The notes: generated by a model from the letters alone, not told the origin. 63,759 nucleotides of DNA from an uncultured Clostridium sp. (GCA_945919455.1 CAMEJH010000005.1:1-63759), one strand, 5' to 3'; counted from the stretch's first letter, positions 1-63,759 are shown. Numbers and translations: made by a program.

Positions 1-332
1 ATAATATGGTATCTAACACCTGGAAGGTCTTTTACTCTTCCTCCTCTGATTAGAACTACACTGTGTTCTTGTAAGTTATGTCCTATACCTGGGATATAAG
101 ATGTAACTTCATAACCATTTGAAAGTCTAACTCTGGCAACTTTTCTTAATGCTGAATTTGGCTTCTTTGGTGTTACAGTTTTTACTACAGTACATACACC
201 TCTTTTTTGTGGTGCTTTGTTATTTGTTAATGTTTTATTTTTTGAATTCCATCCATGTTGTAAAGCTGGTGCTGTAGATTTTGCCTTTGAAGTTTGTCTT
301 CCTTTTCTTACTAATTGATTAATTGTTGGCAC
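1..332 (-). CDS. rpsL: 30S ribosomal protein S12 (N-terminal ~110 codons; 3' end runs off the window)
   Basis: My translation from GTG at 332 reads [25 protein letters not shown]...[67 protein letters not shown], the conserved S12 core. GAGGTG Shine-Dalgarno at 341-346. It is absent from the ORF track because it is open at the window edge. Confidence 0.9.
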
Positions 333-369
333 TTAAATTTCACCTCTTTTCTAATTTTTACTATTATAA

Positions 370-415
370 AAACCGCTACGGAATTGCCAATTAAAGGCAA
401 ATTTCATCGCGGTTT
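370..415 (-). terminator. Stem-loop plus T-run downstream of the 464-2323 gene, overlapping a possible rpsL promoter
   Basis: Arms AAACCGC (370-376) and GCGGTTT (409-415) pair, with inner TTGCC (384-388) and GGCAA (396-400). The minus-strand 3' flank reads GCGGTTTTTATAATAG. Confidence 0.45.
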
Positions 416-463
416 ATATTTTATCATTTTTTCCTTATTATGTCAATGTTTTTATGATATTTT

Positions 464-2323
464 TTAATATTTTCCTTCTGGTAATGCATTAGCATTATTT
501 GAATTAAATGTTCTTTTTAATATATATCTTATTTTGCTCAGTCCTGCATTCCATCCTATTATATCTATTTTTTCATTTTTCTTTGCATTTTTGCATATTT
601 TTGATAATATTTCTTTTTCTTTTTTATTAAGTGATGTACCATCCATATAAGAAATATTATATGTAATACTTGGAATTGCTTCTATTTCGCTTTCATCATT
701 TTTTGAAAAAGACATTGCATAATTATATATTAAATTTTGTGCATCATAATTGTATTGTTTTGCAAATTTAACTAATACTTCGCAGATTATAGGATCTATC
801 TTTTTTATTACTTTTTTATCTAATGCTCTATATTCAGCTACAGCATAATTAATTAATATTTCTTTTAATTCTTCTCTATTTTCTTTATCTTTTAATATAA
901 TATTTCCAGTTTCAGCTTTTCTTGGGTATACATCAATTTCTTTTTCATTGCTTAATTGAGCTTTGTATACAAGTTCTCCATTATCAAATTTTGCGGTAAT
1001 ATTTGCTATTGTAACTTTTTCACCAAATGTAGGAATTTCCTGTGTCTTATCTATAGTTTCTTCAAAAGTTATTATTTCTTCTTCCGCATTTTCCTGTATT
1101 GGTTGAACTTCTGCTTGTCCTTCAACTTTTTGAACGTTTTCAAATGTTTCTAATTTTATGGTTTGTTCTTTATTATCTAGTTCTTCAACTTTAGAAACAT
1201 TAGAAGTTTCTTCTATAGGTTGAATATCTTCTAGTGTTATTTCATCAAGTGCTTCTATTTCTTCTACTTTTATTTCTTGAATTGGTTCAATTTCTTCTAC
1301 TTTTATTTCTTCTATAGGTTGAATGTCTTCAATATTTATTTCTTCTAGTGGCTCTAAATATTCTATTTCTACTTCTTCTAAAGGATCTACCTCTTCGATC
1401 TCTTGAATAGTACTTACTTCTGGTTCTATCTCTACATTTTCTGCAAATTCAGAATTAGTTTCTGTTAAAGGCAAAGTTATTGCCTCTTCTGTCACTTCTT
1501 CTGTCTTTTGTATGTTTTCTTGTTCTTCTACAATGTTTTGTGCATTTTCTATTTGTATGCTTTCTTCTATTTCTTCTATTACAGCTTGAACTTCTTGATC
1601 AGATACATTTTCAGATATTTTTTCTGCTTGTTCCTCTACTAAATTTTCTGCAGTCTCTTCTTTTATTTCTTCTATTTCGTTTTTTGCAACTGGTTCTTGT
1701 GTTTCTTCTCTTATGATTAAATTCCAGTTTTCGTTTTTAACTGCTCTTTTATATCTTGCTAATTCTGATAGTTCTTCTTCTTTCTTTTCTATTCTAACAT
1801 CAAATTCGGATATTTGTTTTTGCTTTTCATTATATTCTTCTTCTTGAATTTTATTTTCTTTTTCTGCATTTTCTGAAAGTTCTGGCATTCTACCAAATCT
1901 TGTAAAAAACTCTTGTTTTTGTACTTCATATTTTGCATTTCTAGCTTCTTGTAATAGCATACTTTCTTCTATATCTTTTTTTTGTTCTTCTATTTTACGG
2001 ATTTCTCTTATTCCTTCTGAAATTAGATTATCTATTGTTATATTTACTTGTTTTTTTATTTCTAGGTATCTTGAATTAAGTTTATTTTGTAATTCTTGAC
2101 TTTGGTTACCTAACTCAGCTATTTGTTCTCCAAGCTCACTAATTTCAGCCTCTGCATCTTCCGCATAAGCATTATTTGTATTTTCATTTAATGATTTTTT
2201 ACAATTTCTTTCTTGAGCTATTTTATTTCTTTTAGCTTCTATTTCCGTAATTTGTTGTGTCATTTGTTGCTTCTCATAAATGAAATTTTTTATAATTTCT
2301 TGTATTTCTTCTAATCTGTTCAT
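464..2323 (-). CDS. Acidic coiled-coil protein with internal tandem repeats, function unknown
   Basis: 619-aa ORF. The N-half is Glu/Lys/Ile-rich. The central E/I/P/V block has a 33-nt DNA periodicity (CTTCTACTTTTATTTCTT at 1261-1278 and 1294-1311). The C-terminal ~200 aa are non-repetitive. I recognise no family. Confidence 0.7.
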   Translation of the reverse strand: MNRLEEIQEIIKNFIYEKQQMTQQITEIEAKRNKIAQERNCKKSLNENTNNAYAEDAEAEISELGEQIAELGNQSQELQNKLNSRYLEIKKQVNITIDNLISEGIREIRKIEEQKKDIEESMLLQEARNAKYEVQKQEFFTRFGRMPELSENAEKENKIQEEEYNEKQKQISEFDVRIEKKEEELSELARYKRAVKNENWNLIIREETQEPVAKNEIEEIKEETAENLVEEQAEKISENVSDQEVQAVIEEIEESIQIENAQNIVEEQENIQKTEEVTEEAITLPLTETNSEFAENVEIEPEVSTIQEIEEVDPLEEVEIEYLEPLEEINIEDIQPIEEIKVEEIEPIQEIKVEEIEALDEITLEDIQPIEETSNVSKVEELDNKEQTIKLETFENVQKVEGQAEVQPIQENAEEEIITFEETIDKTQEIPTFGEKVTIANITAKFDNGELVYKAQLSNEKEIDVYPRKAETGNIILKDKENREELKEILINYAVAEYRALDKKVIKKIDPIICEVLVKFAKQYNYDAQNLIYNYAMSFSKNDESEIEAIPSITYNISYMDGTSLNKKEKEILSKICKNAKKNEKIDIIGWNAGLSKIRYILKRTFNSNNANALPEGKY

Positions 2324-2453
2324 TCCCTAACCTTATCAAGTAATTGCTTACTTAATAAACTCCTTTCATTAGTTATCCTATTCTATTTCATTTTATATTC
2401 TAACACAACAATTTTTTTTGCACAAGACTTTTTTTGTAAATTTTTTTCTTTTT

Positions 2454-3812
2454 TTACATATTTTTGTTTTTTAATGCCGAAAGTGCTCTATCCGCAAGCT
2501 TTTCGTATTTTAATTTTTTGTCTTTTATTTTTGTTTCAAGTTCAGGTAGTATTCCAAAATTAGCATTCATTGGTTGAAATTTTCTATTTTCTGTAGAGAT
2601 ATACTTTGCTAATGCTCCTATCATAGTTAAATCTGAAAAAATAGTCTTATCCTTGTTTTCAAATTTATGGCACGCATTTAGGGCAGCAACCATTCCAGAT
2701 GATATAGATTCTACATACCCTTCTACTCCTGTAATTTGCCCAGCAAAAAATATATTAGTATTACTTTTTAGATTATATGTATTGTCTAGTAATTTAGTAG
2801 AATTTATATATGTATTTCTATGCATTACACCATATTTTACAAATTCTGCATTTTCTAATCCAGGTATCATTGAAAATACTCTTTTTTGTTCTCCAAATTT
2901 AAGATTAGTTTGAAATCCAACTAAATTATATATTATTCCATTCGTGTCGTCTTGCCTTAATTGTACTAAAGCATATGGTCGTTTTGCAGTTCTGGGATCA
3001 TCAAATCCCACCGGTTTTAATGGTCCATATCTTAATGTATCAATTCCTCTTTTTGCCATTATCTCTAGTGGCATACATCCTTCAAATATTTCCTTTTTTT
3101 CAAAATTATGTAATGTTACTACTTCTGCATTTATAAGTTCATTACAGAATTTTTCATATTCTTCTTTGTTCATTGGAAGATTTATATAACTTGCATCTTG
3201 ATCTTTTATTCTTTTTCTCCATTCTTCTTCTGTTTCATTTTTTGCTTTTTCCTGTTCATATCTATTGCCATAAAATGCTATATTAAAATTCACGCTTTCT
3301 TTTGTTAATATAGGTGCTGCTGCATCATAAAAGTATAATTTATCTTCTCCTGTTATCTTAGATATTTGTTTTGCTAATCCTTCTGATGTCAGTGGGCCTG
3401 TTGCTATTATTACAATTCCTTCTTTACTTATTTGTTCTATATTTGTTATCTCTTGATGTATTATTTCTATTAGTTCATTTTTTTCTATTTGCTCTGTTAC
3501 TTTTTTTGCAAATATTTCTCGGTCTACCGCTAATGCTTGTCCTGCAGGCACCTGTGTTTCATCTGCTACTTCTATTAGTAATGAGTCCAATTCTCTTAAT
3601 TCTTCTTTTAATAATCCACATGCATTTGTATGTAAATTTGATTTAAATGAATTGCTACATACTATTTCTGCTAAGTTTTTGTTACTGTGTGCTTCTGTAA
3701 ACTTTACTGGTTTCATTTCGTATAATTTTACTTTTATACCTCTTTTTGCTATTTGATATGCCGCTTCACATCCTGCTAGCCCTCCACCTATTATTGTTAT
3801 ATAGTCTTTCAT
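2454..3812 (-). CDS. trmFO: Methylenetetrahydrofolate--tRNA-(uracil54-C5)-methyltransferase TrmFO
   Basis: 452 aa. N-terminal FAD fold IIGGGLAGCEAAYQIAKRGIKVKLYEMKP, with length and overall pattern typical of TrmFO/Gid. Confidence 0.9.
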   Translation of the reverse strand: MKDYITIIGGGLAGCEAAYQIAKRGIKVKLYEMKPVKFTEAHSNKNLAEIVCSNSFKSNLHTNACGLLKEELRELDSLLIEVADETQVPAGQALAVDREIFAKKVTEQIEKNELIEIIHQEITNIEQISKEGIVIIATGPLTSEGLAKQISKITGEDKLYFYDAAAPILTKESVNFNIAFYGNRYEQEKAKNETEEEWRKRIKDQDASYINLPMNKEEYEKFCNELINAEVVTLHNFEKKEIFEGCMPLEIMAKRGIDTLRYGPLKPVGFDDPRTAKRPYALVQLRQDDTNGIIYNLVGFQTNLKFGEQKRVFSMIPGLENAEFVKYGVMHRNTYINSTKLLDNTYNLKSNTNIFFAGQITGVEGYVESISSGMVAALNACHKFENKDKTIFSDLTMIGALAKYISTENRKFQPMNANFGILPELETKIKDKKLKYEKLADRALSALKNKNM

Positions 3813-3838
3813 AATTTTACCTTCTTTTTTACTTTATT

Positions 3839-3936
3839 TTTAAATACCAATATATTACTATTTCATAGCCAAAACATAGCTAATGTTTAACAATCTAAGC
3901 TTAGCATTATTCAATAGTAATATATTGGTATTTAAA
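3839..3936. repeat. Long-hairpin intergenic element, copy A (divergent core)
   Basis: Perfect 24-bp inverted arms TTTAAATACCAATATATTACTATT (3839-3862) and AATAGTAATATATTGGTATTTAAA (3913-3936). The core starts TCATAGCCAAAACATAGCT like copies B-D and then diverges (contains CTAAGCTTAG). Confidence 0.7.
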
Positions 3937-3955
3937 TAAAAATTCTTAATAATAA

Positions 3956-6900
3956 CTACTCAAATAATTTCATTATATCTTCTTTAGAAAGTTTACTAAT
4001 AAATGATGTCTTAGTATCAAGCATATTATCTATTAATTCAGACTTTCTTTGTTGCAATTCATATATTTTTTCTTCTATAGAGTTTTTAGTAATTAACTTA
4101 TATACTTGAACATTGTTTTTTTGTCCTATCCTATACGCTCTATCTGTAGCTTGATTTTCTGCAGAAGCATTCCACCATGGATCATAATGTATTACCATAT
4201 CAGCACCAGTCAAGTTTAATCCAGTGCCACCGGCTTTTAATGAAATTAAAAATACCTTAATATCTTTATTTTCGTTAAATTCATCTACCATTTTTATTCT
4301 GTCATCAACTTTGGTAGCTCCTGTTAATTTAAAGTACTTTATGTCTTTTTCTTTCAATTCATTTTCTATAAATTCAAAAACTGATGTATAACCAGAAAAT
4401 AATAAAATCTTATGTCCTGAATCTGTTGCATCTTTTACTATTTCTATGCATTGCTCTAGTTTACTACTTCCTCCAGTATAATTTTTTATAAATAGTCCTG
4501 GATGGCAACATATTTGTCTTAATCTTGTAAGTGCAGCTAGTACTTGTATATGGCTTTTTTCAAAGCCTCTAATGTTTATTGTATCTGCTACTTCCTGCTT
4601 TGCTTGAGCCAAATAATTTAAATATATTTTTTCTTGTTCTTCTTTCATTTGATTATTTAACACTGTTATAGTTTTTTCAGGCAATTCTGTTAGTACTTGC
4701 TTCTTTGTTCTTCTTAATATAAATGGTTCTATCAACATTTTTAATTTATTCATTGCTTTTAAATCATTATCTTTTACAATAGGTGTTTCAAAAGCTGTTT
4801 TGAATTTTTTATAGCTAAATAAGTAACCTGGCATTATATAATCAAATATAGACCATAATTCTGCTAATGAATTTTCTATTGGTGTTCCTGTTAAAGCATA
4901 TCTAGTATCTGCTAATATGTCTTTTACAGCTTTTGCATTTTGTGTATTACTATTTTTTAAATATTGTGCTTCATCAGCTATAGCATATCTAAATTTATAT
5001 TTTTGTTCTCTATATATTTCAATATCTCTTTTAAGTAAATCATATGATGTGATTATTATGTCAAAATCTTTTATTTTGCTTATTTGTTCCTTACGTTCTA
5101 AAGCGTTTCCCTTTATAACTAAAGTTTTTAGTTCATTTGTGAATTTTTTTGCTTCGTTCTGCCAATTTAGTGTTAATGAACTTGGACATATAACTATTGA
5201 TGCTCTTCTTTCTTGTTTTTCTCCCACATATCCTGCTATTATTGATAACATTTGTATCGTTTTTCCAAGTCCCATATCATCTGCAAGTATCCCTCCAAAT
5301 TTATAATTATCTAATACTTTTAGCCATTTATATCCTGTTTTTTGGTAATATCTTAATATTCCATCAAGATTAGCTGGAACAGTTATTTCGTCTCCTCCAT
5401 TTTCTTTGTCCAAACTTGATACTATTTCTTTATAGTCAGAATTTTTACTTATTTGTGTATTTGAAACAGTTTTTAATAATTGATTCAAGTATAAGCTTCT
5501 ATTAATTGGTAAATGTACATTTCCTTTTTCTAAGTCTTTATAGCTAATATCCATACCTGTCATTAGCTTATCAACAAATTCTATATCTGGATTTTCTTCT
5601 AAACTTATAAAACTACCATCTTTTAGTTTATGGTATTTCTTTTTTAGAGTATATTTTTCCATTATTTCTTGTAGTTCTTTTATATCTATATTTAAGTTGT
5701 TTAAATCTATACTTAATAAGTTATTTTCTATTTTAACTCCTAAGCTTCCTATTTTAGGTTGTTTTATTTGTTTAGTTTTAAAATTATCTGTTACCATTAC
5801 TTCAAAATTTTGCATATATTTATTTATATCATTTGATAAAAATTCAAAGATTTTATCATCATCTGGAAGTATAAAACATTCTTTTTGAGCATAATACATA
5901 AATCCTGTTTTTCTTATTATATTGATCGCTTTGTTCTCTGCTACTATATCTCTAGGGTATTTTATATCGATTTTTTGTTGTAATGGATTAAATTCTTCTT
6001 CTCCATAGCAGAACCTTGCATCAGCTATTATATATTCATTCTCGTCAAAATCTAAAAACATTTTTACTACTAATTTTTTAGGTTTGTATTTTTCAATTTC
6101 ATCTTCGTTTATGTCTTTAAATTCAATACCGTCCTTAATTTTAGGCAAAATTACTGAAAATAATTCTGGCAACTGTTCTGTGCCAAATATTAATTCTGTT
6201 AAAAAGTTTTCTTTAAAGATTTTCAACATTTTTAAAGTTGTTTCTTCATATTTTTTATTGCATTTATATAATGCATTTGCTTGTAAAATATATTGATTAT
6301 CCTTTCCTTGTAGTATTTCTATTTCTCGCAAAATATCAATATTTTCATTAATTGATATTTTATATTCATTTTCGCCCTTTTTTTGCATCACAAAATGCAA
6401 ATTAGGATTTTCATCTTTTAGTTCAATCCTACTTTCTTGATATTCCTTCTGGAATAATATTTCTCTTGATTTTAAAATATCAAAAATTTTATCTAAATCA
6501 CTATTACTTAATACTATATAACTTTCATTCATAGCTTTCCCATAATACCTAAAATTAGAGTTTGCTTCTGAATTAACAAAATGTATTATCTCTGCATTTT
6601 TTAAGATAAATTCTAATAGTTCTTGATCTTTCTCTTCAAAATTTTCTTTTTTATGTATAAATTCTAATTTACTTCCATATTTATATTTTTCTTTTGAAAT
6701 CATTCTATTGTAAAAATCAGACAAGTCTTTTAATTTATACATTCTTTGATTCCCAATTTTAAATTCTATTCTTAAATTGTTGATATATTTATCATAAATA
6801 AGTTTAGGCTCTATTCTTACTTTCTCTTTGTTTTCTTCTTGTTCGTTTGTTTGAGATATTTCTTGCATTTCTTCTGCATAGAATGTGTTTACTATCTGCT

Positions 6901-7279
6901 TAAAACTTCTATATTTAGAGTCTACATTTAAATTTTTATTTATTTCAATTCTGTTTTGTTTTTTTAGCATTTCTTCATATTTTGTTTTTTCTGTAAATTC
7001 CATCATTGTTGCCACTATATGTTTACATGCAGCATATCTTTCTTGATAATCTGCACATTCACATGTTACATCTTCTATTTCATTATGACTAACACATATA
7101 TGTGTTCTATAAACATCTTGTCCAGTTACTTTTCCCGTTATTTCAAAATTTTCTGGATTATCATAATTGATTTTTTCAATTTCTGTTCTTCCTGTTCTCA
7201 TATACAGTCTGGCTTTTTCTACTCTTGTACTTCCCGCATCTTCATATAGTTCTTGGATTATTTCATTATTAACTAACAT
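3956..7279 (-). CDS. SNF2-family helicase with N-terminal SWIM zinc finger
   Basis: 1107 aa. SWIM CxC..CxH (CECADYQERYAACKHIVA). SNF2 motifs DDMGLGKT and DEAQYLKN. Helicase-C motif QATDRAYRIGQ. Confidence 0.9.
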   Translation of the reverse strand: MLVNNEIIQELYEDAGSTRVEKARLYMRTGRTEIEKINYDNPENFEITGKVTGQDVYRTHICVSHNEIEDVTCECADYQERYAACKHIVATMMEFTEKTKYEEMLKKQNRIEINKNLNVDSKYRSFKQIVNTFYAEEMQEISQTNEQEENKEKVRIEPKLIYDKYINNLRIEFKIGNQRMYKLKDLSDFYNRMISKEKYKYGSKLEFIHKKENFEEKDQELLEFILKNAEIIHFVNSEANSNFRYYGKAMNESYIVLSNSDLDKIFDILKSREILFQKEYQESRIELKDENPNLHFVMQKKGENEYKISINENIDILREIEILQGKDNQYILQANALYKCNKKYEETTLKMLKIFKENFLTELIFGTEQLPELFSVILPKIKDGIEFKDINEDEIEKYKPKKLVVKMFLDFDENEYIIADARFCYGEEEFNPLQQKIDIKYPRDIVAENKAINIIRKTGFMYYAQKECFILPDDDKIFEFLSNDINKYMQNFEVMVTDNFKTKQIKQPKIGSLGVKIENNLLSIDLNNLNIDIKELQEIMEKYTLKKKYHKLKDGSFISLEENPDIEFVDKLMTGMDISYKDLEKGNVHLPINRSLYLNQLLKTVSNTQISKNSDYKEIVSSLDKENGGDEITVPANLDGILRYYQKTGYKWLKVLDNYKFGGILADDMGLGKTIQMLSIIAGYVGEKQERRASIVICPSSLTLNWQNEAKKFTNELKTLVIKGNALERKEQISKIKDFDIIITSYDLLKRDIEIYREQKYKFRYAIADEAQYLKNSNTQNAKAVKDILADTRYALTGTPIENSLAELWSIFDYIMPGYLFSYKKFKTAFETPIVKDNDLKAMNKLKMLIEPFILRRTKKQVLTELPEKTITVLNNQMKEEQEKIYLNYLAQAKQEVADTINIRGFEKSHIQVLAALTRLRQICCHPGLFIKNYTGGSSKLEQCIEIVKDATDSGHKILLFSGYTSVFEFIENELKEKDIKYFKLTGATKVDDRIKMVDEFNENKDIKVFLISLKAGGTGLNLTGADMVIHYDPWWNASAENQATDRAYRIGQKNNVQVYKLITKNSIEEKIYELQQRKSELIDNMLDTKTSFISKLSKEDIMKLFE

Positions 7280-7473
7280 GTTTTTGCTCCTTGCCTTTTT
7301 CTTGGCTCATTATTATATAACATTTTTTATTTTTTTGCAATACAGTTATAGAATTTTTATTTGCTTACTCATTTTGCATTTATAAAAAATTACTGGTGGT
7401 ATTAAGCAACTTATTTTTTATATTTTTTTGTTATTATCTAATTGTATTATTATAATAGAAAGATGGTATTAAT

Positions 7474-7713
7474 ATGGAGCAAGATATATATTTTTTAGTG
7501 GGGCAAAATATAAAGAAGCAAAGGAAATTAAAAGGACTTACCCAACTTCAATTAGCAAATAAGTCCTATTTTAGTTATGAGTTTATTAGAAAAATAGAAT
7601 CCAGAAGTGCTTGTAGAAATACATTTTCATTAGATACTGTTGATAAAATTGCTAAGGCATTAGATGTTGATGTTCGATTGTTATTTGAACCTCTTGATAA
7701 TAACCATAAGTAA
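7474..7713 (+). CDS. XRE-family helix-turn-helix transcriptional regulator
   Basis: 79 aa. IKKQRKLKGLTQLQLANKS matches the Cro/C1-type HTH pattern. It is divergent from the SNF2 gene. Confidence 0.75.
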   Translation: MEQDIYFLVGQNIKKQRKLKGLTQLQLANKSYFSYEFIRKIESRSACRNTFSLDTVDKIAKALDVDVRLLFEPLDNNHK

Positions 7714-7727
7714 TATACTGTTTTCAT

Positions 7728-7758
7728 AAAAAAATCAACCATTATGGTTGATTTTTTA
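7728..7758. terminator. Bidirectional intrinsic terminator
   Basis: A-run, then AATCAACCA (7733-7741), loop TTA, TGGTTGATT (7745-7753), then T-run. It lies between convergent genes. Confidence 0.6.
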
Positions 7759-8310
7759 TATATTAAATAAATATGTAGCTTCTAAATCTGCTTCGAACAT
7801 TAATAATGCTAAAGGATATTTCTTATATGCTAATCCTATTGTTGTATATTGCTCTTTAGGTTCTGTAAATCCCATATGCCAACGAATTGCATACTTTTCT
7901 TCACTTGTTAGTTTCATATATTCTGTAATCATCATTACAGACTTTTCTCCATGGCCATATGGAATAGTATCATCTACTGTGTAATATGGCACCTTTTCCC
8001 ACACTCCTAAAGCATTTTTAGCATTTCTATAGTCTATTTTATAAAAGTTTGCTTTACATACATCATGTAATAATGCTACTATTTTTAATGTATCTTCTGA
8101 TATATTTAATTGTACAGGCGAATTTTTAACTTTTTCTACAAGTATTTCATATACTTTCATACTGTGTTCTACTAATCCACCTGCATAATCACCATGAAAT
8201 CTTGTACTTGCAGGTGCAGTAAAAAAGTCTGTACTTTCTAAAAATTTTATAAAATCTTCTAATCCATCTCTATTTACTGTCCTTAATATTTTTAAAAATT
8301 CTTCTTTCAT
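7756..8310 (-). CDS. HD-domain phosphohydrolase
   Basis: 184 aa. The H...HD signature (VEHSMKV ... ALLHDVCK) is typical of the HD superfamily. Confidence 0.75.
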   Translation of the reverse strand: MKEEFLKILRTVNRDGLEDFIKFLESTDFFTAPASTRFHGDYAGGLVEHSMKVYEILVEKVKNSPVQLNISEDTLKIVALLHDVCKANFYKIDYRNAKNALGVWEKVPYYTVDDTIPYGHGEKSVMMITEYMKLTSEEKYAIRWHMGFTEPKEQYTTIGLAYKKYPLALLMFEADLEATYLFNI

Positions 8311-8312
8311 AT

Positions 8313-8981
8313 TTACCTCTTTTTTTCTTTTATTATATTTGTTACTGCTTCTACTACTTCCTCTATTGTCATTTCGGTTGAATCTATATATATAGCATCT
8401 GTTGCTTTTGATAATGGTGCAATTTCTCTATGGCTATCTATATAATCTCTTTCTTTTACATTTTTCAGAATTTCATCATATGAGATTTCTATACCATTTT
8501 CTTCATTTTGTTTAAATCTTCTCTTTGCTCTTTCTTCTGGTGTAGCATCTAAATATATTTTTACATCTGCATTTGGAAATACATTTGTTCCAATATCTCT
8601 TCCTTCCATTATTACATCTATTGTTTTTGCCATTTCTCTTTGCATATTGGCCATACATTCTCTTACTTGCTTTACAGTAGATACTGGTGATACAAATTCA
8701 TTTACCTCTTTACTTCTTATTTTTAAAGTTACATCTTTTCCATTTAGAAATACTTTTTTAGAATCTTTATCATCTACAAATTCAATTTTAATGTCTTTTA
8801 AAATTGAATTTATTCTATTTAAATCTTCTATTCCAGCATTATTTTCTAACATTGCTAGAGTTACACATCTATACATAGCGCCTGTATCTATTGTGACTAA
8901 ATTTAATTTCTCTGCAACTATTTTAGTTATTGTGCCTTTTCCACTACCTGCTGTTCCATCTACCGCTACTACAAATCCCAT
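8313..8981 (-). CDS. cmk: Cytidylate kinase
   Basis: 222 aa. P-loop VAVDGTAGSGKGT, and the layout and length of CMP kinases. Confidence 0.9.
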   Translation of the reverse strand: MGFVVAVDGTAGSGKGTITKIVAEKLNLVTIDTGAMYRCVTLAMLENNAGIEDLNRINSILKDIKIEFVDDKDSKKVFLNGKDVTLKIRSKEVNEFVSPVSTVKQVRECMANMQREMAKTIDVIMEGRDIGTNVFPNADVKIYLDATPEERAKRRFKQNEENGIEISYDEILKNVKERDYIDSHREIAPLSKATDAIYIDSTEMTIEEVVEAVTNIIKEKKR

Positions 8982-9005
8982 TATATTACTTCCCTTCTAT
9001 TAACA

Positions 9006-10103
9006 TTAATCTTCTTTTTCTTTTGTTAATATAAATCCTGTTGATATAAATCTAGTTCTGTGTGCTCCTGAGCTGTCTATTGGATCATTTATTATTTCAC
9101 CATTTACTACCATTACGCTTGATGTTCCTCCATCTAGATTAGCTGCATTATATGCTCCATAATTTTGCATTATTTCTATTAAATCATTCATATCTGCACC
9201 TGGTTTAGATACTGTTCTTCCATCTATTACAAGAAATAGTACTATACCATCTTTTCTCTGTCCTATAGCTGTTCTTGGTGCTGTTCCCCATCCACCATTT
9301 CCTAAAACTTTTGATGGTTTTCCATTTATTATTAAAAATGGTCCAAATGTTACAGCATCTCTTATCTTCATTTCTTGAGCTTGCTTTACAGTCATTTTTC
9401 CTAAAACTAATTTATCCTCTTCTGTAAATCCTATTATTCCTCCTGAGCCATTCCAACTTTTTGATGTTATTAATTTTCCTCCTGAAAACGTTATACCTAA
9501 AGGTTGTGCTCCATTACTATTAAAATTAGGATCTTCAAATCCACCACCATTTATTGCAATTAATGCATCATTATCTTTTGCCATTGTTTTTAGATATTGT
9601 CCACTGGTTCCCAATTTTTTTGTATATACTGTCTTTACTCTTGATGGATCATATATTACTGCTAAATACCCACTATATCCTTTTCCTTTTATATCTATTA
9701 TTTTATAATCATCATTATCTGGATCTTTTTCTAATACTGCTTTTTCATATTCATTTGCATATTCTTTTTTAGGCACTGTTGTTTTATCAACAACTACTGT
9801 ATTTGTATCTGTTATTTCATCAACTTCTTGAACTTTGTTTTTATTTAACACCTCTTGTATTGTTTCATCATCATAAAACCATGTTGCAAAATATTGATGT
9901 GTCATTGTTGTCATTGCTGTTGTTATTAGCCATTCTCTAAATCCTGAATAAGGTCCATATAATAAAAATAGTCCTGATGATCCGCCAGCAATAATTAATA
10001 TAGCAAATATTATTAAAATCTTCTTAATTCTTTGTTTTCTTTCTTTTCTTTTTCTTGTTCTTTTTACTAACTTTGGTTCTTCTATTTTTTCATCTTTTTC
10101 CAT
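9006..10103 (-). CDS. Membrane-anchored phosphodiester glycosidase family protein (DUF2233-type)
   Basis: 365 aa. Basic N-terminus plus one TM (ILIIFAILIIAGGSSGLFLL). The C-terminal block RTAIGQRKDGIVLFLVIDGR...ANLDGGTSS is typical of this family. Confidence 0.7.
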   Translation of the reverse strand: MEKDEKIEEPKLVKRTRKRKERKQRIKKILIIFAILIIAGGSSGLFLLYGPYSGFREWLITTAMTTMTHQYFATWFYDDETIQEVLNKNKVQEVDEITDTNTVVVDKTTVPKKEYANEYEKAVLEKDPDNDDYKIIDIKGKGYSGYLAVIYDPSRVKTVYTKKLGTSGQYLKTMAKDNDALIAINGGGFEDPNFNSNGAQPLGITFSGGKLITSKSWNGSGGIIGFTEEDKLVLGKMTVKQAQEMKIRDAVTFGPFLIINGKPSKVLGNGGWGTAPRTAIGQRKDGIVLFLVIDGRTVSKPGADMNDLIEIMQNYGAYNAANLDGGTSSVMVVNGEIINDPIDSSGAHRTRFISTGFILTKEKED

Positions 10104-10295
10104 TTTAATTCATCTCCATATTTTTGTCTTGACTATTATAACAATTTTTTTTATTAATAGCAACATTTTTAAATATTTTTTATATTTCTTAATAAATACC
10201 TATATTATTGACATTTTTTCTATTTTTTTGGTTCATTTATATTGATATTATGTCAAAAACAATGTATAATAATGCTTGTAAAAGGAGGAGTTTAT

Positions 10296-11615
10296 ATGCA
10301 ATCAAACAAAATTGAGCCAAAAACCCTAGCAGGTTTTATGGAATTATTGCCAAATGAGCAAATATTATTTAATCAAATGAAAGAAACAATTAGAAAGTCT
10401 TACGAAAAATTTGGTTTTTTACCTCTTAACACACCAATAATTGAAATGGCTGATGTTTTACTTGCTAAAGCCGGTGGAGAAACAGAAAAACAAATTTATC
10501 GTTTTAATAAAGGAGAGCATGATCTAGCTTTACGTTTTGATTTAACCGTTCCTTTAGCTAAATATGTAGCAATGCATTATGGCGAACTTTCTTTTCCTTT
10601 TAAACGTTATCAAATAGGTAAAGTCTATAGAGGTGAACGTCCTCAAAAGGGTAGATTTCGTGAATTCTATCAATGTGATATTGATATAATAGGAGATACT
10701 GAATTAAATTGTTTATATGATGCTGAAATTCCTAATGTTATTTATACAACATTTCAAGAATTAGGTTTTTCAGATTTTAAAATACATATTAATAATAGAA
10801 AAATTCTTAATGGATTATTTAGTAGTTTAAAATTAGCAGATCAATCAACAGATATTATGAGAATAATAGATAAAATTGCTAAAATTGGAGAAGAAAATGT
10901 TATTAAAGAGCTTTCTGAGTTAGGAGTATCATCTGATGCTACTTCTACTATCATGAAGTTTATTGCAATTTCAGGAAATAATGATGAGATTATTAATTCT
11001 CTTGAAACTATCGGTATATCTGATGAAACATTTAAACAAGGTGTTTCTGAGTTAAAAGAAGTTATTACTTGCATGAGATTATTTAATGTTCCTGAAAAGA
11101 ATTTTATAATTGACTTAACAATTGCTCGTGGTTTAGATTATTATACTGGAACTGTTTATGAAACATTTTTAGATGATTACCCTCAAATTGGAAGTGTATG
11201 CTCAGGTGGTCGTTATGAAAATTTAGCAGAATACTATACAGACAAAAAATTACCTGGAGTTGGAATTTCTATTGGTCTTACTAGATTATTCTATAAATTG
11301 AATGAATTAAATGCTATTAAGTCTGATAAAAAATCAATTTCTGATGTATTAGTTGTTTCTGCTTCTGATGATTTAATGCCATGCTTACCTGTGGCAACTG
11401 CTTTTAGATCAGCTAATATTAATACTGAAGTTTATATGGAAGATAAAAAAATTAAAGCAAAATTTAAATATGCGGATAAATTGTCTATTCCATTTGTTGC
11501 AGTTATCGGAGAAACGGAAATAGAAACAAATACAGTTTCTTTAAAAAATATGACTACTGGTGAACAAGTACAAGTGAGTATAGAAGATGCTATAAAACTA
11601 ATAACCAATAAATAA
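10296..11615 (+). CDS. hisS: Histidine--tRNA ligase
   Basis: Class II aaRS/HisRS motifs RYQIGKVYRGERPQKGRFREFYQCD and CSGGRYENL. I moved the start from 10242 to ATG 10296, behind AGGAGG at 10283-10288. Confidence 0.9.
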   Translation: MQSNKIEPKTLAGFMELLPNEQILFNQMKETIRKSYEKFGFLPLNTPIIEMADVLLAKAGGETEKQIYRFNKGEHDLALRFDLTVPLAKYVAMHYGELSFPFKRYQIGKVYRGERPQKGRFREFYQCDIDIIGDTELNCLYDAEIPNVIYTTFQELGFSDFKIHINNRKILNGLFSSLKLADQSTDIMRIIDKIAKIGEENVIKELSELGVSSDATSTIMKFIAISGNNDEIINSLETIGISDETFKQGVSELKEVITCMRLFNVPEKNFIIDLTIARGLDYYTGTVYETFLDDYPQIGSVCSGGRYENLAEYYTDKKLPGVGISIGLTRLFYKLNELNAIKSDKKSISDVLVVSASDDLMPCLPVATAFRSANINTEVYMEDKKIKAKFKYADKLSIPFVAVIGETEIETNTVSLKNMTTGEQVQVSIEDAIKLITNK

Positions 11616-11704
11616 AAAATAATATATAACTATTTCATAGCCGAAACATAGTTGGGGTCTTCCTACTGGTCTCGGCTTTATTTAATAGTTATATATTATT
11701 TTTT
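11614..11704. repeat. Long-hairpin intergenic element, copy B
   Basis: Perfect 21-bp arms AAAAAATAATATATAACTATT (11614-11634) and AATAGTTATATATTATTTTTT (11684-11704). Core is TCATAGCCGAAACATAGTTGGGGTCTTCCTACTGGTCTCGGCTTTATTT. It lies between convergent hisS and sigH. Confidence 0.75.
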
Positions 11705-11728
11705 ATTATATTATTTCTATTATATTAA

Positions 11729-12370
11729 TTATTCTATATTTTCTCTTATTTTATTTGCCTTTTTTCTTATTCGTTGTATTGCTGTATCAACTGATTTAAT
11801 TTTTGCATTCAATTTTTCTGCTATTGCTGCATATGATTTTCCTTTTTCATATTCTGATAAAACTAACAACTCAAACTTACTTAAGTTTTCTTTTATCTGT
11901 TCTTCTATACTTTTAAAATATTCTCTATCTGCAATTATATCAGAAGGATCATTTAATGTTTTAATATTTAATACATCCAATTTGTCCATATCTTCATTAT
12001 CTTCATAAGCAGCCGCATTTAAAGAAACAGAAGAATTTAATGGTATGTGTTTCTGTCTATTTGAATTTTTTACAGCTGTTATTAATTGTCTTTCTATGCA
12101 CATATTAGCGAATGTTTTAAATGAATTTTCTTTTTCTGTATCAAATGATTTTACTGCTTTATATAATCCAATCATTCCTTCTTGGATCATATCATCTTTT
12201 TCCGCACCAACCATAAAAAATTTATTTGCTTTCATATTAACAATTTCATTGTATCTTTCCATTAGACAGTTTAATGCCATTTTGTCATCTTTTTTTATAT
12301 TTTCTATTAATTTTTCGTCAGTCATTTGTGTATATTCATTTTCATTAATTGAAAACATATCTTTTTCCAT
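11729..12370 (-). CDS. sigH: RNA polymerase sigma-H
   Basis: 213 aa. EGMIGLYKAVKSFD, RQKHIPLNSSVSLN and the region 4 HTH SYAAIAEKLNAKIKSVDTAIQRIRKK closely parallel Bacillus SigH. Confidence 0.9.
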   Translation of the reverse strand: MEKDMFSINENEYTQMTDEKLIENIKKDDKMALNCLMERYNEIVNMKANKFFMVGAEKDDMIQEGMIGLYKAVKSFDTEKENSFKTFANMCIERQLITAVKNSNRQKHIPLNSSVSLNAAAYEDNEDMDKLDVLNIKTLNDPSDIIADREYFKSIEEQIKENLSKFELLVLSEYEKGKSYAAIAEKLNAKIKSVDTAIQRIRKKANKIRENIE

Positions 12371-12430
12371 TACTATGCCTTATCCTCCTAATCTTCTATA
12401 TCGCTATTATAGCTCCAAATTACTTGTATG

Positions 12431-13237
12431 TCAACATTTTGGAGTAATTTTATTATTAATTTCCATTATATCTATATCAACTTTCATAATATTTTTAGCT
12501 ATATTTTTAAATTCTCTTTCTGGTTTAGTTAAATATATATATTGTTTACTATTTTTACCTATATTATTTAACTTATTGTCCTCTAAAAACTTTTTAACAT
12601 ATTCTGATACAGTAACCCCTGTATTTATTAATTCTATATCATATCCCATTTCTTCTTTTATAATCTTTTCATATATTGGAAAATGTGTACACCCTAAAAT
12701 TATTTGTTTAATATTATTTTGTTTGAATGGCTCCATATATTCTTTTATTGCAGCTTTTCCTTCTTCACTCTCAGCCCTTCCTTCTTCTGCAATAGTAGCT
12801 AACATAGGACAAGCTTTATTTACAACGCTAATTCCTTTTATATTTTCTTTTAATGTTTTTTCCCATGCTCCACTTCTTATTGTTCCTTCTGTAGCAATAA
12901 CACCAATTTCTTTAATATTTTGGTTTTTTATGTATTCAACTGTAGGTTCTATTATTCCTATTATTGGAATATCAAATTTTTCATGTAGTACATCAATTGC
13001 TTGGCTTGTAACTGTTCCACATGCTATTACAATAATTTTTGCATTTTGTATTACTAACTTTTTAGTATTCTCTATAGCAAATTCTATAATTTCTTTTTTA
13101 CTTCTATTTCCATATGGAAAATTCGCAGTGTCTCCTAAATATATAATATTTTCATTTGGCATATTTTTTCTTATTTCACTAAATACTGTTAGTCCACCTA
13201 CACCAGAATCAAAAATTCCAATTGCTCTTTTATCCAT
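12431..13237 (-). CDS. murI: Glutamate racemase
   Basis: IGIFDSGVGGLTV, IACGTVTS and LGCTHFP motifs. I moved the start to ATG 13237, behind AAAGGAGAAG. Confidence 0.9.
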   Translation of the reverse strand: MDKRAIGIFDSGVGGLTVFSEIRKNMPNENIIYLGDTANFPYGNRSKKEIIEFAIENTKKLVIQNAKIIVIACGTVTSQAIDVLHEKFDIPIIGIIEPTVEYIKNQNIKEIGVIATEGTIRSGAWEKTLKENIKGISVVNKACPMLATIAEEGRAESEEGKAAIKEYMEPFKQNNIKQIILGCTHFPIYEKIIKEEMGYDIELINTGVTVSEYVKKFLEDNKLNNIGKNSKQYIYLTKPEREFKNIAKNIMKVDIDIMEINNKITPKC

Positions 13238-13368
13238 AATTTTCTTCTCCTTTGTTTTTATATTATACAATATATTTTATAAATATTCTATAATCTGTTA
13301 TCAATTTTATTTATTTAATCATATTATATATTAATAATGGCTTAAGCCATAAGAAAGGAAGTTTTAAT

Positions 13369-13860
13369 ATGGAAATGAATGATAAAAAACCAGATCCAAT
13401 GCATTCTATAGTTGATATAGATGGTTTTATAGCTGATGGTAAACAATTTGATTTAGATATAACTTTAGCTACTGATCACAGAGATGTTATTTATGGTGTA
13501 GTTAAAGACTGCTTTAAAGAGCCAGTTAAAGATGCTGTTGTAAAATTAGTAGAAGTTGAATATAAATATGGTAAAAAGGAATTAAAGCCTGTTACTCATA
13601 CTTTTACTGATAAAGAAGGCGAATTTGTATTTGGTCCACTTTGTCCTGACAAAAAATATGCAATCCAAATTTGGGCTAATGCTGTAAAACACATCAAAAT
13701 ATGTGTTAGAACTCGTGTTGATAACAAATGCTTAAAAGGCGTAGACATTGACTGTGATCATAAACATGATGAGCATTGTGATAAAGAATGTGATAAACAT
13801 GATGACAAACATTGTGATAGATCTAGCTCTGATTGTTCAGAATCTATAGCAGAAGAATAA
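13369..13860 (+). CDS. Hypothetical protein with Cys/His/Asp-rich C-terminal tail
   Basis: 163 aa. RBS GAAAGGAAG upstream. The tail reads CDHKHDEHCDKECDKHDDKHCDRSSSDC. A clean terminator follows. Confidence 0.6.
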   Translation: MEMNDKKPDPMHSIVDIDGFIADGKQFDLDITLATDHRDVIYGVVKDCFKEPVKDAVVKLVEVEYKYGKKELKPVTHTFTDKEGEFVFGPLCPDKKYAIQIWANAVKHIKICVRTRVDNKCLKGVDIDCDHKHDEHCDKECDKHDDKHCDRSSSDCSESIAEE

Positions 13861-13865
13861 GTTGT

Positions 13866-13894
13866 AAAAAAGGTGCTTAAATAGCACCTTTTTT
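13866..13894. terminator. Bidirectional intrinsic terminator
   Basis: AAAAAGGTGCT, loop TAAAT, AGCACCTTTTT, read directly from the sequence. Confidence 0.7.
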
Positions 13895-14036
13895 ACATTA
13901 TTCCCATCTTTTTAGCCCATTGTTTTCCTTTTTTTGTCATCTTTTTTGCAGTCATATCATTATCATTCCACATCATCATAACTCCAGTTGTAATTAAACC
14001 TCCAACTAATAATCCTTTTACAAATTTCATATTCAT
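13893..14036 (-). CDS. Small (47 aa) membrane protein, below the ORF-track length cut-off
   Basis: My translation is MNMKFVKGLLVGGLITTGVMMMWNDNDMTAKKMTKKGKQWAKKMGIM. AAGAAGGGA lies 7 nt upstream of ATG 14036. The stop codon sits in the 13866-13894 terminator. Confidence 0.4.
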   Translation of the reverse strand: MNMKFVKGLLVGGLITTGVMMMWNDNDMTAKKMTKKGKQWAKKMGIM

Positions 14037-14057
14037 AATATCATCCCTTCTTAAATT

Positions 14058-14447
14058 TTAACTAATTTTATTATGTCTTTTTTTATGTTGTTTATACTCT
14101 TTAAATAAGGTATATATTTCATGAATAGCAATTATTGCTAAAAAAATCCCAAATAATTTTCTAAGTTTTTCAACATCTGTGTTAACTGAAATCTTAGCTC
14201 CTATAATTGCACCAATAATTCCACATATTGAAATGAATGTTGCAAGTTTTGTATCAATAGTTTTATCTCTATAATTGACAATTATTGCTGAAATAGCAGT
14301 TGGAATAAAATATATTAAATTTGTTGCTTGTGCAATATGTTGCTCTAATCCACCAAACATTGTGAGTAAAAATATTAGTATTGTTCCTCCACCCATTCCA
14401 ACTCCACTGAATATTCCTGAAAAAATTCCTATAATTACTTCAAGCAT
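14058..14447 (-). CDS. TauE/SafE-family membrane protein, half-size
   Basis: 129 aa with about 4 TM segments. Gly-rich GVGMGGGTILIF pattern of the sulfite-exporter TauE/SafE family. Its own RBS AAAGGAG is in the 26-nt gap. Confidence 0.7.
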   Translation of the reverse strand: MLEVIIGIFSGIFSGVGMGGGTILIFLLTMFGGLEQHIAQATNLIYFIPTAISAIIVNYRDKTIDTKLATFISICGIIGAIIGAKISVNTDVEKLRKLFGIFLAIIAIHEIYTLFKEYKQHKKRHNKIS

Positions 14448-14473
14448 AGGATCTCCTTTTATTAAAACGAATT

Positions 14474-14818
14474 TTAAAATAGCATACTATATGAAACATA
14501 AATTAAAAAACATGTAAATGCAATTTTTAAAATGTAATCTGGAACTTTTTTTAAAATTTTTGCCCCTAAGTATCCTCCTATTATTCCTCCTACGGCACAT
14601 AACAAACCTGTTTTCCAATTTATATAGTTATTTTTGTAATAGAAAAAACTACTAGTAATTACCATAACTAACATACAACATAAAGATGTTGCTCTTGCTT
14701 TTTTAGGTTCTATGTTTAACATATATACAAAAGAAGGCACAAGTATCATTCCTCCACCAGTTCCAAAAAGTCCACATATTGTTCCTGCAAGTAAACCTAT
14801 AATTGCTTTTTTTATCAT
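14474..14818 (-). CDS. TauE/SafE-family membrane protein, half-size
   Basis: 114 aa with about 4 TM segments. GLFGTGGGMILVP is the same family pattern as the downstream half-size gene. Confidence 0.7.
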   Translation of the reverse strand: MIKKAIIGLLAGTICGLFGTGGGMILVPSFVYMLNIEPKKARATSLCCMLVMVITSSFFYYKNNYINWKTGLLCAVGGIIGGYLGAKILKKVPDYILKIAFTCFLIYVSYSMLF

Positions 14819-14844
14819 ACTCGCACCAGCTTTCTGAAAATCTA

Positions 14845-14909
14845 AAAGAGAAATTTAAGAACCGACCCCAATTTACGAAAAAACGGAACCGACCCCAAAT
14901 TTCTCTTTT
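14845..14909 (-). terminator. Long stem-loop downstream of rarA with two GAACCGACCCCAA repeats in the loop
   Basis: AAAAGAGAAATTT (14845-14857) pairs with AAATTTCTCTTTT (14897-14909). T-rich tracts follow on both strands. Confidence 0.5.
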
Positions 14910-14924
14910 ATTTTTTCCAATTTT

Positions 14925-16166
14925 TTATTTTATATTCTCATCTTTTATATAATATTTAGTTCCAAGCATTTTATTTGGCAAATATTGTTGTTCCACCCAA
15001 TGACCAGGAAAATCGTGAGGATATAAATATCCTTCATGATATCCTAATTCTTGCATTTTTTCTATTGGTGCATTCCTTATATGCATTGGAATTTCTCCTG
15101 TGTCTTTATTCGCAACATCTTCTAGAGCTTTATTTATTCCTAAATATGTAGCATTTGATTTTTTACAATTCGCCACATATACAGCTGCTTCTGCAAGTAT
15201 TATTCGTGCTTCTGGCATTCCTACCATATGTACTGCTTGCATTGCAGATGTTGCTATAACAAGTGCTTGTGGATCTGCTAATCCTACATCTTCAGATGCA
15301 CATATAACTATTCTTCTTGCTAAAAATACAGGATCTTCTCCTCCATTTAAAGCTCTTGCTAAATAAAATAATGTTGCATCTGGATCTGAACCCCTCATTG
15401 ATTTTATAAATGCACTTATATTATCATAATGTGTATCCCCGTTTTTATCAAATAATGCTTTTCTATTTTGAATGCTGTTTTTTATTACTTCATCTGTTAT
15501 GTGTATATATCCATCTGCTCCCATATTGGTTGTTAATACCGCTACTTCAAGTCCATTTAAAGCTGTTCTTACATCTCCATTTGCTATATCTGCTATTTTT
15601 ATTAATGTAGAGTCCTCAATTTTTATACTATATTCTCCTAACCCATCTTTTCTCTCTAAAGCATTTTTTAAAATTTTATAAATATCATTTTCTGTCAATG
15701 GATTTAATTTTATTACCATAGACCTTGATATTAAAGCTTTATTTACTTCAAAATATGGATTTTCCGTAGTTGCTCCTATTAATATTATAGTTCCATTTTC
15801 TACGTATGGAAGCAATGCATCTTGTTGTAATTTATTAAATCTATGTATTTCATCAATAAATAAAATGCTTTTACCTGATGGGTTCATCATATAATTTTGA
15901 GTTTCTTCCACTACTCTTTTTATATCTGCAACTCCTGATGTTACTGCATTTATTTTATAAAATTTATATTTTGTTGTTTCACTTATTACTTTTGCAAGTG
16001 AAGTTTTGCCACATCCAGGTGGTCCAAATAATATAATGCTAGATAGCCTATCTGCTTTTATTGTTCTATATAATAATTTTCCTTCTCCTAATACATGCTC
16101 TTGCCCTACATACTCTTCTAAAGTTTTTGGTCTCATTCTATATGCTAATGGTTCTGTTTGATTCAT
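14925..16166 (-). CDS. rarA: Replication-associated recombination protein A (AAA+ ATPase)
   Basis: 413 aa. Walker A GPPGCGKTS, FIDEIHRFNK, and an MgsA-type C-terminal domain (DAHYD-like DTHYDNISAFIKSMRGSDPDA). Confidence 0.9.
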   Translation of the reverse strand: MNQTEPLAYRMRPKTLEEYVGQEHVLGEGKLLYRTIKADRLSSIILFGPPGCGKTSLAKVISETTKYKFYKINAVTSGVADIKRVVEETQNYMMNPSGKSILFIDEIHRFNKLQQDALLPYVENGTIILIGATTENPYFEVNKALISRSMVIKLNPLTENDIYKILKNALERKDGLGEYSIKIEDSTLIKIADIANGDVRTALNGLEVAVLTTNMGADGYIHITDEVIKNSIQNRKALFDKNGDTHYDNISAFIKSMRGSDPDATLFYLARALNGGEDPVFLARRIVICASEDVGLADPQALVIATSAMQAVHMVGMPEARIILAEAAVYVANCKKSNATYLGINKALEDVANKDTGEIPMHIRNAPIEKMQELGYHEGYLYPHDFPGHWVEQQYLPNKMLGTKYYIKDENIK

Positions 16167-16190
16167 ATTTCTCTCCTAATTTTTTTATTG

Positions 16191-16219
16191 ATTATATTAC
16201 CTTATTTAGAAAAAGTCAA
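16191..16219 (-). promoter_or_regulatory. Sigma-A-type promoter for rarA
   Basis: The minus strand reads TTGACT, a 17-nt spacer, then TATAAT, about 25 nt upstream of the rarA start. Confidence 0.45.
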
Positions 16220-16250
16220 TTCTTTTTTCGAACATTTTTTTGTAAAATAC

Positions 16251-16279
16251 TTGATTTTTATAATTTTTAATAGTATAAT
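16251..16279 (+). promoter_or_regulatory. Sigma-A-type promoter (left arm of the inverted cassette)
   Basis: TTGATT (16251-16256), a 17-nt spacer, TATAAT (16274-16279). Confidence 0.5.
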
Positions 16280-16343
16280 TGCTTGCAGATGAGAGAAGCA
16301 GAGTGTGGCGTGTCACTATCCTTCAAGAGAGGAGGCGATGCGT

Positions 16344-16496
16344 ATGTTAATAATAAATTCTTATTTAGTATTTATTTACATATTATTTATTTATGTCATA
16401 GTATTAACTGCAACCGCAGTAGCCTTATTCGTAGCACTAATTGTTACAATAAGAAAACTAGATAAAATAAAAAACACATCTCTGCCTAGTCATTAG
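16344..16496 (+). CDS. Small hydrophobic peptide (50 aa), candidate type I toxin
   Basis: GGAGG at 16331-16335, 8 nt before ATG 16344. Peptide is MLIINSYLVFIYILFIYVIVLTATAVALFVALIVTIRKLDKIKNTSLPSH: a hydrophobic helix plus a charged tail. The stop TAG lies in the terminator loop. Confidence 0.4.
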   Translation: MLIINSYLVFIYILFIYVIVLTATAVALFVALIVTIRKLDKIKNTSLPSH

Positions 16497-16552
16497 AGAT
16501 GTATTTTTATATCACTTTTGACACGCCACATTTCTGTGGTATCTCATCTTCT
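16470..16552 (-). ncRNA. Candidate ~80-nt convergent RNA overlapping the 3' end of the small ORF transcript
   Basis: Predicted only from the minus-strand promoter at 16559-16587 and the shared bidirectional terminator. It contains a CCACA-GAAA-TGTGG hairpin. Confidence 0.3.
16476..16502. terminator. Bidirectional intrinsic terminator
   Basis: ACATCTCT (16476-16483) pairs with AGAGATGT (16495-16502). It is flanked by an A-run upstream and a T-run downstream. Confidence 0.6.
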
Positions 16553-16558
16553 ATAATT

Positions 16559-16587
16559 ATTATACTCAATAATTTATAAAAAGTCAA
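16559..16587 (-). promoter_or_regulatory. Sigma-A-type promoter (right arm of the inverted cassette)
   Basis: The minus strand reads TTGACT (16587-16582), a 17-nt spacer, TATAAT (16564-16559). Confidence 0.5.
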
Positions 16588-16623
16588 ATAATTTTTTAAC
16601 TTTTTTTAAGAAAGGAAATGTAT

Positions 16624-17226
16624 ATGTTTGCTTATATTAAAGGTTCATTAGAAATGAAATTTAAAAATTATCTAGTTATAGATGTCGGAGGTTTAGGGTA
16701 TAAAATTTTTATGTCCGAAAATGCTATCAATACAATTGGAGAAATTGGAGATATTATAAAAGTTTTTACATATTACAGAGTTAGAGAAGATGATGTTAGT
16801 ATATTTGGTTTTAAAACACAAGAAGAACTTAGAATGTTTGAATTACTCTTATCTGTTAGTGGTGTAGGTGCAAAAAGTGCATTAGTTATGCTTTCTTGTA
16901 TTCAACCTTCTGACTTTGCTATTGCAGTTATTTCAAACGATGTTAAATTACTTACTCAAATTCCTGGAATAGGTGCAAAGTCTGCACAAAGAATTATACT
17001 TGAACTAAAAGATAAATTGAAAAAAGAACAATCTGAAGAAAAATTAGAAGAAGTTTCAAAATCTAAAAAATCTGAAATTAATAATAATGTTCAAGAAGCT
17101 ATTTCTGCACTTATGGTTCTTGGATTTACCAAAAAAGATATTGAAAAAGCTTTTGAACATCTTGATATTGATAATTTATCTCTTGAAGATCTAATTAAAA
17201 AGGGGTTAATTTTACTAACAAAATAG
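16624..17226 (+). CDS. ruvA: Holliday junction branch migration complex subunit RuvA
   Basis: MFAYIKGSL N-terminus and tandem HhH (LLSVSGVGAKSAL, LTQIPGIGAKSAQRI). I moved the start to ATG 16624, which gives better spacing to AAAGGA. Confidence 0.9.
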   Translation: MFAYIKGSLEMKFKNYLVIDVGGLGYKIFMSENAINTIGEIGDIIKVFTYYRVREDDVSIFGFKTQEELRMFELLLSVSGVGAKSALVMLSCIQPSDFAIAVISNDVKLLTQIPGIGAKSAQRIILELKDKLKKEQSEEKLEEVSKSKKSEINNNVQEAISALMVLGFTKKDIEKAFEHLDIDNLSLEDLIKKGLILLTK

Positions 17227-17247
17227 GACTACATAGTAGTCCTATTT
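17221..17247. terminator. Bidirectional intrinsic terminator
   Basis: AAATAGGACTAC, loop ATA, GTAGTCCTATTT, then TT. Confidence 0.6.
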
Positions 17248-18048
17248 TTGTATATCACCTATTTGTGTCTCTGCTTGCTGTTGCAATCCTCTAGTTTCAA
17301 TCCTATATGAAGTCAATTTTGTATATCCTTCTTTTCCACTCATTTCTCTTAATAAATTAAGTGTTGCAACTTCTCCAAGTTGTTCTTTATAATCCATTAA
17401 TTTATTTGTTAATTTGCTTCTATTTACATCTTCATTTTTTATTGAATACGCATAATCACGTGCATCTAATAATGCATTCATATAATCATCTATTTCTTTA
17501 GATTTTAAATCCACGCCTACACCAAACATCATATCAGGATCTTTTACTCGTGTTCCTACTGTTTCTGTTCCATGTGCTGATGGTGCAACAAGTGTAAAAT
17601 CATCTACACTCATACCAGTAACAGTTGCAACTTTTTGCTTTAATATACTTAAATATAAATCGGACATTTCATCAAAATAACCTGCTATTCTCATATTTGA
17701 AACTTCTTCAAAGTCATTTTCTTCAAGTCCCTCTAATTCTTCTGTTAAGTTCATTATATGTTCATATGTTTCTGGAGAAATTTGTAAGTCTTGTGCATTT
17801 ATGTTATATTTTTGCACCTCTCCTATATTTGAAACATATTCTGCTTCTCTTTTATCTATTTTATTTTTTATTGTAGTACCTATTCCAACAGCACCAATAG
17901 CTATACTTCCTGTTAACACTAATGCCATCATTCTTTGCCTCATTGCTTGTTTTGCTCTATATTGTTTGCTTCTTCTTGTAGTTCTTCCTTTTATTACTCT
18001 TTTATTAGGATCATATCTTAATCCTTCTCTAAAATCACCCATAATCAT
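17242..18048 (-). CDS. Hypothetical membrane-anchored protein
   Basis: 268 aa. Basic N-terminus, one TM (MMALVLTGSIAIGAVGIGTTI), then an acidic helical ectodomain or cytoplasmic domain. I recognise no family. Confidence 0.55.
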   Translation of the reverse strand: MIMGDFREGLRYDPNKRVIKGRTTRRSKQYRAKQAMRQRMMALVLTGSIAIGAVGIGTTIKNKIDKREAEYVSNIGEVQKYNINAQDLQISPETYEHIMNLTEELEGLEENDFEEVSNMRIAGYFDEMSDLYLSILKQKVATVTGMSVDDFTLVAPSAHGTETVGTRVKDPDMMFGVGVDLKSKEIDDYMNALLDARDYAYSIKNEDVNRSKLTNKLMDYKEQLGEVATLNLLREMSGKEGYTKLTSYRIETRGLQQQAETQIGDIQK

Positions 18049-18153
18049 TCGTCCTTTCTTATTTCATTGTGAAATACTTCTGTACACTATTATTATAACA
18101 TATTAAACAATTTTTGGCAAATTTGAATAAAAAAAGATGCTGAAAATCAACAT

Positions 18154-18693
18154 CTATTTATATATTCTACTTAATAATGTTCCTACAAAATGCACTATTG
18201 GAGTAGATTCTTTATTTGCTAATTCTTTTCCTAAGGCTTTTCCTCCTACTGTTAATGAGGCTACTACTGCACTTATAATAAATTGTAAATTCGTTCCCGT
18301 TTTTTCTGCTATTTTAGCAGCTATCATTGCACTTATTGCACCACTTAGTACGCCACATATATCTCCAATTATATCTGCACATATATTTGCAACTTTTGCT
18401 GAATTCTTTATTAATTTTATTGAAGTTTTTGCTCCATCCACTTTTTTAGTAGCTTTTGCATGAAATTCTTCTTCATTTGCTACTGTAACTGCAACACCTA
18501 TAATATCAAAAATTATACCAACTGCTATGACTGATACTAATATTATAATTGATGAAACTAAATTCAAATTAGATACGCCATTTGTTGATATATATGAAAA
18601 TATTATTGATAATACAAATGTTGTTATAAATACTTCTATAAACCACTTTAATTTCGAGTGATCTGTTCCTTTGTTCTTTGAGTCTTTACTCAT
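18154..18693 (-). CDS. Small four-TM membrane protein, OapA-like (DUF21/CNNM-like transmembrane domain)
   Basis: 179 aa with four hydrophobic segments. DxxxD motif in ICADIIGDICGV. It starts 12 nt after the ORF-free structured region, behind GAAGGAGAAGG. Confidence 0.55.
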   Translation of the reverse strand: MSKDSKNKGTDHSKLKWFIEVFITTFVLSIIFSYISTNGVSNLNLVSSIIILVSVIAVGIIFDIIGVAVTVANEEEFHAKATKKVDGAKTSIKLIKNSAKVANICADIIGDICGVLSGAISAMIAAKIAEKTGTNLQFIISAVVASLTVGGKALGKELANKESTPIVHFVGTLLSRIYK

Positions 18694-18704
18694 TTAATCC
18701 TTCT

Positions 18705-27475: not shown

Positions 27476-28417
27476 TTACATTCCTAATATTTTCACTTCA
27501 ACATTAAACATCTTATATTTTTTTGTTGCTTCATCTATTCTAAACTCTATCAATGTATTTTCAAGAGTTTCATTATTTTGTCTTAAATCTGTTGTAAAAT
27601 ACAATTTTATTTGTGATATTTCTAATCTATTTTTTACAATCTCTTTAAATGCCTCTGCTGTATGTTTATCATCTTCACAAACAAGTATTAGTTGTGGCAT
27701 TGTAGAATATCCTGAATCTCCTGGTATAAAATTTTCATAAAATTCTTTATATAATGACATTTTATCAACTAATTTTTTCTGCCAATCTGGTTCTCTTCTT
27801 ATAACTTCAAATATAAATGTTATTGACTTGTTATTTTTAGTAAGTTTTACAGATCCTCCTGTTGCTTTAAATGTTTTTCCAGATATTTTGGCGGTTAAAG
27901 TTGGTTTTACAACATAATTTTCTAATGCTTTAACTTTTCTTAAATATGCAATTAAAGTTTGATTTCCAGCTAGTCTTTTCTTTATCATAGGCACTGGTTT
28001 TACATTGTCTGTTGGTTGCCATTTACATTCTATTTCTTTAGAATTTAATAAATATTTTCCCATTTTTTCTAAACAATATATTCTATATATACCTTTTCCT
28101 TCTTCTGAAGTAAAATAATATCTTGTTAGTATTTTTGATTTTACAAGTTGTTCTAATTTATTATTTAATTTGTCTTGTGATTTAGGTTCAAATCCTTTTA
28201 GTTCTAATAATTGATATATTTGTCTAGATGTTATAAATTCAAATTCATTTACTAGCTCTAATATTGCAAAATGTATTTCTCCTATATGTCCAATATTTAT
28301 TTTATGTATTATTTGGTTCATGGATATATATCCATCTTTCCCATCAAATGTCTTTATTTCACCTTCTCTTATTGCAAATGGTGATACTTGTGCTTTGATT
28401 TGGTTATCTTCAACCAT
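27476..28417 (-). CDS. Winged-helix protein, replication-relaxation (Replic_Relax)-like
   Basis: 313 aa. The wHTH-like segment is HFAILELVNEFEFITSRQIYQLL...KLEQLVKSKILTRYYF. The assignment is from memory of the family pattern only. Confidence 0.4.
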   Translation of the reverse strand: MVEDNQIKAQVSPFAIREGEIKTFDGKDGYISMNQIIHKINIGHIGEIHFAILELVNEFEFITSRQIYQLLELKGFEPKSQDKLNNKLEQLVKSKILTRYYFTSEEGKGIYRIYCLEKMGKYLLNSKEIECKWQPTDNVKPVPMIKKRLAGNQTLIAYLRKVKALENYVVKPTLTAKISGKTFKATGGSVKLTKNNKSITFIFEVIRREPDWQKKLVDKMSLYKEFYENFIPGDSGYSTMPQLILVCEDDKHTAEAFKEIVKNRLEISQIKLYFTTDLRQNNETLENTLIEFRIDEATKKYKMFNVEVKILGM

Positions 28418-28440
28418 TTCAATCCCTCCTTATAATTTAA

Positions 28441-28896
28441 TTAAACTATAACTAATTTTACTTTTTTCTTCTCTGGTATAATCTTTTTTATGCATACATC
28501 AACGGTTTGACCATATGTTAAGTTTTCTGTATATTCTGTCATTCCAACTAAATTAGGTGTTAATTCAATAAATACTCCATTTTTATTTTTTTCTTTATCT
28601 CTAACAATTCCCTTTACAGTCATTCCTTCTTTGAACTTTTCTGCATTTTCTTCCCATGTTCCTAAACAGTCCTTATATGATAAATTTATTTTACCTGTTT
28701 CTTCATTTATAGATTTTACCATACATTTTACTTTTTGTCCAATTTTTAGCCTTTCTTCTGGTGATTTTATCCTAACTACTGATAAATCTTCTATAAATGC
28801 TAACCCCACAGGGCCTTTATCTATTTCTATAAATGCTCCATATGGTTTTATTCCTGTGACTGTACCATCTACTATCTGGCCTTTTTTTATTTCCAT
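28441..28896 (-). CDS. S1 RNA-binding domain protein (two S1 repeats)
   Basis: 151 aa. GQIVDGTVTGIKPYGAFIEI and GMTVKGIVRDKEKNKNGVFIEL are S1/OB signatures. Confidence 0.8.
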   Translation of the reverse strand: MEIKKGQIVDGTVTGIKPYGAFIEIDKGPVGLAFIEDLSVVRIKSPEERLKIGQKVKCMVKSINEETGKINLSYKDCLGTWEENAEKFKEGMTVKGIVRDKEKNKNGVFIELTPNLVGMTEYTENLTYGQTVDVCIKKIIPEKKKVKLVIV

Positions 28897-28983
28897 GTGA
28901 ATAATCTCCTTTTTCTTTTGTTTTTTATATTATATATTTTTAGTAATATTTTTTCAATATTTTTTATAAATTTTGCAAGTTGT

Positions 28984-29700
28984 TCATTGCTGTAATTTTT
29001 GTATCTCTTCTGCTGACAAATATCTCCATTTTCCTAATTCTAAATCTTTAACTCCAATATTTCCAATTTTACTTCTATGCAAAGCTAATACTTTTCTACC
29101 AACGGCTTCACACATTTTTCTTACCTGTCTATTTTTTCCTTCGTGAATTGTTATTTCCAATCTAGAAATATCTTTTTCAGGATCTGTTTTTAAAATTTTT
29201 ACTTTTGCTGGTTTTGTAACATAATCTTCTATTTGTACACCATTACGCAATTGTTCAACTTCGCTATTCTGGGCAATTCCTTTCAAAGTGACAGTATATG
29301 TTTTATCTATTTCATGTTTTGGATGTGTAACTTTATACACAAAGTCTCCATCATTCGTTAAAATTAAGGCTCCTGATGTGTACATATCTAGTCTACCTAC
29401 TGGTACAATTCTTTCTTTTACTTTTACTAAATCTAAAACTGTGTCTCTATTAAATTGATCATCTACTGTTGTTACATATCCTATAGGCTTATTTAATAGT
29501 ATATATACTAATTTTTTATTTTCTCTTACTTCTCTTCCTTCAAATTTTATAACATCTTTTTCTGGGTCGACCTTAGTTCCAAGTTCAGTTATAGTTTTTC
29601 CATTTACTTGTACTTTTCCTTGAATTATATATTCTTCACATTTTCTTCTTGAAGCAATGCCACAATTTGCTAAATATTTTTGTAGTCTTAGCTCTTCCAA
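28984..29700 (-). CDS. rluB: Pseudouridine synthase, RsuA/RluB family with N-terminal S4 domain
   Basis: 238 aa. S4 segment RLQKYLANCGIASRRKCEEYI and catalytic motif VGRLDMYTSGALILTNDG. Confidence 0.8.
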   Translation of the reverse strand: MEELRLQKYLANCGIASRRKCEEYIIQGKVQVNGKTITELGTKVDPEKDVIKFEGREVRENKKLVYILLNKPIGYVTTVDDQFNRDTVLDLVKVKERIVPVGRLDMYTSGALILTNDGDFVYKVTHPKHEIDKTYTVTLKGIAQNSEVEQLRNGVQIEDYVTKPAKVKILKTDPEKDISRLEITIHEGKNRQVRKMCEAVGRKVLALHRSKIGNIGVKDLELGKWRYLSAEEIQKLQQ

Positions 29701-29836
29701 ATTATTTGTCCTCCTTTTTAGAAATTTTATTATTTTATGTACTATTTTTTATGTAGTCGCATATTATATATTAATTCCTTTTACTTTTCTAAAAGGCTTT
29801 ATATAGATTCTCCGGCAAGATTCTCTTGCCGGATCC

Positions 29837-30745
29837 TTAATTTTTATCAAGTTCTTTGATTATTTTTTCAAAATATTCAGGTAATGGAGCTTCTAATTTC
29901 ATTTCTTTTTTAGTAATTGGATGTTTAAATTCTAAACATTTTGCATGTAGGCATTGCCCAACAACTCCAAATTCATTTTTTCCGTTTGAATAAACACAAT
30001 CTCCTATTATTGGATATCCAATATGTGATAAATGCACACGTATTTGATGTGTTCTACCTGTTTCTATATTGACTTGTAGAAGTGTATATTTATCATATCG
30101 CTTTAAAACTTTTATATGTGTCACTGCATTTTTCCCATTTTTAGTTACAGCCATCTTTTTTCGGTCAGATTGACTTCTTCCTATAGGCATATCTATTGTA
30201 GCTTCATTTTCTTTAACAATTCCTCTAACTAATGCAATATATGTCTTTTTTACTTCGTGATTTTTTATTTGTTCACTCATTTTAACATGTGCCATATCAT
30301 TTTTTGCTACTATTAAAAGTCCTGATGTGTCTTTGTCTAATCTATGCACAATTCCTGGTCTTATTTCTCCGCCTATTCCTGATAATGAATCTTTGCATAT
30401 TGCCATTATTGCATTTACTAAAGTTCCATCTGGGTTTCCATTTGCAGGATGTACTACCATTCCTTTAGGTTTATTTACAACTATTATGTCTTTATCTTCA
30501 TATACAATATCAATCGGGATTTCTTGTGCCTTCAGTTCTATTGTTTTTGCTTCCACTTCTTCTATTTTAATAATATCATTAACGTTCACTTTATATGCTA
30601 CCTTCTGCTTTTTTCCGTTTACTAAAATATGTCCTTCATCTATTAATCTTTGTGCTGCTGTTCTTGTTATTTCGTTGTTTATACTAGATATATACGAATC
30701 TAATCTTCTCCCTACATCTTCTTGTTTTACAATATATTCTTTCAT
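29837..30745 (-). CDS. rluD: RluA/RluD-family 23S rRNA pseudouridine synthase
   Basis: 302 aa. S4 domain, catalytic HRLDKDTSGLLIVAK, and GRTHQIRVH motif. Confidence 0.85.
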   Translation of the reverse strand: MKEYIVKQEDVGRRLDSYISSINNEITRTAAQRLIDEGHILVNGKKQKVAYKVNVNDIIKIEEVEAKTIELKAQEIPIDIVYEDKDIIVVNKPKGMVVHPANGNPDGTLVNAIMAICKDSLSGIGGEIRPGIVHRLDKDTSGLLIVAKNDMAHVKMSEQIKNHEVKKTYIALVRGIVKENEATIDMPIGRSQSDRKKMAVTKNGKNAVTHIKVLKRYDKYTLLQVNIETGRTHQIRVHLSHIGYPIIGDCVYSNGKNEFGVVGQCLHAKCLEFKHPITKKEMKLEAPLPEYFEKIIKELDKN

Positions 30746-30752
30746 TTTAACC

Positions 30753-32285
30753 TCATTTTATCACTTCATAAAATACAAAATTCTCATCTTGTTTTAATAA
30801 TTTATAATTTTCTAGTTTTACTTCTTTTATAATCATATTTATTTTAGAATTTTTATATAATATAATATGTGTTATATCATATTTTTCAAATATATCTTCA
30901 AAATATACATTTAAATTTGAACTATCTATAAAGTCTGTAAATACTGTTACTCCTTCATTAAATTTTGGATCATATAAATCTGCTCTAGAATCTATAAATA
31001 CAGGTATTCCTTTATATAATAAATAACTTCCATAATTGTATTCATTATATAGTCTTATTTCTGACAAATCTATATTTTTTTCCTCAAAATAGTTTATTAT
31101 AAAATCACTCATTTCCACTGGGTATGTTTTGTCGTCTATATATGATGATTTTATTTTGGGCTTTATAAAGCATAAGCTTAATATAAGCATTACACCAGTT
31201 ATCATAAATATTCCGAATTTATTTATAACTGATTTTATTATTTTACCATCTAATTCTTTTGTATATTGTATTGCCCAATTATATAAGATTCTGTTAAGAA
31301 CAACTGAACCTATTATTACCCACATTGTTTGTTGCCTCTTGGAATAAAACATTAGAAAGGTTAATCCACCAAGCATAAGTAGGTCACTTAATCCTATTTT
31401 TGCATTAGTAAAAGTTAACAATGTTAATAATATTATGATAACACAGATAATATCTGTATTATTTATTAGCACAAGTGGTTGATGCTCATTTATATTTTGA
31501 GTTGTTGTTCCTTCCATAGTTTTTATTAAATATGTGTATGGAGTTGTTCCTAATGGTGTTAAAAATCCTGCTAATATGCTAATAATCATTACCAATATTA
31601 AAAGCTTTGTTCCGTCTTTCTTAATAATTAGTAGTTTTTCTCCTTGTTTTACTTCTTTTCCATATTTTTTAGCTACATATTCTTCTATTATTGCTAATAA
31701 ATATTCAGCTATGTATGGCAAATATAATACAAACATAAACGGCCATACTGCAACGTGGAGATTTGCTATTAATATTGATATAGCAATTAAACCTGCTCCG
31801 TATCTTTTTTTTCTTGTATCTATTAATTTTTCTATAAAATATATTTCTAATATAAATAATATGAATGTGACTAATTGTGCTCTTGCTGTAATATAATCTC
31901 TTAATAAATACATTGTTCCAACAGTAATTACGAATGAAATTACTTTATTTTTAGCTAATTTTGAGTTCACTTTATAAATACTTATTCCTAGTATTACAGA
32001 AAATATGCAAGTAGATATATATATGCCTGTCATTCCACCCAAACAGTATATTAAATAAATCATTACATCATATAACCAATGTGGATATGTATATTCTAAA
32101 CCTTCATGCCAAGAAAATGGTTCTATCATGTCTACTTCTCCATTTTGAATTATATGTTCACCAATTTTAATTGTATAAAAAGTGTCATTTTGTAAAGTTT
32201 TTGGTGTTAAACTAATACAGAATATAGCAATTAATATTATAGCTAATATTTCAAAACATTTACTTTTATTTATTTTATTATCCAT
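30753..32285 (-). CDS. Polytopic membrane protein (GT-C/ArnT-like architecture suspected)
   Basis: 510 aa with about 11 TM segments followed by a soluble C-terminal domain of about 130 aa. I saw no diagnostic motif. Confidence 0.6.
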   Translation of the reverse strand: MDNKINKSKCFEILAIILIAIFCISLTPKTLQNDTFYTIKIGEHIIQNGEVDMIEPFSWHEGLEYTYPHWLYDVMIYLIYCLGGMTGIYISTCIFSVILGISIYKVNSKLAKNKVISFVITVGTMYLLRDYITARAQLVTFILFILEIYFIEKLIDTRKKRYGAGLIAISILIANLHVAVWPFMFVLYLPYIAEYLLAIIEEYVAKKYGKEVKQGEKLLIIKKDGTKLLILVMIISILAGFLTPLGTTPYTYLIKTMEGTTTQNINEHQPLVLINNTDIICVIIILLTLLTFTNAKIGLSDLLMLGGLTFLMFYSKRQQTMWVIIGSVVLNRILYNWAIQYTKELDGKIIKSVINKFGIFMITGVMLILSLCFIKPKIKSSYIDDKTYPVEMSDFIINYFEEKNIDLSEIRLYNEYNYGSYLLYKGIPVFIDSRADLYDPKFNEGVTVFTDFIDSSNLNVYFEDIFEKYDITHIILYKNSKINMIIKEVKLENYKLLKQDENFVFYEVIK

Positions 32286-32350
32286 GTTGATCTCCTTTGA
32301 ATTTTAATATGTTTATTATAGCAAATGTTTGCCCAAAAAGCTATACTTAT

Positions 32351-32404
32351 AAAATAAAAATATACCTACAGTATTAAACTTTTTGTCTAATATTGTAGGT
32401 ATAT
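32351..32404 (-). terminator. Intrinsic terminator of the tandem-OB gene
   Basis: 17-bp stem ATATACCTACAGTATTA (32360-32376) with TAATATTGTAGGTATAT (32388-32404). A T-run follows on the minus strand. Confidence 0.6.
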
Positions 32405-32419
32405 GATTTCTTTTTTATA

Positions 32420-33154
32420 TTAAACAGCTTCTTGATTTTCAGTTTCTTCTTTTTTCTCTGTTCCTTCTTCATTTATTAATTCTAAACTACAAATTGAAAC
32501 TTCATAAGCTACTTTCATTTCTGATGTTCCATCTTCATATTTCTTTTCATATTGTCTTGATTGAACTCTTCCTATTATCTTTACTTGAGCTCCAACTTCT
32601 AAGTTTTGGCAGAATCTTGCATTTCTTCCCCATGCAATTGTTGGGATGTAGTCTGATTTATTATATGCTCTGTTTACTGCTAATAATAAATCTGCAATTT
32701 CTCTTCCAAATGGTGTTTGTCTGTAAATTGGTTTTTTACATACAAATCCAATAAGTACAACTTCGTTTGTTGTTTCTTCTTTTTTTACAATTTCATTTTC
32801 TTCTTGTTCTTGAGATTCTTCTACTTCTTCTATGTCTTTAGCAAACACTGTTAATATTAACTTATTTTTTTCGTTTTCATAACTGTTGTAAGATCTAAAT
32901 TGTCCTTTAATTAATAATTTTTTACCTTCTAATAACATTTCATCATTTATTAATCTTTCTGATACTGTTATTGGTATAATGTCTGCATTTCCACTTAAAC
33001 GTGGTATTGATAAGTTAAATGTGTAAAACTTCTCTCCATAAATTTCATGGCTAAATTTTTTTTCGCCTGTAACCTTTCCTACTAATGTTAAGTAGTTGTT
33101 TTCTAAATAATTTGTATCCAATTTTATTTCCTCCCTATCTTTTTTATTTATCAA
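32420..33154 (-). CDS. Tandem OB-fold, SSB-like protein
   Basis: 244 aa. Two SSB-like halves (LTLVGKVTGE...ILTVFAKDIE and VVLIGFVCKK...VAYEVSICSLE) are joined by an acidic linker, and the tail is acidic. Confidence 0.55.
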   Translation of the reverse strand: MINKKDREEIKLDTNYLENNYLTLVGKVTGEKKFSHEIYGEKFYTFNLSIPRLSGNADIIPITVSERLINDEMLLEGKKLLIKGQFRSYNSYENEKNKLILTVFAKDIEEVEESQEQEENEIVKKEETTNEVVLIGFVCKKPIYRQTPFGREIADLLLAVNRAYNKSDYIPTIAWGRNARFCQNLEVGAQVKIIGRVQSRQYEKKYEDGTSEMKVAYEVSICSLELINEEGTEKKEETENQEAV

Positions 33155-33290
33155 TTGTAAATTCTCATTTTGCTTTTCTCTTTTTAAAATTTTCTACATT
33201 TCTTATTATACTACATTTTTTTGGTTTTGTCTACATAAAAAGTTAATATTTTCTAATTTTTTCAATTTTTCTGCATATTTAAGGCATTTT

Positions 33291-33782
33291 TTATAAATTA
33301 TGGAGTTCTTTTATTATGAAAACTACTAATTCATTATAAATTTTTTTTCCTTTTCCTTTATTTATTTTTATCTCTTTTTCCTGTGTTTCTATAATTTTAT
33401 TATCAAATCTTTGTATATCTCTTTGTAGACATACTATTATTTTTTCTTCTTTTATACTTGATATTGTTATTGTAGCTTTTGAATTAAATCCAAATGTTAT
33501 TAATTTTATAGGTTTTTCTATTTTTATTTTATTGAAAATATCCATTCCTATATCTACATTTATTATTAAATATTGTGCTTTTGATATTATGTTTTTCATA
33601 AATTTATATTCACTATCTTGCAAAATTATGTCTTTTAAAAATATAATTTCATCAAATTGAATATTTTTTAAATTATTTATACTTTGTTTATTAATTTCTA
33701 TTATGTCACAGTTATATACGGATATTTTCTTTTTTATTGCCTGAATATCTTTTTTATTGGCAACTATTCCTATTAATGACAT
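33291..33782 (-). CDS. Hypothetical protein
   Basis: 163-aa ORF with coding-like composition. I recognise no family. Confidence 0.5.
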   Translation of the reverse strand: MSLIGIVANKKDIQAIKKKISVYNCDIIEINKQSINNLKNIQFDEIIFLKDIILQDSEYKFMKNIISKAQYLIINVDIGMDIFNKIKIEKPIKLITFGFNSKATITISSIKEEKIIVCLQRDIQRFDNKIIETQEKEIKINKGKGKKIYNELVVFIIKELHNL

Positions 33783-33841
33783 TTGATTCTCCCCTAAATC
33801 ATCTTTTTCTCATATTGCCATTATTTCCTTATTTTCCGTTT

Positions 33842-34612
33842 TTATTCATTCTTTAGAGGAATTTGGGTTCCATTATTATTAATAGTATAATTTTCTTTGT
33901 AAATTAATTCAGAAACAGTTGTAATTTGATATCCTTTGTTTTTTATATTTTTTATTAACATATCTAAACTGTCTGCAGTATGATCAGTTCCATTGTGGCT
34001 TAATATTATCGCTCCACATTCCAATTTATTTTTTATTCTCTCCCACATCTTTTCTCCTGTTAGTCCTTTATAGTCTAGTGTATCTATATTCCATTGAATT
34101 GGATAATATCCATTTTCTTTTGCTACTTTTATAACTGTATCATTATATTCTCCATATGGAACTCTATACAAATTAGTTTTACTTCCTGTTATTTTTTCTA
34201 TTTTGCTAACACTCAATTTTATTTCTTCTATATTTTTCTCGCTACTAAGTTGGTTCACATGTGGATGTGTATTACTATGACTTCCTATCTCATGACCTGC
34301 TTCATAAATTTTTTTTACCGCTTCTGGATATTTATCTACCCAATTTCCTACCATAAAAAAGGTTATTTTTACATCATTATTTTTTAATGTTTCTAATATG
34401 CTATCTATATCATCTGCATTCCACGCACAATTCATTGTAAATGCTATCTTCTTTTCTTCTGTTTGTACATTATATATTGGTAAGTATTTTTCTGTTGATG
34501 ATGTTTGAATTGTTTTTATTGAATCCATATTTGCTATTCCTATTAGCACTGCAACTGTTAATATTGATACAAGATATGTTTGTATTTTTTCTTTACTAAA
34601 AACTAAGAACAT
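33842..34612 (-). CDS. Polysaccharide deacetylase (NodB homology domain; PdaB/PdaA-like)
   Basis: 256 aa. N-terminal TM, then FTMNCAW..DD, HEIGSHSNTHP and ILSHNG motifs. Confidence 0.85.
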   Translation of the reverse strand: MFLVFSKEKIQTYLVSILTVAVLIGIANMDSIKTIQTSSTEKYLPIYNVQTEEKKIAFTMNCAWNADDIDSILETLKNNDVKITFFMVGNWVDKYPEAVKKIYEAGHEIGSHSNTHPHVNQLSSEKNIEEIKLSVSKIEKITGSKTNLYRVPYGEYNDTVIKVAKENGYYPIQWNIDTLDYKGLTGEKMWERIKNKLECGAIILSHNGTDHTADSLDMLIKNIKNKGYQITTVSELIYKENYTINNNGTQIPLKNE

Positions 34613-34662
34613 AACTACCTCCTATTTTGGTGATATTTAATTCTATTCTTTATTATTAATTT

Positions 34663-34688
34663 TATTCATATTAAAAGAGGAGAATTCT
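34663..34688. terminator. Bidirectional intrinsic terminator
   Basis: AAAAGAGGAGA, loop ATTC, TCTCCTCTTTT. Confidence 0.6.
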
Positions 34689-34709
34689 CTCCTCTTTTAA
34701 TATCATTCA

Positions 34710-34991
34710 TCACCCTAATACTTGGTTAATATATTCAATTCTGCGTTTTTTCTCTCCTTCATCAACACAATATACAAAAATCACATCAATACCATTGTGT
34801 TCAACAACAATGATATCTCCTTCATGAACTTCTTGTCCAACATCCAGAATGATATTTTCCATTTTCGCATCCATGATTTTGGTTTCTCTATCACCTAGTT
34901 CTATGTTTTTACTATTCTCAGTGTCAACCAATTCTACCTCACAGACTGCAAAATCTCCTTCTACTCTGTCAATACAAGCATAACTTTTCAT
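34710..34991 (-). CDS. DUF3006-family protein
   Basis: 93 aa. The N-terminus CIDRVEGDFAVCEV is typical of DUF3006. Its ATGA start/stop overlap with the upstream MBL gene suggests translational coupling. Confidence 0.75.
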   Translation of the reverse strand: MKSYACIDRVEGDFAVCEVELVDTENSKNIELGDRETKIMDAKMENIILDVGQEVHEGDIIVVEHNGIDVIFVYCVDEGEKKRRIEYINQVLG

Positions 34992-35956
34992 GCAGCATTC
35001 CTCTCTTCTAATTCTGTTCCACTAAGATAGTCGCCAGGTTGGCAACTAAACTTAACATCATTAGATGTAATTTCTGCAACTACGGTTCCATTTTCATCCG
35101 TCCGGTAGACCTCAACATTGTTTTTTTCTAGTTTTTCCATTGTGGATTTTATTGGATGTTTATACTTGTTCCCAACTTTTGCAGAAATCAAACCATATTG
35201 TGGACTAACCGCTTCCAAGAATTCTTCACTTGTAGAAGTATCACTTCCATGATGACCCAACTTCAAAATTTCTGCATCTATATTCTCGCCAGATTGCAAT
35301 ATTTCGTTTTCGACTTCTGTTTCCGCATCTCCAGTCATAATAATGTCCATTTCTCCAAAAGATACTTTCAAAACAGTAGAATAATTATTGATATTGTCAT
35401 TAGGTTCGCCCATTGTCCCAATTACCTTCATTGTGGCATTTCCAAGATAATAAACTTCTCCTACCTCAGGGTATTCAACTTCATATTTTCCAGTTTTGAG
35501 TTCCTTCATCAATTTTGCATACCAGTTTGAAGTTATTTGAGCATTTTTAGCTTCTGGTATTATAACCTTTCCTACTTCAAAATTAGTTATGACTTCATAC
35601 ATACCACCCATATGGTCATCATGAGGGTGGGTTCCAAACACGTAATCTAACTTTGTAATTCCAATGTTCTTCAAGTAGTCTACCACATCTTTTCCTGTAG
35701 ACCGAGTTCCACAGTCAATAAGTGCTGTTTCATTTCCTTGAATTAGAAGAAAACTATCAGCCTGCCCCACATCAATCATGTGTAGCAGTAACTCTCCATC
35801 GACATTTTGAGTTACAATGTTCTGCTGATTCTGGTTGCTTGCTTCTTCGGTAGGAATAGTAGTAATGTCTACTCCTAACACAGTTGCAATTACTAAGATG
35901 ACGATTGTTATTATTCCTTTTAATAACTTTTTCCGACCGCTTTTGTCATTTGCCAT
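34988..35956 (-). CDS. Membrane-anchored MBL-fold hydrolase (ComEC C-terminal-domain-like)
   Basis: 322 aa. N-terminal TM, HPHDDHMGG metallo-beta-lactamase motif, and KLGHHGS. Confidence 0.85.
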   Translation of the reverse strand: MANDKSGRKKLLKGIITIVILVIATVLGVDITTIPTEEASNQNQQNIVTQNVDGELLLHMIDVGQADSFLLIQGNETALIDCGTRSTGKDVVDYLKNIGITKLDYVFGTHPHDDHMGGMYEVITNFEVGKVIIPEAKNAQITSNWYAKLMKELKTGKYEVEYPEVGEVYYLGNATMKVIGTMGEPNDNINNYSTVLKVSFGEMDIIMTGDAETEVENEILQSGENIDAEILKLGHHGSDTSTSEEFLEAVSPQYGLISAKVGNKYKHPIKSTMEKLEKNNVEVYRTDENGTVVAEITSNDVKFSCQPGDYLSGTELEERNAA

Positions 35957-36173
35957 ATGCGATTCCTCCTTAAGTTTGATTTTATTATTATAGCAACTTT
36001 TTTAACTTTTTTCAAGTTTATAAAACATCATATTTTCTATATTTTTTTATTTTACATAAATTTTATATATCTTTTTTATTTTTTTATAAGTTTTATAGTT
36101 TTTATATTTTTATTAATATTATAATTAAAAAATATTGCTCAAACAGCGATTACTTTATAAGGAGTGTATACAA

Positions 36174-36566
36174 ATGGAAGAAATTAAATTTGAAAAAGAT
36201 GATGTTCGGTTGCAGCTGGAAGTTACTAATGTCCTTATTCAATTAGGCATCCCCTCTAATCTTTCGGGATTTGATTACCTAAGAACAGCTATCATTTTAA
36301 CAATGTGTGATAAAAAACTTTTAAGAAAAATCACTAAGGAGCTTTACCCCTCTATAGCAGAAATTTATTCTACTACAGCGCCCCGAGTTGAACGGGCTAT
36401 AAGACATGCAATTGAAGTCGGATTCTGGAGGGGTGATCTTGATCTTATTGAAAACTATTTCGGGAATAGTACTGATCCTTCTAAGGGTAAAGCCTCTAAT
36501 GGTGAGTTTATTGCTACAGTCGCAGATCGTTTAAGTATGAAAATTAAAATTGAAAGTCTTTCCTAA
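36174..36566 (+). CDS. Stand-alone Spo0A C-terminal (DNA-binding) domain protein, no receiver domain
   Basis: 130 aa from ATG 36174, with AAGGAG 9 nt upstream. [20 protein letters not shown]...[32 protein letters not shown] parallels the Spo0A effector domain (..GYQYLREAI...[28 protein letters not shown]..). Confidence 0.8.
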   Translation: [130 protein letters not shown]

Positions 36567-36575
36567 AAGACTCCC

Positions 36576-36607
36576 AAACCATCCTCAATATTTGAGGATG
36601 GTTTTTT
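36576..36607 (+). terminator. Intrinsic terminator
   Basis: AAACCATCCTCAA (36576-36588) pairs with TTGAGGATGGTTT (36592-36604), followed by TTT. Confidence 0.7.
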
Positions 36608-36720
36608 ATGTAAAATTACCAATATTTAGCAAATGTATAATTGATACTCTACTTGAGCACACTATGTTTAGATTTTTTATTGCTATACTTCAATTATATC
36701 AATTTCTACGAGGTGATTTT

Positions 36721-36957
36721 ATGTATTTATCAGATGCTGTACGAGATAGAATAAAATTCTATCAACGCCAAAAGAACATGAGTCTTTGGGCATTATTTAA
36801 ATCTTCAGGAGTTCCAATGTCAACACTTGCTGCTTTTATGAGTAAAAGAACTGAATTAATAAAGTTAGATACTTTACTTCATATTTGTGAAGGTTTTGGT
36901 ATTACTTTAACAGAATTCTTCGAAGATGATATATTCAAAGATGTGGAACAAGATTAA
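36721..36957 (+). CDS. XRE-family helix-turn-helix protein
   Basis: 78 aa from ATG 36721, behind GAGGTGA. QRQKNMSLWALFKSSGVPMSTLAAFMS matches the HTH pattern. The upstream part of the 36550 ORF is non-coding-like. Confidence 0.75.
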   Translation: MYLSDAVRDRIKFYQRQKNMSLWALFKSSGVPMSTLAAFMSKRTELIKLDTLLHICEGFGITLTEFFEDDIFKDVEQD

Positions 36958-36993
36958 TTAATGCGAACAAAAAATAGTTCTGTAAAACCAGAA

Positions 36994-37671
36994 CTATTTT
37001 TTGTATTTTTTTAGATATTCTTTTTCTTGTTCAGTTACTCTATATGATTCACATATTTTTTGTATAGCTTTATTTAAAGTAAATGTATCTAATTTATTAC
37101 TTTTAATATATTTTTCAGTTTTTTCTTTTTGCTTTATATATGCAAATGAAATAAGCCAAGCTATTGCCATTTGTACATAATATTCTTTATTGGTTATTTT
37201 ATCTATTTTCTTTAAAATTTCATCTATATATTCTTCTGTTAAATAGTAATTTAAATACATTACAAGTGCAAATCTTATTTCATATTCCTTATCAGAATTA
37301 ATATATTGTTCCAAGAAATCCCACATTTCTTTCATATATTTCTTTGTTATTTTTAGATTACTACATGTTGTGTCACAAACAGCCCAACTGTTTATTTTAG
37401 GAACAAATTCTTTTAAATATTTAAATGTATCTTCTATACTAATTTTAGAATATCCAATAACTAACCCATGTAAAGCTAATTCTTCATAGTATTCATCTTT
37501 AACATTTCTCAAAAACTCGTCATAATCTTTTTTTGAAATTTCTTTTGCCATTTCTCTTAATTTTGGAACTCTTACACCTATTATATTATCTACATTTGGA
37601 CATAAACTACTATGAAATTCTTTGTACTTTAAATCTTGCAACTCAAACAATTTACTCTTTATATCTTCCAT
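36994..37671 (-). CDS. DNA alkylation repair protein (HEAT-like repeat family)
   Basis: 225 aa. The N-terminus LQDLKYKEFHSSLCPNVDNIIGVRVPKLREMAK is typical of the DNA_alkylation family. Confidence 0.8.
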   Translation of the reverse strand: MEDIKSKLFELQDLKYKEFHSSLCPNVDNIIGVRVPKLREMAKEISKKDYDEFLRNVKDEYYEELALHGLVIGYSKISIEDTFKYLKEFVPKINSWAVCDTTCSNLKITKKYMKEMWDFLEQYINSDKEYEIRFALVMYLNYYLTEEYIDEILKKIDKITNKEYYVQMAIAWLISFAYIKQKEKTEKYIKSNKLDTFTLNKAIQKICESYRVTEQEKEYLKKYKK

Positions 37672-37735
37672 ATGTTACTCCTTTTTTATTATTCAACCAT
37701 TTATATCATAATTTGTCAATTACTTATATATTTTG

Positions 37736-37778
37736 TTTGTAATACAAATGTAACATAAATGTAATATAAATGTAATAC
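37736..37778. repeat. Four helically phased TGTAAYAY boxes (11-bp period)
   Basis: TGTAATAC AAA TGTAACAT AAA TGTAATAT AAA TGTAATAC, read directly. They lie in the divergent region upstream of the 37851 gene. Confidence 0.6.
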
Positions 37779-37850
37779 ACTTTTACGACAAATTATTGTA
37801 TAATATATTTGACGAATTTTTATACAAAAAGACAAAAAATGGAGGATACA

Positions 37851-38933
37851 ATGAGCATCGAATCTGATTTACGAAAAGATGGAATTAGAGTTGTCGATAT
37901 ACTTGATACTATGTCTGTAAACCGAATCGCTCATAATGTTGCAGCAAAGCTTTGTGAAACATTCCCAGAACTTTGTTTCAATGAGACAGATTTATTTGCA
38001 AAACTTTCTAAATTAAATATGTATAGAGCAACTATGCCAGAAGGCATGGCTGAAGCTAATTACTTTTATAAAAATACTTCTATTTATTTTAATAGTAAAG
38101 TAGAAGATGAAGATTTAGAAGAATTTGCAATTCATGAATGTATTCACTATATTCAAGAAGTTAAAGATAAAAAAAATAATCTTATTCGTATGGGATTATG
38201 TAATTTTGATAATTTTAAAATTATTGGTATGGGCTTAAATGAAGCTGCAGTTCAATATATGGCATCTAAAGTTATTGGCATTGAAAAAGATTACGTAAAA
38301 TATTTTGGTATTTCTTTTAGAACTATAAGTCCTTCATATTATCCTTTAGAGTGTAATTTGATCGAGCAAATGGCTTATATAACAGGTGAATCAGTATTAT
38401 TTGATAGTACTTTTACAAGTAACGATAATTTTAAAAATGCTTTCATTGATTTAACTTCAGAAAAGGTTTATGATGATGTTCAATATTATATTGATCAAAT
38501 TCTGGAACTTGAAGAAAATCTTATAAAATTAGGTAATAAATTTTCTTCATTTGACGAAAGAAATAAAAAAGTTGATAAAATAGTTGCAAAAACTGATAAC
38601 TGTAAAAATAAAATTACTAATTATTTTATTAAAGCTCAAAATTTAATTATAAAAAGTTATTTTGATAAATCTTTTAAACAAATTAGTAATTTAGAAGAAC
38701 TTGATAATTATAGGAAAAAATTAGAACATTATGGAGAGTTTATTGGTCGTACAGATGACTATACTTTCTTTGATGATTACTATACAGAAAAGATGTCCGC
38801 ATTAGAGCATAAGTCTAACGTACTTGAAAATGGCGGTGTCGAAACTGCTCTTGAATTCAAGAAACCTAACAAATTTGTTTCTTGGCTAAGAGCAATTAAA
38901 AACTTCGTAACAGGAGAAAAAATACATAATTAA
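37851..38933 (+). CDS. Hypothetical protein with HExxH motif
   Basis: 360 aa from ATG 37851, behind GGAGG. FAIHECIHYIQ is a possible zinc-metallopeptidase motif. The rest is helical. I recognise no family. Confidence 0.55.
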   Translation: MSIESDLRKDGIRVVDILDTMSVNRIAHNVAAKLCETFPELCFNETDLFAKLSKLNMYRATMPEGMAEANYFYKNTSIYFNSKVEDEDLEEFAIHECIHYIQEVKDKKNNLIRMGLCNFDNFKIIGMGLNEAAVQYMASKVIGIEKDYVKYFGISFRTISPSYYPLECNLIEQMAYITGESVLFDSTFTSNDNFKNAFIDLTSEKVYDDVQYYIDQILELEENLIKLGNKFSSFDERNKKVDKIVAKTDNCKNKITNYFIKAQNLIIKSYFDKSFKQISNLEELDNYRKKLEHYGEFIGRTDDYTFFDDYYTEKMSALEHKSNVLENGGVETALEFKKPNKFVSWLRAIKNFVTGEKIHN

Positions 38934-38951
38934 CTAATGATTTGTAAAATA

Positions 38952-39098
38952 CAAAAGATTTATTGTTATACTAAAGTTAAAGCTTTACAAATGATAAATG
39001 TACAGATGATATTTTGCAAGTTATATATTACAAAAGATTTTACAAATGATATTTATACTAAAGATTATACAAATGATAAAAGGGTGTTTTAACTAACA
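38952..39098. repeat. Degenerate direct repeats with three TACAAATGATA boxes
   Basis: TACAAATGATA at 38996-39006, 39051-39061 and 39088-39098, and variant TACAGATGATA at 39011-39021. ACAAAAGATT and TATACTAAAG each occur twice. Confidence 0.5.
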
Positions 39099-40499
39099 CC
39101 CTTTTTTATTCTCTAAATATTCTATTATTGAATTTGCCGCATCTCTACCAGATCTGGCAGCCCATGCAACAGTACTCTTTGCTCCGGCAATATCTCCACC
39201 AGCAAAAATTTTAGGTTTTGAAGTTCTATTTTTTTCATCAATTTGTATGTATCCCCATTTATTTAGGTCTAGCCCTAAAACTTGTACAAACTGTTCAGGC
39301 ATCGAACCAAGTGCCATAACAATATAATCTATATCAATTATATAATTACTATTAGGTATATTTATAGGAACTTTTCTTGTTTCTCCTTCTTTTTGCACTA
39401 GTTCTGTTTTTATTAGTTCTACTTTCTCTACTTTTGTATTCCCTAATATTCTCACAATGTTATTCTGAAATAAAAATTCTATTCCTTCTTCTTTTGCCTC
39501 TTTTATTTCTTTTACTTCTGCAGGCATTTGTTCTTCTGCTCTTCTATAAATTACTTTTACTTCTTTTGCTCCCATTCTTTTTATTGTTCTAGCACAATCC
39601 ATTGCAACATTTCCTCCACCTATTATTGCAACCTTTTTGTTAGTATAATCTGGATGAGATTGATTCTCTAATAGCTGATTTCCTCCATATACTCCATCTA
39701 ATTCTTCTCCTTCTACACCCATTTTTGTGGTTATATTTGCTCCAAATGATAAAAATATTGCATCATATTGTTTCTCTAATTCTTGTAAAGAAATATTTCT
39801 TCCCAATTCCACACCATATTTTACTTCTAGGCCTAAATCTATTATTTTTTGTACTGTTTCTTTTACTATAGTTTTAGGCAGTCTGAATTCGGGAATTCCA
39901 TGTACTAAAAGACCTCCAAGGTAGTTATATTTTTCATATAAAGTTACTGAATATCCTTTTTTTAATAAAAAAGCACTTGCTGTAAGCCCTGAAGGTCCAC
40001 CTCCTACTACTGCGATTTTTTTATCTTTGTTTGCTGTATTAGGCTCTGATATTGTATATTTTTCTTTTATTGCTATATCTCCTACAAATGCTTCTAACTC
40101 TCCTATGCTTACAGGATTAGATTTTATTCCTCTTACACATGATCCTTCACATTGCTTTGTATGTGGACATATTCTCCCACATATTGGTTGTAATACTGTT
40201 GTTTCTGATAATATTTCATATGATTTTCTGTAATCTTCTTCCTTAATTGCTTTTATAAAGCTTGGTATGTCATTTCCTAGTGGGCATCCTTTGTTTAAAC
40301 AAGGTTTTACTGGACAATTTAAACAATAATTTGATTTTTCTTTTATTTCTTCTAAATTTTTCATCTCTTCTCTCCATATTTTTAATTCTTTTTCATTGTA
40401 CACCGTTCTTATGTTTAAGTCAATCGTTTTGACCAGAGAGTTAATTTTTTCTAATGTGTTATATTGAGTATTATTATTTGCAAGAATAGATTGAATCAC
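39093..40499 (-). CDS. NADPH-dependent glutamate synthase, small-chain/homotetrameric (GltD/GltA) type
   Basis: 468 aa. Cys clusters (CLNCPVKPCLNKGCPLGNDIP, CGRICPHTKQCEGSC) and two dinucleotide folds (VVGGGPSGLT, IIGGGNVAMDCA). The start is uncertain because the first 26 nt overlap the upstream gene. Confidence 0.8.
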   Translation of the reverse strand: MIQSILANNNTQYNTLEKINSLVKTIDLNIRTVYNEKELKIWREEMKNLEEIKEKSNYCLNCPVKPCLNKGCPLGNDIPSFIKAIKEEDYRKSYEILSETTVLQPICGRICPHTKQCEGSCVRGIKSNPVSIGELEAFVGDIAIKEKYTISEPNTANKDKKIAVVGGGPSGLTASAFLLKKGYSVTLYEKYNYLGGLLVHGIPEFRLPKTIVKETVQKIIDLGLEVKYGVELGRNISLQELEKQYDAIFLSFGANITTKMGVEGEELDGVYGGNQLLENQSHPDYTNKKVAIIGGGNVAMDCARTIKRMGAKEVKVIYRRAEEQMPAEVKEIKEAKEEGIEFLFQNNIVRILGNTKVEKVELIKTELVQKEGETRKVPINIPNSNYIIDIDYIVMALGSMPEQFVQVLGLDLNKWGYIQIDEKNRTSKPKIFAGGDIAGAKSTVAWAARSGRDAANSIIEYLENKKGC

Positions 40500-40908
40500 T
40501 TATTTTCTTTAAGCATAAACAAACATTAAGATTCCCTATAACTTTATTCGCTATTAAAAATTTTCTATTTGCTTGATAGTCACCTATCATATTTATGAAT
40601 TTATTTATACTAGATATTTGGTTTAATATATCGATTTTTAATTTTGTTGTTCCATTTTGATTAATTTCAAAATCATTTAAAGATAATCTTTGATTTAAAG
40701 CTTTTTTATAAAAAGTTCTTGAATTTAATTTCGGATTTTTTATTTTTAATCCTGTTAAATGTAAAAAGTTACTTCTTTTAAAAATTATTTCTATATATTT
40801 TACATTTTTATCAACCTGATATAATATTAATATTTTTTTATTTGCCAGATTTTTTTCATATAATATTATTGCCTCTTGTAATATATTTATTGTCTGTTTC
40901 TTATCCAT
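40474..40908 (-). CDS. Hypothetical protein; PBECR-type (Barnase/EndoU/colicin-like) nuclease fold suspected
   Basis: 144 aa from ATG 40908, behind AAAGGAGA. The FLHLTGL motif and small size recall PBECR-family proteins. The assignment is weak. Confidence 0.35.
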   Translation of the reverse strand: MDKKQTINILQEAIILYEKNLANKKILILYQVDKNVKYIEIIFKRSNFLHLTGLKIKNPKLNSRTFYKKALNQRLSLNDFEINQNGTTKLKIDILNQISSINKFINMIGDYQANRKFLIANKVIGNLNVCLCLKKISDSIYSCK

Positions 40909-40983
40909 AATCTCCTTTCCCCAAAAAATTAAAAGGCTAAATAAACAATACATTTAGCATTGTTTATTCGCCCCCAATACTGA

Positions 40984-41088
40984 TTTTTCCGTTGTTCGCC
41001 AACATGTAAGTCCGATTACCTTACATCAATTTCGAGTTTTTCCGTTGCTCGCCAACATGTAAGTCCGTTTGTCTTACTCCAATTTCGA
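40984..41088. repeat. Tandem direct repeat, 2 x 52 bp
   Basis: 40984-41035 and 41037-41088 are about 85% identical (TTTTTCCGTTGYTCGCCAACATGTAAGTCCG...CAATTTCGA). Each unit has an internal hairpin, ATGTAAG/CTTACAT or GTAAG/CTTAC. Confidence 0.8.
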
Positions 41089-41171
41089 ATTTTTATGGTG
41101 TCAGTTCACCTTTATTATTATATACATTATATAAAGAAATATTTCTTTTGTCAATATGCATTTACAAATTT

Positions 41172-41732
41172 TTACATATTTAATTCTTTCATCTTTTCCA
41201 TAACCAATTTTAAGTCTTTAATAAAATCTATCTTCTTAGTTTCATCTCTTAAAAGTGCTGCAGGATGCCATGTTGGCATATATAAAATTCCTTTCTTTTC
41301 AATCCATTTTCCTCTACTTGATGTTATTCCATATTCTTTACCTAATATATTTTTTAATGCTACACTTCCCAATAAAACTATAATTTGTGGTTTTACTAAT
41401 ATTACTTGATTTCTTAGATAATTTAAGCAAGCTACTGCTTCATCATCTTCTGGATTTCTATTTGAAGGTGGTCTACATTTTACAATATTTGCAATATATA
41501 CTTCTTCCCTTTTTAACCCTATTGCTTCCAATGCCATGTTCATCAATTTTCCTGCTTTTCCTACAAAAGGTTCTCCCTGTATATCTTCATCCGCTCCAGG
41601 ACCTTCTCCGATAAACATTAATTTTGCTTCTTTATTTCCTACTCCAAATACTACATTATTTCTTGTTTGACATAGTCTACATTTTTTACATCGTTTTGCA
41701 TCTTCTTCTAATTGCTCCCAATTATCGTACAT
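41172..41732 (-). CDS. Uracil-DNA glycosylase, family 4
   Basis: 186 aa. CKKCRLC Fe-S Cys motif and GEGPGADEDIQGEPFVGKAGKLM signature. Confidence 0.85.
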   Translation of the reverse strand: MYDNWEQLEEDAKRCKKCRLCQTRNNVVFGVGNKEAKLMFIGEGPGADEDIQGEPFVGKAGKLMNMALEAIGLKREEVYIANIVKCRPPSNRNPEDDEAVACLNYLRNQVILVKPQIIVLLGSVALKNILGKEYGITSSRGKWIEKKGILYMPTWHPAALLRDETKKIDFIKDLKLVMEKMKELNM

Positions 41733-41750
41733 TTTATTCTCTCCTTTTTG

Positions 41751-42533
41751 TCAAATTTCAAAAACTTTCATTGCATTTTCATATGTAATTTTAGCAACTT
41801 CTTCTATTGCTATATTTTTAAAATCTGCTATCTTCTGGGCCACGAATTTAACGTTTCTTGAGTCATTCCTTTTTCCTCTATTAGGTTCTGGTGATAAATA
41901 TGGACTATCTGTTTCGATTAAGATCTTGTCCATTGGAACCATTTTTACAACCTCTTCTGCATTTTTTGAATTTTTAAATGTTATTGGTCCTGCAAAAGAG
42001 ATATAAAATCCTAATTGCAATGCTTGTCTTATCATCTCTTGATTTAATTGGCAACAATGAAATATTCCTTTTTTACTTACAGGATTTTCCTTTAGAATTT
42101 GTATTGTGTCAATAGATGCATCTCTTGAATGTATTACTATTGGTAATTCTAATTTATTTGCTAATTCTATTTGTTTCGCAAAAGCTTGTTTTTGCAATTC
42201 TTTATTTTCTTTATTCCAATAATAATCTAATCCTATTTCTCCAATTGCAACTAATTTTTTACCTTTATTATTTATCGCAATTTTTGAAATTTCAGATATA
42301 TTTTTCCACAATTCTTCTTCTGATTGTGGAATATCATTAGGAGAAATTCCACATATTGAATAAATAAATTTATGTTTTTTCGTAATTTCTAATGACTTTA
42401 TAGATGATGGTATATTGTATCCTGCACATACAAATTTAGTTACACCTGATTTATATGTTTCTTCTATTATTTGTTCTCTATCTTCATCAAATTTCTCATC
42501 ATTATAATGAGAATGTGAATCAAAAAATTCCAT
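41751..42533 (-). CDS. tatD: TatD-family metal-dependent hydrolase
   Basis: 260 aa from ATG 42533, behind GAGGAGG. FFDSHSHY and ETDSPYLSP motifs. Confidence 0.85.
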   Translation of the reverse strand: MEFFDSHSHYNDEKFDEDREQIIEETYKSGVTKFVCAGYNIPSSIKSLEITKKHKFIYSICGISPNDIPQSEEELWKNISEISKIAINNKGKKLVAIGEIGLDYYWNKENKELQKQAFAKQIELANKLELPIVIHSRDASIDTIQILKENPVSKKGIFHCCQLNQEMIRQALQLGFYISFAGPITFKNSKNAEEVVKMVPMDKILIETDSPYLSPEPNRGKRNDSRNVKFVAQKIADFKNIAIEEVAKITYENAMKVFEI

Positions 42534-42574
42534 TTTATTCCTCCTCAATTTGGTGCCGGTCCTTTTTGGCATTT

Positions 42575-42946
42575 TTAATAGCAAACTATTACATTTGCTA
42601 CTGCATATTGTTTACAATGCGAAATGCTTATATCAATATTTTCTATTGTTTTTATTGGACTATTTATCATATTTACATATGGTCTTCCATTTTCATCATT
42701 CAAAATTTCAATATCTTTCCATGATATATCATACTTATTTTTTAATCCAGATGATATTGCTTTAAATACCGCTTCTTTTGCAGCAAATCTTGCAGCATAA
42801 TGTTGATATTTTTGTGTTTTTTTACTTTCACAATATTGTATTTCTTCTTCTGTAAAAACTCTCTCACAAAATTTTCCATCTGTGTTTTCTATACTATCTT
42901 TTACTCTTTCTATTTCTATTATGTCAGTACCTGTTTTTATATTCAT
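42575..42946 (-). CDS. acpS: Holo-[acyl-carrier-protein] synthase
   Basis: 123 aa from ATG 42946. TGTDIIEIERV and ARFAAKEAVFKA motifs. Confidence 0.85.
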   Translation of the reverse strand: MNIKTGTDIIEIERVKDSIENTDGKFCERVFTEEEIQYCESKKTQKYQHYAARFAAKEAVFKAISSGLKNKYDISWKDIEILNDENGRPYVNMINSPIKTIENIDISISHCKQYAVANVIVCY

Positions 42947-43024
42947 AGTATCGTCAAATCCCTTCTTCGAAATATAAAACAATTAAATTTAAATTTTCAA
43001 AAAGCGACATTTCATGTCGCCTTT

Positions 43025-44254
43025 TTATTTTAATAACGATATTATTATTAAACCATTTACACATAATGTTATTATTAATAATATTGCTATTGTTATATTT
43101 ATTCTCGTGTTTTTTTCTATATTCAACTCTTTATATAAGACATCATATTTATTCTTTGTATCAAAATATAATGGATATAATTCTAATACTTCTCTTAAAT
43201 ATTGATAGAATATTGAACCAGTATCTTCTGATGTAACTTCATTTATCCATAAGTCTTGAGTGAATTTAATAAATTCCTTTCTTGTCTTCTTTATTCTTGT
43301 TCCTTCTCTAAATTCTAGATTTATCTTTTTTAAATATATTTTTGTATACATTGCTAATATATATGTGTATAAATATTGTTCCTGAAATTCTTGTGGAAAT
43401 ACTGTATAATTATTTATATCACAACTTGAACTAAATAATGTAACTCCTTGTTTTGTTACCCCTAGCTTAGCATATTTCCACTTAGATATAATTTTCATTT
43501 CATCTCTAGAAAAGTTTACACTGTTATCACTTGGTAATATATTTAAAAATTTTATATAATTATCTTTTATCTTATCAAATTCATTATTATTGTTCCAACT
43601 TTCTTGGTCTATACATACATATGAATATGTTAAAAATCTTTCTGTATCTATATCAAGTTTCATAGACTCTAGATTTGAACCTGTTAAATTTTGTATAAAT
43701 TCTTTAAAATATTTTACATCACTAAAACAGTCTGATTGTACTCTTATATTATCATAATTGTTCATATTGCTATATTCTTGATTTATATCTCTAAATTTAT
43801 AGTTGAAATTTAGCAAATCTGCAAATTTATCACTTTCTTCAATATTTGTCTTTATACATAAAAAACATATTCCTGTATTAAAACATATTATTTCTATTTT
43901 AGGTATTTTGAAAAATATTCCATTTTTTTCTGATGTTGATCCTTGTATATCCTTTTTTACTGTATACTCAAATATATTACAATTGTTTTTGGCTAAAATT
44001 GCAGCTTTCGTATCTAATGGTAATTCTTGTAGTTTTGCTAGTTTTGTTTTACTTAAATTAAAGCTGTTAAACATATAGTTCCTTGCTCTTGGCGAAAAAT
44101 ATGAATATATATCTAAGTCTTTATCTTTTTTAAATATTCTTAATTTACAATTTTCATCTTTTAGTAACTTTAATATGTATTTTATATATTTACTTTCTTT
44201 TATTACATAAGGGTATATAAAATATGTATATTGGTATTTTGTCTTTAGCTCCAT
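43025..44254 (-). CDS. Hypothetical tail-anchored membrane protein
   Basis: 409 aa. Soluble N-terminal region, long helices, and a single C-terminal TM (INITIAILLIITLCVNGLIIISLL). I recognise no family. Confidence 0.55.
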   Translation of the reverse strand: MELKTKYQYTYFIYPYVIKESKYIKYILKLLKDENCKLRIFKKDKDLDIYSYFSPRARNYMFNSFNLSKTKLAKLQELPLDTKAAILAKNNCNIFEYTVKKDIQGSTSEKNGIFFKIPKIEIICFNTGICFLCIKTNIEESDKFADLLNFNYKFRDINQEYSNMNNYDNIRVQSDCFSDVKYFKEFIQNLTGSNLESMKLDIDTERFLTYSYVCIDQESWNNNNEFDKIKDNYIKFLNILPSDNSVNFSRDEMKIISKWKYAKLGVTKQGVTLFSSSCDINNYTVFPQEFQEQYLYTYILAMYTKIYLKKINLEFREGTRIKKTRKEFIKFTQDLWINEVTSEDTGSIFYQYLREVLELYPLYFDTKNKYDVLYKELNIEKNTRINITIAILLIITLCVNGLIIISLLK

Positions 44255-44276
44255 TTATTATAACATTCCTTTCATA

Positions 44277-45785
44277 TTATTTTTCGCAATAATAATTCAT
44301 GTTTAAATCTTGTCCTAAGTGCCATTTTCCTATAAAATCAATTTTTAAATTATTTTCTAAATTATATTTTGGTTCGATAACTTCTTTACCATCACTGTCT
44401 ATAGAACCCCATAATCCATTTTTCTTTACTGATGCAAATCCATATTCGTTTTGTTCTGTTGCATCATCATATATATAATCTACTACTTGTTCTCCTTTTT
44501 TATTTACAAAACCAAATTTTCCATCCTTTTTGCTTAAAAATAATGTGTTATCAGTTAATATTTCTGTATTTGCTTTTTCTTCACATTTAAAATTATAATA
44601 TTTATATTCATCATCTATTCTCATTCTTATATAAGATTTATCTGTATTTAGTTCTGATAATATTCCTTCTAATTTTATATTAAAATCTGTATCTATTATT
44701 GTTGTCTTGTATTCGGCTGTTTCTGCAAAATATAAATTTGCTTTTTCATTATATGTTAATCCTATATATTCAAATGGTAATTTAATATTTTGATCTATAT
44801 CTATTATTCCAAACTTATCATCTTTCTTAGCTATATAGAACCCTTCTTTAGCTTCTTTAAGATATTGATATTTTGCTTCTATTGTTGTTTCTCCTGCAGA
44901 ATTCATTTCTCCAAATAAATTTCCTTTTACAAATATTAATCCTCTTGAACTTTCTGATTTTATATCATCAAAACCTTCGGTTAATACTGTTTCTCCTGAT
45001 GAATTAATTACTTTTAGCTTTCCTTCTTCTTTAACAAAGAAATAATTAGGTAAATATATTTGTTTTATGTCTTCATATTTACTTTCTAGCAATTGTTTCT
45101 TAGTTGTACTTACTACTCCATATTGGTTTTGTTCATCTATTGTTATATATCCTTCTTTATATGTTTCTCCTAAATTACTAATCTCTTTATAATTTGGTTC
45201 TATTATTATGCTTCCTTTATCATTTACAAGTCCTAATTTATCACCTTTTTTTATTAATATACTGTTTTCAATTCCTTGTAATGCATTTATTTCATCATAT
45301 TCACATGGCAATAGTTCAACTCCTGTTAAATCTATTAATCCATATTTTCCATCTTTTTTTACTTTTAAAATGCTTTTTTCATACCATACATTATTGTCTT
45401 TGTCTATATTGCTTATGGCTTCTACTTGTTCATATTTTGTGAATATTGCTTCATTTTTCTTGTTTATTGCTTTTGTTTTATATTCACCAGTTTCTTCATT
45501 TATATCATATGTACAAATAAAAACGTCTTTCGCCCTATCTGGTATGACTATCATTTCTCTATATGAAGGTGAAATAACTTCTTCTCCTTCTTGGTTTATA
45601 ACTCCCCACTTATTTGCTGAATATAATACAAAATATTCATAGTCTTTATTTAATTTTTCTCTTTCATTAAATACATTTTTTATTATGAATATGAACATTA
45701 TTATTACTGCAATTGCTAATATTACTGCTAATACTTTTTGATAGTTTAACTTTCCTTCTGTTTCATATCTTTTCCCTCTGCCCAT
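44277..45785 (-). CDS. WG-repeat (KWG-like) protein with N-terminal membrane anchor
   Basis: I moved the start to ATG 45785, behind GGAGG. There are at least 8 repeats of the pattern (K)WG/YG/LG-hI(D/N)..G..hI.P.Y..I. Confidence 0.7.
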   Translation of the reverse strand: MGRGKRYETEGKLNYQKVLAVILAIAVIIMFIFIIKNVFNEREKLNKDYEYFVLYSANKWGVINQEGEEVISPSYREMIVIPDRAKDVFICTYDINEETGEYKTKAINKKNEAIFTKYEQVEAISNIDKDNNVWYEKSILKVKKDGKYGLIDLTGVELLPCEYDEINALQGIENSILIKKGDKLGLVNDKGSIIIEPNYKEISNLGETYKEGYITIDEQNQYGVVSTTKKQLLESKYEDIKQIYLPNYFFVKEEGKLKVINSSGETVLTEGFDDIKSESSRGLIFVKGNLFGEMNSAGETTIEAKYQYLKEAKEGFYIAKKDDKFGIIDIDQNIKLPFEYIGLTYNEKANLYFAETAEYKTTIIDTDFNIKLEGILSELNTDKSYIRMRIDDEYKYYNFKCEEKANTEILTDNTLFLSKKDGKFGFVNKKGEQVVDYIYDDATEQNEYGFASVKKNGLWGSIDSDGKEVIEPKYNLENNLKIDFIGKWHLGQDLNMNYYCEK

Positions 45786-45863
45786 TGTTACCTCCAAATT
45801 ATATTTTTCTACGTGTATAATATATCACAAAATTAATAATGTTACAAGTAAAATTAAATATAT

Positions 45864-48290
45864 TTATTCTCTATTTATCAATTTACATACCATAATACTC
45901 ATATCGTCTTTTGCTATTCCATAATTATTGTCTATTGATTCATTTAGTATAATATCTGCAATTTTTTGACAATTGGTTGTTTCTATATCTTCTAGCATAT
46001 ATTTTACCCATAGTTCTTTATTTTTGTATTCAACATTTGAGTCTATTATTCCATCACTACACATAACTATAATATCTTGGTTTTCTATATCTTTATCATA
46101 TGTTGTTAAATTAATATCTTTTAGTATTCCTGCTGGTAAGCTTAATGATTTTATGATCTGTACTTTTTTCTTATTTTTCACATATGTTGGGCAAGCTCCA
46201 TTTTTTATAAATTCTATTTTTCCATTATATAAATCTATTATTGCTATATCTAGTGTTGCAAATATTTCTTCACTAGTATTCATAATTGTAGTATTTATTA
46301 AATCTATAGAAGTATCTTTATCAAATCCTGACATCAATAGTCTTTCTAACATTTTTATTGCTATTTGACTACTTTTTCTCGCTTCAGGACCTGAGCCCAT
46401 TCCGTCACTCAAAGCCAATAAATATTTTCCATCATTTAATCTAATTTGTAATAAGCTATCTCCAGAAACTGGACTATCATTTTTTACTTTTGTTGCTTGT
46501 CCTATTTGTAAAATGTACTTATCTGCTGATATATAACAAAATACTCTTTTACCTTGTTTATTTAATTTTTTAGTTTTAGCTTCATTTAGCATTAATTTCT
46601 CATTTAATGTCTTCTCTAAAACCTTTTGAATCTTTTCTATATCTGTGTTCTCACTTATTTTGCTATTTTCTTTTAAATATATATCAATAAAATATCTATT
46701 GTCTTTTTTATTTATCTCCATCGTTTCTATTAATATATCTTTTATCTCAAGTGCTGTTATTATCTTCTTTTTTTCTTCTATGTAACTTCCATCATTTTCT
46801 ATTTCTTCTTCCATTTTTACAGCTATACTTGATATTGCTTTTGATACACCATCTAATTGAGCTTGTACGTTTTTTTTGTTTGATTTTACCTTTTCTTCCC
46901 ATATAAAGTTTGATTTACTTATTTTATATGCATAATTTACTGCTTTTACAATTTGCTCAACATTTTCATTTATACTTTTACTTATTTTTTCATCTTCATA
47001 CTGAACTATATAGTTATTATTTTTAGCAAATGTTTTTAATAAATCTTCTTTATTTATTTCTTGTTTTTCTAATAAAATATCAAATAATTCATATACAATT
47101 GGATTCTCTGGTTTTATCATGTCATCATATAAAATATTTTCTTCAAGCCCATCTAGATTGTTTAATAATTCTGATATAAATGCTTGCCTATTTTTATCAT
47201 ATATTTCTTTAATTGTATTATTTGTTTCATTTGTAGTTTCTTCATATGTATCTGCCATATCCTTAATTGTTTCTGATACCATGTTTAATTGGTTTATTGT
47301 CTCTTTACTTTGATTTAATTTTCTACTATTATCGAACTCTGGCAACATGTTATCACTTTTAATGAGTTCTTCAACATTTATTCCTACCCACTTTGGCACT
47401 GCTAGTAATCCAAGTGATGCAATTAGTATTTCTTTAAAAAATGCTATATCTGTTGCACTTCCATTTGAAGCATATATTATTATTCCATTTCCAACTAAGA
47501 ACCCAATTATTACTCCTATTTTACCAAATTTGTTTAGTACACCAGCTATCATACCTGAAATAGCATATAATGCAACTATCATTGGTTCATTTTGAGCTAT
47601 TATTCCTAGTGTAACTCCTATTGTTACTCCTGCTGTAGTTCCTATCAGAATTCCATTTTTCCATCCAAGTATTAAAACAATAAATATACTTAAAATATTT
47701 CTTATTGATAGTCCTAATATAGAAAATTCTCCAAATGCAGAAACTGCTATTGATAATAATAAACTTGCGCCTATTACCTCTTCTATTGAAAATGCACTTT
47801 TTTCTGTCATTTCTTGAATTACCACTATAGAGTTTACAAATATTTTATAAAATACTACTGACAATATGGCTAATGTAATGTGCAAAATTAAATCTGCTAC
47901 TGTAAATTTAGTTAATATCAATTTTGCTATCATTACTAATATAATACTTATAAATATATGTCCTGATATTTGTATCTGTTCATTTTTATATTCATCATTC
48001 TCTTTTGGAGGTTTTATACATATTAATATTAATAACATTAATATTATAAGAATATAATTTAATGCTCCTACTGCTCCTGCACCTATTATATTTCCTATAA
48101 GTCCAACAATTACTACTCCTATTGCTGGAACTCCTCCAGCTAAGCACGCACCCACTATTGCTATACTAAATGGAGAAACTGCTTGTCCCATTCCTATTGT
48201 TGATATCATAAATGATATTATATATGTTATTATATTTTTAACATTAATTAAATTTTTAAGTACTTCTTTTCCTGTATTGCTTTTTGACAT
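45864..48290 (-). CDS. spoIIE: Stage II sporulation protein E (membrane PP2C phosphatase)
   Basis: About 10 N-terminal TM segments, a central regulatory region and a C-terminal PP2C domain (SGDSLLQIRL.DGKYLLALSDGMGSG ... MCSDGI). I moved the start to ATG 48290, behind GAGGTGG. Confidence 0.88.
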   Translation of the reverse strand: MSKSNTGKEVLKNLINVKNIITYIISFMISTIGMGQAVSPFSIAIVGACLAGGVPAIGVVIVGLIGNIIGAGAVGALNYILIILMLLILICIKPPKENDEYKNEQIQISGHIFISIILVMIAKLILTKFTVADLILHITLAILSVVFYKIFVNSIVVIQEMTEKSAFSIEEVIGASLLLSIAVSAFGEFSILGLSIRNILSIFIVLILGWKNGILIGTTAGVTIGVTLGIIAQNEPMIVALYAISGMIAGVLNKFGKIGVIIGFLVGNGIIIYASNGSATDIAFFKEILIASLGLLAVPKWVGINVEELIKSDNMLPEFDNSRKLNQSKETINQLNMVSETIKDMADTYEETTNETNNTIKEIYDKNRQAFISELLNNLDGLEENILYDDMIKPENPIVYELFDILLEKQEINKEDLLKTFAKNNNYIVQYEDEKISKSINENVEQIVKAVNYAYKISKSNFIWEEKVKSNKKNVQAQLDGVSKAISSIAVKMEEEIENDGSYIEEKKKIITALEIKDILIETMEINKKDNRYFIDIYLKENSKISENTDIEKIQKVLEKTLNEKLMLNEAKTKKLNKQGKRVFCYISADKYILQIGQATKVKNDSPVSGDSLLQIRLNDGKYLLALSDGMGSGPEARKSSQIAIKMLERLLMSGFDKDTSIDLINTTIMNTSEEIFATLDIAIIDLYNGKIEFIKNGACPTYVKNKKKVQIIKSLSLPAGILKDINLTTYDKDIENQDIIVMCSDGIIDSNVEYKNKELWVKYMLEDIETTNCQKIADIILNESIDNNYGIAKDDMSIMVCKLINRE

Positions 48291-48493
48291 CCTTACCACC
48301 TCATACTTTTTCATAATATAGTAACATTTTAATCCTTTTCTTTTGTGTTTTTTGTCTTTTTTGGTACTTTACTATAAAAAAGTTTTTTACAATTTGTGAT
48401 ATTTACTTTTTTATTATCTCATTTTCCTTTGTTTTGTGTTTTATATTTTATTATAGATTGTTGAAAATTACAAGATTTTTTCTTAATTTGTAT

Positions 48494-48591
48494 AAAAAAT
48501 CTTTATATATAACTATTGAATCAGTCAAAGACCCATAGAAAGACCCTAGCTATGTTTTTGACAAGGAAATAGTTATATATAAAGATTTTTT
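48494..48591. repeat. Long-hairpin intergenic element, copy D
   Basis: Perfect 24-bp arms AAAAAATCTTTATATATAACTATT (48494-48517) and AATAGTTATATATAAAGATTTTTT (48568-48591). The inner stem is GTCAAAGAC (48524-48532) with GTTTTTGAC (48554-48562). Confidence 0.75.
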
Positions 48592-48663
48592 GTACATATT
48601 TAACATTTTCTGATTTTGTTCATATAATAAATAATAATGCATAATTTATTAAGAGGTGATACT

Positions 48664-49164
48664 ATGTCTGATAAGATGGAGGATTTATTTGCTAATGTTA
48701 AAAAAATGGTTGATAGCGGAAATATTCCTGATGATATAAAACAAATGATGAATAATTTACAGAATTCTTCTAATAGTTCGAATAATACAAGTAATTCAAC
48801 TGGATCTAATGATAATAGAAGCCCTGATTTAAATAATATTTTAAGTCAAGTTTCTCCAGAAATGCTTAATAATTTAAGTAATATGTTAAATTCTAATAAT
48901 CAGTCTGGTCAAAATTCTAGTCAAGATAGTAATAATAATAATTCTGGTAATTTTAATATTGATATGAATACTATTATGAAAATGCAATCAATTATGTCAC
49001 AAATGAATAACAAAAATGATCCTCGTGCTAATTTATTGTATTCTTTAAAACCTTATTTAAGAGATTCTAAAAAAGAAAAACTTGACCAGTATGTTAATTT
49101 ACTTAATATTTCTAAAATTGCAGATATGATGAATAAAAACAATAATGATAATAAAACAAAATAG
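48664..49164 (+). CDS. Asn/Ser-rich low-complexity protein with conserved-looking C-terminal helix region
   Basis: 166 aa from ATG 48664, behind AAGAGGTGA. The N- and C-terminal ends (DPRANLLYSLKPYLRDSKKEKLDQYVNLLN) are non-repetitive. Confidence 0.55.
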   Translation: MSDKMEDLFANVKKMVDSGNIPDDIKQMMNNLQNSSNSSNNTSNSTGSNDNRSPDLNNILSQVSPEMLNNLSNMLNSNNQSGQNSSQDSNNNNSGNFNIDMNTIMKMQSIMSQMNNKNDPRANLLYSLKPYLRDSKKEKLDQYVNLLNISKIADMMNKNNNDNKTK

Positions 49165-49178
49165 AGAGGAGTAAAAAA

Positions 49179-49527
49179 ATGCCTAGATTCCCAGGAACTC
49201 GGATTTCCTTTTCAATATTATAATACCTATAGAAGAAATAATTTTTATAATAATTACAAGCCTTATGCGCCTGTACAAGAACAATCTAATACTTGTAATT
49301 CTGCTAATGAACATTCTATTAGTTGTGTCCCAGTTCGTGAAGAATCTAATAAATCTAAACCAAATAATAGAAAAGCCAAATCAGATGAGACTGTTTGGCT
49401 TGATTTGTTTGGTATAAAATTATATTTTGATGATGTACTTATTCTTAGTCTCTTATTCTTTTTATATAGAGAAGAAGTTAAGGATGAAGGCTTATTTTTG
49501 GCGTTGGTTATGTTGCTAATTAGTTAA
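49179..49527 (+). pseudogene. Frameshifted or start-less gene encoding a Tyr/Asn-rich region plus a C-terminal membrane segment
   Basis: ATG 49179 lies behind AGAGAGGAG and stops after 14 codons. The +1 frame is open for 121 codons (49165-49527) with no ATG/GTG/TTG until codon ~80, and ends ...VWLDLFGIKLYFDDVLILSLLFFLYREEVKDEGLFLALVMLLIS. Confidence 0.4.
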
Positions 49528-49531
49528 AAAT

Positions 49532-50972
49532 TTAGTTTTTTTCAATTGTCCATCCTGTTTCTGAATTACCTGTTAATTGGATGTCAGATTTTAAAATTAC
49601 TACGGGACGAATTCCAAGGCAGCTATCGTAACTTAATCCCTTAGAATCTAAGAAGTATCCAAAATCATAACCTACATATCCATTACATACATTGTGTAAT
49701 CCAAAATAAGCAAAATTTCCGGTCAAAACCGACAAAAGTTGAACCAACCCAATAATATTGTTCACTTCCATTATCTATTGCTTTATATGCTTTGCTTCCT
49801 TCTGTTAAACCTCCCCCTGTACTGCTATTACTTGATAGTGAATTTAAATAATAATAATAAAATGTAATTTTTAATGTTGTTATTTTTTGCATACTATTTA
49901 TGTCTGTTACTACTGGATCCATTGTTACTTTTTGCGATACTTTCCATGTTTTTGAGATTACATCAAACCAGTTAAACATTTTGTTATAGTATTTATTATG
50001 ATCATCATAAGAATTCCCTTCTAACCCATTACTTGTTGTATAATGAGGATAGGCATCGCCTTTCCAATAACATGTTACTTCACTTCCATATTCTCCTACA
50101 TCTCCTTCTCCATATTTTTTCCCATTTCCTGTTTGATTTGGATCATATACCCCTACATTATTTGGATTATATCCTGTCACTTTATTTATATCTTCTATTC
50201 TTATACTTCTTGCATCTGTCGCTCCATATCCGTGTCCAAATATCTCACTTATTTTATCTAGCTCACTTACTGCATTTATATATCCTTCTCTTCCTTTTAT
50301 ATAATAATATTCATCTAATGTTGTTTTTATTACATCTGTTGGTGCTATTAGTATTTGCCCTTCATCACTTACTCCTAATACCTTCCATGTTCCTCTATAA
50401 TCTGATGAAAATGTTTGATCTTCATATTCATTTTCTTTGCTATATGATGTTACTGTTTTTACTTCTTCTCCTTCTATTAAGGGATTATAGTCTATTATAT
50501 CTCCCACTTCTAGTGTTATTTCTCCATTTGTCACTTTTAATGTTTTGTCTCCATTCATATCTGTTCCTGTTACTGAATACCAGGGTCCTCTTTCTGTTGT
50601 TTTTCCACCTGCATCTACTAGATAACTATTTCCTGTGGCGGGATATGTTACTATAAATTTGTCTCCACATTGTTCTAATGTATAATCTACATTTCTTTCT
50701 CCAATATTAATTGTTAATTCTTTTTCCAAATTTTCTTCTGTAATTTCTTCCCATCCAGTTTTTGCTTTTGCTGCAATTGCTGCTAGTTCTACTCTTTCTT
50801 TTTCATCTCCAATTTTGGTTTTATCCTTTGATTCTGCTGCTTGTTTCATTATTCCATTTTCTCCTGTTAGCATGGAAATACTTACTCCTGCTAAGATTAA
50901 AAGGACTACAATTGTAACCACTAATGCTATTAAAGTTATAGCTTTATCGCTTTTCTTTTGTTTTAATTTCAT
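49532..50972 (-). pseudogene. Prepilin-type N-terminal domain protein, disrupted by a frameshift near 49715-49725
   Basis: The N-terminus KAITLIALVVTIVVLLILAGVSISML resembles a class III signal/pilin helix. The 429-aa ORF ends ..YYWVGSTFVGFDRKFCLFWITQCM. The overlapping 79-aa ORF continues plausibly as ..GNFAYFGLHNVCNGYVGY...LGIRPVVILKSDIQL. Confidence 0.6.
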
Positions 50973-51093
50973 AAAAACCTTTCCTTTCTTGTACTAATAT
51001 TTATATTAGCATTCTTGTTTTGTGCAATATTCATTTCTAAGTATTTAAATTAAAAATATTAAATTTGAGTAGATTTATTTTTATTTAATTCCA

Positions 51094-51702
51094 TTATTCT
51101 ATCACAATTTTGTCATCACCTACATAAATATATGCATGTTCACGAATTTCCTCTTCATCTCTGTCTATTTCTCTAACAATATTTGATATTCTAAGTTGTA
51201 CTGCATCTAATGTACTTGCCGCAATTATTGCTTCTTTATTTCCTTTTGCTCCTGCATGTGCCAGTCCTCTTAAAGTTCCAATTACAACTATATTGTCAGC
51301 AGCAATTACTTCTGCTCCAGAGTTTACATCGCCTATTACAACAATACTACCTTCTACTTCTATTCTTTGACCTGAACGTAATGAACCTTTATGGAATGTT
51401 GTTTCAGATATTCCAACATCCTTTTTATAACTTCTTGTAATACTATGTAATCCTAGTGTAGTAGGTGTATCGAATTTTACTTCTACATCTATTTCTTTTT
51501 TTATAATTTCTTTTATTTCTTCTAATTCTTTATTTTCTAATATTTTTCCTGTAACCCTAATTGGTGTTTTTTCTTCTTGATACATCTTTTTTAGCTCTAC
51601 TATTTTAGAAGATAATTCTGTTATAATTTCTTCTTGTTCTGCTTTATCATCAATTTTAATTACAATCTCATTCGTCTTTAGATTTATACTAACACAATTC
51701 AT
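51094..51702 (-). CDS. minC: Septum site-determining protein MinC
   Basis: The C-terminal beta-helix region RSGQRIEVEGSIVVIGDVNSGAEVIAADNIVVIGTLRGLAHAG is typical of MinC. I moved the start to ATG 51702. Confidence 0.85.
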   Translation of the reverse strand: MNCVSINLKTNEIVIKIDDKAEQEEIITELSSKIVELKKMYQEEKTPIRVTGKILENKELEEIKEIIKKEIDVEVKFDTPTTLGLHSITRSYKKDVGISETTFHKGSLRSGQRIEVEGSIVVIGDVNSGAEVIAADNIVVIGTLRGLAHAGAKGNKEAIIAASTLDAVQLRISNIVREIDRDEEEIREHAYIYVGDDKIVIE

Positions 51703-51724
51703 ATTTATACATCCTTTCACTCTG

Positions 51725-53884
51725 CTATCTTATTTCTTCTGTATATGGGACTGCCTGTACATTTTCATTTACTTCTGTTGTTTCATTCATTCCAAAATAT
51801 TGTGTAAGAACATCTCTAGCAACCTCTGCTGCATAATTTCCATGTCCACCATTTTCTATCATTACTACAACTGCTACTTCTGGATTCTCGAATGGTGCAA
51901 AACATACAAACCATGCATCAACAAGATCATTGTTATTTGAATCTTTTCCTGCTTCCGCTGAACCAGTTTTTCCTGCCACTTCTACTTGAAAGTTTTTGAA
52001 AATATTGTAAGCTGTTCCTCCAGCTTCACTAGTAGCCATCCTCATTCCCTCTTTTGCTACATTTATATTTTCAGGATTTATTTGTATACCATCATCAGTG
52101 TTTTCTATTCCTAACTTCTCATTAGTGTATTTTTCTATCTCTTCTCTAGGTACTTCTGTTCCATCTGAGTTTAATATTGTTTTTATTATTGTTGGTTTTA
52201 CTACTGTTCCTCCATTTGCAATTGATGATATATATTTTGCTATTTGCATTGGAGTAAAATTATTGTAACTTTGACCTATTGCTGCAGGTAGTGTATCTCC
52301 AGGATACCAAGCTTGACCATTTGTTAGTTTTGATTTCGTTTCAGTAGATGCTACTGTTCCTGCTGTTTCACTTGGTAATTCTATTCCAGTTTTCTTTCCA
52401 AGTCCAAAATGTAATGCATATTTTGCAATAGTATCAACTCCAATTCTATCACCTACTTCATAAAAGAAATAGTTACATGAATGTTGAAGTGCTTGTGTTA
52501 CATTTAAATATCCATGACCTCTATGATAACTTGTATAATACCAACATTCAGGAGAATATCCTTTATATTTTCTATATACCCCGACATCATTTATTTTTTC
52601 TTTAGTAGTTATTGCTCCAGATTCTAATCCAGCTATTGCTGTTACCATTTTAAATGTTGAACCAGGTTCATATGCTGCTTGTATTGCTTTATTCAATTGT
52701 GGATGTGCTTCATTTGTGCTTAAATATTGCCAATGTTCTTTTGAAATTCCTCCAACAAACCATTCTGGCTCATATGTTGGGTTACTTGCTGTTGCTAATA
52801 CCTCTCCTGTATTAACATTCATAACAACAGCCGCTCCACCTTTAGCATCATAAGTTTGAGAAAATCCTCCACTTTTTATTTTATTTATACAGTTCTCTAA
52901 AGCTGTCTCTGTTACTTTTTGTAAATTTGAGTCTATTGTTAATACTATATCACTACCAGCAACCGCTTCTTTAGAAATATATTCTCCTGTAATTGTTCCA
53001 TCTACAGACATGTCAACTTGCTTTTCTCCGTCTTTACCTTTTAGGTAGCTTTCAAATACATACTCTATTCCTGTTCTTCCTATTATATCGTCACTATCAT
53101 AAATATCCTTATTTGCTTTATACTCGTCTTCATTTATTTTTCCTGTATATCCTATTACATGAGCAGCCATGCTTCCAGTTAGATATGTTCTTACAGCATC
53201 TGCTGATATACTTATTCCTGGAAATTCACTATTTCTTTCACTTATTTGTGCAACAATCTCCTCATTAACATCTTTTGCTATGGTTATTGATTTTGTAGCA
53301 CTATAACCTGTTGTTGTAATTTTATATCTTATTGATATTATTTTTCTTATATCCTCAACATTATCATCAGATATTTCATATTTATCTTTAAATTTATAAA
53401 ATGCTTCTTCTGCTCCCGCATCTTCTGGTATTTTATATTTAGTCTTCCATTTGGCAAGTTCATCATCTGCTATTGTAAATTCAAATGGATTTATTTTTAT
53501 TGGGAATGTATCTGTATATGATATTTGATAATCATTTAATAAATTTACTAACCTTAAAATAGTTTCATTTAATTCATCATTGGCTATATTTGTTTTGAAA
53601 ATCTCTATACTATATTCTGTTCTAACCCCTGCAAGTTCGTTTCCAGATCTATCTACTATAGAACCTCTAGCAGCTTCCACAGAAGTTACTCTTGATAACC
53701 TAGTATTAGATTGCTCTCTATATGATTCTCCATTTACAATTTGTAAGTTAAACAATTGAGCAATTAATACTATTCCAATTATATATATTAAAATTGTTAT
53801 TATATTAAATCTAAAATTGATCTGCTCATTTCCAATTTCTTTTTCCCATGTTGTTTCTCTATCAAAACTTATTCTATTGTTCAA
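51725..53884 (-). CDS. mrdA: Penicillin-binding protein 2 (class B transpeptidase)
   Basis: 719 aa. N-terminal TM, dimerisation domain, and STFK, SCN and KTGS(A) motifs. Confidence 0.88.
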   Translation of the reverse strand: MNNRISFDRETTWEKEIGNEQINFRFNIITILIYIIGIVLIAQLFNLQIVNGESYREQSNTRLSRVTSVEAARGSIVDRSGNELAGVRTEYSIEIFKTNIANDELNETILRLVNLLNDYQISYTDTFPIKINPFEFTIADDELAKWKTKYKIPEDAGAEEAFYKFKDKYEISDDNVEDIRKIISIRYKITTTGYSATKSITIAKDVNEEIVAQISERNSEFPGISISADAVRTYLTGSMAAHVIGYTGKINEDEYKANKDIYDSDDIIGRTGIEYVFESYLKGKDGEKQVDMSVDGTITGEYISKEAVAGSDIVLTIDSNLQKVTETALENCINKIKSGGFSQTYDAKGGAAVVMNVNTGEVLATASNPTYEPEWFVGGISKEHWQYLSTNEAHPQLNKAIQAAYEPGSTFKMVTAIAGLESGAITTKEKINDVGVYRKYKGYSPECWYYTSYHRGHGYLNVTQALQHSCNYFFYEVGDRIGVDTIAKYALHFGLGKKTGIELPSETAGTVASTETKSKLTNGQAWYPGDTLPAAIGQSYNNFTPMQIAKYISSIANGGTVVKPTIIKTILNSDGTEVPREEIEKYTNEKLGIENTDDGIQINPENINVAKEGMRMATSEAGGTAYNIFKNFQVEVAGKTGSAEAGKDSNNNDLVDAWFVCFAPFENPEVAVVVMIENGGHGNYAAEVARDVLTQYFGMNETTEVNENVQAVPYTEEIR

Positions 53885-53898
53885 TTGTTCACCTTCTT

Positions 53899-54432
53899 TC
53901 AGAAATATCTAGTTAATATTTTGTCTCCTTTTATTTCATTTTCTATTTCATATCCAGTAAACTTCATTAAAGGATAAAGTATTGTAATTAATAACAAATT
54001 ATATAAAACTTCAATTGATAATATCTTTATAAATGCAAATATATCTATATTTGTTTCAATAATAATATATTGGATAATATACAGTACAACTTCATATATA
54101 GTAGTAGATACTGCTCCCATTAGTAAAACTGTTATTCTACTATCTTTTGAAAAATTTTTGTCAAATACTCCACCTAAAAAGCCTATTAATGCTAGGCATA
54201 TTGATGTTATTCCTATGTTTTTTCCTATCCATATATCTATAAATATTCCATATAGTATTCCATAAATAATTCCCATGCTTCGCCCCATATATAATCCTAT
54301 ATATAACATCACAATAATAAATATGTTTGGCATTACTCCAGCTATTGTAAAATTAGTGAAAAACATGGTTTGAAAAAGATACATTACTATACATGTAATT
54401 ATTAGCGAAATGTGTATTATAACTTTTTTCAT
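53899..54432 (-). CDS. mreD: Rod shape-determining protein MreD
   Basis: 177 aa polytopic membrane protein, positioned directly after mreC. Confidence 0.8.
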   Translation of the reverse strand: MKKVIIHISLIITCIVMYLFQTMFFTNFTIAGVMPNIFIIVMLYIGLYMGRSMGIIYGILYGIFIDIWIGKNIGITSICLALIGFLGGVFDKNFSKDSRITVLLMGAVSTTIYEVVLYIIQYIIIETNIDIFAFIKILSIEVLYNLLLITILYPLMKFTGYEIENEIKGDKILTRYF

Positions 54433-54442
54433 ATTTACCCCT

Positions 54443-55261
54443 CTACTGATTTGTTATAACAAGTACTGTCTCTAGTTTTTCAAAGTTTACTGCAGCTTCT
54501 ATTAAAGCATACGAATCGGTTTTGTTTGTTCCTTCAACTACTTTTTTTATTTTTCCTACATGTATTCCTTTTAAATAAATTCCACCTAATCCTGATGTTT
54601 CTACACTATCACCTTGTATAATATTTGCTCCTGTTGCAATATAATTTGCTTTTAATATTGAATTATTTTCAACTGTTCCTTTGCAAATCATACTATCTCT
54701 CGTTGTACTTGTTAAGCAGCTTGTTGCACTAGCACTATCTACTATTGTTTGAATTTTGGCTGTATTAGAAGTTACAGATACCACATATCCTACAAGTCCT
54801 TCATCAGCAATAACTGTCATTTTTTCTTTTATTCCATTATTACTTCCTATATTTATAACAATTGTCTTTGAATAATTGCTTATGTCTCTTGAAATTATTG
54901 TTCCTGGTACTGTTGTATATTCTCCATATTTTTCAGCTAAGTTTAATTGTTGTTTTAATTGTTCATTTTCGTTTTTTACTATCTCATATTCTCTTAAAGT
55001 TTGTTCTAATTCACTATTTTTTTGTTTTAATGATTCATTTTCCGCTTTTAATTCATTTATGTTTTCAAAAAATTTATCATTATTATTCAATTTATTTTTT
55101 AAATATGTCAGTCCATTTTCTATTGGAACCACTACCGTATTAGCAATATTTTCAATTATAGATATATTATCTGAATCAGTATTAGTAAATACAACCAATA
55201 ATATCAATATTATTGTTGTAACAATAATTCCTATTATTCCACCTTTTTTATCTCTTTCCAT
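54443..55261 (-). CDS. mreC: Rod shape-determining protein MreC
   Basis: 272 aa. N-terminal TM, coiled coil (ELKAENESLKQKNSELEQTL), and a C-terminal beta domain (VTADEGLVGYV ... GGIYLKGIHVGKI). Confidence 0.85.
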   Translation of the reverse strand: MERDKKGGIIGIIVTTIILILLVVFTNTDSDNISIIENIANTVVVPIENGLTYLKNKLNNNDKFFENINELKAENESLKQKNSELEQTLREYEIVKNENEQLKQQLNLAEKYGEYTTVPGTIISRDISNYSKTIVINIGSNNGIKEKMTVIADEGLVGYVVSVTSNTAKIQTIVDSASATSCLTSTTRDSMICKGTVENNSILKANYIATGANIIQGDSVETSGLGGIYLKGIHVGKIKKVVEGTNKTDSYALIEAAVNFEKLETVLVITNQ

Positions 55262-55274
55262 TCACTATCTTCCT

Positions 55275-56306
55275 CTATCTTCTTTTTCTAGAATTTATTA
55301 AAATAGTTTTTAATTTTTCTAGATCCTGTAGTGTCTTCTCAGTCCCTCTTACAACACAATCTAACGGATCCTCTGCAACATAAACTGGCATCCCCGTTTC
55401 TAAACTTACTAATTTATCTAAATTTTGTATTAAAGCTCCTCCACCAGCTAATACTATTCCTTTTTCCATTATGTCAGAAGCAAGTTCTGGTGGTGTTTTT
55501 TCTAATGTTATTTTTATAACTTCTATTATCTTTTCTATTGACTCCTTCATTGCTTCTTCTACTTGATCTGATGTTATTACTACTGTCCTTGGTAATCCAT
55601 CACTTAAATCTCTTCCTTTTATCTCCATTGCCATTTGTGTCATTAATGGCATTGCACAACCTATTTGTTTTTTTATTTGTTCAGCAGTTGTATCTCCTAT
55701 TGCTAAATTTAATTCTTTTTTAACATAGTTAATTATATCTTCGTCTAGTTCGTCTCCTGCTATCCTTAATGAATTACTAATAACAATTCCTCCCAAAGAT
55801 ATTACTGCTACTTCTGTTGTACCTCCACCAATGTCGACTATTATATTTCCACTTGGTTCTTCTATTTCTATCCCAGCACCAACAGCAGCAGCCATTGGTT
55901 CTTCTATTAAATAAACTTCTCTTGCGCCTGCATGTATTATTGTTTCTTCCACAGCTCTTTCTTCTACTTCCGTTATTCCCGATGGAACTCCCACTAATAC
56001 TCTAGGTCTTACTGCATTATATCTTTTACATACTCTTTCTAATATATTTTTTAGCAATAATTTTGTAGCTGTAAAATCAGCTATCACTCCATCTTTTAGC
56101 GGTCTAATAGCTTTTATTTCTTTAGGTGTTCTACCTAACATTTCTTTTGCCTCAAATCCTGTTGCTATAGTTCCTCCTGTTTTTGAATCAATCGAAATTA
56201 CTGATGGTTCTCGCAATATAATCCCTTTTCCCTTTACTGTTACTAATATGTTTGCTGTTCCTAAATCTATCCCTATATCTTTAGATTTGAATGACAAAAA
56301 ATTCAT
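55275..56306 (-). CDS. mreB: Rod shape-determining protein MreB
   Basis: 343 aa. Actin-fold motifs IGIDLGTANILV, VDIGGGTTEVAVISLGG and LAGGGALI. Confidence 0.92.
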   Translation of the reverse strand: MNFLSFKSKDIGIDLGTANILVTVKGKGIILREPSVISIDSKTGGTIATGFEAKEMLGRTPKEIKAIRPLKDGVIADFTATKLLLKNILERVCKRYNAVRPRVLVGVPSGITEVEERAVEETIIHAGAREVYLIEEPMAAAVGAGIEIEEPSGNIIVDIGGGTTEVAVISLGGIVISNSLRIAGDELDEDIINYVKKELNLAIGDTTAEQIKKQIGCAMPLMTQMAMEIKGRDLSDGLPRTVVITSDQVEEAMKESIEKIIEVIKITLEKTPPELASDIMEKGIVLAGGGALIQNLDKLVSLETGMPVYVAEDPLDCVVRGTEKTLQDLEKLKTILINSRKRR

Positions 56307-56321
56307 ATTTTTTCTTTCCTT

Positions 56322-57023
56322 TCATTTTTGTTTTAATCTTTGTGAAAAGATACTTGTATAACTATTGTTCCCAATTACAATATGGTCTAATAATTGTATT
56401 CCTAATATTTGCGATGCTTGTTCAACTTTTTTTGTAAAATCTATATCAGCTTGACTTGGTGTTGGGTCTCCTGTAGGATGATTATGTATTAATATTATTT
56501 TTGCTGCTTCTATTTTTACTGCTTCATTTAATACAGATCTTATTGTTGCTACTACAAAATTACCACTACCTATTGCAATATCTTTAATTTTTAACAAGTC
56601 ATTTTTGTTGTTAAGCATTGCTACTTTTAATATCTCTTGTTTTTCAAATCTCATTTTTTCTATTAGTATTTCTGCTATATCTTTAGGCTTTAATATTCTT
56701 TTTTCTTTATAGTTTGTTGATGCATTCATTCTTGTTGCTATTTCGCATACTGCTTTTAATTGTATTGCTTTTACTTTGCCTATCCCTTTTATTTTCATAA
56801 ATTCTTCTACTGCTAGATCTCTCAAAAAATTTAACCCATTTTTTCTCTCGTTAGTATTAAGTTTTAATATTTTTTGTGCTAATCCTATTGCAGTTTCTTC
56901 CTTTGTACCTGTTTTTATTATTATTGCAAGTAGTTCTGCATTTGTTAATGTTTTTTCTCCATATTGTTCTAGTTTTTCATATGGTCTTTCCGTTTCTGGT
57001 AGTTCTTTCATTTTTGTTGGCAT
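56322..57023 (-). CDS. radC: RadC-like JAB-domain protein
   Basis: 233 aa. HhH (IKGIGKVKAIQL) and the JAMM motif HNHPTGDPTPSQADI. Confidence 0.85.
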   Translation of the reverse strand: MPTKMKELPETERPYEKLEQYGEKTLTNAELLAIIIKTGTKEETAIGLAQKILKLNTNERKNGLNFLRDLAVEEFMKIKGIGKVKAIQLKAVCEIATRMNASTNYKEKRILKPKDIAEILIEKMRFEKQEILKVAMLNNKNDLLKIKDIAIGSGNFVVATIRSVLNEAVKIEAAKIILIHNHPTGDPTPSQADIDFTKKVEQASQILGIQLLDHIVIGNNSYTSIFSQRLKQK

Positions 57024-57195
57024 GTATCCTCCGTTCTGGCCCCTTACGGAAATTACTATTACATCGTGCTACTATTATATATTGATTTTGTGTTTTTTTC
57101 AAGTATTATGCGAAATTTTAATTACCAAAAATTGTTCCTTTAAATATAATACTATTAGTAGTATAATATATATACAAGGTTATGGAGGTCTTTTA

Positions 57196-57759
57196 ATGAA
57201 ATTTGAAAAATTAAATGAAAGTAAAATAAAAATAATTTTTACTTCAAAAGATGTGATTTTAAATAGTATTTCTACAAACGATGTTTTTACTGATGTTTCT
57301 ATTTCTCAACAATTATTACAATATATACTGTTTAGAGCAGAAAAAGAAATTGGTTTTAAAACAGATGATTGCAAGTTATTAGTAGAGGCCTCAAAACGTT
57401 CTGAAGGAGGTTTTGTTTTTATTATTACAAAACTCTCTGAATTTGGTACTATGGATTGTTCCAATTTTATATATAAATTTGAAAATTTTGAAAATTTTTT
57501 AACCTTATGTACATATATTAAAAATATGAATTTTTCTAATTTTGAAAATACTCCTGTCAATATAACTCTTTCTTTATATAACAATGCATATTACCTTTCT
57601 ATATCTAATTATTTTCAAATGCCACTTAATTTGTTAAATGCTTTTAATGAATTTGGAGAATTCCTCATTTATTCTCCACAATTGGATGGACTTATTAGTG
57701 AATATGGAAAGATTATATTTGAAAACAATGCTATCAGTAAAGGCATAAAAATAATATAA
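57196..57759 (+). CDS. MecA-like adaptor protein (short form)
   Basis: 187 aa from ATG 57196, behind GGAGG at 57184-57188. The N-terminus MKFEKLNESKIKIIF resembles the MecA start (MEIERINE..VKF). The upstream part of the 56776 ORF is antisense to radC. Confidence 0.5.
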   Translation: MKFEKLNESKIKIIFTSKDVILNSISTNDVFTDVSISQQLLQYILFRAEKEIGFKTDDCKLLVEASKRSEGGFVFIITKLSEFGTMDCSNFIYKFENFENFLTLCTYIKNMNFSNFENTPVNITLSLYNNAYYLSISNYFQMPLNLLNAFNEFGEFLIYSPQLDGLISEYGKIIFENNAISKGIKII

Positions 57760-57786
57760 AAGAGTACATTAAAATGTACTCTTTTT
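57758..57786. terminator. Bidirectional intrinsic terminator
   Basis: AAAAGAGTACATT pairs with AATGTACTCTTTT. Confidence 0.6.
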
Positions 57787-58847
57787 TAATATACATAGTT
57801 TTGTGGGTTATACGCTACTCCATTAACTCTTACTTCCAAATGCAAATGATTTCCTGAGCTATTTCCTGTACTGCCTACAGCTGCAATTACATCTCCTTGA
57901 TTAACTTTTGTTCCAGCAGAAACATATAATTGGCTACAATGTCCATAATATGTTTCTATTCCATTTCCATGTGATATTACTATCATATATCCATATGAAC
58001 CTTTGCGTCCTGAAAATGTTACAGTTCCTGCTGCTGCTGCTTTTATTGCTGTTCCTTTTGGTGCAGCAATATCTAATCCTGTATGGTCACTTACTCTTCT
58101 AGTACTTTTTGCTCCAAATCTTGATGTTATTGTTCCTGATATTGGTCTTATTAAATTAATTCCAATAGGTACTTTTTGATATGAAATATTAGTTGAAGTA
58201 TTTACTTTTCCTGTTGATACCACTTTTTTAGGTGGAGGTGCAACTACTTTTTTTACATATAATGAAGCAACTGCTGTGTCAACTGGTGTAAAGTCTACCA
58301 ATTCTGTTTCATACAATTCTAATATTGATAATTTATCAATATTAGTACTTTCTTTTTGTTTTAGCTGTGTTACAATTTCCTCTGCTTCTGAAAAATTAGA
58401 AACATAGGCTTTCTCTTCTTCACCTTCTAATATTGCATAGTATTTATAATATACCACTCCTGATTGTTTTATTTTTTCAAATATTTCATCATCATTTGTA
58501 ACTATGTTTCTTTTTAATAAACATAATTTATATTCTGGTAAATGATCTACTTGAACAAATGCTATATTACTATCATCTCCGCCGTCTCCATCTTCTATAT
58601 ATGCATTTATTTTTGCTTGTAACTTACTTTTGTCTCCACTATATCCTACTGCTTCACCATTTATAGTAACACTGTATATTGGTTTAAAAAATAATGCTAC
58701 AGCACATATTATTAAAAATATAGAAACAGCTATAAGTATTGTAAGTTTAATTGACTTTCTTGCAAATACTAATATTTGTTTAATCATTAATTTTCTCCCT
58801 TGTACATATTTTTCTGTATTGTATATTAAATTTGTCTTTTTTAGCAA
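57786..58847 (-). CDS. M23-family metallopeptidase with N-terminal membrane anchor
   Basis: HTGLDIAAPKGT and GNSSGNHLHLEV motifs. The start could be the internal MIKQILVF. Confidence 0.85.
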   Translation of the reverse strand: MLKKTNLIYNTEKYVQGRKLMIKQILVFARKSIKLTILIAVSIFLIICAVALFFKPIYSVTINGEAVGYSGDKSKLQAKINAYIEDGDGGDDSNIAFVQVDHLPEYKLCLLKRNIVTNDDEIFEKIKQSGVVYYKYYAILEGEEEKAYVSNFSEAEEIVTQLKQKESTNIDKLSILELYETELVDFTPVDTAVASLYVKKVVAPPPKKVVSTGKVNTSTNISYQKVPIGINLIRPISGTITSRFGAKSTRRVSDHTGLDIAAPKGTAIKAAAAGTVTFSGRKGSYGYMIVISHGNGIETYYGHCSQLYVSAGTKVNQGDVIAAVGSTGNSSGNHLHLEVRVNGVAYNPQNYVY

Positions 58848-58949
58848 TTTTTCTTAAAGCCAATTTATAGTTCTTTTACTTTTTTTTTCTTTTGTTTACT
58901 CTTTTTTTTTCTTTTTTTCTATCTTTTATATTCAAATACTCAAAATGCA

Positions 58950-58979
58950 CAAAAAAAGAATCAGCAAATACTGATTCTT
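58950..58979 (-). terminator. Intrinsic terminator after the coat-protein gene pair
   Basis: AAGAATCAG (58956-58964) pairs with CTGATTCTT (58971-58979). A T-run follows on the minus strand. Confidence 0.6.
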
Positions 58980-58998
58980 AGATAATTAGAAAATTATA

Positions 58999-59247
58999 TT
59001 ATCCTTGTTGTAACTCTGTTTTAACTGTTTCAACTTCTGTTGTTGTAGCTTTTTGCGCTGGTTTATAGTATCCTTTTGCATTAGCTACCTTAAATAGTTC
59101 ATATTGAAAGCTTTCGTCATTATTTCTTATTTGTTGAAATGTTTGTCTTAATTGCATATTTTCAGATTCTGAAATAGCTGTTTGATATGCTGTTAAATCT
59201 GCTTTTACACTTCCTAATATGTCATTAACCATTGTTTTTTCATCCAT
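58999..59247 (-). CDS. CotF-family spore coat protein
   Basis: 82 aa. NDILGSVKADLTAYQTAISESENMQLRQTFQQI...GYYKPAQ matches the Coat F domain pattern. Confidence 0.65.
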   Translation of the reverse strand: MDEKTMVNDILGSVKADLTAYQTAISESENMQLRQTFQQIRNNDESFQYELFKVANAKGYYKPAQKATTTEVETVKTELQQG

Positions 59248-59263
59248 TTTTCATCTCTCCTTA

Positions 59264-59452
59264 TTAATTATTTAGAAAACCCATTAATTTTTGTTTTGTG
59301 TTTAAAGCATCTTGTGCTGATTTAGAAAACATTTGCTTTATTTGTGCATCTTGAACTTGATTTGCATATGTGTTTAATTTTTGATATGCAGTTTCATGAG
59401 CTCCTATTAAATGTCTTAAATGTTGTAACTCAACCTGTGTTAAATCTGTCAT
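59264..59452 (-). CDS. Small helical protein, coat-protein partner
   Basis: 62 aa from ATG 59452. The LTQVELQHLRHLIGAHETAYQKLNTYANQVQDAQIKQMF pattern is seen next to CotF-like genes. Confidence 0.5.
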   Translation of the reverse strand: MTDLTQVELQHLRHLIGAHETAYQKLNTYANQVQDAQIKQMFSKSAQDALNTKQKLMGFLNN

Positions 59453-59520
59453 AATAATCACCCTTTCTAAATTTTTATATTTCTATTATGTACAAATTTA
59501 TCCATTTTATACTTTAAAAT

Positions 59521-59550
59521 AAAAAAATAGAACCGGTATTAAATTACCGG
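59521..59550 (-). terminator. Intrinsic terminator of pcrA
   Basis: CCGGTA pairs with TACCGG (59533-59538 / 59545-59550). A T7 run follows on the minus strand. Confidence 0.5.
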
Positions 59551-59563
59551 CACTAAATTAAAC

Positions 59564-61879
59564 TTATATAATTTCTAAACCTGCAAATTTAGCCATTAAT
59601 CTCTTATGTCCTACTTTGTCAAAATTAATATCAACTTTCAAATCATTTCCTTCACTTTCTACATAATTAATTGTTCCTTCGCCAAATTTTTTGTGATATA
59701 CTTTTACTCCAGTTTGATATCCAGATAGATCAATTGACTGGCTATCATCTGCTTTTTTATTTAGGTTATTTAAAAAGCTTTCTGCAGTTCTAAATGAAAA
59801 ACCTGTGTTTATATTTGATGCTGCTGTTGCATATTGTGTATCTTGTAATTTATATGATTTAATGTTTCCATTATTTTTATTTCCATAGCTCCATGTATAT
59901 CCACTGTCTTCACCAAATATGTTACTTTCCTTTTTATTTACTTCTCCAATTGCTTCATCATATCCATCTAATAATTCTTTTGGAATTTCTTGTAAAAATC
60001 TTGATGGTGGATTATGTGTTGTAGCACCAAAAGTAGTACGTTGTTTGCTATTGGTTAAATATAGATTTTCTTTTGCTCTTGTTACTCCAACATAACATAA
60101 ACGCCTTTCTTCTTCTAATTCTTTTTGTTCTCCTATTGATTTATATCCAGGGAATATTCCTTCTTCCATTCCTACTAAAAATACTACTGGAAATTCTAAT
60201 CCTTTTGCACTATGTAATGTCATTAGAGTTACAGACTCTTCTGTCTCTTCCATATTGTCTAAATCACTTGATAATGTTATTCCCTCTAGAAAATTACTTA
60301 ATCCATTATCGGCTGATTCTTCTTCAAATTCTATTGCTACTGTAAGAAATTCATCTAAGTTTGCTATTCTGTTTTCAGCTTCTACTGTATTTTCATTTTC
60401 AAGAGCTTGAGTATATCCTGTATCTTTTAATATTTTTTTGATTAATTCTGATAATTTTAATTTGTCCTTTTGTGAAATTATCTCCTCCATACAGTTTATA
60501 AATTCTCTTGAATTTAAATAAACTCTATTTAGACCGTATTGTTCTGCATTTTTTATTACATCATACATTGAAATATTGTTTTGTTCTGCAACTTGTGCTA
60601 TATTATCCAAACTAGTTTTTCCAATTCCTCTTTTAGGCTCATTTATTATTCTATTTAGGCTTAAATTATCAGAAGTATTTTGTACTAACCTTAAATATGA
60701 AATAATATCTTTTATTTCTTTTCTCTCATAAAATTTTAGTCCACCAACAATTTTATATGGAATACTTTCTCTTCTTAGAATTTCTTCTATTGCTCTTGAT
60801 TGAGTATTCATTCTATATAACACAGCGAAATCGGAATATTTATAATATTCTTCTCTTCTCAAATGTTCTATTTGTTCTACAATGTATCTTCCTTCGTCAT
60901 ATTCATTATCTGCAGAAAATACTTTTGGCAAATTTCCCACATCATTTTCTGTCCATAATTTTTTATCATATTTAACTTCGTTGTTTTTTATTACTGCATT
61001 TGCAACTTTCAATATATTTCCTGTGCATCTATAATTTTGTTCTAGCTTTATTATTTTTGTTCCAGGAAAGTCTTTTTCGAAATTTAATATATTAGAAATA
61101 TCAGCCCCTCTAAAACTATATATTCCTTGGTCATTATCTCCTACAGCCGTTATATTACCATGTTTAGATGCAAGCATTGTTACTAATGTAAACTGTGACT
61201 TATTTGTGTCTTGGTATTCATCTACTAATATATATTTAAATTTGTTGGAATAATATTCCAATACATCTGGATTTTCCATTAATATTTTTATTGTATAATT
61301 TATAATATCATCAAAATCTATTGCATTATTTTCCTTTAATTTTTTTTGATATAATGCATAAACTTCAGATATTTTTTCTTTTCTAAAATCTCCATGTGAT
61401 TTTACAGAATATGAGTCTGGTTCTTGCATATCATTTTTAGCATTACTTATTTCGGCTAATACTGCTCTATCATTAAATAATTTTTCATCCATTTGCAGTT
61501 CTTTTAAACATTGTTTTACTAAAGTTTTTTGATCTGATGAGTCAAATATTATAAATGATGAATCAAATCCTATTCTGTCTATAAATTTTCTTAAAATCCT
61601 TACACATATTGAGTGGAATGTTCCAACCCACATGTCTTTTCCAACTTCTCCAACTAAGTTATTTATTCTTTCTTTCATCTCATTTGCTGCTTTATTTGTA
61701 AAAGTTATTGCCAAAATATTCCAAGGTAATACCTTTTTTTCTCCTACTAAATAAGCTATTTTATGTGTTAATACTTTTGTTTTTCCGCTTCCTGCTCCTG
61801 CTATTACTAAGCATGGGCCTTCTGTATTTATTACTGCTTCATATTGTTTGTTATTTAGTCCTTTTAATATATCTTCCAT
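59564..61879 (-). CDS. pcrA: ATP-dependent DNA helicase PcrA (UvrD family)
   Basis: AGAGSGKTKVLTHKIAYL, DEYQDTN, VGDNDQGIYSFRGA, LHSAKGLEFPVVFL and YVGVTRAK motifs. I moved the start to ATG 61879 (MEDILKGLN). Confidence 0.9.
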   Translation of the reverse strand: MEDILKGLNNKQYEAVINTEGPCLVIAGAGSGKTKVLTHKIAYLVGEKKVLPWNILAITFTNKAANEMKERINNLVGEVGKDMWVGTFHSICVRILRKFIDRIGFDSSFIIFDSSDQKTLVKQCLKELQMDEKLFNDRAVLAEISNAKNDMQEPDSYSVKSHGDFRKEKISEVYALYQKKLKENNAIDFDDIINYTIKILMENPDVLEYYSNKFKYILVDEYQDTNKSQFTLVTMLASKHGNITAVGDNDQGIYSFRGADISNILNFEKDFPGTKIIKLEQNYRCTGNILKVANAVIKNNEVKYDKKLWTENDVGNLPKVFSADNEYDEGRYIVEQIEHLRREEYYKYSDFAVLYRMNTQSRAIEEILRRESIPYKIVGGLKFYERKEIKDIISYLRLVQNTSDNLSLNRIINEPKRGIGKTSLDNIAQVAEQNNISMYDVIKNAEQYGLNRVYLNSREFINCMEEIISQKDKLKLSELIKKILKDTGYTQALENENTVEAENRIANLDEFLTVAIEFEEESADNGLSNFLEGITLSSDLDNMEETEESVTLMTLHSAKGLEFPVVFLVGMEEGIFPGYKSIGEQKELEEERRLCYVGVTRAKENLYLTNSKQRTTFGATTHNPPSRFLQEIPKELLDGYDEAIGEVNKKESNIFGEDSGYTWSYGNKNNGNIKSYKLQDTQYATAASNINTGFSFRTAESFLNNLNKKADDSQSIDLSGYQTGVKVYHKKFGEGTINYVESEGNDLKVDINFDKVGHKRLMAKFAGLEII

Positions 61880-62091
61880 TATCACTTGTCCTTTCTTTGT
61901 CAAATATATGTTTGTATTTTACTATATTTTATATTAAATTGCAATAGGTTTTATTATTTTATTCACATTTTATTCTTTTTGCATAACCGTTTATTTTACC
62001 AAAACAACCAAATAATTAAAAGGTAGTGAAAAAAATAACAATATATGTTATGATTATATTAACAACTTAGAAAAAAGGTGGAGATAGTATA

Positions 62092-62532
62092 ATGGACATA
62101 GAAATAAAAGTAGATAAAACATATAATGAGCCAAAAATTGTTATATATACAAATGAAATTGATAAAGAAATATCAAATTTAATTGATGGAATATCAAGTA
62201 TTAATCAAAAAATACTAAAAGTCTATAAAAATGAAAAAATGTATATATTAGATCAAAATGAAATTGAAACAATTTATTCACAAAATGGCAAAATATATGT
62301 TAGATGTAATAATGAAATATATACTATAAAAAATAGATTATATGAACTAGAAGTATTTTTAGATAAAAAGGTGTTTGTACGAATATCAAATTCTGAAATT
62401 GTCAATTTTAATAAAGTTGACAATATTGATTTTAAAATAATTGGAACACTAATTTTAAATTTTAAAAGTGGTAATACAGCATATGCATCAAGAAGGTATA
62501 TACCCAAAATCAAAAAATTTTTAGAAATTTAA
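62092..62532 (+). CDS. LytTR-family DNA-binding protein
   Basis: 146 aa. The pattern IYVRCNNEIYTIKNRLYELEVFL....FVRISNSEIVNFNKV is typical of the LytTR domain. Confidence 0.8.
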   Translation: MDIEIKVDKTYNEPKIVIYTNEIDKEISNLIDGISSINQKILKVYKNEKMYILDQNEIETIYSQNGKIYVRCNNEIYTIKNRLYELEVFLDKKVFVRISNSEIVNFNKVDNIDFKIIGTLILNFKSGNTAYASRRYIPKIKKFLEI

Positions 62533-62549
62533 ATAAGGAGATGATTTAT

Positions 62550-63047
62550 ATGAAAAAAGAAAATGTAATTATAAATGTTATAATAAAATCCATGATAGGT
62601 TTTCCTATAGGAATAACTTTACTCATACTAGCCTATATAAGTGTATATTTTATAGCTGGTGAAAATGTATTTATTAATGAATTTAGTCAATTACTAAATA
62701 TAAAAACATTAATTAGTCAAGTTTTATTCTCTGGAATAATTTGGTACTTAATGTTTATAAATTTTAATTCATATATAGAACAACAAAATAAAGAATTGGA
62801 AAATAAAGACTATTTAAAACATCTTTATAAAGAAGTTTTAGTTTTAATTATACAGGTTTTTATAGTAATCATCTTACTAGCTTTATCTTTAAATACAAAT
62901 ATATTCAGTAAGAATATAGAAACTATAAATCTTATTACAATAATTATAGGATATTCCTTAGCTGGATTATATCTATGTATAAATTTCACTAAAGAAAGCC
63001 ATTTAATTAAAGAAATTAATAAAAAAATAAAGGAAATAAATTCATAG
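62550..63047 (+). CDS. DUF3021-like membrane protein (LytTR partner)
   Basis: About 165 aa with 4 TM segments. It follows the LytTR gene by 17 nt. I moved the start to ATG 62550, behind AAGGAG. Confidence 0.65.
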   Translation: MKKENVIINVIIKSMIGFPIGITLLILAYISVYFIAGENVFINEFSQLLNIKTLISQVLFSGIIWYLMFINFNSYIEQQNKELENKDYLKHLYKEVLVLIIQVFIVIILLALSLNTNIFSKNIETINLITIIIGYSLAGLYLCINFTKESHLIKEINKKIKEINS

Positions 63048-63049
63048 AT

Positions 63050-63080
63050 AAAAACTCTCATTTTTATAATGAGAGTTTTT
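63050..63080. terminator. Bidirectional intrinsic terminator
   Basis: AAAAACTCTCATT pairs with AATGAGAGTTTTT. Confidence 0.6.
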
Positions 63081-63093
63081 ATTAATTAAGAAT

Positions 63094-63396
63094 TTATAAT
63101 ATAGTAACACATATTCCTATTATAAATCCCAACATATTACCTAATGATGATATTCTTCCTTTATATAATTTATTTGATTCTGGAATTAGCTCACCAGAAA
63201 CTATATACAACATAGCACCAGCAGCAAAACTTAAACATATTGCAATTATTTCTTCTGATACTTTTCCTATTATACTACCAATAAGAGCTCCTACTCCAGT
63301 CGCTAAACCTGATAGTATTACATATATCATTATTTTATATATTTTCATTCCACCATTTTTCATTGGAACTGCCATTGATATGCCTTCTGGTAGATG
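63094..63396 (-). pseudogene. ZIP-family metal transporter, C-terminal ~100 codons only
   Basis: The frame is open from 63396 and reads HLPEGISMAVPMKNGG...AAGAMLYIVSGELIPES.... The (H)xPEG motif and C-terminal TMs of ZupT/ZIP proteins are present. The N-terminal ~150 aa are missing. Confidence 0.6.
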
Positions 63397-63579
63397 TCAA
63401 AGTAGAGAGTTTTGTGTAATATTGTTTAGTTGTTTAAAATTAAAAATTATATCTACTTGTTTATCTTGGTTTATTTCTATTCTGTTGATAATTACTTTCA
63501 TAACTTCTGGAGTTGGTTCTTTCAATCCTAGAAATTCATTAACTGTCTTTTTTATATTTTTATCACATAAAATTACTAG
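63397..63579 (-). mobile_element. Remnant of the C-terminal tail of a large serine recombinase (DUF4368-like)
   Basis: 60 codons plus a TGA stop: LVILCDKNIKKTVNEFLGLKEPTPEVMKVIINRIEINQDKQVDIIFNFKQLNNITQNSLL. This resembles the ..L..LI.RIEV.....I.I.FNF recombinase tail. It is closed upstream by TAG at 63580-63582. Confidence 0.4.
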
Positions 63580-63759
63580 CTAAACACAAAAAAGATATGC
63601 AATTAATCACATAACTTTTCACATAATTGTTTTTGGGTAGCTATGCGATAGCTTTCGCTATCACACACGTACCCTATTAAGTTTAAAATGTCTTTTTGAT
63701 TTCTTCTATTTATTGAAACTACAAGCTTTTACTAGATATTAAAACTGTCTAAATTCTAG

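Follow-up and report, generated by a model that had tools for sequence, protein, structure and literature searches.

A mirrored module with a predicted 5'-3' fold-back mRNA suggests a new family of type I toxin-antitoxin-like loci in uncultured gut Clostridia

What kind of element separates rarA from ruvA when the gap between the two genes holds a pair of promoters facing each other, mirrored sequences behind them and a small open reading frame in between? A first-pass annotation of the locus had described it as an inverted-duplicated promoter cassette around a hydrophobic ORF and had likened it to type I toxin-antitoxin systems. The window, i.e. the whole 63.8-kb stretch of DNA that was analysed, derives from an AT-rich uncultured gut member of the Clostridia. 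Near-identical DNA is present in pig-gut, faecal and digester metagenomes, and the closest ruvA loci all stem from metagenome-assembled genomes. The features of the region are as follows (positions refer to the window).

14925-16166, minus strand: rarA/mgsA, divergent from ruvA
16227-16242, no strand assigned: TTCGAACATTTTTTTG box, located between the rarA promoter and the divergent cassette/ruvA promoter
16251-16279, plus strand: left (sense) promoter TTGATT-17-TATAAT, -35 at 16251-16256, -10 at 16274-16279
16287-16315, plus strand: 5' arm of the predicted mRNA, consisting of AGAUGAGA, GCAGAG and UGUGGCGUGUCA
16320-16335, plus strand: small local hairpin of an anti-SD sequence (CCUUC, 16320-16324) and the SD region (GAGGAGG, 16329-16335)
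16344-16496, plus strand: ORF for the 50-aa peptide MLIINSYLVFIYILFIYVIVLTATAVALFVALIVTIRKLDKIKNTSLPSH, a putative toxin with a long hydrophobic helix and a basic tail
16464-16552, minus strand: predicted antisense RNA of ~85-90 nt with 5' end AGAAGAUGAGA, stem-loop, 12-mer, spacer, terminator hairpin and U-tract
16469-16508, no strand assigned: palindromic hairpin over the stop codon, stem 16476-16483/16495-16502, loop of 11 nt
16519-16551, plus strand: 3' arm of the predicted read-through mRNA, consisting of UGACACGCCACA, UUUCUGU and UCUCAUCU, predicted to pair with the 5' arm
16559-16587, minus strand: right (antisense) promoter TTGACT-17-TATAAT, -35 at 16587-16582, -10 at 16564-16559
16588-16623, plus strand: A/T-rich stretch and ruvA ribosome-binding site GAAAGGAA
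16618 or 16624 to 17226, plus strand: ruvA, whose start is likely ATG 16624 because the alignment of relatives begins at residue 3

The gap between rarA and ruvA measures 452 nt in the window and is mostly occupied by the cassette. In most close relatives it measures only 124-183 nt and contains neither cassette nor 12-mer nor peptide. The window therefore carries an insertion of ~300 nt. Among 68 ruvA loci from relatives, none contained the 12-mer TGTGGCGTGTCA or matched the peptide. Hence the module is not ancestral to the rarA-ruvA gap. The TTCGAACATTTTTTTG box is conserved in all close relatives without cassette. As read from the alignments it is native to the intergenic region and lies outside the module, possibly as an operator. 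A reading of this box as LexA site was rejected. The match to a Cheo/LexA box is confined to its left half, and a full GAAC-N4-GTTC or GAAC-N4-GTTT site was not found within the window. Three other matches to CGAACAT in the window are all intragenic.

The element turned out, by sequence comparison, to be one copy of a discrete, conserved module of ~340 nt. A scan of genome contigs with a degenerate pattern of 14 bases returned mostly random loci, so a scan guided by a peptide profile was used instead. It revealed 64 loci in species-level genomes, all of them from uncultured gut Clostridia of humans, rabbits, goats and mice. A second module copy was not found within the window itself. Copy number is mostly one or two per genome, and a single contig can hold two.

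We aligned 43 non-identical copies, with the individual analyses covering 38-43 of them. The conserved block spans about 340 nt between and including the two -35 elements, and the flanks beyond it cannot be aligned. The copies neighbour ogg/lonC, nifU/mnmA, a UvrD/PcrA helicase gene (pcrA), a response regulator gene or rarA/ruvA, in mixed orientation. Judged from these flanks, the module moves between unrelated intergenic sites. Target-site duplications were not detected among the copies (direct repeats of 5.8 nt in cognate versus 6.1 nt in non-cognate flanks), and a search of four DNA metagenomes gave neither empty-site nor excision junctions.

Inward-facing promoters on both strands had been claimed for the two ends, and both are found. 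The sense RNA is predicted to start near 16286-16288. The antisense promoter follows TTGAC[TA]-17-TATAAT in 41/43 copies and reaches a mean consensus match of 11.0/12, with a spacer sequence that varies. The sense promoter is present in about 40/43 copies (mean 10.0/12), its -35 element reading TTGATT 18 times and TTGTTT five times. With consensus match as a sequence proxy, the antisense promoter is the stronger one. Spacers of both promoters are not conserved between copies and only the hexamers are kept. By this comparison the likeness of the two ends as promoters is one of consensus level, and it is the transcribed arms that are specifically matched. The term inverted-duplicated promoter cassette thus goes too far, as specific mirroring is limited to the transcribed parts.

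The ORF was present as annotated, starting at ATG 16344 with GGAGG (16331-16335) located 8 nt upstream. The described hydrophobic helix with a charged tail is reflected by a hydropathy of +2.5 for residues 1-35 and of -0.9 for the tail. The hydrophobic stretch comprises ~30 residues, and the tail IRKLDKIKNTSLPSH contains four K/R and one D. A profile search in 1.84 billion protein representatives gave 119 relatives of the peptide, none of them larger. The homologues form 46 clusters of ~50 aa with 57-100% identity, none named and none with a Pfam domain. The segments FIYILF, VAVALFV and VTIRKLD are near-invariant among them. In 36 ungapped ORFs the mean pairwise difference at codon positions 1/2/3 is 0.197/0.089/0.233, and pN/pS is ~0.5. 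As indicated by these substitution patterns, the ORF evolves as a coding sequence for a hydrophobic protein, with purifying selection of moderate strength. By this measure the family has a conserved ORF, unlike the widespread non-coding repeat that the first-pass annotation had named as speaking against its reading.

The peptide had no match in Pfam and NCBIfam, where no toxin family was hit below E = 0.1; this includes the Fst/Ldr and the TxpA/BsrG toxin families. A tblastn search against phage and plasmid collections gave no match of the peptide, whereby the low-complexity filter of BLAST may hide a peptide that hydrophobic. The label toxin therefore refers to shape and layout only.

The ribosome-binding site is embedded in structure. 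The small helix between anti-SD and SD is paired in 81% of cells across the family, with little covariation, and all predicted conformers have an occluded ribosome site.

These properties bear on the question whether the peptide is a toxin at all. It could as well be a harmless small membrane protein that is tuned by a cis-antisense RNA and a fold-back, without forming a toxin-antitoxin pair. The peptide lacks similarity to any known toxin family and its purifying selection is only moderate, as such a protein would allow for, and the low copy number next to housekeeping genes rather than in prophages or plasmids points in the same direction. Against this, a peptide of this length with an extended hydrophobic helix and a basic tail conforms to what type I toxins have in common even when their sequences are not homologous (PMC6563280). 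Moreover the antisense promoter is consistently stronger, the ribosome site is closed in each predicted conformer, and the occurrence at unrelated sites resembles that of a selfish module. On balance we consider a harmless protein unlikely, though it is an alternative to be taken seriously, and prefer the reading of the ORF as a putative type I toxin.

An antisense RNA is predicted to start from the right promoter and to end at the hairpin. The TAG stop codon (16494-16496) lies across the junction of loop and 3' arm of this hairpin in 38/38 copies, which agrees with the earlier statement that the stop codon lies within it. The hairpin stem is invariant across the family. U content behind the stem differs between the strands. 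On the minus strand 6.4 of 8 positions are U, on the plus strand 4.3 of 8 with a range of 2-6 (38 copies). The U-tract of the minus strand is encoded by conserved Lys codons. A simple terminator scan of the window did not call the hairpin. Hence, of the proposed bidirectional terminator, the hairpin shared by both strands is real but a consistent U-tract is found on the minus strand only, so that it is not clearly bidirectional. We assume that the hairpin is likely the terminator of the antisense RNA, and likely a leaky or absent one for the mRNA.

The predicted antisense RNA overlaps the last codons of the ORF, the hairpin and the 3' arm. In the window it folds at -26.2 kcal/mol (z = -4.7). 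Its first stem-loop, CCACA-GAAA-UGUGG at 16539-16526, is kept in 41/41 copies and has a loop that is mostly GNRA on the minus strand. An Rfam scan of 16100-16700 with E up to 10 gave two matches, both at chance level.

Which of the two transcripts the mirrored arms serve is suggested by their divergence. GATGAGA is located at 16288-16294 and its complement at 16542-16548. TGTGGCGTGTCA follows it by about 10-14 nt in each arm, at 16304-16315 on the plus and at 16519-16530 on the minus strand. These are the sole two copies of the 12-mer in the window, compared to a chance expectation of 0.01 for two copies, and 0/100 shuffles gave two. The elements annotated behind each promoter are hence in place, and our alignment of the arms gives about 75% column identity, close to the ~70% that had been estimated.

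The minimum-energy fold of the window RNA (16287-16552) pairs the 5' arm with 16519-16549 by 26 base pairs. Its energy amounts to -83.1 kcal/mol (z = -8.0) with the fold-back, compared to z = -5.4 for the reverse strand. The fold-back is part of the minimum-energy structure in 29/41 copies. In the family alignment (A3), 92.3% of cells are paired when the 26-pair 5'-3' helix, the hairpin and the anti-SD helices are considered together, while slid controls for helix pairing reach 30-58%. In the same alignment 13 pairs change on both sides versus 7.4±1.6 in shuffles (0/500), a statistic that overstates independence since the copies are related.

Two pairs illustrate these changes. Positions 16294:16542 read A:T in 23 copies, C:G in 17 and T:G in one. 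Positions 16312:16522 read G:C in 26 copies, A:T in 12 and G:T in two. By parsimony, each of them went through ~6 double switches with hardly any mismatched intermediates, a count that depends on the underlying tree, which was built from ORF and spacer only. The arms are also matched individually: cognate arms form a duplex of -40.5 kcal/mol, non-cognate arms one of -32.7 kcal/mol (p = 4.7e-8).

An inverted repeat that changes on both sides could also be a feature of the DNA. The arms might bound a MITE-like mobile element, or they might form a palindrome that gene conversion or template switching keeps homogeneous, without any pairing of RNA. Inverted repeats at both ends of a module in many sites, with arms that change together, are what such an origin would produce. 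The two strands, though, differ in a way that a DNA process would not give. A G·U pair on one strand corresponds to an A·C mismatch on the opposite strand. In 40/41 copies the mismatches between the arms are G·U on the plus and A·C on the minus strand. Likewise the arm duplex reaches -40.5 kcal/mol when computed as plus-strand RNA but -32.5 kcal/mol as minus-strand RNA, with the plus strand giving the more stable duplex in 40/41 copies (p = 3.5e-8). This asymmetry therefore indicates selection on a plus-strand RNA that holds both arms, and it argues against a palindrome at the DNA level or gene conversion because of the correspondence of G·U and A·C. Furthermore the arm centres differ in every copy (GAAGCAGAG left, UACCACAGAAA right), which makes homogenisation unlikely since it would erase that difference. 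The missing target-site duplications, module ends that are promoter hexamers with variable spacers, and an ORF under coding selection speak against a DNA element as well. We thus regard this explanation as very improbable.

The comparative evidence therefore suggests that the inverted repeat is kept by selection for 5'-3' pairing within a read-through mRNA. Covariation of the arms, together with a tolerance for G·U pairs that is confined to the plus strand, makes it very probable that the mRNA continues past the hairpin and across the right arm. The first-pass annotation had mentioned in passing that the two ends of a read-through mRNA would pair with each other; borne out by the covariation and the plus-strand G·U pairs, this proves to be the main point. 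It also changes the predicted overlap of the two RNAs, which likely covers the whole ~90 nt instead of 35-40 nt, given read-through of the mRNA. The 5' ends of the two predicted RNAs are alike and not complementary, as had been pointed out, with the 5' part of the antisense RNA identical to the mRNA leader. This follows from the antisense RNA being the complement of the mRNA 3' arm.

An alternative hairpin that uses the 12-mer would cover the SD and is 91.6% paired across the family. Covariation was seen for two of its pairs only, a number reached by 390/500 shuffles. When the 3' arm is blocked, the predicted openness of the SD-AUG region decreases from 0.30 to 0.19, which is a small effect.

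Read-through would extend into ruvA. The sole promoter-like site on the plus strand upstream of ruvA outside the ORF is the left promoter of the module, whose sequence agrees with the consensus of the family, and the stretch 16588-16623 is too small for a separate ruvA promoter. In 9/43 copies (the window and eight others) the right -35 is followed at a distance of 26-50 nt by the start of a co-directional gene. In about 16/43 copies the downstream gene is convergent. Two relatives (L003 and L008) exhibit a module-type promoter, then (A)AGATGA or AAAATGA and directly the ruvA ribosome site. They look like derivatives in which the module body was lost. The ruvA promoter of other relatives is different (TTGACTTTTTATTTTTTTATATTTATAAT). 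Based on this analysis, ruvA transcription probably starts at the sense promoter and reads through the whole module against the convergent promoter. A contig from a bovine metatranscriptome, which is unstranded and may be DNA, spans ORF, hairpin and right arm and continues 22 nt past the -35. A second metatranscriptome contig, likewise unstranded and possibly DNA, joins the rarA 5' end to the ORF (~88% identity).

The least credible explanation, in which the module would control the gene behind it (ruvA in the window) as a leader or attenuator, with the ORF as leader peptide and the hairpin as regulated terminator, would account for the window and the eight other copies whose close co-directional gene has no promoter of its own and for a stop codon placed such that translation would melt the hairpin, but it is hardly compatible with the convergent downstream genes, with co-directional genes as unrelated as ruvA, mnmA, pcrA and a response regulator gene, or with a conserved antisense promoter and peptide sequence, neither of which is expected of a leader.

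Taken together we hold it for probable, if not firmly so, that the module represents a new type I toxin-antitoxin-like family with 3'-overlapping antisense control and a fold-back, the sequence anatomy of one copy being described here. Of the original type I-like interpretation, the coding ORF, the antisense promoter (41/43 copies) and the mobility of the module persist, while the extent of the overlap, the terminator and the wording of a duplicated promoter needed revision. The proposed course of events is the following. The moderate left promoter would make an mRNA for the 50-aa membrane peptide, the putative toxin. This mRNA would mostly pass the hairpin at the stop codon, and its AGAUGAGA...UGUGGCGUGUCA region would pair with the 3' arm, resulting in a closed 5'-3' fold-back. 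The stronger convergent promoter inside the 3' arm would generate the antisense RNA of ~85-90 nt ending at the same hairpin. Being the exact complement of the mRNA 3' arm and hairpin, this RNA would hence resemble the mRNA 5' end. It may compete with the 5' arm for the 3' arm and form a long duplex of ~90 bp, likely a substrate of RNase III. The freed 5' arm may then pair GCGUGUC (16308-16314) with GAUGCGU (16337-16343) and thereby extend the hairpin over the ribosome-binding site. Peptide synthesis would presumably be off as long as the antisense RNA is in excess.

A more specific version is put forward tentatively and is, as a whole, rather doubtful. Here the antisense RNA would act as a mimic of the mRNA 5' end, taking the 3' arm so that the ribosome-binding site becomes locked by the released 5' arm, with an RNase III substrate arising as well. 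In addition the module would serve as promoter and gate for ruvA, pcrA and mnmA, coupling these genes to the balance between sense read-through and antisense RNA. If true, the mimic switch would be a control logic that is not described for type I systems. Apart from this version, the selfish-looking module is situated between a promoter and ruvA in the window and so may affect the expression of a DNA-repair gene.

By sequence the peptide belongs to none of the compared Pfam/NCBIfam toxin families; we regard the module as a candidate for a new type I family whose layout is mirrored. It shares convergent genes, a membrane peptide with charged tail and an antisense RNA complementary to the 3' part with bsrG/SR4 and txpA/RatA of Bacillus subtilis. 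With bsrG/SR4 it has in common a stronger antitoxin promoter (6-10-fold in that system) and an RNA that binds the 3' end and would act on the SD; SR4 binds the bsrG 3' end, alters the structure of the SD region and also recruits RNase, while RatA and txpA form a 3' duplex that is cut by RNase III (PMC8167048). In contrast to both systems, the peptide shows no sequence similarity to theirs, the module is not in a prophage, and the region bound by the antisense RNA would also be the partner of the mRNA's own 5' end. To our knowledge an antisense RNA copying the 5' end of its target is not described for bsrG/SR4 or txpA/RatA.

A full-length mRNA closed by 5'-3' pairing, predicted in silico here, is shared with hok/sok of plasmid R1 and aapA1/isoA1 of Helicobacter pylori. 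In hok the fold-back is formed by the tac/fbi pairing. The aapA1 mRNA exhibits a 5'-3' long-distance interaction (PMC8167048). The antisense RNA of both systems is directed against the 5' leader, and their fold-back is opened by trimming at the 3' end, whereas here the antisense RNA would be encoded in the 3' arm and directed against it. Moreover their hosts are Gram-negative and their peptides are unrelated.

The par locus (fst RNA I/RNA II) of Enterococcus faecalis pAD1 resembles the module in that transcription converges on a shared hairpin, both RNAs carry repeated sequences at their 5' ends and the hydrophobic peptide has a charged tail (PMC8167048). Its repeats are direct and its 5' ends complementary, whereas the arms described here are inverted and the 5' ends alike. 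This difference from par, already noted in the first-pass annotation, is confirmed by the opposite orientation of the two TGTGGCGTGTCA copies. A match to the Fst family was not found, and the peptide has 50 aa compared to about 33.

Experimentally, type I systems of Clostridia are known only from C. difficile, whose toxins of 34-59 aa carry an N-terminal membrane helix and a Lys-rich tail and are encoded by convergent overlapping genes (PMC6563280). Compared by description, CD2517.1/RCd8 and CD0956.2/RCd10 share with the module the class Clostridia, size and shape of the toxin and the convergent overlap (PMC6563280). They differ by their link to prophages and CRISPR arrays and by SigB promoters, whereas the module neighbours housekeeping and DNA-repair genes and has promoters of the sigma-A type. 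If our reading is correct, it adds a family from the abundant uncultured Clostridia that inhabit the gut of pigs, ruminants, rabbits, mice and humans. The layout with identical 5' ends would then be explained by two simple constraints, and comparative sequence alone would have revealed the RNA logic, in which the antisense promoter is located within the 3' pairing partner of a fold-back mRNA.

Among close relatives, the gap between rarA and ruvA is an insertion hot spot. Among the ruvA loci of these relatives (L001-L021), six carry the following contents in this gap:

L016:2310-3000, single ORF of ~170 aa
L018:2263-3000, single ORF of ~170 aa
L021:2312-3000, single ORF of ~170 aa
L020:1769-3000, two ORFs
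L015:2673-3000, ~200-nt element with perfect terminal inverted repeats of ~26 nt (tttacaaattgataatatattgtttt...)
L006:1501-3000, minus strand, large gene

The position of rarA around ruvA has likewise been rearranged repeatedly. In three close relatives (L005, L007 and L009) rarA is inverted (~1731-2969, plus strand) and runs co-directionally into ruvA with a gap of 31 nt. More distant relatives (L024-L062) show ruvA followed directly downstream by rarA (~3611-4849).

In two relatives, L003:2865-3000 and L008:2849-3000, the module is absent. The ruvA promoter in both carries the left-promoter sequence of the module (TTGATTTTTATAA...TAGTATAAT) followed by AAAATGA or AAGATGA, and looks like a leftover once the ORF and the right arm of the module were lost. 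Incomplete copies of another kind are found at the peptide loci L217:2361-2500 and L248:2361-2500. Here the ORF and the right arm are retained, the left side is unrelated and neither left promoter nor 5’ arm is recognisable; possibly these are modules which decayed or were rearranged.

Two module copies on one contig, spaced 2-3 kb, are found at L080 and likewise for L240 and L265, which share a contig. The L080 copies lie on opposite strands and differ in peptide subtype:

L080:1563-1715, minus strand, module copy
L080:4001-4153, plus strand, module copy

In the DNA metagenomes X1 and X2, contig depth at the right-arm promoter segment of the window (16546-16613) reaches 5-10x that of its flanks, as would fit a community in which this segment is present in many related copies.

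Immediately 5’ of the hairpin, a run of 6-8 A encoding Lys is located at 16464-16474 of the window and at the homologous place in L205, L254, L255, L261 and L263. Several peptide homologues exhibit frameshifted tails beginning at this run (KKHISVWS, KKHISASH, KKTHLC...), which suggests homopolymer slippage or sequencing errors.

The divergent promoters of the gap enclose a conserved box. TTCGAACATTTTTTTG is located at 16227-16242 of the window, midway between the -35 box of rarA and the divergent -35 box of ruvA, and is kept at the same place in all close relatives (L001-L021). Of the 43 aligned non-identical module copies, roughly 15 have TGTTCGC directly adjoining their left -35, and AGAACATTTTTTTGC lies 21 nt upstream in those at L220 and L227. 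The TTCGAACATTTTTTTG box may represent a shared operator. A full Cheo/LexA box is not found within the window; TTCGAACATTTTTTTG matches the left half of this box (CGAACAT), and a putative SOS connection is regarded as a lead only.
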